Shown one piece after another: positions 1 through 12,723 of a DNA stretch of 12,723 nucleotides. The stretch's first letter is position 1; the number at the start of each line of letters is the position of its first letter. The DNA is from a virus. Its lineage: Duplodnaviria > Heunggongvirae > Uroviricota > Caudoviricetes. The stretch lies in IMG/VR virus record IMGVR_UViG_2654587685_000022. The stretch is one strand, 5' to 3'. The notes below the pieces were generated by a model, which was given only the letters and a program-made list of their open reading frames with translations, did no database searches and was not told where the DNA came from. Made by a program: the position numbers and the translations under genes.

Positions 1-20
1 CACTGTTTATCTATACAGTT
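1..20 (+). promoter_or_regulatory. Candidate LexA (SOS) box, distal copy
   Basis: caCTGTttatctatACAGtt has the CTGT-N8-ACAG dyad with an AT-rich spacer, matching the E. coli LexA-box pattern TACTGT(AT)4ACAGTA. It lies about 45 bp upstream of the dinI-like start codon and is truncated by the window edge, so flanking context is unknown. Confidence 0.55.
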
Positions 21-28
21 AAAAATAA

Positions 29-48
29 TACTGTATACAAACACAGTA
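29..48 (+). promoter_or_regulatory. LexA (SOS) box, proximal copy
   Basis: taCTGTatacaaacACAGta is a near-consensus 20-bp LexA operator (CTGT-N8-ACAG with flanking TA..TA). It ends 14 bp before the ATG at 62 and a GAGGG Shine-Dalgarno at 51-55. Confidence 0.75.
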
Positions 49-61
49 TAGAGGGACTTTT

Positions 62-310
62 ATGCGTATTGAAATCTGCATAGCCAAAGAAAAAATGACT
101 AAAATGCCAACCGGTGCTGTGGATGCGTTAAAGGAAGAATTAACCCGACGCATCAGTAAACGTTATGACGATGTAGAGGTGATCGTAAAAGCCACCAGCA
201 ACGATGGCCTTTCTGTTACACGCACCGCAGATAAGGATTCTGCAAAAACTTTTGTTCAGGAGACTCTGAAAGATACCTGGGAATCTGCTGACGAGTGGTT
301 TGTTCACTAA
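62..310 (+). CDS. dinI: DinI-like DNA damage-inducible protein (prophage-borne homolog)
   Basis: 82-aa [12 protein letters not shown]...[11 protein letters not shown]. Length, N-terminal MRIE motif and C-terminal ETWESADxWFV motif match my recollection of E. coli DinI (about 81 aa). SD GAGGG sits 6 nt upstream and two LexA boxes lie directly upstream. It is on the opposite strand to the tail module. Confidence 0.85.
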
Positions 311-544
311 TTAACACGTAAAATCGGTAACGGCTGGAAATCATTCAATACTCGCACTATCGAAAGTTCGCCAGCCAGCCGTGGCACGTTCTTGCATACG
401 ACGTGCTACGGTTTCATTTATCTCCCGAAACTCCATTTGGATTTATCCGGTGCGCCGTAAAACCCCGTCCTTCAGGGCGTGGAGGATGTCAACTGGACGC
501 ACTGGAGCTGGTCGATACTTCCGGTGCGCCAGATATTGAATGGC

Positions 545-1150
545 CTACGCCTCCGGCAGTTCAGGCCAGATGACATCCGGCGCGGTGCTGGTATCTGTTG
601 CCTGCACCGCCTTAATGTAGCCAATCCAGGCAATCAGGCTGGCTTTGTCATCGCCACTGATAATGCCTAACTGCAGTTCCGTTTGCCACAGGCTGATTTT
701 TGAATTTGCGGCGTTCAGAAGATTTGTTTTCTGTTGCTCGGCTTCGGCCACGTTCGCCGAGTGCTGTTTATCGCTATCTGTAGCCCATTTCTCACCATCC
801 CATTTGTCATATGGCGTAGATGGTGCTGTGGTGGTGGTGCCTTCCGGGTATTCTCCCAACCGTGAAACTGTCACATGCTTTCCAGTTTCCGTGCTGTAAA
901 CGGTTTCGCCGCGATGGTCTGCAACGTATTCCCAACCGGTCAAATCAGCCGTCCGGCAAACAGCAAAGCCGTCCTTTTTGCTGATTGGCGCATCCACGCA
1001 CGAATTGCCTGGAACACCAACGCCAACGGGAAGATATTCAACAGCTAAACCGATATATTCACGCGTCACGCCATCATAATTATAAACGGTGATATATCCG
1101 TCTTCCGTGACGAAACCGTTTTCATCTAATGAAATTTCTTTTGCGGTCAT
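545..1150 (-). CDS. Tail fiber assembly protein (Tfa chaperone family)
   Basis: 201-aa ORF immediately downstream of the tail fiber gene with a 1-nt TAATG stop/start overlap. This position and size are typical of Tfa/gpU-like chaperones. Family assignment is by position and general composition, not by search. Confidence 0.7.
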   Translation of the reverse strand: MTAKEISLDENGFVTEDGYITVYNYDGVTREYIGLAVEYLPVGVGVPGNSCVDAPISKKDGFAVCRTADLTGWEYVADHRGETVYSTETGKHVTVSRLGEYPEGTTTTAPSTPYDKWDGEKWATDSDKQHSANVAEAEQQKTNLLNAANSKISLWQTELQLGIISGDDKASLIAWIGYIKAVQATDTSTAPDVIWPELPEA

Positions 1151-1905
1151 TATACTGCCCTTACAATGTAGTTGAATGCGAGGTTGCGCGGGCGAGTTTC
1201 AGCACCTGTTGAACCATTCGCCTTTACGTAAACCCAACCAGAGCCATTAAAAGTGGTTGCATTAATCATATATTTAATCGGAATCATGTCAGAGTCAGGG
1301 GTATCGCCCAGCCTGTCCCTGTAAGCGGTCTCTGAACTGTATGCCATCGCTAGATCATGAGTATGCTGCTGTACTGATTGGCTCTGACCAGTTAAAACAA
1401 CGCGCCCACTATCAACCCCGCGCCCATCATCCCAGCCACGGATAAATTCACCGCGCAAATCAGGCAATTTTAACGCTGGATAAACTTTTGCCAGCTCCGG
1501 GTATTCTTCAGCAGAAAAAGGCGCACCGTTGCATTTAATCCAGCCTGTTGGCGGTGTGGCTGAAGGCCACGGAACAGGTACACCAACGGGTAACGCTGAG
1601 CCTTCTCCCAAACCAAGGTTTTCGAGAGCCGTTTTCACCGTGCCATCCGATTTGATATCACCAAACGGATTCTTGCGGCTTAACAGCAGCGCACGAAGCG
1701 CGGTAAGCAGCTGGTCGTGCCGCCCCTTCTCCAGGCTGGCACCGGATGCCTCCACAACGCTGCAAAGCTCCTCCTGCAACATGTCAAAGTAGTCATCATC
1801 CAGATCGGTGGCAGGTGTGCCGGTCTGGGGGTTACCACGGGTAAAACCGTTCTTACCCGCGCCGAACTTATCCTTCTGCGCGGTTTTCGTGTCTATACGA
1901 TGCAT
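1150..1905 (-). CDS. Short tail fiber protein (constant N-terminal part plus tail-collar-like C-terminal domain)
   Basis: 251-aa ORF with GGAG SD 7 nt upstream of the ATG. The C-terminal half (PVGVPVPWP...[23 protein letters not shown]...[17 protein letters not shown]) resembles the phage tail collar domain found in e14 StfP-type short fibers. The N-terminal roughly 97 aa end exactly at an internal hix-like site. Confidence 0.7.
1603..1628. other. Candidate Hin/Gin/Cin/Pin-family DNA invertase crossover site inside the tail fiber gene
   Basis: TTCTCCCAAACC-AA-GGTTTTCGAGAG is a 26-bp imperfect palindrome about an AA core. Each half matches 9/12 to hixL (TTCTTGAAAACC AA GGTTTTTGATAA) as I recall it. 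It encodes [10 protein letters not shown] at residues about 92-101 of the fiber, which is where Sc/Sv junction sites sit in Mu and e14 fibers. Confidence 0.5.
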
Positions 1906-1908
1906 GGA

Positions 1909-2493
1909 TTACTCCGGATATTTAAAAATTACGTAGGTATGCGAAGGGCAGAGTTTGTTAAGCACGCACTCGACAACGGTGTCGCCCCAGATACGCAGTG
2001 CGGAATCACAGGGATCGCCACATGTCATCCAGGTGGTGTTGGTGGCGGCTGGCATGTTGACCTGCCAGTAATACCGCCATTCCGGCGCATTCACTGCGTC
2101 AGTACAGGCCGATGAGCAGGTGAACGTGCTTTTATCGTATCGCGTGATAGTGGCGTCTGGTCTGCCCAGGGCAGCAAGCTGTGCAAGATAAAAATCCTCA
2201 TTGATGCCGCCCGCCAGATTAACCTTCGCATCCAGCCGTTGCTGACGCTGGCGAAGGGTCTGTGTCCCTGCGGGAATACATTCATCCGGCAGACCGCACA
2301 GACGCTCCCAGCGGTTTATCAGTTCAGTGGTGGTGCGCGGATCCAGCTCCCGCATCAGGGCATCCGCACGCTGATGAACGCGGGTTAATGACGGTGCCGC
2401 ACCGGCAATCGCCGGATCGCTGACTGACCACGCCGGACCGGGCGGCAACAGTGCCGACAACAGACGGATATAATCATCGTTTGTCACGTCCAT
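1909..2493 (-). CDS. Baseplate wedge/tail protein, Mu gp48-like (YmfQ-like, 194 aa)
   Basis: 194-aa ORF between the baseplate J-like gene and the tail fiber, overlapping the J-like gene by 10 nt. Position and size correspond to Mu gp48 and e14 YmfQ. Confidence 0.6.
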
Positions 2494-3542
2494 GAAATCG
2501 TCCCCAGAACCGCCAGCTCATTTTTTGCAATGGAGATATTGTCCGCCGGGGCAAGCAACTGATGGCTGTATTCCCCGTTCGCACCGGAAATCGCTTCACT
2601 GATACGTGACACCTTCAGTTCTCCCTGCGGATAACCATCACGCAGCAGGAACGAACGCAACTCGGCGGTGATGGCAGCCCGTATTTCCGGTGTGTCCGGC
2701 GTCACGCGGATATGAAAATCCACTTTATGCGCCACCGGCCTGAATACATACAAATCAGAGCCTGCCACCGGGGCCAGTGGCTCGATATGTTGTCTTGCCG
2801 CCGTTTCCGTTGACTCTTCCGGAATGGGATTAATCAGGTCACTGCTGGCAATCATCACACCGACAGTCCCCGTTCCCATCCAGTGTCGGTATGTCCATGC
2901 GCGGGTAATGCCGGGCACTTCTTTAGCCCAGACGACATAGTCCCCGTCAGCCCCGCCCTGAGGCGTCCAGTAATACCGCTCAATGACGCGGGCGCGCCAC
3001 GTTTCCAGCTCTTCAGTATCAAATCCGCCTGTCAGGGTGTCAGCCACACCGGAAGACGGCAGACCATTCACCGGCGTGACCAGGATTAATGCCGTACCGT
3101 CGTCAGCGTTACCGACCGCGCCTGTAGTTGAGCAAGTGATCGGCACACGCAGGACACCACCAGTGCTGATTGCATCGGCAGTTGCCGTGTACTGAACCAG
3201 GTCATCGCGCTGAATAACACTCCCGGCGGTCACCTTCAGGCCATCGCTGACACCTTCCCAGCGCATATACCCGCTGGCAGCCGTGGCCCCCTTGCGCGGA
3301 CACCGTTTCATCGCAGCATGTCGCGCCAGCCAGGACTCATCGCACAGATCAGGCAGCATGTTCATTGCCAGATAATCGATGTAACCGTAAACCGTATGCA
3401 GCGCCGCCGCATACACCTTTGCCCGCACGTCTTCATCCATGCGCCGGAGCGTGTCGCTGACGTCCAGCCTGGCGAATAAATCGTTACGGAGCATACTGAT
3501 ATTTTCTGCCAGCGTCGGGCGCTGAAATTCACTGTCCGCCAT
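2484..3542 (-). CDS. Baseplate J-like protein (Mu gp47 / P2 gpJ family)
   Basis: 352-aa ORF in the conserved position between the gp46-like and gp48-like genes with overlapping start/stop. Size and position are as expected for baseplate J. Confidence 0.7.
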
Positions 3543-3957
3543 GCGTTATCGCACTCCACAGATCATCAAAAGAAATCATTACCGGTCCGTCACGACGCCA
3601 GAGAGTGATACTGTTACCCAGTTCATTAATCCCGGTGCGGCGGATATCCAGATCAATACGGGACACCACGCCATCATCAATCATCCATTGCAGGCATTCG
3701 CGGATATACCCCCTTACCGTCTGCACCAGCTGATTGGTCAGTTTGCTGCGCTGAAGCAGCCACAGTCGGGAGCCGTAACGGTCATTCTGTACCGCAGGCC
3801 AGGTATCCCCCCACCATCCCATCGGGACGTCGGCGTTGTCATCAGGCTCCGCCCGCCGCCAGGTAAACAGGGAAATCACCACGGCGCGGGTCAGCGGATC
3901 CAGCGGTGCGCTGGCGCAGGTGCGTTTACCGTTCACCGTCAGCCACAGTTCCATCAT
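3529..3957 (-). CDS. Baseplate protein, Mu gp46-like (GP46 / gp25-like family)
   Basis: 142-aa ORF following the spike gene with a 4-nt overlap. Size and position match Mu gp46. Confidence 0.6.
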   Translation of the reverse strand: MMELWLTVNGKRTCASAPLDPLTRAVVISLFTWRRAEPDDNADVPMGWWGDTWPAVQNDRYGSRLWLLQRSKLTNQLVQTVRGYIRECLQWMIDDGVVSRIDLDIRRTGINELGNSITLWRRDGPVMISFDDLWSAITHGGQ

Positions 3958-4502
3958 GCCTCCATCGCTTTATCAGGTTTGTCGGTGTTACTGCCCTGAC
4001 CGTTCTCTCTGTGACGATGCCCGTTATAGGCAAGCCGCATCGCTGACATGGTGGTACCGCTGGAGTCGCACAGGTCTTTCACCTGTCCTGTCACTTCCAG
4101 GTCCATTTCAAAACGTGCTTTAGGTGAATTGCGAAACGTGATCGTTTTACCTGCACCGTCCACCACGATCCCCTCCCGGGTCAGCGTCACGGACTGCCCC
4201 TGATCGTCATAGACAGCCACCTCACCCGTCTGCAGCCCTTTCAGGCGGTAACGCCGATCCGACACCGTAACAACCACCGCATGAGAACGGTCGCCATCCG
4301 GAAACAACACCACCGCTTCCGCACCGCTGTTTGCCCTTGCGGTAAAACCGTAAGGTTCAAGATGTTCAACCCCGGCTTTGGGTTCACCGGCAATCAGGGA
4401 CACATCCACGGTCTGACATTTCGTTGCGGCACTGATGCTTTTCACCACGGCCCGCCCAATCAGGCCGAGAAGTTGTCGCTGTATGGTTTCAATCGCCCTC
4501 AT
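3954..4502 (-). CDS. Baseplate assembly protein V / central spike (Mu gp45-like)
   Basis: 182-aa ORF with a 1-nt stop/start overlap with the upstream hub gene. Size and position are as expected for the gpV-like spike. Confidence 0.65.
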   Translation of the reverse strand: MRAIETIQRQLLGLIGRAVVKSISAATKCQTVDVSLIAGEPKAGVEHLEPYGFTARANSGAEAVVLFPDGDRSHAVVVTVSDRRYRLKGLQTGEVAVYDDQGQSVTLTREGIVVDGAGKTITFRNSPKARFEMDLEVTGQVKDLCDSSGTTMSAMRLAYNGHRHRENGQGSNTDKPDKAMEA

Positions 4503-5581
4503 CAGAACGGGTCCTCCTGTACTCTGGCTTTTTTCTTTTTCCGCGCGCCGGGATCTTCGGGTTCAGGCAGATAAGCATCAGGCGGGCCGACACGGATTTC
4601 CGTCAGGGTGCCGTTCTGGTCCTGAGTAAACGTGACTTCCGAAACAAGCAGTTCGGTATTGTCGAAACCACAGACCGGATCAAAGACAATCACCCGCTGG
4701 TTGGGCTGCCACAGCGTACCGTTACCCTGTCGCCAGCCCTGCACCACATAGGTGGTTTCATCCGTCCGCGCCGCCCGTTGTCGGGCTTCAAAGTCAGCAC
4801 GCGCAATACAGCCTGCCCCCGTGGCCTGCCCTGTCTGCCTGATATACATCGGACGGTAACGGGCAATAAATGCGTCCTCTGTGCGGGCCCGCAGCGCGGT
4901 GGTGGTGGCCTCACCGAAATCATCGTCGTTTCCGGCACGCTGCCCCGCCACCTGGTAAACTGAAAACCGCTCCCGGATACTCTTCTCCGTATCACAGGAA
5001 AGGATGTTTTCCCCAAGTACCAGCGCGGTATGTGCCCGCGTTGAGCCAATACCGCCAATCACCAGCCTGCCGTGCGGGTCGTCGTAAGCCAGTGCCTGCT
5101 GCTGACCGAGTATTTTGTTGATTACCTCAATCACCGTTTCACCGTGATCAGGCTGGACGTCAGGAATAACACCCGACGGCGCACCGTTGTTCACCACCTC
5201 AATGCCGAAGGGCGCAGCAAGCGCCTGCGCAATCTGTACCAGCGATCGTCCGTTAAACTGTGTCGGTTCGGCTGCACAGTCAATCAGATCAGCGGTTAGA
5301 CTGCGTCCGGCAATACCAGTGCTGACCGAACGGGCATCGTAACGAACGGGCGTCGCCTCCACCCAGCCGGTGATCACCAGCTCATCACCAATCAGCACTT
5401 CCACTTTTGAACCGTTTTTAATGCGCGGCTGAAGCGTGGTGATACCCTCATCTCCCGGCCACTGGCGGGTGATCTCCACACTGAAATCCCGCGCCAGTCG
5501 TTCAACACCGGCACCGATGCGCACCGATGTCCAGCCATTCCACTCCCGGCCATTTACCCGTAGCGTGACGTTATCGTTCAT
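4502..5581 (-). CDS. Baseplate hub / tail protein (Mu gp44 P, P2 gpD family)
   Basis: 359-aa ORF directly downstream of the DNA circulation gene with a 4-nt overlap, ending in a Lys-rich tail (GARKKKKARVQEDPF). Order matches Mu N-P-Q. Confidence 0.65.
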   Translation of the reverse strand: MNDNVTLRVNGREWNGWTSVRIGAGVERLARDFSVEITRQWPGDEGITTLQPRIKNGSKVEVLIGDELVITGWVEATPVRYDARSVSTGIAGRSLTADLIDCAAEPTQFNGRSLVQIAQALAAPFGIEVVNNGAPSGVIPDVQPDHGETVIEVINKILGQQQALAYDDPHGRLVIGGIGSTRAHTALVLGENILSCDTEKSIRERFSVYQVAGQRAGNDDDFGEATTTALRARTEDAFIARYRPMYIRQTGQATGAGCIARADFEARQRAARTDETTYVVQGWRQGNGTLWQPNQRVIVFDPVCGFDNTELLVSEVTFTQDQNGTLTEIRVGPPDAYLPEPEDPGARKKKKARVQEDPF

Positions 5582-6906
5582 TGCACTGGCACCTTCAGAG
5601 GGATCACCGGCACAAAGCCGGGATGCGTAATGGCATTACGCCGGATAATGTCCGCGTCACGCGCCGCGTTATCAAACCAGGTCGCCGCCAGCACCAGCGC
5701 GGGTAAAACCTCATCCGGTGTGCGCTGAATGATCCGTGCAGACTGTTCAAGGCGCGTGTTGATATCCGCATTCAGATCTGCTTTCACCCGGCGCAGCGCC
5801 AGAAACAGCGCATCACTGGTTGTACGGGACAACTCCTTATCAATTGCCGTATTCAGTGTGTCGCGAATGTCAGTCAGTTCTTCCCACGTCGGCAGGTCAA
5901 CTGTGTTTTTCACCGCCGGTGCATTGTTCAGTGCCGGATGCGTGACGGAAGGCCAGCCAGTGCTCTGCGCAGGTGTTGTTGCCTGCCCCACTGCGGAATT
6001 CTGCATCACCGCGGAAGTTGTTGGCGCAGGCAATCGGGTGACGGCATACGCCGCTTCGCTGATTGCGGTCGTACGAAGGGTGCTGGCAACCACGTTACGC
6101 TGCTGCGTCGCCGTGGCGGTGGTTTTACTGTCCGTTTTCCAGACGCCGCGCGGTTGCAGATCGCTGCCGAGGCTGACACCGGAAAGCGTTTTGATCATGG
6201 TGACCAGGTCGCTGGCGTTACCATAAAGGCGTTTCCCGGTACGCCACATTTTCTGCACCTGCTCAACGAAATTTTTGCCTGACGATGGCGGCGGCAGAAG
6301 TACCGAGATATCCCCCTGCAACAGCCTGGCGTCATCCGATACGGCAGAATCCACCACTTTCATCGCATCAGAAACATACCCCAGCATTATGCTGGCATTA
6401 CCGATAACGTCGTTCTGCACAAAATCCGCCACACCATCGATACTGAAACCGCTGAAGCTGTCACTGATGCAGTCATCCAGTGCAGAACAGGATGACATCA
6501 GCGTCTGCGCCGTCGCCGCACCTGATGTGGGGTAAGAGAGTTCTCCTGCTTCGACAAACTTCAGGTCAAAGCGGACAATACGCCCTTCACTTTTCGATGT
6601 GCTGACCCGAACTTCCCCGTCAACACAGACTTTCAGCTCACCATATGTCGGGTGGACAAGCGTGCCGGGACCGGGTTTATTCAGCGCTTCAATCAGGCGA
6701 TCGCGCTGGTCAAAGCAGTCATCTCCCACCACATAAGCTGTGATGGACGGGCGGAAAGTGACTTTTCCCAGATCTTCGGTATAGGGCTTGTCGCGGTTCG
6801 GATATTCGTGTGTTTCCACACGGCGACCGGTTCCCGCACTTTCTTCTTCAACCTTAAACGGTACGCCGCGAAATGACGCATCCTGAAGCCTGTCTTTCCA
6901 CGTCAT
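5578..6906 (-). CDS. DNA circulation protein (Mu gp43 N-like)
   Basis: 442-aa ORF whose N-terminus MTWKDRLQDASFRGVPFKVEEESAGTGRRVETHEYPNRDKPYTEDLGK matches my memory of the conserved N-terminal domain of Mu N-type DNA circulation proteins. SD GGAG sits 5 nt upstream of the ATG. Confidence 0.75.
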   Translation of the reverse strand: MTWKDRLQDASFRGVPFKVEEESAGTGRRVETHEYPNRDKPYTEDLGKVTFRPSITAYVVGDDCFDQRDRLIEALNKPGPGTLVHPTYGELKVCVDGEVRVSTSKSEGRIVRFDLKFVEAGELSYPTSGAATAQTLMSSCSALDDCISDSFSGFSIDGVADFVQNDVIGNASIMLGYVSDAMKVVDSAVSDDARLLQGDISVLLPPPSSGKNFVEQVQKMWRTGKRLYGNASDLVTMIKTLSGVSLGSDLQPRGVWKTDSKTTATATQQRNVVASTLRTTAISEAAYAVTRLPAPTTSAVMQNSAVGQATTPAQSTGWPSVTHPALNNAPAVKNTVDLPTWEELTDIRDTLNTAIDKELSRTTSDALFLALRRVKADLNADINTRLEQSARIIQRTPDEVLPALVLAATWFDNAARDADIIRRNAITHPGFVPVIPLKVPVQ

Positions 6907-6921
6907 ATAAACTCCGGATAC

Positions 6922-6977
6922 AAAAAACCCGCCAAATCTGCTTTGTCAGTTATTTACATCGCAGAAGATGTGGCGGG
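6922..6977 (-). terminator. Candidate intrinsic terminator downstream of the AT-rich cargo ORF
   Basis: On the minus strand a two-tier hairpin (outer stem CCCGCCA/TGGCGGG at 6928-6934 and 6971-6977, inner stem TCTGC/GCAGA) is followed by a run of six U (plus-strand A6 at 6922-6927). It ends about 16 nt before the DNA circulation ATG. The loop is long, so strength is uncertain. Confidence 0.45.
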
Positions 6978-6996
6978 AACCTAATATTTTTAATTA

Positions 6997-7491
6997 CTAT
7001 CTGAGTTGAACATCAATGGAATAAATATTACCACTCTTTATAAATTTAGAATCTGTCCTTTCATCAAAAGATTCAAATGACTGTACCTTTAAAAACTTTT
7101 TCATTTTATTTTCAAAAATACTTTCATTAACACCAGTTAAATACTTGAACGCTCTACCAGCAAGGACCTCATTACTTAAATCCATTGTGTTTTTATTGTC
7201 TTTGAAAAACCAAACAATAACCTTTTGTGGGCATGATGGATTATAAACAGATATATAAAACTGCGGCTCATATTTTTCATCAGCGTCATCACTAAGCATT
7301 TCTTCAGAAGATAATTCTCTTCTGAATTCATATTGCCGCTTAGTTATTCCTTCATCCTTTATTATCTCTTGCTTAACTGGTGCAATACCTATAGAAGAGA
7401 TTAATTCTGACTCATTAAAGCTGAACTTACACTCTTCCGCAGCCAAGTTAAAAGATAAAAGTGCAGATATAAAAAAAACAAAGATACGCAT
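6997..7491 (-). CDS. Hypothetical secreted/periplasmic protein of unknown function (AT-rich moron cargo)
   Basis: ORF track gives 6997..7509 (170 aa). The third in-frame ATG (7491-7489) has a GAAGGG SD 6 nt upstream and begins MRIFVFFISALLSFNLAA-EECKF, a typical Sec signal peptide. The mature part is about 146 aa, Lys/Glu/Ser-rich with two Cys, and I recognise no family. Sampled stretches are roughly 23-37% G+C versus about 55% in flanking genes. Confidence 0.6.
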   Translation of the reverse strand: MRIFVFFISALLSFNLAAEECKFSFNESELISSIGIAPVKQEIIKDEGITKRQYEFRRELSSEEMLSDDADEKYEPQFYISVYNPSCPQKVIVWFFKDNKNTMDLSNEVLAGRAFKYLTGVNESIFENKMKKFLKVQSFESFDERTDSKFIKSGNIYSIDVQLR

Positions 7492-7522
7492 AATCATCCC
7501 TTCAATCATTTGTAAGGAATGA

Positions 7523-7528
7523 TTATAT
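7523..7528 (-). promoter_or_regulatory. Candidate sigma70 -10 element (TATAAT) for the cargo ORF
   Basis: A perfect TATAAT on the minus strand lies 13 nt upstream of the first in-frame ATG (7509) and 31 nt upstream of the SD-preceded ATG (7491), in the 81-bp gap after the tape measure stop. No good -35 hexamer was found (GGTTTT/GTTTTC at roughly 16-17 bp spacing), so the call is weak. Confidence 0.3.
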
Positions 7529-7590
7529 TAACTACTTAAAGCTGAAAACCCAAATTATGCCAGACAAAAACACATTAATCATTTTGTACA

Positions 7591-9423
7591 CTACCTGAAC
7601 CGCGTATAGCCAACATCATGGCTGACATCAAAACCGCTGGATCGCGTTTCCATAACCCGCATACCCGGAGGCGAATTCACAAAAGAGACCTTGATCTCAC
7701 CATCAACTTTTGGCACAGAAGCTTTGTTAATCATGAAGGGATTCGAGCCTGTGGCATCGGAGGCGTTGTTTGACTGAGCCGGATCCACCGCCGGATAAGG
7801 TGTGTATCCCCGCGCCGGTATTCCCGTCCCATAAGCATCATAAGCACCCGCGCCCCACTGCGCAGAGTTAATGGCATCGACCGTGTCACCGGAACTGTCG
7901 GTAAACCACTCAATAATTGGCTTCAGCTTGTCCCACATATCCTGAAACCACTTAACAACCGGTCCCCAGTTATTGATCACCATCCCCAGCGGCGACCAGG
8001 CAAAAACCTTCTTCAGAAGTTCCCAACCTGCCTCAAAATAAGGACCAATGGTTTCCCAGAGCTTCTTGAAATAAGGTCCGACAACATCCCAGTTAGTGAT
8101 AATTAATCCCGCAGCCAGAGCAATCGCCGTCGCAATCATGCCAATCGGCGTCATCGACATAATCCTGCTGACAATACTGATGGCACCGCCAACGCCCATC
8201 AATCCCAGTTTCAGAATCGCAAGACCGGCAGCAAGCCCGACGACGCCGCGAATAACCCGGGGATTTTCATCCGCAAACTTCGTGAATTTTTCCCCTAACT
8301 CCCCCAGCCATTGCGTGATATTTTTGGCGTCACCAGAAAATGCGCCGCCAATAGCCGCAAGGCCGTTAGTTGCGGTCCCCGTCATTGCCTCCCACAGGTT
8401 GGACAGCGTACCAAGCTGGGCCTGAACACGTTTATTCAGGCTGGCCTGTTTATTCATCTTCTGCTGGATCTGATCGTAGCCATCCTTTCCTTTATCGATT
8501 AGTGCATTGACCACCTGAAGGGTTTCGGCATCATCACCAAATATTGCCTTAAGTACACCTGTTCGCTTAACGTCGGTCAGTTTTCGCAGCTTTGCCAGTT
8601 GCCTGAACATGTTATCAAGACCGCCAAAACTTCCTTTGCCGTCAGTAAAATCGAGCTGTACCCCGAGTTTCTGGCGGGCCATGATTTTATTGACGTCCCT
8701 GATTTTCTTAACGCTTAATCCGGACTGGATAACTTTTCGCAGGGCGTTACCTGCCGACTCCCCGTTCATCCCCATCTGATCCATCATGACGCTGATGGGG
8801 GCAAGGCTCTGTGCAGCCTGAAGACCGTCCTTGTTCACCATCTTCAGAACAGAGCTGGTTTTAGTGAAGAAGGACAACATGTTGGTATCGTCAACACCCA
8901 GATAAAACGCCTTCTGGATAGTGTCGAACAGCCCCATCATGTCTTCTGACGCCGTTCCGGTAGCATCCTGCATCTTTGCAGCAAACTCAGCAGCCGCTTC
9001 CGGTGTTTTTTTCAGTTGTACCGCAAGATAAGCTGTCGCTTTACCCACACCGCCAAGAATATTTTCTGCCGGGATCCCCTGACGCACCAGCATCTGCATC
9101 ATGTTCTGGAAATCAGCCGTTGTACCGGGTAGCTGGTTACCCAGGCCAATAGCCAGTTTATTGATGTCCTGAAAGCTCTTTCCGACCTCGCCGTTCGCAT
9201 CCATCATGGCGACTTTCAGCCCGGTGGCGGCGTTTTCCTGATCGGCATAAGATTTCAGGGAAAGCGTCAGACCCGCTGCCAGTCCGCCACCAAGCGCCAG
9301 CCCACCCTGTGACGCTTCTTCCGCCTGGCGTTTAAATCCCCGGATTTTCTTTTGCATTTTCGACAGCGCGGGAGAAAGCCTGTCGACACCGGTGATCAAC
9401 GCCTTAAGCTCAAATTCCGCCAT
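7591..9423 (-). CDS. Tail tape measure protein
   Basis: 610-aa ORF directly after the chaperone frameshift region. It has a Gly/Ala-rich hydrophobic central segment (GVVGLAAGLAILKLGLMGVGGAISIV...IGMIATAIALAAGLIITNW) and coiled-coil-like N-terminal regions, typical of tape measure proteins. Confidence 0.8.
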   Translation of the reverse strand: MAEFELKALITGVDRLSPALSKMQKKIRGFKRQAEEASQGGLALGGGLAAGLTLSLKSYADQENAATGLKVAMMDANGEVGKSFQDINKLAIGLGNQLPGTTADFQNMMQMLVRQGIPAENILGGVGKATAYLAVQLKKTPEAAAEFAAKMQDATGTASEDMMGLFDTIQKAFYLGVDDTNMLSFFTKTSSVLKMVNKDGLQAAQSLAPISVMMDQMGMNGESAGNALRKVIQSGLSVKKIRDVNKIMARQKLGVQLDFTDGKGSFGGLDNMFRQLAKLRKLTDVKRTGVLKAIFGDDAETLQVVNALIDKGKDGYDQIQQKMNKQASLNKRVQAQLGTLSNLWEAMTGTATNGLAAIGGAFSGDAKNITQWLGELGEKFTKFADENPRVIRGVVGLAAGLAILKLGLMGVGGAISIVSRIMSMTPIGMIATAIALAAGLIITNWDVVGPYFKKLWETIGPYFEAGWELLKKVFAWSPLGMVINNWGPVVKWFQDMWDKLKPIIEWFTDSSGDTVDAINSAQWGAGAYDAYGTGIPARGYTPYPAVDPAQSNNASDATGSNPFMINKASVPKVDGEIKVSFVNSPPGMRVMETRSSGFDVSHDVGYTRFR

Positions 9424-9583
9424 GTGTGCGTTTCTCCTGCTCTATCCTGTTTGCCTGACTGACCAGCAAGGGAATTTCACTGATCGGCATATTCAGCAAT
9501 TCGAAAGGATTAATGCGCCAGTAGCTGGCGCAGTCAAAGAAGCGATCAGTGAGGTATTCAGCCGTCAGGCCTGGAGGAAAAAA
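9410..9583 (-). CDS. -1 frameshift extension of the tail assembly chaperone (fusion product about 141 aa spanning 9410..9834)
   Basis: The minus-strand heptamer T_TTT_TTC (plus 9577-9583, gaaaaaa) lies 3 codons before the zero-frame stop. The -1 frame continues ...FFPPGLTAEYLTDRFF...EQEKRTHGGI to a stop at 9410-9412, overlapping the tape measure start (9423) by 14 nt. This is analogous to lambda G/GT and P2 E/E+E'. Confidence 0.55.
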   Translation of the reverse strand, partial: FFPPGLTAEYLTDRFFDCASYWRINPFELLNMPISEIPLLVSQANRIEQEKRTHGGI

Positions 9584-9834
9584 CCAGCCACAAGCCACGC
9601 CGCTGCATTCAGGTCTGCCGGAGACATCTGGTCGACAGAGCTTTGCGGCACTTTCGCCAGCCGCACAATGTATTTCGACACCACATGCGCCAGAAGTCTG
9701 ACTGACTCATCCTGATTCATCTGGTAGGGATACCCCAGCTCGCGGACATCCTTCCCGGTGGGTTCATCAAACTCCAGTACGGAGAGTGTCTCACCATGAG
9801 CGATAATCGGTTTCTTTAACTCAAGCTCTTTCAT
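9565..9834 (-). CDS. Tail assembly chaperone (Mu gp41-like), zero-frame product
   Basis: 89-aa ORF between the tube and tape measure genes. It ends ...AAAWLVAGFFLQA over a U_UUU_UUC slippery heptamer. Confidence 0.65.
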   Translation of the reverse strand: MKELELKKPIIAHGETLSVLEFDEPTGKDVRELGYPYQMNQDESVRLLAHVVSKYIVRLAKVPQSSVDQMSPADLNAAAWLVAGFFLQA

Positions 9835-10190
9835 TACTGGTAATCCCCTTCTTCACCGTGGAACTCAAGATCAACCGTGCCTTCTTCGGCATTATGGTTC
9901 GCTTCGCCGTGCAGCCAGGCGGACGACAATACATAGACCTGACCGTTCGCCAGCTCGGCAGTGATGGTCATCTCATCAGACGAGGTGATTTTGCTCACCG
10001 GAAAATTCTTCGGCACCTTGAAGGTCCCTTTGACATAAGGCGCACGGTGAGTTTCCTTGCGGTCCACTGAACCGTCCAGGCCGATGATGTCATCATTGAC
10101 CGTCCTGTTCATGGGCACCTCAATGCCGCCGGTCAGCGATAGCTGCTGACCGTCAATTTTGAAATAACAGGTTCCCCCGATACGGGCCAT
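9834..10190 (-). CDS. Tail tube protein (Mu gp40-like)
   Basis: 118-aa ORF immediately downstream of the sheath gene with a 1-nt stop/start overlap. Size and position are typical of Mu-type tube proteins. Confidence 0.7.
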   Translation of the reverse strand: MARIGGTCYFKIDGQQLSLTGGIEVPMNRTVNDDIIGLDGSVDRKETHRAPYVKGTFKVPKNFPVSKITSSDEMTITAELANGQVYVLSSAWLHGEANHNAEEGTVDLEFHGEEGDYQ

Positions 10191-11686
10191 TATGCAGACT
10201 CCTCTGAATACTGAAGACGGAACTGGTTAACCACGGCAAAGACACGCAACTGGTTAACATAGTCAGGCGGGAACAGCGTGTTCAGGCGGTTCGGATCGCT
10301 GGCATCACGCTCCACAACCAGGTACTGCTTAAACAGTTCGTAGTTTTCCACGATCCCCGCACGCTCAAGCTGACGGTAGGTTGCCAGCAGTTCCCCTTTG
10401 ATCACCGCCGGTGTGACAATCGCCTGACCGGGACCAAAGCGGGTACCGTCGCTGGCAAGCTTGTGACGCCCGTACTTACTGGTAATGACGGATTTCAGTT
10501 TGCGCAGCACATACGCGCTGGTATGCAGCGTCTCGCTGTCGAGGTAGCTGTTATCCGCAACACCGTAAGCGTTTTTCCTGTACGTGGTGACATCACGCTG
10601 AATGCGCAGCACCCCGCTTTCGACATACGCCGTTGCCACGCCATGAGACAGCAGGGTCTGTTGTTCGGTCATCGTGAACCGTTTCCCCTTCGGCGCAGGC
10701 AGCATACCCACCAGCTCACCGGTCTGCGTGGGACGTGCCGGATCGTTGCGAATAAACACCGCTGCGCGGGCGGTACGGCTTGCCGCCAGCTCGTCGGCAG
10801 GCGTCTGGGTCTCTTTTTCGTATCCCGCCAGGGTAATGTGCTGCTGGTTAAACTGGTCACCTGCGTTCACCAGTTCTGACAGCGTGCCGATCTTTGCCGT
10901 ATACACATGACCATACAGCTGACGCGCATAGCTCCAGCGACCGCTGGTATCGTTCATCTCGGTCACCAGCGTGTTAACGGAGGCCGTGTCGTTGAACGGC
11001 AGGCCGATATAATCAAACGGCTCATCCGCCATTGCAGCCACCGCGCCGGTGAGAACCGGAGCACCCGTTCCGGCGGTACCCGTCGCCACGGCAATCTGTA
11101 CGCCCGCTGGCAGCACTTCGCCCCCACCAAAGCCGTAGTAATTGAGGCTGACAGGAATTTCATTCCCGCAAAGCCCCTTATGGCGAGCGGTCAATGTAAC
11201 CACACCAGCCGAAGATGAGGCCGTAAACGGCAGGGCCGGAACGGCATTGATGGCATCTTTGATACTGCTGGCAATCGTCGCGACGTTATCGCCGTTGGTC
11301 ACCGGTGCCTGCACGCGGGTACGTCCCACATAAACATTCACCGTGCCGGTTTCGGTTGCTGCCCCGGTCACCGTCAGCGTAACTGTTGCCGCCGCGCCTG
11401 TGGATTCAGGAACGGCAATTACATACAGTTCACCAAACGGGTCGGTCTGGCGATAAGCCTCGACCATACGCGCCAGCTGACTTCCCGCACCACAAATCTG
11501 GCGTGCATAGTCTGCCGACGGCATCAGCACCAGACTGTTGGCAACAATCTCTGCACCGTTATTGGCATGACCAATCAGCAGCGATGCTCCGCTGTCCTGT
11601 GCAGTATTCGCCACCTGGTTATCCATTTCCGCATAAAACAGCGGAACCAGCGTATTCGACGGAATGGTGTTAAAGCTTATCGTCAT
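10190..11686 (-). CDS. Contractile tail sheath protein (Mu gp39 L-like)
   Basis: 498-aa ORF (MTISFNTIPSNTLVPLFYAEMDNQ...) with an AAGGTG SD 8 nt upstream. Size and position upstream of tube, chaperone and tape measure are typical of sheath proteins. Confidence 0.8.
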   Translation of the reverse strand: MTISFNTIPSNTLVPLFYAEMDNQVANTAQDSGASLLIGHANNGAEIVANSLVLMPSADYARQICGAGSQLARMVEAYRQTDPFGELYVIAVPESTGAAATVTLTVTGAATETGTVNVYVGRTRVQAPVTNGDNVATIASSIKDAINAVPALPFTASSSAGVVTLTARHKGLCGNEIPVSLNYYGFGGGEVLPAGVQIAVATGTAGTGAPVLTGAVAAMADEPFDYIGLPFNDTASVNTLVTEMNDTSGRWSYARQLYGHVYTAKIGTLSELVNAGDQFNQQHITLAGYEKETQTPADELAASRTARAAVFIRNDPARPTQTGELVGMLPAPKGKRFTMTEQQTLLSHGVATAYVESGVLRIQRDVTTYRKNAYGVADNSYLDSETLHTSAYVLRKLKSVITSKYGRHKLASDGTRFGPGQAIVTPAVIKGELLATYRQLERAGIVENYELFKQYLVVERDASDPNRLNTLFPPDYVNQLRVFAVVNQFRLQYSEESA

Positions 11687-11840
11687 CGGTGTTCACCTTT
11701 TTATTCACGCGCCGGATATCACCCGCTGCTTCACGGCGCAGCCAGTAGTTGTTCTCGTCAACATTTCGCCCTTCGGCGGGCAAAAGGTCACCGCGGGCAG
11801 GGTCAGGCACTGACCGCCCTTTAACAGGTTTCACAAACAT
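11670..11840 (-). CDS. Small hypothetical protein (56 aa), possible Mu gp38-like; absent from the supplied ORF track
   Basis: Hand translation of the minus strand gives MFVKPVKGRSVPDPARGDLLPAEGRNVDENNYWLRREAAGDIRRVNKKVNTDDDKL. Its ATG is 8 nt after the gp37-like stop and it overlaps the sheath start by 17 nt (14 nt excluding its stop codon). There is no SD, so translation would depend on coupling. Confidence 0.4.
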   Translation of the reverse strand: MFVKPVKGRSVPDPARGDLLPAEGRNVDENNYWLRREAAGDIRRVNKKVNTDDDKL

Positions 11841-11848
11841 GAAGATTC

Positions 11849-12409
11849 TCAGGAAGGAAGGGTTATTTCGGTGTGATGTTCGATATCGCCGTCAGGCCCG
11901 TTACCGGGATCGAGATAATCAACATCAATCGCCAGCGTTCGCAGTTCATCCAGACTGTTCAGGTCATCCTGCTGGCGGGTATCGTCTTCAGTCAGCTCGC
12001 TGATGATCGAAAAATCGAACTGATAAATCAGCTCATGACGATTCAGATCCAGCAGCGTGCCGCCGTCATAGTTAATCGGGTTACCGCACGCTTCCGGGTT
12101 CCAGCCCAGCAGGGCCTTAAAGAGCATCTGCCGGACATCGTCCACCACATCATACGAAGCAAACTGACCGCGCTCATCACGCCCGTTACTCAGTATGACA
12201 ACCACGGAGAAGCCCTCTTTCAGCTCCTGCCAGTAGTCGGTCTGGCTTTTGTTTTCTCCCGGAGAATCATCACCCGGTACAACATATGCCGCCGGGAGTT
12301 TCAGCTTTCCGACCTCCGGCAGATTTTTGAACTGGGCCGCGCCTGCAACCCGGTTTTCAAAATACGGACAACGGGCACGCAGTGCAGCAATAACAGGCGT
12401 CAGTTTCAT
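11849..12409 (-). CDS. Mu gp37-like tail-associated protein
   Basis: 186-aa acidic ORF upstream of the sheath gene. Size and position correspond to Mu/FluMu gp37. Its ATG overlaps the stop of the upstream ORF in an ATGA arrangement. Confidence 0.55.
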   Translation of the reverse strand: MKLTPVIAALRARCPYFENRVAGAAQFKNLPEVGKLKLPAAYVVPGDDSPGENKSQTDYWQELKEGFSVVVILSNGRDERGQFASYDVVDDVRQMLFKALLGWNPEACGNPINYDGGTLLDLNRHELIYQFDFSIISELTEDDTRQQDDLNSLDELRTLAIDVDYLDPGNGPDGDIEHHTEITLPS

Positions 12410-12723
12410 CTGTGTCGTCGCTCCGGCTTCAGTGATTTACGCAATTCCCGCGCCAGAAAATAGCGTGTCCAGCTGCGGTTCTTTTCAAGCGTTTCCACCA
12501 TGAAGTTATTACGTGGAGCCAGTCGCCAGCCGCTGCCACCGGATGCACCACGATGATGGCTGCGACGACGCTTTGCCCCTCGCCTCACGCCATAGAACAA
12601 AAAAGCCGGATAAAAATCACCGGTGATACGGCGGTTTCCCTCTCCATTACGCTGGTTAGGGGCTATACGTGCCATAAAACCAGGGCGATGTTTACTGGCT
12701 CTGGGTACCATGTAACCAATCGA
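12406..12723 (-). CDS. Hypothetical Arg-rich protein, C-terminal part (ORF open to the window edge)
   Basis: This is the only open minus-strand frame in the region; the other two have multiple stops. It is translationally coupled (ATGA) to the gp37-like gene. The reading frame is open to the window edge (S-I-G-Y before the first Met), so the true start may be outside. The highly basic composition is unusual, so the call is low confidence. Confidence 0.3.
   Translation of the reverse strand, partial: SIGYMVPRASKHRPGFMARIAPNQRNGEGNRRITGDFYPAFLFYGVRRGAKRRRSHHRGASGGSGWRLAPRNNFMVETLEKNRSWTRYFLARELRKSLKPERRHR

Follow-up and report, generated by a model that had tools for sequence, protein, structure and literature searches.

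[quoted passage not shown] In these prophages, dinI is the first gene of an operon and is followed by the GUG-initiated antirepressor gene gfoA/gftA and then by irsA (PMC3121763). A DinI-like domain is also found in the LexA-controlled Tum of coliphage 186 and in the split tum/dinI genes of PSP3 and Fels-2 (PMC3121763), and in Klebsiella pneumoniae (dinI-DinR) the LexA-controlled dinI mRNA ends in a terminator hairpin and gives rise to an sRNA that acts on ftsZ (PMC10907235). At the protein level, DinI stabilises RecA filaments when present at stoichiometric levels and inhibits UmuD cleavage and recombination at high levels (review PMC6590174), and it shares its binding elements in the RecA filament groove with lambda CI (PMC9926225). 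Promoters may have several LexA boxes, as those of lexA (two) and recN (three) do (Table 1, PMC8072944).

The DNA analysed here is a stretch of 12,723 bases (the window), the first part of which carries a further prophage-borne dinI homologue (Table 1). Positions 1-424 are most probably a self-contained and horizontally mobile prophage insert (i.e., a "moron") whose DinI-like protein is made during the SOS response and at no other time. Compared with chromosomal dinI of Escherichia coli K-12 (b1061), which encodes an alpha/beta protein of ~81 amino acids, the window protein is 46% identical from end to end and has the same C-terminal TWESAD(D/E)WF helix, and both genes have a LexA-repressed promoter, predicted in the case of the window, near the start codon. 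However, the chromosomal gene has a single LexA box (ACCTGTATAAATAACCAGTA, with an index of 3.7 on the matrix described below) and the window cassette has two; bssS and pyrC flank the chromosomal gene, whereas the window gene is on a prophage beside an integrase gene, and the promoter and 3' untranslated sequences of the two genes are unrelated. The Gifsy genes are likewise prophage-borne with a LexA box at the promoter, but they belong to another clade, whose products are 77 amino acids long and ~42% identical to the window protein, with one box overlapping the -10 element. They are nin-region genes, flanked by the replication genes and Q, whereas the window gene is at the integrase end of its prophage, and they are operonic with an antirepressor gene, whereas the window gene appears to be monocistronic and has two boxes. 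In phages 186 (Tum), PSP3 and Fels-2, induction is driven by an antirepressor that is fused to the DinI-like part or lies next to it and that has no counterpart in the window, and the ftsZ-pairing stretch of DinR lies in a Klebsiella-specific 3' untranslated region to which that of the window is unrelated. The closest counterparts are the cassettes of phages mEp460, SKA5, the cdtI phage, CP-1639 and Stx1/Stx2 phages, which are 91-98% identical in nucleotide sequence over window positions 1-415 and are essentially the same cassette; their genes are annotated as DinI-like, as DNA-damage-inducible protein or as RecA filament binding protein, and the feature tables of mEp460 and SKA5 list no LexA box. 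The window differs from these cassette-bearing phages by deletion of the neighbouring pin invertase gene.

Table 1. Coordinates of the elements of the dinI cassette in the window.
Feature	Position	Strand	Remarks
-35 element TTGACA (only its last two bases, CA, in the window)	1..2	+	read from near-identical relatives
LexA box 1 CACTGTTTATCTATACAGTT	1..20	+	exact CTGT-N8-ACAG; index 5.0; position kept in divergent homologues
Alternative -10 element TAAAAA	20-25	+	17-bp spacer; mEp460 annotation
Predicted -10 element AAAAAT	21..26	+	18-bp spacer; consensus match
LexA box 2 TACTGTATACAAACACAGTA	29..48	+	exact CTGT-N8-ACAG; index 2.8; conserved in homologues
Putative Shine-Dalgarno sequence GAGGGA	51-56	+	5 nt 5' of ATG; read from sequence
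dinI homologue, 82 aa	62..310 (stop included)	+	ATG start, TAA stop; Pfam DinI
3' untranslated region	311..377 (67 nt)	+	common to most cassette copies
Terminator-like hairpin	378-412	+	13-bp stem, -21 kcal/mol, 9-nt loop
T-rich tail TTCATTTATCTC	413-424	+	right end of cassette

The window opens with 61 bases ahead of the ATG, namely CACTGTTTATCTATACAGTT-AAAAATAA-TACTGTATACAAACACAGTA-TAGAGGGACTTTT. The first-pass annotation had placed two CTGT-N8-ACAG operators ahead of a DinI-like open reading frame, and this is confirmed: exact matches are located at 3-18 (CTGTTTATCTATACAG) and 31-46 (CTGTATACAAACACAG), and a search of both strands finds no third one in the 12,723 bases. Dinucleotide-preserving shuffles give an expected count of 0.14 for the whole window, and two matches anywhere in it were reached by only one of 200 shuffles. 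A heterology-index matrix was derived from 18 E. coli LexA boxes in the literature (Table 4, PMC3009722) and applied to every 20-mer of the window. Box 2 has the best index in the window and both boxes fall inside the range of the validated training sites (0.3-9.3; 0.6-12.8 by leave-one-out), while the third-best 20-mer has an index of 12.1 and the window mean is 36. A comparison of 20 distinct promoter variants shows variation at 0 of the 16 positions of the CTGT/ACAG cores and at 23 of the 49 other positions (Fisher p 2.6e-4, a value that is indicative only, the sequences being related). Thus, in sequence, score, promoter position and conservation, both boxes are as expected of real LexA operators, as supported in silico.

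The start-to-start spacing of the boxes is 28 bp in the window and 27 or 29 bp in natural variants, and 28 bp corresponds to a non-integral number of helical turns. The boxes of lexA are 21 bp apart, and colicin genes have multiple, overlapping LexA boxes; lexA and recN resemble the window cassette in having more than one LexA box over one core promoter, but the spacing in the window is unlike that of lexA and the colicin genes. Because the spacing varies between 27 and 29 bp and does not make up whole turns, cooperative LexA binding that depends on helical phase is not suggested, and the spacing argues against it; the cooperative repression that had been envisaged for the paired operators is therefore not indicated.

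The predicted promoter crosses the window edge. The first four bases of TTGACA are found just outside the window, where they overlap the TGA stop codon of the integrase gene in SKA5 and in an IMG/VR locus (L036) that is 98.3% identical to window positions 1-3322; a further IMG/VR locus, L018, is likewise 98% identical. Both L036 and SKA5 read ...cTTGACActgttt..., with the integrase coding sequence ending one base before window position 1, and the upstream gene in both encodes a 365-aa tyrosine integrase (Pfam Phage_integrase). A consensus scan of L036 returns TTGACA-18-AAAAAT with 10 of 12 matches, and the GenBank record of mEp460 has the promoter annotated as TTGACA-17-TAAAAA. The same type of scan applied to the window alone returned nothing relevant, because the -35 element is cut by the window edge. 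The predicted -10 element AAAAAT is weak (4 of 6 consensus matches) and is invariant in the 20 promoter variants that can be aligned without gaps; it is also present in the weak-box alleles of P-EibC and BP-4795. Box 1 sits in the spacer between the predicted -35 and -10 elements and the transcription start predicted at ~32-34 falls within box 2, so that the operators would cover the core promoter in the arrangement typical of SOS promoters. The 61-nt leader has a GC content of 28%. Since the integrase gene is directly upstream with no terminator in between, read-through from the integrase side could also provide some LexA-independent dinI expression.

That the open reading frame behind the boxes is DinI-like, as initially annotated, is supported in silico by its domain, its predicted fold and the conservation of its RecA contacts. 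The protein matches Pfam DinI (PF06183) over profile positions 1-63 of 63 with an E value of 1.1e-19 (70.9 bits against a cut-off of 24.2), and phmmer aligns residues 1-81 end to end with the DinI entries 1GHH/7YWA of the PDB (E 3.7e-13). A single-sequence AlphaFold2 model of moderate confidence (mean pLDDT 77) has the elements E2-8, H9-14, H17-34, E39-45, E50-53, H58-72 and H74-80, i.e., a beta-alpha-beta-beta-alpha layout with the three-stranded sheet and two helices of the DinI fold; at E <= 0.001, Foldseek matches this model only to 1GHH (E 1e-5) and 7YWA (E 1.5e-5), with a TM score of ~0.65. The RecA-DinI contacts seen by cryo-EM comprise a hydrophobic pocket (L13, L21, W71, W77 and F78) and an acidic patch (E24, E69 and D76) (PMC9926225). 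By alignment with 1GHH/7YWA, the pocket residues correspond to M15, L23, W73, W79 and F80 and the acidic residues to E26, D71 and E78, so that five of the eight contact residues are identical and three (L13 to M15, E69 to D71 and D76 to E78) are conservative replacements. Nucleotide diversity among 29 distinct copies is 0.005, 0.0016 and 0.072 at the first, second and third codon positions, respectively, and therefore the protein is under strong purifying selection.

Behind the gene, the 3' untranslated region has a diversity of 0.047, compared with 0.072 at third codon positions, with few variable sites in its first 50 nt. No credible open reading frame was found in 311..377, and RefSeq annotates on the opposite strand over this region, in strain D53-1, a pseudogene fragment ('capsid protein', incomplete). 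The hairpin that follows has a folding z-score of -4.1 (for 308-430) and forms in all 15 variants when each sequence is folded separately (-12.6 to -23 kcal/mol). Its stem shows compensatory changes (CGTGG/CTACG, CGCAG/CTGCG, CGCGG/CCGCG and GTA/TAC), and in one lineage the inner stem and the loop are wholly different. RNAalifold on a MAFFT alignment of the hairpin recovers four inner pairs only, as indels misalign the 3' arm, and a simple terminator scan does not call the hairpin, its loop being 9 nt long. In many variants, runs of TTTTT follow the hairpin; in the window, the tail after it (TTCATTTAT) is only moderately T-rich, so the efficiency of termination there is uncertain. Homology between phages stops at ~415, and because the hairpin follows the gene and homology ends there, the dinI unit is predicted to be monocistronic. 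An Rfam search matched no family on the + strand of this region. Two other matches in 250-700 were discarded: one to the CssrB RNA family (32 bits against a threshold of 76 bits), which corresponds to the minus strand of the dinI terminator hairpin, and one to HgcC RNA (E 0.88), which is noise.

The surroundings of the cassette do not agree with an earlier view of the gene as divergent to the late tail operon and as part of the tail module. The dinI gene is on the + strand and the tail genes are on the - strand from 12711 down to 545; the two transcription units are convergent, and their 3' ends face each other across the terminator hairpin. With a GC content of 42%, compared with 54% in the tail genes, the cassette is an independent low-GC insert just downstream of the integrase gene. 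The flanking sequences beyond TTGACA and beyond the hairpin (~415) differ between phages. The cassette therefore shows the marks of a moron, namely its own predicted promoter, a covarying terminator hairpin, transcription against the tail genes, varied genomic contexts and a deviant base composition. In complete genomes, the gene order is dusA (leftward), integrase (rightward) and dinI (rightward), then, all leftward, pinE, tfa, tail fibre, YmfQ and baseplate genes. Like SKA5, the prophage is a temperate myovirus that integrates at dusA and has a Mu-like tail and a lambda-like control region. The pin invertase gene and the alternate tail-fibre segment are missing from the window, and a C-terminal remnant of a second tfa gene is found at 493-573 on the + strand; this pin-less junction is common to seven complete E. 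coli genomes. Several IMG/VR prophage contigs begin exactly at the first base of the window, which makes it probable that the window edge was set by a prophage-boundary call excluding the integrase gene. The tail-fibre region is variable, and window positions 1-2500 are contiguous in no complete E. coli genome.

The cassette is widespread. Of 5426 complete E. coli genomes, 1408 have it at a coverage of at least 80%, and often more than once, and window positions 1-415 match 251 phage records at 80-99% identity, annotated as DinI-like, including mEp460, SKA5, the cdtI phage, CP-1639 and many Stx1/Stx2-converting phages. A contig search for the cassette returned four loci, all from E. coli or Shigella. 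Both boxes keep their positions in the 82-aa clade, i.e., in 1720a-02 (80% protein identity), PhiR12_2 (71%), P-EibC (63%) and BP-4795 (60%), and are also kept in two diverged promoter alleles. Promoters of the BP-4795 type represent a weaker allele (indices of 7-9.6 and 8.5-9), and the strong and the weak promoter type are shuffled among the protein alleles. One box is found in the Klebsiella members of the clade (68-70%), in the 77-aa Gifsy-type clade (Gifsy-1, mEp237, SEN34, SPN3UB-like, and Klebsiella and Aeromonas phages) and at chromosomal dinI of K-12. Because both boxes are kept down to ~60% protein identity, the two-operator design is a conserved feature of the Escherichia/Shigella cassette.

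Several other readings of this locus were weighed against that of an SOS-regulated moron. A chance origin of the two motifs, as palindromes of AT-rich intergenic DNA without any regulatory role, could appeal to the AT-rich leader, in which TA-rich palindromes arise more easily, but two matches occur within 46 nt where 0.14 are expected in the entire window, the full 20-mers score like validated operators, the cores are invariant while their flanks vary, both boxes are retained to ~60% protein identity and their position over the core promoter is that of SOS genes; the probability of such an origin is next to negligible. If the boxes are functional, they might still serve mainly something other than host LexA control of dinI, either as sites for a different binder, such as a phage protein with a LexA DNA-binding domain, or, with respect to the integrase gene, as a roadblock or as 3'-end control. 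SKA5 does encode a 107-aa protein that consists of a LexA DNA-binding domain only (PF01726, E 1.7e-18), and the integrase stop codon overlaps the -35 element with no terminator between integrase and dinI. However, PhiR12_2, P-EibC and BP-4795 keep both boxes although the DNA upstream of TTGACA is unrelated, and since the boxes accompany dinI rather than the integrase gene into other contexts, they are unlikely to control the integrase gene. The boxes also match the host LexA consensus as well as those of chromosomal SOS genes do, for which reason host LexA should bind regardless, and LexA control would be supplemented, not replaced, by a LexA-like phage protein. We consider this reading quite unlikely.

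The remaining alternatives concern what the transcript delivers. In a module of the Gifsy type, dinI would head a LexA-controlled operon whose downstream small antirepressor inactivates the prophage repressor, in line with the order dinI, GUG-initiated gfoA/gftA and irsA of the Salmonella loci, and two GTG-initiated open reading frames do follow on the + strand of the window (381-539 and 403-573). Both of them begin inside the hairpin, though, and extend into sequence without conservation among the cassettes, and the one at 403-573 represents what is left of the C-terminal part of a tail fibre assembly gene. The terminator hairpin comes ~70 nt after the dinI stop codon, homology between phages ends at ~415, and tblastn with five proteins encoded at the antirepressor position (from Gifsy-1, mEp237, SEN34, Klebsiella and Aeromonas) was negative at 300-600. 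The window gene, moreover, belongs to the other DinI clade (82 aa at the prophage end, compared with 77 aa in the nin region), and an antirepressor would not be needed, since CI of SKA5, the closest annotated phage, is of the self-cleaving S24 type. An antirepressor operon was thus rejected as a candidate and is most improbable here. A stable sRNA from the dinI 3' end that regulates host genes during the SOS response, as DinR does with ftsZ in Klebsiella, would fit the 67-nt untranslated region shared by most copies, its diversity below that of third codon positions, and the terminal hairpin with a U-rich tail that usually makes up an Hfq-binding module. Against such an sRNA as the main output, the constraint on this region is modest and explicable by recent common ancestry, the sequences downstream of dinI in 1720a-02, PhiR12_2, P-EibC and BP-4795 are unrelated, one variant (L025) is without the first ~45 nt of the region, and RefSeq reads the stretch as the relic of a gene on the opposite strand. 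No Rfam family matches on the + strand, and it is the coding sequence that is under strong selection at the protein level. No link of sRNA-17 of the mEp460-like prophage to the dinI locus was found. The sRNA reading is in our view very unlikely.

Based on the arrangement of the SOS-regulated moron and on the known systems, we propose that in an uninduced cell dimers of host LexA would occupy both operators, one in the promoter spacer and one over the transcription start, and shut the promoter. Upon DNA damage, RecA filaments would trigger the self-cleavage of LexA and both operators would clear; given the strength of box 2, this probably happens rather late or requires heavy damage. Transcription would then yield a monocistronic mRNA of ~380-390 nt that stops at the hairpin. 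Its 82-aa product most likely binds in the groove of the RecA filament and would add to the pool of host DinI, and phage DinI would stabilise the filaments and compete with the slowly cleaved UmuD and repressors of the CI type. SOS-inducible expression of this dinI is very likely, because operator sequence, score, promoter position and conservation all fit LexA sites.

An effect of phage DinI on repressor cleavage or prophage induction is plausible. CI of SKA5 consists of an HTH and a peptidase-S24 domain, and because it is of the S24 type and DinI and CI share groove elements, competition between phage DinI and CI is mechanistically possible. In Salmonella, non-polar deletions of the Gifsy dinI homologues led to no measurable change in induction (PMC3121763). 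As the Gifsy repressors do not undergo RecA-dependent cleavage, this result neither supports nor excludes an effect in phages with CI repressors, although the absence of an effect of the Gifsy deletions means that the phenotype of the cassette may be subtle or absent. A more far-reaching and doubtful proposal is that the two-operator DinI functions as a timer of the late SOS response that sets the damage threshold or the heterogeneity of induction, both for its own prophage and for co-resident lambdoid prophages, and that secondarily a DinR-like sRNA is made. Both operators would have to clear and box 2 is strong, so that production of the protein would await deep or prolonged damage, after which the protein would compete in the RecA groove with S24-type CI repressors and with UmuD. 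Its targets in trans would include Stx phages, many of which have the same cassette, in 'strong-box' or 'weak-box' alleles.

Taken by itself, the cassette is real, well formed and ordinary, and it is already present in hundreds of annotated records. Our literature search found neither a description of the paired operators nor experiments in the 82-aa clade; the paired operators are a detail of a known kind in what is a textbook SOS-regulated moron. What remains of interest is the physiological role of a widespread additional DinI that is predicted to be under tight double LexA control. Roughly one in four complete E. coli genomes and numerous Shiga-toxin phages carry the cassette, and if the additional DinI alters the processing of CI or UmuD at the RecA filament, then the induction of Stx phages, the release of toxin and SOS mutagenesis would be affected under treatment with antibiotics, quinolones among them.

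Several IMG/VR prophage contigs (L009, L016, L047, L052 and L064) start exactly at the base that opens the window, which lies one base past the stop codon of the integrase gene. The automated prophage boundary therefore leaves out the integrase and the true attL beside dusA, and it splits the promoter of dinI, the gene for the DinI homologue, within the -35 hexamer. The cassette formed by this promoter, its two LexA boxes, dinI and the terminator hairpin is also found, at 99.3% identity, on NZ_CP081716.1, a non-chromosomal record of E. coli CX04, whose chromosome carries a copy as well. Because this record, which at 37,667 bp agrees in size with SKA5 (37,572 bp), the closest annotated phage, is probably an excised circular phage genome caught in the assembly, it suggests that the CX04 prophage is active.

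To the right of the cassette, the pin DNA invertase gene and the alternate tail-fibre segment of SKA5 and CX21 are absent from window positions 416-573, where a piece of a second tail fibre assembly gene, an incomplete pseudogene in the annotation of strain D53-1, persists and where TCCGGTGCGCC occurs twice (446-456 and 520-530). This pin-less junction is shared by only 7 of 5426 complete E. coli genomes.

Features around the cassette and in phage SKA5
Feature	Position	Strand	Basis or remark
Second tail fibre assembly gene, C-terminal remnant	window 493-573	+	ends ...DTSGAPDIEWPTPP...
'Capsid protein' pseudogene, incomplete, frameshifted	window 307-394; L181 2402-2489	-	RefSeq, strain D53-1
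CssrB match, weak	window 380-443	-	Rfam, 32 bits against a 76-bit threshold, E 7e-5
LexA DNA-binding-domain protein, 107 aa	SKA5 (L100) 8484-8810, outside window	-	Pfam PF01726, E 1.7e-18

The 'capsid protein' pseudogene that RefSeq annotates in D53-1 overlies the conserved dinI 3' UTR on the opposite strand, so that the shared 3' UTR may be what is left of a different gene and not an RNA element with a function of its own. When read on the opposite strand, the dinI terminator hairpin coincides with the 3' end of the model for CssrB, a chromosomal sRNA of Shigella, and for this reason leftward transcripts may also have their 3' ends marked by the hairpin, which in relatives is found just beyond the pinE stop codon.

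By Pfam, the 107-aa protein of SKA5 consists of the LexA DNA-binding domain alone, the S24 cleavage domain being absent. Such a domain content would make it a LexA mimic that resists cleavage and for which the same SOS boxes, among them the pair preceding dinI, could in principle be binding sites. Within the group of 82-aa DinI homologues to which the window protein belongs, two promoter alleles are found upstream of dinI (L101, L104, L105, L115-L120 and L091). Scored against a matrix of 18 published E. coli LexA boxes, the strong-box allele has heterology indices of 5-6 and 2.8-4.5, and the weak-box allele, e.g., ACTGGTTATCCATACAGAT ... ACCTGTACATAACTACAGTT, has indices of 7-9.6 and 8.5-9. 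Promoter and protein alleles have recombined independently of each other, and the strong and weak promoter alleles may give induction thresholds that differ between phages.

Follow-up and report, generated by a model that had tools for sequence, protein, structure and literature searches.

The question raised by this locus is whether a 26-bp sequence inside a tail-fibre gene is a working part of a DNA inversion switch, the relic of one, or simply coding sequence. The window, i.e. the whole 12,723-nt stretch that was analysed (IMG/VR record IMGVR_UViG_2654587685_000022), was described in an earlier note as carrying a Hin/Gin/Cin/Pin-type crossover site at 1603-1628 without an invertase. Our answer, to which we assign a probability of roughly 0.9, is that the sequence is pixL, the fossil of a Pin switch that was locked by deletion, and that the deletion scar is old and was carried in with the fibre cassette. 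The site, the invertase family, the switch and its locked derivatives are long established, and in this respect the window holds nothing new.

The window belongs to an E. coli prophage of the SfV/e14 kind, whose tail is contractile and of Mu type. Baseplate and tail genes resembling Mu gp43-48 are followed by a fibre gene and tfa. Identity with E. coli prophages located beside dusA is 99.3-99.8% over 92-93% of the length. Positions 1602-2500 are 96.6-96.7% identical to SfV, SfI, SfII and SfIV, and this homology ends at 1602, the edge of the 26-bp site. The tail module was found in 860 complete E. coli genomes and a dusA-type invertase block in 72. Only 5 complete E. coli genomes cover window 311-640 to at least 80%, and none covers window 1-2500 to that extent.

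The genes next to the site are readily recognized. A Baseplate J/gp47-like gene (2484-3542, minus strand, Pfam Baseplate_J) and a Mu gp48/YmfQ-like baseplate gene (1909-2493, minus strand, Pfam Phage_Mu_Gp48) precede the 251-aa tail-fibre gene (1150..1905, minus strand), which was identified by its ORF and translation and by a Pfam Collar domain at residues 108-155 (E 9e-14). The constant N-terminal part of the fibre extends down to ~1617, and the variable C-terminal tip occupies 1150-1602. Paired with this expressed tip is the 201-aa tail-fibre assembly chaperone Tfa (545..1150, minus strand, Pfam Caudo_TAP, E 4e-35). A dinI-like gene (62..310, plus strand, Pfam DinI, E 1e-19) follows, which in relatives marks the prophage end beside the integrase. 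The block downstream of dinI (311..413) is conserved in the intact relatives, in lambdoid phages (mEp460 and others) and in HK97, and is likely a substrate for module exchange. Just 5' of dinI lie two CTGT-N8-ACAG motifs, CTGTTTATCTATACAG and CTGTATACAAACACAG, at window 3-18 and 31-46; as a pair they look like tandem LexA (SOS) boxes.

The 26-bp site itself (1603..1628, plus strand, TTCTCCCAAACCAAGGTTTTCGAGAG) comprises an inner, variable-side half-site at 1603-1614, an AA core at 1615-1616 and an outer, constant-side half-site at 1617-1628. The half-sites TTCTCCCAAACC and GGTTTTCGAGAG agree at 9/12 positions when one of them is reverse-complemented. This is the architecture of a Din-family crossover site, in which a 2-bp core, where the strands are exchanged, separates 12-bp half-sites that are imperfect inverted copies of each other. 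The location, at the constant/variable joint of a tail-fibre gene, is also that of this family. Read on the minus strand, the site spans fibre codons 93-101, which encode ALENLGLGE. Alignment to curated sites upheld the earlier assignment to the Hin/Gin/Cin/Pin type and made it specific. Curated pixL, listed as TTCTCCCAAACC AA GGTTTTCGAGAG in Table 3 of the Din-family sites (PMC3241671), is identical to the window site at 26/26 positions. Identity falls to 21/26 for pixR, to 20/26 each for hixL, cixL and cixR, and among the more distant sites to 18/26 for gix and bix and 16/26 for hixR. The 26-nt Din consensus TTCNNNNAAACNNANGTTTNNNNGAA shows one mismatch to the window site. When the window was scanned with TTCTCCCAAACCAAGGTTTTCGAGAG at up to 3 mismatches, the only match was the exact copy at 1603-1628 (0 mismatches), and 0/200 shuffles gave a match. 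As a control for the scan, the Mu gix sites were recovered exactly at their annotated G-segment boundaries. The exact 26-mer was also found in stfP (ycfK) of K-12 e14, in yfdL of K-12 CPS-53, in SfV and in >100 viral contigs. On the strength of this alignment the 26-mer is identified as pixL, the crossover site of the E. coli Pin tail-fibre inversion switch.

Conservation around the site was examined in 80 loci picked solely by fibre residues 1-90, a sample that is unbiased regarding the site. Identity to the window is ~1.0 across the constant part and the core, down to 1616, and 0.82-1.0 over 1604-1615, across the inner half-site. Left of 1603 it is mostly 0.1-0.3, with a few positions up to 0.7. 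The collapse of identity just outside the inner half-site puts the constant/variable junction of the fibre where the earlier note had placed it. Even the third-codon positions of the inner half-site (1606, 1609 and 1612) show 0.88-0.93 identity among cassettes that otherwise have nothing in common. This is conservation at the DNA level, at a place where every cassette must bring the half-site. That unrelated cassettes all start with the inner half-site matches the requirement of a Din switch.

The earlier note had proposed a comparison with related prophages that retain an invertible segment, and such prophages exist. A complete switch is present at the same dusA/dinI locus in three relatives, L001, L008 and L220, the last of which (strain CX21) is the closest intact relative of the window. 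The intact order is int, dinI, invertase (minus strand), an inverted second site, the alternative tip (plus), the alternative tfa (plus), tfa (minus) and fibre (minus). Inversion by Din-family enzymes involves dimers at two 26-bp sites plus a Fis-bound enhancer on supercoiled DNA; the wild-type invertase is chemically inactive without that enhancer and performs intramolecular inversion only, and the Hin enhancer is ~100 bp from hixL (PMC3798978). In the intact relatives one Pin dimer sits on pixL in the fibre gene and a second on pixR beside pin. As those relatives and the cited papers show, strand exchange at the central AA inverts a segment of ~1.8 kb. The constant N-terminus (...ALENLGLGE) is thereby fused to either of two tips, and each tip comes with a Tfa chaperone of its own.

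A side observation concerns the dusA prophages L001 (1954-2517 and 2577-2602) and L008. Their invertase represents a second lineage, which shares only 56% identity with PinE and 51-53% with Cin and the Gin of D108; the window's own stub is of the pinE type. This dusA-type lineage is accompanied by the same exact pixL but by a differing outer half-site, TTCTCCCAAACCAACCTTTCAAATAT. Since the pinE type and the dusA type are both paired with an exact pixL, two invertase types serve one site family. The variable part of the window fibre (1150-1602) is a mosaic, in which 1381-1602 is common with the expressed cassette of L001 (97%) and 1186-1380 matched neither that cassette nor HK97 stf/tfa.

The second site, the invertase and the alternative cassette of a functional Din switch are missing from the window, in agreement with the earlier note. 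Scans of the 12.7 kb for a second site with the whole 26-mer, with the 26-nt Din consensus and, at up to 3 mismatches, with the inner half and core (14 nt) found only the site itself, and the DNA in which L220 has its pixR is deleted here. Tblastn searches of the window with PinE, the dusA-type invertase and Gin returned no neighbouring serine invertase, and a hidden one was rejected on these three queries; what remains of pinE is its stop and last 3 codons. The alternative fibre tip is absent from the window as well, and its cognate tfa in the opposite orientation is reduced to an 81-nt 3' remnant.

How these parts were lost can be read from the stretch at 414-573. Window 1-425 corresponds to L220 301-725 at 99.77% identity. 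As pinE of L220 occupies 714..1268 on the minus strand, window 414..425 (minus strand, TCATTTATCTCC) is the stop plus last three codons (G D K, stop) of a pinE-type invertase. The end point in pinE is identical when the window is compared with the intact loci L129, L022 and L047. Homology resumes at window 493, which corresponds to L220 2039, within the alternative tfa, and to L001 from 3346. Here 493..573 (plus strand), which overlaps the 3' end of tfa, holds the end of a convergent alternative tfa: 26 codons, read as LDALELVDTSGAPDIEWPTPPAVQAR, and the stop. The remnant aligns to Caudo_TAP positions 111-131 of 131 (E 5e-4), its score of 20.7 bits falling short of the 22.1-bit cut-off, and PGAP labels the same remnant in D53-1, PM7 and WP8 'tail fiber assembly protein, missing N-terminus'. 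L220 726-2038, a total of 1313 bp, is lacking in the window and is replaced by 67 bp of other DNA. The lost DNA comprises pinE codons 1-181, pixR, the alternative tip and ~113/139 codons (~80%) of the alternative tfa.

In hin, gin and cin the enhancer is located inside the 5' coding part of the gene, and by analogy the Fis enhancer would have been lost with the pinE 5' region in the 1313-bp deletion. Judged by alignment, the pinE stub and the convergent tfa remnant are direct remnants of the deleted switch. Of the two explanations offered in the earlier note, a switch locked by deletion is thus the one that the stub, the remnant and the 1313 bp missing relative to L220 bear out. The note had also described a 235-bp noncoding stretch before dinI. 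The gap between tfa and dinI is 234 bp and has no long ORF, but it is not featureless, for it holds the 12-nt pinE stub and the 81-nt tfa stub. The loss of 1313 bp and the insertion of the filler would have fixed the fibre as constant part, Collar-domain tip and one Tfa, and pixL would now serve as coding sequence (a hinge) only. With one site, no partner, no invertase and the enhancer DNA presumed gone, the window should be unable to invert.

The 67-bp filler at the deletion junction (426..492) has a core at ~442-483 that is a short dispersed E. coli repeat. No counterpart of the filler was found in the intact relatives, and its blastn matches came only from scar-bearing loci. Partial matches occur in 4966/5426 complete E. 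coli genomes, at 3 places in the median genome, and most of the matches listed are intergenic. In L139 the filler adjoins an IS200/IS605 tnpA pseudogene; in strain 23CRST022 the repeat is 26 bp from an IS200/IS605 tnpA pseudogene, and an IncI2 mcr-1 plasmid has a related copy. An origin of the filler from tfa or invertase sequence was rejected, as its frames showed no protein-level likeness by eye, and a strongly structured element was rejected on the basis of its z score (-0.56). The only noteworthy Rfam hit was CssrB, a Shigella chromosomal sRNA, at 380-443 (minus strand) with 32.2 bits against a gathering threshold of 76 (E 5.5e-5). It extends over the pinE stub and part of the block downstream of dinI, and probably has no significance.

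The scar is shared with other phages. Window 317-619 is contiguous in HK97 at 96.7% identity, between tfa and sib/attP, and in PM7, a lambdoid prophage at bio/ybhB, at 97.7%. It is also present in D53-1 (96%), WP8, S51 and IMG/VR contigs. The IMG/VR contigs L058 and L122 are 100% identical to the window over 300-700 and 98.2-98.8% identical overall. The presence of the same scar in HK97 and several other prophages indicates that it is old and mobile as a module. D53-1 has window 1-619 and 1601 onward, with a different cassette over 620-1600, from which it follows that the pieces recombine. Since so compound a scar is very unlikely to form twice, it most likely has a single origin and moves together with the locked cassette. 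Homologous recombination probably brought that cassette in here, and independent deletion is less likely. The exchange could have used the dinI-downstream block (311-425) on one side and, on the other, either the 3' end of tfa or the fibre's constant part or pixL.

Sequences resembling pixL were noted in HK97 (L009, 3815-3840) and PM7 (L006, 5299-5324), with 3 and 4 mismatches, respectively. Both are in side-tail-fibre genes of lambdoid type whose N-terminus is different, and both lie where the common tip region begins. HK97 retains every position of the inner half-site and core, and PM7 departs from them at one.

Known systems were compared with the window. The P segment of K-12 e14 has an identical pixL, equally placed within a homologous fibre gene that follows a homologous ymfQ/gp48-like gene, and its pixR, TTCTCCCAAACCAACGTTTATGAAAA, is 1.8 kb from pixL, beside pinE. 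The order fibre, tfa, convergent tfa, alternative tip, invertase is common to e14 and the intact relatives. Whereas e14 keeps pixR, pinE and both cassettes (stfP/tfaP/tfaE/stfE) and inverts (PMC4272514, PMC12529663), the window has only pixL, one cassette and two small stubs. Inversion of the e14 P segment has been seen in culture (PMC4272514). CPS-53 (KpLE1) resembles the window in that it has an exact orphan pixL in yfdL, one tfa (yfdK), no invertase and a convergent tfa pseudogene, tfaS, a comparable locked arrangement in the reference genome. It differs in that its fibre gene yfdL is a pseudogene and its neighbours are gtr-type O-antigen genes and intS, not dinI.

HK97 shares with the window the contiguous scar (dinI-downstream block, pinE stub, filler, tfa remnant and tfa 3' end), an stf gene with a pixL-like site at 3 mismatches, and a related tfa and tip; stf/tfa is 82.6% identical to the window tip and tfa over 317-1185. 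Unlike the window's prophage, HK97 belongs to the lambdoid siphoviruses, its fibre has another N-terminus, and its scar lies beside sib/attP. The tail module and fibre constant part are common with SfV, SfI, SfII and SfIV, and SfV has an exact pixL, but their tip and tfa differ from the window's. SfV has no invertase and no dinI there, and its one tfa is followed by gtr genes and int. Mu G (Gin/gix), P1 C (Cin/cix) and Salmonella Hin/hix have the same 12+2+12 architecture and belong to the same serine invertase family, and in Mu and P1 the site lies at the constant/variable joint of the fibre gene. Their sites are only 16-20/26 identical to that of the window, however, and the switches themselves are whole and working. 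Their Gin (D108) and Cin, like PinE, show 51-56% identity to the dusA-type invertase of L001.

Other explanations of the lone site were weighed against an inherited, locked cassette. The deletion might have occurred within this dusA prophage itself rather than in a cassette that was already scarred on arrival. Window 1-425 is nearly identical to an intact relative at dusA as far as the break in pinE, which is what such an event would leave. We nevertheless consider it unlikely, because the same break point, 67-bp filler and tfa remnant occur in HK97, PM7, WP8, D53-1 and S51, because an identical complex scar would hardly arise twice, and because D53-1, with the scar and another cassette, shows that the pieces recombine. 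A more radical alternative is that the 26-mer was never a recombination site in this lineage and is kept only for its ENLGLGE hinge. SfV, SfI, SfII, SfIV and HK97 do have the 26-mer or a 3-mismatch version of it with no invertase, and about half of the sampled relatives are without an invertase. The earlier note had named such fibres as the observation that would count against a recombination site; the same fibre family, however, repeatedly carries full switches. The hinge explanation is also contradicted by the window's pinE stub and convergent tfa remnant, by a left flank 99.8% identical to that of a relative with a complete switch, and by the third-codon conservation at 1606, 1609 and 1612 across unrelated cassettes. 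It is exceedingly improbable.

The second proposal of the earlier note, that the site is usable in trans, would have a Pin-family invertase of another prophage pair the orphan pixL with a pix site elsewhere. If true, large chromosomal inversions or capture of fibre cassettes could result. PinE, PinQ and PinR, which come from three different prophages, each invert the e14 P segment, so trans action is real (PMC12529663). The window site is a perfect pixL, and pinE-like DNA was found in 2724/5426 complete E. coli genomes, near full length in 1179. One genome, CP178306.1, has e14 with pinE together with a second, orphan exact pixL. Given documented trans action and frequent pinE-like genes, use in trans is possible in principle. 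Yet wild-type Din invertases need a Fis-bound enhancer and carry out intramolecular inversion only (PMC3798978), and the window lacks both a partner site and the DNA that should hold the enhancer. In K-12 the identical orphan pixL of CPS-53, inverted relative to e14 pixL, coexists with pinE, pinQ and pinR, but a whole-genome inversion screen of an MG1655 derivative identified the e14 locus only (PMC4272514). We therefore did not retain this proposal and regard use in trans as very unlikely.

A related and similarly remote idea is that the orphan pixL acts as a docking point, at which Pin from co-resident prophages or infecting phages swaps tip cassettes between elements. This would explain why the inner half-site stands at the start of unrelated cassettes in the 80 relatives, and why the same scar is found with different cassettes in the window and D53-1. 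Under the preferred reading, a switch locked by an old deletion that came in with its cassette, the prophage is best annotated with a single, fixed tail-fibre specificity, and a solitary pixL should not be taken as evidence of phase-variable host range. The combination of stub, filler and remnant is a marker for tracing locked fibre cassettes between lambdoid and SfV-like prophages. Beyond annotation the importance is small, the same orphan site being present in K-12 CPS-53 and the same scar in HK97.

Locked forms were counted in two IMG/VR samples, which are not phylogenetically independent, so the counts are descriptive only. The exact-26-mer sample consisted of 54 loci with the site and enough flank. 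A second site accompanied a full invertase in 23/54 and a truncated invertase in 18/54; in 1/54 no second site was found beside a full invertase, and 12/54 had neither of the two. The constant-part sample was the 80 loci described above, of which 64 were classifiable. One site without an invertase was found in 31/64 and one site with a partial invertase in 12/64, while two sites occurred with a full invertase in 8/64 and with a partial invertase in 9/64; the other 4 showed other combinations. The locked state is therefore common, in about half of the sampled relatives.

The truncated-invertase loci with both sites (18/54 in the exact-26-mer sample and 9/64 in the constant-part sample) deserve separate mention. 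In L026, L032, L074, L079, L083, L090, L112 and L115 the invertase is cut to its first 34-49 residues while both sites and cassettes are kept. Truncation of the invertase with both sites kept is thus another way for a switch to become locked, or dependent on action in trans. One further exact pixL lies at 155-180 of a 5.8-kb contig (L018, JAEWTL010000032.1) labelled as a Bacillota metagenome-assembled genome, which is probably a mis-binned fragment of an enterobacterial prophage.

Follow-up and report, generated by a model that had tools for sequence, protein, structure and literature searches.

A predicted exported protein encoded in a variable accessory-gene slot of the tail operon of SfV-like temperate phages

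The window analysed here is a stretch of 12,723 nucleotides from an E. coli SfV-like prophage with a Mu-type tail module. Its tail operon contains a 684-bp AT-rich insert that, as judged from the comparison of related loci, occupies, as one allele among others, a variable accessory-gene slot of the SfV-like (Mu-type tail) temperate phages of Enterobacterales. On the same comparison, the slot runs from the tape-measure gene to a conserved terminator preceding the DNA-circulation gene. The insert holds one real gene, which very probably encodes an accessory protein for export and occupies a hotspot slot. As its most likely function we tentatively propose that of a periplasmic factor blocking phage entry (superinfection exclusion).

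Results

The insert and its gene

The insert (6907–7590) separates the tape-measure stop codon from the ATG of the DNA-circulation gene, and the AT-rich insertion exactly between these two genes that an earlier note on this DNA had pointed out is confirmed. The G+C content computed on the window is 0.314 in the insert and 0.312 in the ORF, as compared with 0.519 in the tape-measure gene, 0.559 in the DNA-circulation gene and 0.534 in the whole window. The following features were delineated in the order of transcription:

7591..9423, minus strand: tape-measure gene, 610 aa, PhageMin_Tail (PF10145), called tape measure in the annotations of strain 19-5 and phage SKA5; upstream border of the hotspot
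7492..7590, minus strand: AT-rich 99-nt spacer from the tape-measure stop to the ORF, with TATAAT, TGGCATAAT and a Shine-Dalgarno sequence, without a terminator
7438..7491, minus strand: signal peptide, residues 1–18 (MRIFVFFISALLSFNLAA), with a predicted signal peptidase I cut before EEC and without a lipobox
6997..7437, minus strand: mature 146-aa protein and stop codon, with an AF2 alpha/beta domain, Cys21 and Cys87; PHROG 8976
6922..6977, minus strand: intrinsic terminator, 7-bp stem CCCGCCA (6977–6971) / TGGCGGG (6934–6928), U6 at 6927–6922
5578..6906, minus strand: DNA-circulation gene (Mu gp43-like, DNA_circ_N, PF07157); downstream border of the hotspot

The gene (6997–7491, minus strand) has its ATG at 7491–7489 and its stop codon at 6999–6997 and encodes 164 aa (MRIFVFF...); an identical 164-aa CDS, WP_023277704.1, is present in the RefSeq record of strain 19-5. 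The Shine-Dalgarno sequence GAAGGGA (7503–7497) lies 5 nt 5′ of the ATG. Both the gene and this sequence were correctly noticed before, but the start is at 7491, not at 7490. By our own estimate, the chance of a 164-codon open frame at 31% G+C is about 1e-6. Insertion by a mobile element was rejected, since no direct repeats or target-site duplication were found flanking the insert, and so was a non-coding RNA within it, as Rfam gave no credible match.

The N-terminus of the product was called a signal peptide by a heuristic based on the n/h/c pattern and hydropathy: MR is followed by IFVFFISALLSF, NLAA, the predicted cut and EE, and the maximum 12-residue Kyte-Doolittle hydropathy reaches 2.68. 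In the alignment of all close homologues the cleavage site (...NLAA↓EEC) falls at the same position, with Ala or Ser at −1 and a small or aliphatic residue at −3, while the sequence of the h-region varies freely among them. Both C21 and C87 are unchanged throughout the 11 closest homologues, and C87 is found in 15/15 aligned sequences. The n/h/c pattern and the homologue alignment confirm what the earlier note had proposed: a signal peptide, a mature part of 146 aa and two cysteines. We infer that the product would be exported to the periplasm by Sec and that Cys21 and Cys87 would form a disulfide there; such a conserved cysteine pair would fit a protein of an oxidising compartment. The AF2 model predicts an alpha/beta domain of 7 strands and 4 longer helices with a pLDDT of 86.9 (<60 in the signal-peptide segment).

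Family searches

The expectation that the product resembles no recognised family was borne out. The sole match, PHROG 8976, covers the full length (residues 1–164 of 164, E 4.4e-107), but this family has no annotated function, and membership therefore says nothing on mechanism. Pfam, NCBIfam and PADLOC gave no family match, and neither the solved structures nor the fold search gave any match, the profile search of PDB sequences returning only noise. The family is tiny, with 12 representatives among 1.84 billion proteins (exhaustive phmmer) and 23 clusters among 5.8 billion (profile search), and neither of these searches gained an annotated relative. No sequence or fold similarity was found to the characterised exclusion proteins PHROG 8545/15667 Sie, T4 Sp/Imm, HK97 gp15, Ltp, Llp/Cor and P22 SieA. 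A limited literature search revealed no paper naming WP_023277704 or describing the junction.

Variability of the junction

The gene was found in 84 of the 1079 E. coli genomes with recognisably related flanks, i.e., it is missing from about 92% of the related E. coli modules. The flanks lie about 60 bp apart in 27 rows of a 60-row sample spread across the ranking, and the junction is empty in SfV, SfI and SfII. The same ORF with matched G+C was not seen in most related modules, and the accessory reading of the earlier note survives this pre-set test.

In a species-level survey of loci (a genome scan by DNA-circulation alignment), 18 Enterobacterales loci had a junction of 36–91 bp and one more (L070) a junction of 3 bp, whereas another 18 carried AT-rich cargo of 519–994 bp. 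The junction had been described as normally tight; this does not hold, since close relatives have 36–91 bp with a terminator hairpin and about half of the Enterobacterales species loci hold cargo. In betaproteobacterial relatives the junction is 2–3 bp.

The cargo at the junction belongs to 15 unrelated families. A simple heuristic based on hydrophobicity and lipobox motifs assigned a signal peptide, lipobox or transmembrane segment at the N-terminus to 10–11 of the 15, versus 0/13 of the tail proteins of the window. Two alternative cargoes are lipoproteins, and some alternative cargo lies on the opposite strand, including that of E. coli 82.0312, which matches PHROG 8545 “superinfection exclusion Sie-like” (E 1.5e-49). 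Three E. coli cassettes are similarly frequent (84, 54, and 58–79 genomes). PADLOC revealed no known defence system among the junction cargo. A 150-aa signal-peptide cargo of Kosakonia, Mixta and Erwinia was considered as a diverged version of the family and rejected, as hhalign aligned the signal peptides only (probability 13%).

Evolution of the family

On unsaturated homologue pairs dN/dS is 0.15–0.20, which indicates that the ORF is under purifying selection. Product length (156–184 aa, mostly 164) is held down to 26% identity, and Cys, Pro and aromatic columns are conserved across the homologues. The gene order tape measure – ORF – DNA-circulation gene is found in every phage locus examined, including those of the isolated phages SKA5 and AH07, and gene-bearing strains come from many hosts. 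The divergence of the homologues (identity 35–100%) runs in step with that of the tail genes, and the co-divergence extends down to 26–38% identity: the identity of the ORF product correlates with that of the tape-measure protein (Spearman 0.93) and of the DNA-circulation protein (Spearman 0.84), although this co-divergence may be mere physical linkage. The AT-richness persists in all homologues (G+C 0.32–0.41 versus 0.46–0.57 in the flanks). A recent foreign insertion is contradicted by these comparisons, which indicate that the family is neither a recent stray nor a recent insertion because it is confined to one junction, has co-diverged with the tail genes and has a low G+C in all lineages. 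The one homologue outside phages is chromosomal and adjoins an autotransporter gene; it has no signal peptide and its N-terminus looks truncated.

Transcription signals

A moron in the sense of Juhala and Hendrix is an autonomous transcription unit added between conserved phage genes. The insert does contain an extra, AT-rich, non-structural gene between genes that are normally adjacent (about 60 bp apart in SfV, SfI, SfII and most related E. coli prophages), and its base composition deviates (0.31 versus 0.52–0.56). The designation as a classic moron is nevertheless supported only for this part, and not for the promoter and terminator of its own that had been ascribed to it.

The spacer has a perfect TATAAT (7527–7522) and a possible extended −10-like element, TGGCATAAT, at 7562–7554. 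The best −35 match to the TATAAT is, however, 0–2 of 6, and a sigma-70 consensus scan of 6700–7800 found no site (shuffles average 2.7). Promoter scans in four lineages gave 0–2 same-strand sites versus 1.4–2.7 in shuffles (both strands), none above chance. The spacer is kept only within the E. coli lineage (L040), being unrelated or absent in other lineages. As it has no terminator, late transcripts should run into the ORF. In L055–L059, L121 and Pantoea phage AH07 the gene starts 10–17 nt past the tape-measure stop, so that there it would simply be part of the late tail operon; judged from this spacing, it can only be a late gene in these distant lineages, barring a promoter within the coding sequence for the tape measure.

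The hairpin with its U6 run is also present (−22.3 kcal/mol, z −3.2), its stem enclosing 36 nt where relatives have a tetraloop, and the GGAG Shine-Dalgarno sequence of the DNA-circulation gene lies directly 3′ of it. A strong hairpin and T-run follow the gene in every lineage. Empty junctions (e.g., SfII) have the same hairpin, with a CCCGC/GCGGG or CCCAC/GTGGG stem and a T-run, just before the DNA-circulation gene. Because empty junctions share it, we consider the terminator, on this comparison, to be an element of the tail-operon backbone and not the cassette's own.

Discussion

A role in the envelope or in phage exclusion, as the earlier note had supposed, is likely. In the mechanism that we tentatively favor, the periplasmic protein would bind either those parts of incoming related tails that penetrate the membrane (tape measure or hub) or an envelope component that such tails need. 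Blocking the entry of related tails would explain the linkage to, and the co-evolution with, the phage's own tail module. The gene would at a minimum be transcribed together with the late tail operon, and since a Q-like antiterminator is present in the same prophage, late transcripts should continue past the terminator. Lysogens of the E. coli lineage may obtain some additional expression from a weak −10-only promoter within the 99-nt spacer, in which case the terminator would shield the baseplate genes. The apparently late-only expression in several lineages fits poorly with protection of the lysogen. Inhibition of a lysozyme in the manner of Spackle was dropped: neither a lysozyme nor a peptidoglycan-hydrolase domain was detected by Pfam in the tape-measure, DNA-circulation, gpP and gp45 proteins, so the tail proteins offer no such target.

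More speculatively, the junction could be a dedicated slot for envelope-acting anti-phage cassettes of at least 15 unrelated families. In this rather doubtful extension, the present family would consist of soluble exclusion proteins of the periplasm that have a new fold, recognise tape-measure or hub proteins of their own tail type during passage through the periplasm and have been co-evolving with them since before the enterobacterial genera diverged.

Other functions have to be weighed against the entry block. Lambda Bor and Lom are envelope-altering proteins expressed from the prophage, and the product could likewise be a factor of lysogenic conversion or host fitness that alters the envelope (stress, serum or toxin resistance, adhesion, nutrient uptake). 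Exported, AT-rich tail-operon cargo followed by a terminator, the −10-like elements of the E. coli-lineage spacer, the many hosts of the strains and the homologue next to a chromosomal autotransporter gene are all in keeping with this. We nevertheless regard it as unlikely: in phages the family occurs at one junction of one tail type only and co-diverges with it, whereas a factor of general use to the host would be expected to reach other phages and sites as well; moreover, distant homologues leave no room for a promoter, and the non-phage copy has lost the signal peptide. Quite unlikely, too, is a late-cycle helper for the phage's own burst, masking a receptor or entry component to save the progeny from the dying cell and debris, or tuning lysis. 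Late co-expression is implied by the lack of a terminator before the ORF and by the 10–17 nt coupling in L055–L059, L121 and AH07; the isolated phages SKA5 and AH07 carry the gene, and T5 Llp provides a precedent (PMC9586334). However, the gene is dispensable, most close relatives, including the viable SfV, SfI and SfII, being without it, and opposite-strand cargo at the same site cannot consist of late-operon genes. The mechanism also overlaps with that of an entry blocker, timing being the main difference.

Far less probable is a conserved tail protein, structural or needed for assembly, whose gene is AT-rich by chance. The fixed place between the tape-measure and DNA-circulation genes, the co-divergence and the tight coupling in some lineages would agree with it, but the gene is missing from most related E. 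coli modules and from SfV, SfI and SfII, unrelated genes take the same place, some on the other strand, and the betaproteobacterial relatives have a junction of 2–3 bp. A signal peptide, furthermore, would take the protein out of the cytoplasm, where tails are assembled. The last alternative, a decaying or non-functional ORF (a chance frame or a remnant in a recombination hotspot), is effectively refuted. It might be suspected from the lack of a known function, the tiny family and the truncated appearance of the only non-phage copy; against it stand the low dN/dS, the length and the Cys, Pro and aromatic columns conserved down to 26% identity, the confident AF2 model and the very low chance that we estimate for such a frame at this G+C.

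Entry-blocking proteins are poorly catalogued, being small, diverse and missed by defence-system finders, and PADLOC flagged none of the cargo here. In a tail module that is common in enterobacterial prophages, a fixed slot that mostly holds exported proteins, lipoproteins or membrane proteins is a practical place to search for such functions, and it supplies matched natural controls in the form of near-identical prophages that are empty or carry a different cassette. If the family binds the incoming tape-measure or hub protein, it would serve as a tool in work on how temperate phages with contractile tails traverse the periplasm. More generally, a low G+C and a terminator alone do not mean that a gene is a recently acquired, self-transcribed moron.

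Comparison with known systems

Prophage accessory hotspots such as P2 Z/fun have been described (Rousset et al., 2022, PMC9122126; iLund4u preprint, 10.1101/2024.10.15.618418). As in P2 Z/fun, a fixed slot lies between conserved tail genes and unrelated accessory or defence genes alternate between similar prophages; the SfV-like slot differs in phage group and junction and in its cargo, which consists of single small genes, mostly envelope-targeted and without a PADLOC-known defence system.

Among exclusion proteins, T4 Spackle (gp61.3) is a soluble periplasmic protein binding the tail spike (PMC7677548, PMC7650644). It resembles the proposed factor in being small and soluble, in having a signal peptide and in blocking superinfection in the periplasm, where it binds part of the tail tip of the incoming phage. 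It is, however, a helical early-gene protein of a virulent phage and inhibits the gp5 lysozyme, whereas Pfam detected no lysozyme domain in the tail module studied here and the product gave no fold match. TP-J34 Ltp targets the tape-measure protein, while T5 Llp and phi80/N15 Cor block FhuA (PMC3952083, PMC9586334). These are phage-encoded, envelope-targeted exclusion proteins, as proposed for the ORF product, but they are lipoproteins, whereas the product has no lipobox (Glu precedes Cys) and no homology to them; Ltp, in addition, acts in Gram-positive bacteria.

A further parallel is HK97 gp15 (Cumby et al., 2012; reviewed in PMC3594210), a tail-operon moron beside the tape-measure gene that excludes phages in a manner dependent on the tail region. 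This YebO-related protein is small and resides in the inner membrane; its promoter and its expression from the prophage have been demonstrated, and its gene lies upstream of the tape-measure gene in a siphovirus, whereas our ORF lies downstream in a Mu-type myovirus tail and encodes a predicted soluble, exported 146-aa alpha/beta domain without sequence similarity to gp15. Both are nevertheless extra tail-operon genes by the tape-measure gene, with deviant composition and an envelope product, and the dependence on the tail region of the incoming phage is the very mechanism that we propose for the ORF product.

Gene Order and Prophage Context

The window is the minus-strand tail module of an SfV/SfII-like temperate phage of E. 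coli, and its genes follow one another in this order:

10190-11686 (-), sheath
9834-10190 (-), tube
9565-9834 (-), tail assembly chaperone
7591-9423 (-), tape measure (PF10145)
6907-7590 (-), AT-rich insert
5578-6906 (-), DNA-circulation gene (PF07157)
4502-5581 (-), gpP-like gene
3954-4502 (-), gp45-like gene
3529-3957 (-), gp46-like gene
2484-3542 (-), baseplate J

Positions 6800-7700 match E. coli 19-5 and several further complete genomes at 100% identity, and the isolated phage SKA5 has the same region at 99.3%. The 19-5 prophage that contains this region is integrated beside dusA; its head genes are HK97-type, its contractile tail is Mu-type, and a Q-like antiterminator gene precedes its lysis and structural genes. 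A DinI-like gene lies at 62-310 (+), a Caudo_TAP gene for tail-fibre assembly at 545-1150 (-) and a fibre gene with a Collar domain at 1150-1905 (-); the sizes of the fibre genes are unlike those annotated in 19-5, despite the identity across 6800-7700, which suggests that this module has undergone exchange. Just ahead of the chaperone stop at 9565 stands GGTTTTTTTCC (within 9410-9598 (-), T-run 9582-9576), and a 62-aa overlapping ORF occupies the apparent gap of 141 nt between the chaperone and tape-measure genes; together they probably represent a programmed frameshift (G/GT-type) of the tail assembly chaperone. The tail module has a second variable site, where an insert of about 1.9 kb separates the DNA-circulation gene from the gpP gene; the window does not have this insert, which is seen in locus L010 (7980-9778, 506-aa and 93-aa ORFs, neither with a Pfam match) and, from gap size alone, in locus L051 (5270-7204).

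The Insert and Its Protein

The earlier note had described an AT-rich insertion between the tape-measure stop and the DNA-circulation start, and the composition bears this out: its 684 bp have 31.4% G+C vs 51.9% and 55.9% in the flanking genes. It holds one substantial ORF (6997-7491 (-), 164 aa), the same CDS as WP_023277704.1 in the RefSeq record of strain 19-5. The Shine-Dalgarno-preceded ORF of that note is real, with GAAGGGA 5 nt upstream, but its start was placed one base off, the ATG being at 7491. The insert matched no Rfam family, and a search for flanking direct repeats found none.

The predicted signal peptide and the two cysteines also stood. The N-terminus, MRIFVFFISALLSFNLAA followed by EEC, is built (n/h/c) like a substrate of signal peptidase I, and in the homologue alignment the hydrophobic core is free to vary while the cleavage motif and the Cys two residues past it are aligned. 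There is no lipobox, because that Cys is preceded by Glu. Cys21 and Cys87 are invariant in close homologues. From an 11-sequence alignment AlphaFold2 modelled, with confidence (pLDDT 86.9, pTM 0.79), an alpha/beta domain of seven strands.

Promoter and Terminator

The insert had been read as a classic moron with its own promoter and terminator, and the promoter found no support. The TATAAT at 7527-7522 is perfect but lacks a usable -35, with 0-2 of 6 positions matching when the spacing is 16-19 nt; the extended -10-like TGGCATAAT (7562-7554) is another candidate. A consensus promoter scan of 6700-7800 returned no site, shuffled sequence averaging 2.7, and scans of three other lineages did not exceed their shuffles. 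Spacers upstream of the ORF measure 99, 84 and 133 nt in different lineages and show no sequence relationship to one another. Among the most distant lineages (L055, L056-L059, L121 and the isolated Pantoea phage AH07) the ORF starts 10-17 nt past the tape-measure stop, which leaves room for little beyond a ribosome-binding site, and any promoter would need to sit inside the tape-measure coding sequence.

The hairpin and terminator are present, though they do not belong to the cassette. A G+C-rich 7-bp hairpin with a T-run follows the gene in every lineage, with compensatory stem changes between lineages (CCCGC/GCGGG vs CCCAC/GTGGG), directly upstream of the DNA-circulation gene:

window 6922-6977 (-), terminator hairpin
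L001 1634-1660, terminator hairpin
L046 5512-5535, terminator hairpin
L056 5535-5558, terminator hairpin

Empty junctions have the hairpin too: in that of phage SfII its homologue, GTCCCACtccgGTGGGAttttt, stands equally far from the start of the DNA-circulation gene, at a place that the SfII authors had marked as a terminator. To judge by this comparison, the terminator is therefore a backbone element, and cargo sits between it and the tape-measure stop. The stem of the window's hairpin (6977-6971 with 6934-6928) has a 36-nt loop in place of a tetraloop and still folds at -22.3 kcal/mol (z -3.2). A 19-nt imperfect inverted repeat (6829-6847 / 6963-6981, 79% complementary) joins the 5' side of the terminator with codons 20-26 of the DNA-circulation gene and is probably a chance match.

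A Hotspot for Accessory Genes

Among 1079 complete E. coli genomes with a related flank, 84 carry this cassette. In a 60-row sample across the ranking the flanks lay about 60 bp apart in 27 rows, and two rows held other cargo. One of these cargoes is a 225-aa lipoprotein (lipobox LLGG|C, PHROG 1353; 54 genomes); the other, encoded on the opposite strand, is an OB-fold protein with a membrane anchor (PF12869; 58-79 genomes) that matches PHROG 8545, "superinfection exclusion Sie-like" (E 1.5e-49). A species-level scan with the DNA-circulation protein as query found 18 Enterobacterales loci with a junction of 36-91 bp and one more (L070) with 3 bp, 18 with an AT-rich junction of 519-994 bp holding a cargo gene, and 4 intermediate loci; betaproteobacterial relatives have 2-3 bp.

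The cargo clustered into 15 families. By a simple hydropathy and lipobox test, 10-11 of these 15 have an N-terminal signal, lipobox or transmembrane segment, vs none of the 13 window tail proteins; the remaining cargoes include bacterial PH-domain (bPH_1), Clp-protease-like and RepL-like proteins. PADLOC recognised no cargo as a defence system, giving only weak matches to models of CRISPR-associated regulators for the RepL-like cargo. As far as these genomes tell, the junction serves as a hotspot for accessory genes, mostly ones that encode envelope proteins.

Besides the ORF family, at least 14 unrelated cargo families occupy the junction in Enterobacterales, and hardly any of them has a known function; they include two lipoproteins, three further signal-peptide proteins and several proteins with one or two transmembrane segments, a few of these being encoded on the opposite strand. 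In Kosakonia, Mixta and Erwinia the cargo is a signal-peptide family of 150 aa, which was considered as a diverged form of the ORF family and rejected. Alternative cargo was located as follows:

L004 1201-1878 (+), alternative cargo
L005 1143-1589 (-), alternative cargo
L063-L116, alternative cargo in the junctions that lie shortly before position 4001 (near 1671 in L067)

Relatives and Age of the Family

The protein had been said to resemble no recognisable family, and Pfam, NCBIfam and PADLOC indeed gave no match; its PHROGs assignment is family 8976, of unknown function. An exhaustive phmmer search over 1.84 billion representatives recovered only 12 proteins and a profile search of 5.8 billion clusters 23, every named relative in both being a "hypothetical protein." The members with a name and a location belong to Escherichia, Salmonella, Atlantibacter, Kluyvera, Yersinia ruckeri and Pantoea. 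The sole non-phage copy, the homologue P0024 (34% identity; L119 and L120, 4001-4471), lies past the terminator of a gene for a pertactin-type autotransporter (1079 aa), with MFS and LysR genes next to it; its gene is still AT-rich, the signal peptide and Cys21 are replaced at the N-terminus, and the copy may be either a remnant left stranded there or a cytoplasmic derivative.

In all phage loci recovered the ORF follows the tape-measure gene and precedes the DNA-circulation gene, namely in 46 from IMG/VR (order checked in 16 by tblastn), 11 from assemblies (three too short for full flanks), 3 from species genomes and 2 isolated phages. The ORF diverges together with its neighbours:

Protein identity of the ORF and its flanking genes
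ORF 95-100%; tape measure 98-100%; DNA circulation 98-100%
ORF 57-62%; tape measure 69-79%; DNA circulation 67-76%
ORF 35-38%; tape measure about 59%; DNA circulation 55-57%

Spearman coefficients of ORF identity were 0.93 with the tape measure and 0.84 with the DNA-circulation protein, over 46 non-independent loci, and linkage alone could be the source of this co-divergence. The G+C content of the ORF is low in every lineage (0.32-0.41), which makes it a stable property of the gene and no sign of recent arrival. On these comparisons, the family is an old resident of the junction rather than a recent stray.

Proposed Function

The ORF is a selected accessory gene with a predicted signal peptide, fixed at the junction slot; dN/dS is 0.15-0.20 in pairs with unsaturated synonymous sites, and a non-functional ORF is extremely improbable. 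It lies on the strand of the late tail operon with the backbone terminator downstream, and no terminator separates it from the tape-measure gene, so late transcripts must include it. Late transcription would read through the hairpin, given the Q-type antiterminator of the prophage, whereas unmodified transcripts begun in the spacer would end there. The protein would be made late, and the lysogen may add weak expression in the E. coli lineage; it would be exported to the periplasm, where Cys21 and Cys87 would pair as a disulfide.

As the leading but tentative candidate we propose a periplasmic blocker of phage entry. This fits the mostly envelope-targeted cargo of the slot, the Sie-like profile match of one alternative cargo, the strict tie of the gene to one tail type with which it co-diverges, and known precedents: HK97 gp15, from a tail-operon moron adjoining the tape-measure gene, with an exclusion activity that is tail-region dependent (PMC3594210); T4 Spackle, soluble and periplasmic, which binds the tail spike (PMC7677548); TP-J34 Ltp (PMC3952083); and T5 Llp (PMC9586334). 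Against it, the protein has no homology to any known exclusion protein; there is also no tail lysozyme to serve as a Spackle-type target. Late-only expression in several lineages suits a role in the lytic cycle better than protection of the lysogen, and a helper acting late, to protect progeny or tune lysis, is an unlikely alternative. A conversion factor for host fitness is rated marginally higher, still well short of the entry blocker. A structural tail component is very improbable.

Comparison With Known Systems

Tail operons that contain accessory genes, and hotspots lying between tail genes, have precedents in HK97 gene 15, lambda lom and the P2 Z/fun slot (PMC3594210, PMC9122126, preprint 10.1101/2024.10.15.618418), and a search limited to open-access text found no paper on this gene or slot. 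The finding will not surprise specialists, and it offers experiments on entry-blocking functions a good starting point. What is new is an uncharacterised protein family without a structural analogue in the PDB, the recognition of this junction as a widely used slot, mostly for envelope proteins, and the evidence of an ancient, tail-tied cassette rather than a recent acquisition.

Follow-up and report, generated by a model that had tools for sequence, protein, structure and literature searches.

A probable intrinsic terminator bounding the cargo slot of late operons in SfV-like lambdoid prophages

The tail operon of the window and its hairpin

The window, i.e. the whole stretch of 12,723 nucleotides analyzed in this study (IMG/VR virus record IMGVR_UViG_2654587685_000022), carries all of its long ORFs on the minus strand (Table 1). 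Its DNA is 98.7% identical to that of Escherichia phage SKA5 and, with the exception of one small cargo ORF, 97–98% identical to that of the Shigella phages SfV, SfII and SfI. Several complete E. coli genomes hold prophages that are 100% identical to the window. In strain 19-5, the prophage adjoins dusA, and the region around the hairpin described below is 100% identical to the window. Judged by annotation, SKA5 and strain 19-5 both have a Q or 'antitermination protein' gene ahead of the genes for lysis, terminase, head and tail, all on one strand, and Yersinia phage YeP2 is likewise annotated with Q upstream of the late genes. Because of this gene order and the identity to SKA5 and SfV-type phages, we classify the element as a lambdoid myovirus of the SfV type, with a late operon under Q control and a tail resembling that of Mu. 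At the fiber end (window 1..1905 versus L195 13081..15106), the window ORFs 1150..1905 (−) and 545..1150 (−) differ from the annotation of strain 19-5, where a recombinase/invertase gene is present and the genes for fiber and fiber assembly point the other way; this segment may be invertible or swapped.

Table 1. Features of the window. Coordinates refer to the whole stretch.
Feature	Coordinates	Strand	Basis or remark
Tail sheath gene	11686..10190	−	Pfam match
Tube gene	10190..9834	−	Pfam match
Tail chaperone gene	between tube gene and tape-measure gene	−	Pfam match
Tail tape-measure gene, 610 aa	7591..9423	−	Pfam PhageMin_Tail; so annotated in SKA5 and strain 19-5
Cargo leader, 99 nt	7492..7590	−	sequence
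Extended −10-like element TGGCATAAT	7562..7554	−	predicted from sequence
Perfect TATAAT with poor −35	7527..7522	−	predicted from sequence
Near-perfect 13-bp inverted repeat, AUAAUCAUUCCUU – 11-nt loop – AAGGGAUGAUUAU	7526..7490	−	about −14.5 kcal/mol
Cargo ORF, small, A+T-rich	7509/7491..6997	−	between tape-measure gene and N
Cargo gene, 164 aa from MRIF... (RefSeq start), 170 aa if from 7509	6997..7491	−	RefSeq, ORF
T5 run (AACCUAAUA region)	6987..6991	+	9 nt from stem end at 6977
Terminator-like hairpin, 50 nt, interrupted	6928..6977	−	folding, −20.5 kcal/mol
Base stem of hairpin, 7 bp, 5′ arm CCCGCCA, 3′ arm UGGCGGG	6977..6971 / 6934..6928	−	sequence
Inner 5-bp helix UCUGC/GCAGA	6965..6961 with 6941..6937	−	folding
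5 × 2 internal loop and 3-bp tip with 9-nt loop	within 6977..6928	−	folding
U6 tract (UUUUUUGU)	6922..6927	−	begins immediately past the last stem pair
Ribosome-binding region of N (GUAUCCGGAGUUUAUAUG)	6904..6921	−	Shine-Dalgarno GGAG 6915..6912, ATG 6906..6904
DNA circulation gene N, 442 aa	5578..6906	−	Pfam DNA_circ_N, 3.8e-34; annotations
Baseplate genes resembling Mu P, Q, V and W, then fiber genes	downstream of N	−	Pfam matches

The tape-measure gene lies directly upstream of the cargo slot, and N is the first gene of the baseplate module 3′ of the hairpin. An earlier sequence-only reading had placed a hairpin with U-tract at 6922–6977 on the minus strand, shortly before the DNA circulation ATG, and had proposed RNA folding as a check. 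The coordinates proved exact, with 15 nt between the end of the U-tract and the ATG, and the sequence GUAUCC separates U6 from the Shine-Dalgarno GGAG. The fold is also stable: RNAfold gave −21.2 kcal/mol for a 71-nt stretch with the hairpin (z = −2.8; 2 of 200 shuffled sequences were as stable), the hairpin was retained in all upstream contexts tried, up to 233 nt, and the probability of the closing pairs was 0.63–1.0 in a 221-nt read-through context. Its stem-loop is G+C-rich, with 5 G-C pairs reported for the base stem in addition to the inner helices. It starts 20 nt past the stop codon of the cargo gene, as would suit a terminator of that gene's own; the site has a terminator without cargo, too.

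A simple consensus terminator scan of the window, which allows loops of 3–8 nt, did not call this hairpin, its loop being longer. With two internal loops and 36 nt inside the base stem, the hairpin falls outside the compact format (stem of about 5–14 bp, loop of 3–8 nt), to which the junctions of relatives conform, and the efficiency of the window hairpin could be below that of these compact forms. A permissive scan for long hairpins was non-discriminating, yielding many matches of −10 to −20 kcal/mol in G+C-rich coding sequence; only the requirement of a perfect closing stem abutting T6 singled out the site 6977..6922. A search of positions 6700–7800 on both strands against Rfam 15 returned chance-level matches only (E ≥ 0.4, scores far under the gathering thresholds).

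Tape-measure/N junctions in related phages

For a survey of homologous junctions, loci encoding relatives of N were taken from IMG/VR and from one genome per species, using the N proteins of the window, a Pantoea prophage and a Buttiauxella prophage as queries. The 192 junctions analyzed were scored for a G+C-rich hairpin with T-tract 19–25 nt before the ATG of N. Such an element was present at 174 of them, in all classes of junction, compared with 42 of 4649 random positions in the same loci (0.9%), so that the hairpin is evidently more than a chance occurrence at this place. It was found at all junctions with co-oriented cargo (89/89), mixed cargo (7/7) or a gap without long ORF (15/15), at 46 of the 50 empty sites, at 15 of the 16 junctions whose upstream gene was not resolved, and at 2 of the 15 that hold reverse-oriented cargo only. 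Three of the four exceptions among the empty sites are SfIV-type phages, in which the tape measure and the N-terminus of N are of another kind, and the fourth is a locus in which the tape-measure stop abuts N; at the corresponding junction of phage Mu, the gap is 4 nt and there is no hairpin. The surveyed hosts include E. coli, Shigella, Yersinia, Pantoea, Erwinia, Serratia, Buttiauxella, Atlantibacter and Edwardsiella, and N identity ranges from 100% to about 55%, or 46% in the separately fetched Salmonella phage ST64B.

Named phages illustrate the element at empty sites. In SfV and SfII, both without cargo, a 60-nt spacer ends in UCCCAC-UCCG-GUGGGA followed by UUUUUUAU, at the same distance to the start of N as in the window, and the GenBank record of SfII labels this hairpin as a putative rho-independent terminator. 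The junction of ST64B reads ACCUGC-UCCG-GCAGGU followed by UUUCUUAU, and that of YeP2 reads CCCAC-UUCG-GUGGG followed by U6. The window and SfV cease to be homologous within the last 3–4 codons of the tape-measure gene (after ...GGCTATACGCG, the left breakpoint) and are homologous again from the T-tract on, the right-hand breakpoint of the cassette exchange; thus, the whole module including the hairpin was exchanged and the terminator-like layout was kept.

These junctions bear on the notion that the terminator was newly imported with the window cargo and re-wired the tail operon, possibly acting in both directions. The stem sequence and the long loop are indeed specific to the window cassette and were found only with the window cargo (32 IMG/VR contigs and 85 E. 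coli genomes). No second copy of the loop insert of roughly 40 nt turned up when the window, 230 fetched loci and IMG/VR beyond the window cassette were searched, and a search of E. coli with the cargo found it in no other context. Nevertheless, we consider a new import highly improbable, since an equivalent terminator stands at the same distance to N without cargo and with other cargoes, and since closer homologues of the cargo (57–62% identity, from Atlantibacter and contig L193) end in the compact hairpin CCCGC-UUCG-GCGGG. Because of these homologues, the window hairpin looks like a derived, long-looped form of the compact CCCGC-UYCG-GCGGG-U6-8, in which about 40 nt replace the tetraloop. 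The view of the sequence-only reading that the cargo insertion had changed the layout of the operon was therefore not upheld: cargo-free SfV, SfII, YeP2, ST64B and 532 E. coli genomes have a hairpin with T6 at the same distance to N, which makes the layout ancestral, and the window cassette only brings its own version of the hairpin. As to bidirectional action, the T-run noted on the plus strand does exist as T5, but it lies 9 nt from the stem, whereas in a bidirectional terminator an A-tract would precede the stem without a gap. In addition, the plus strand has no coding sequence here and none of its genes runs towards the site, so that termination in this direction is unlikely.

Within the window cassette type, the stems are invariant in all copies, including those whose cargo is 96–98% identical overall. 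No covariation was found there, the few changes falling 5′ of the stem, in internal loops or past the U-tract, and support for the structure was therefore drawn from other cassette types and genera. Altogether, 80 distinct versions of the junction element were collected, with the consensus AACCCGC-TYCG-GCGGG-T6-8-AYNNCCYGGAG-N6-8-ATG and a distance from the start of the T-tract to the ATG of N of 21–23 nt in most versions (19–25 nt overall). In the 61 distinct tetraloop versions, standard pairs occupy 99% of the cells, versus 20–59% in slid controls. One stem pair occurs as G-C (50), A-U (10) or G-U (1), and another is U-G in 3 sequences; G-U wobbles are compatible with the sense-strand RNA only. 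Covariation is modest because the stem is mostly invariant. In addition, unrelated stems occupy the same position, namely CCCGCCA/UGGCGGG, UCCCAC/GUGGGA, GCCACCU/AGGUGGC, GCUCACCAGG/CUUGGUGAGC and ACCUGC/GCAGGU. That stems without homology share this place, and that pairs change by compensation or to a wobble, argues for selection on an RNA hairpin beside a U-run, which is the anatomy of a terminator.

Ribosomal protein S1 binds U-rich leaders, and the U-tract might thus serve mainly as a translation enhancer for N within an A/U-rich leader, with the hairpin keeping the tract exposed. The constant spacing between T-tract and ATG and the conserved Shine-Dalgarno context would suit such a role, as would the finding that junctions without hairpin are still A/U-rich before the Shine-Dalgarno sequence. 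The constant spacing may simply reflect homology, however, and enhancement does not explain why a perfectly conserved G+C-rich stem with a stable tetraloop abuts the U-run, which is the signature of a terminator; we regard this explanation as quite improbable. A further candidate, an anti-Shine-Dalgarno pairing of CUCCGG (loop and 3′ arm of the compact versions) with CCGGAG of the N ribosome-binding site, was rejected: upon folding of the read-through RNA, the terminator hairpin stays and this pairing never forms, and the window version is without the motif.

The cargo slot and the cargo gene

Roughly one complete E. coli genome in five carries the tail module with this slot, which was also found in several other genera. 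Among 5426 complete E. coli genomes, the junction is empty in 532 and otherwise holds a 176-aa ORF without assigned function (174), the window ORF (84), a reverse-oriented, membrane-anchored protein with OB-fold (tRNA_anti-like; 54) or a bacterial PH-domain protein (24). One of the empty junctions is that of the prophage of E. coli DSM 30083 (NZ_CP033092.2:1247163-1247272). In other genera, lipoprotein-like proteins, a KilA-N protein, a ClpP-like protein and more were found as cargo. In total, at least ten unrelated families of small genes use the slot, mostly with signal peptides, lipoboxes or membrane anchors, and the G+C content of every cargo is below that of its flanks. The family of the window ORF is the commonest occupant, with 31 variants in 54 surveyed loci. 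Since equivalent terminators stand at empty and differently filled sites, the window cargo cannot have created the layout, and we regard the terminator as an ancestral boundary of the slot.

Seven junctions with reverse-oriented OB-fold cargo (L039, L042, L044, L050, L051, L073 and L083) are without terminator. In the divergent region between the cargo start and N, some 60 nt ahead of the N start codon, they have the 7-bp inverted repeat GGTAATG...CATTACC, which may be an operator.

Some loci contain stacked cassettes with a terminator copy after each and TTTTTTATTGCC repeated at both ends. Five of them (L134, L150, L152, L183 and L123) have two hairpin/T-tract blocks that enclose a second cargo, such as a KilA-N, a ClpP-like or another gene, oriented either way. 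Stacked cargo between two copies of the block with repeated TTTTTTATTGCC suggests that cargo is inserted or exchanged at the terminator itself. This raises the possibility that the block of hairpin, T-tract and ribosome-binding site, together with the 3′ end of the tape-measure gene, acts mainly at the DNA level as a pair of short homology arms, termination being secondary. Direct repeats of hairpin and TTTTTTATTGCC flanking the stacked cassettes speak for such a joint, as do the break of homology between cassette types exactly in the last tape-measure codons and at the T-tract, the near invariance of the stem CCCGC/GCGGG over a range in which N diverges to about 55% identity, and the recombination functions encoded by these phages. 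Any conserved flank could serve as an arm, though, so that the hairpin shape and the U-tract are left unexplained, and the unrelated stems and the compensatory or wobble pairs indicate that selection acts on RNA structure. We judge a predominantly recombinational function to be rather improbable; it is compatible with the terminator reading.

A combination of both would be a fixed docking joint of a cassette slot in lambdoid myoviruses of many Enterobacterales genera, where single genes are captured together with a near-identical CCCGC-UYCG-GCGGG-U6 terminator and are swapped or stacked by short-homology recombination. We put this forward tentatively, as a conjecture of rather low probability. 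If true, the slot would loosely resemble integron cassettes without a dedicated integrase, and the terminator would be kept both as insulator and as recombination arm; such a dual role would account for a terminator sequence that is much better conserved than the genes beside it.

The cargo protein of the window has a signal-peptide-like N-terminus. Its only match was PHROG 8976 ('unknown function'); searches against Pfam, PADLOC and PDB sequences gave no match. Morons, with HK97 gene 15 in the tail operon as prototype, bring their own promoter and terminator (PMC3594210). In composition and distribution the window cassette resembles a moron: between the tape-measure stop and the U-tract, the G+C content is 31%, versus 52–56% in the flanks, and the cargo occurs patchily, in 84 of about 1079 E. 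coli genomes with this tail module. The cassette as a whole was found in 84–85 of the 5426 complete genomes, at the same site every time.

The leader upstream of the cargo gene contains two promoter-like elements (Table 1), which by resemblance in sequence might supply the cargo's own promoter; a consensus promoter scan called no site in 7492..7590. The inverted repeat in the leader overlaps the TATAAT with its 5′ arm, while its 3′ arm extends across the Shine-Dalgarno sequence into the AUG at 7491, of which it includes the first two bases. An RNA begun at the TATAAT −10 would miss the 5′ arm and leave the ribosome-binding site open, while long late RNAs would mask it, and in this way translation of the cargo could be limited to the lysogenic state. 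In one variant lineage, the stem of this repeat has a C-A mismatch. Long leaders with promoter-like elements are confined to the E. coli, Atlantibacter and L193 lineages, where 89–105 nt precede the cargo, counting the flanking stop and start codons. Pantoea-type loci (L107–L171) encode cargo homologues of 164 aa with 40–46% identity that start 17–24 nt past the tape-measure stop, with a Shine-Dalgarno sequence and no space for a promoter; there, the homologue looks like an ordinary late-operon gene.

Termination, read-through and known systems

Taking the evidence together, we consider it likely that hairpin and U6 form an intrinsic (Rho-independent) terminator on the operon strand, which is the conserved right-hand boundary of the slot in SfV/ST64B-like lambdoid myoviruses and is passed with the help of Q. 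The element is probably a real and functional terminator of the moron type; that transcription actually ends here we infer from its anatomy and conservation. In the repressed prophage, the hairpin and U-tract would end transcripts that start in or upstream of the slot (for the window, transcripts begun in the leader with promoter-like elements before the 164-aa cargo gene), and the baseplate and fiber genes would thereby be silent. Upon induction, polymerase from the late promoter, modified by the phage Q antiterminator, would pass this hairpin and the other terminators of the late operon. It had been argued from the sequence that the genes behind the hairpin need either read-through or a separate promoter. 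This logic is sound, and since the 15 nt before N are too short for a promoter, the baseplate and fiber genes must be expressed by read-through, so that N and the genes downstream of it would be made from the same long transcript.

Read-through at the hairpin itself would depend on Q, which is known to let polymerase pass terminators in the SfII/SfV/SfIV family (PMC3851460). On the late-operon strand of SKA5, other intergenic terminator-like hairpins occur at record positions 5394..5381, 2772..2759 and 34337..34325. The first immediately follows the Q gene, the second comes after the lysis-region genes, and the third sits immediately behind the major capsid gene. The one after Q reads CTCGC-TTCG-GCGGG followed by GTTTTT and lies in a position like that of tR′.

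Terminating an independently transcribed moron cannot be the whole purpose of the hairpin, because it is kept at empty sites and after the promoter-less cargo of Pantoea-type phages. An additional role in the phage backbone may exist, be it attenuation, protection of 3′ ends or service as a recombination arm. Carried further, the hairpin might be a backbone element independent of cargo, either a partial attenuator that lowers transcription into the baseplate genes during lytic growth and so sets stoichiometry, or a stability element that, once the message for sheath, tube and tape measure has been processed, shields its 3′ end. Its retention at 46 of 50 empty sites over large divergence, and behind Pantoea-type cargo, fits such an element. 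Yet in contractile tails the biggest step in required copy number follows the tube gene, not the tape measure. Several relatives also build tails without the hairpin: it is absent from SfIV-type phages, from phages with reverse-oriented cargo, from the locus with abutting tape-measure stop and N, and from Mu, and is thus dispensable for tails. Moreover, Q-modified polymerase is expected to ignore intrinsic terminators, as in lambda (PMC3851460). We therefore hold a backbone function as the main explanation to be unlikely and retain the terminator with Q-dependent read-through.

For the window, the hairpin matters little, being the expected 3′ end of an accessory cassette in a Q-antiterminated late operon. 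A by-product of the analysis is the map of a well-defined slot that is marked by an easily recognised terminator. The cargo is mostly envelope-targeted proteins without assigned function, which makes the slot a good place for superinfection-exclusion or defence genes, and the conserved terminator is a simple handle to search for such slots.

Among known systems, the moron HK97 gene 15, reportedly described by Juhala et al. in 2000 and Cumby et al. in 2012, comes close to the window cargo. Both are small accessory genes of low G+C content beside the tape-measure gene in a lambdoid tail operon, both are closed by a terminator and absent from close relatives, and both can be likened as genes for envelope proteins. 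Gene 15 lies before the tape-measure gene and the window cargo after it. For gene 15, there is experimental proof of the promoter, of expression in the prophage and of a superinfection-exclusion function of the product. Also, unlike in HK97, the terminator of the window pre-exists at empty sites.

A precedent for a moron that affects read-through into a downstream structural gene is the ant moron of P22 between gene 16 and the tailspike gene (PMC2629481). Like the slot, it is a single hypervariable accessory site in a morphogenetic operon with many alternative contents in syntenic phages. The P22 region differs in phage type and position, comprises several genes and has its own repressors, whereas the slot mostly holds single small genes followed by near-identical terminators.

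In the lambda-type late operon with its terminator tR′, terminators within the operon are tolerated, as in the phage group of the window, for which annotation likewise places a Q-family gene upstream on one strand with a tR′-like hairpin after Q. The direct counterpart at an empty site is the SfII terminator (KC736978, 11928–11966), which has the same junction, strand, distance to N, T6 and ribosome-binding block. SfII has a compact 6-bp stem with tetraloop, UCCCAC-UCCG-GUGGGA, and no cargo, in contrast to the interrupted 50-nt hairpin of the window. The window hairpin is thus an ordinary feature, a sequence variant of an element already annotated in SfII within a well-understood regulatory setting.
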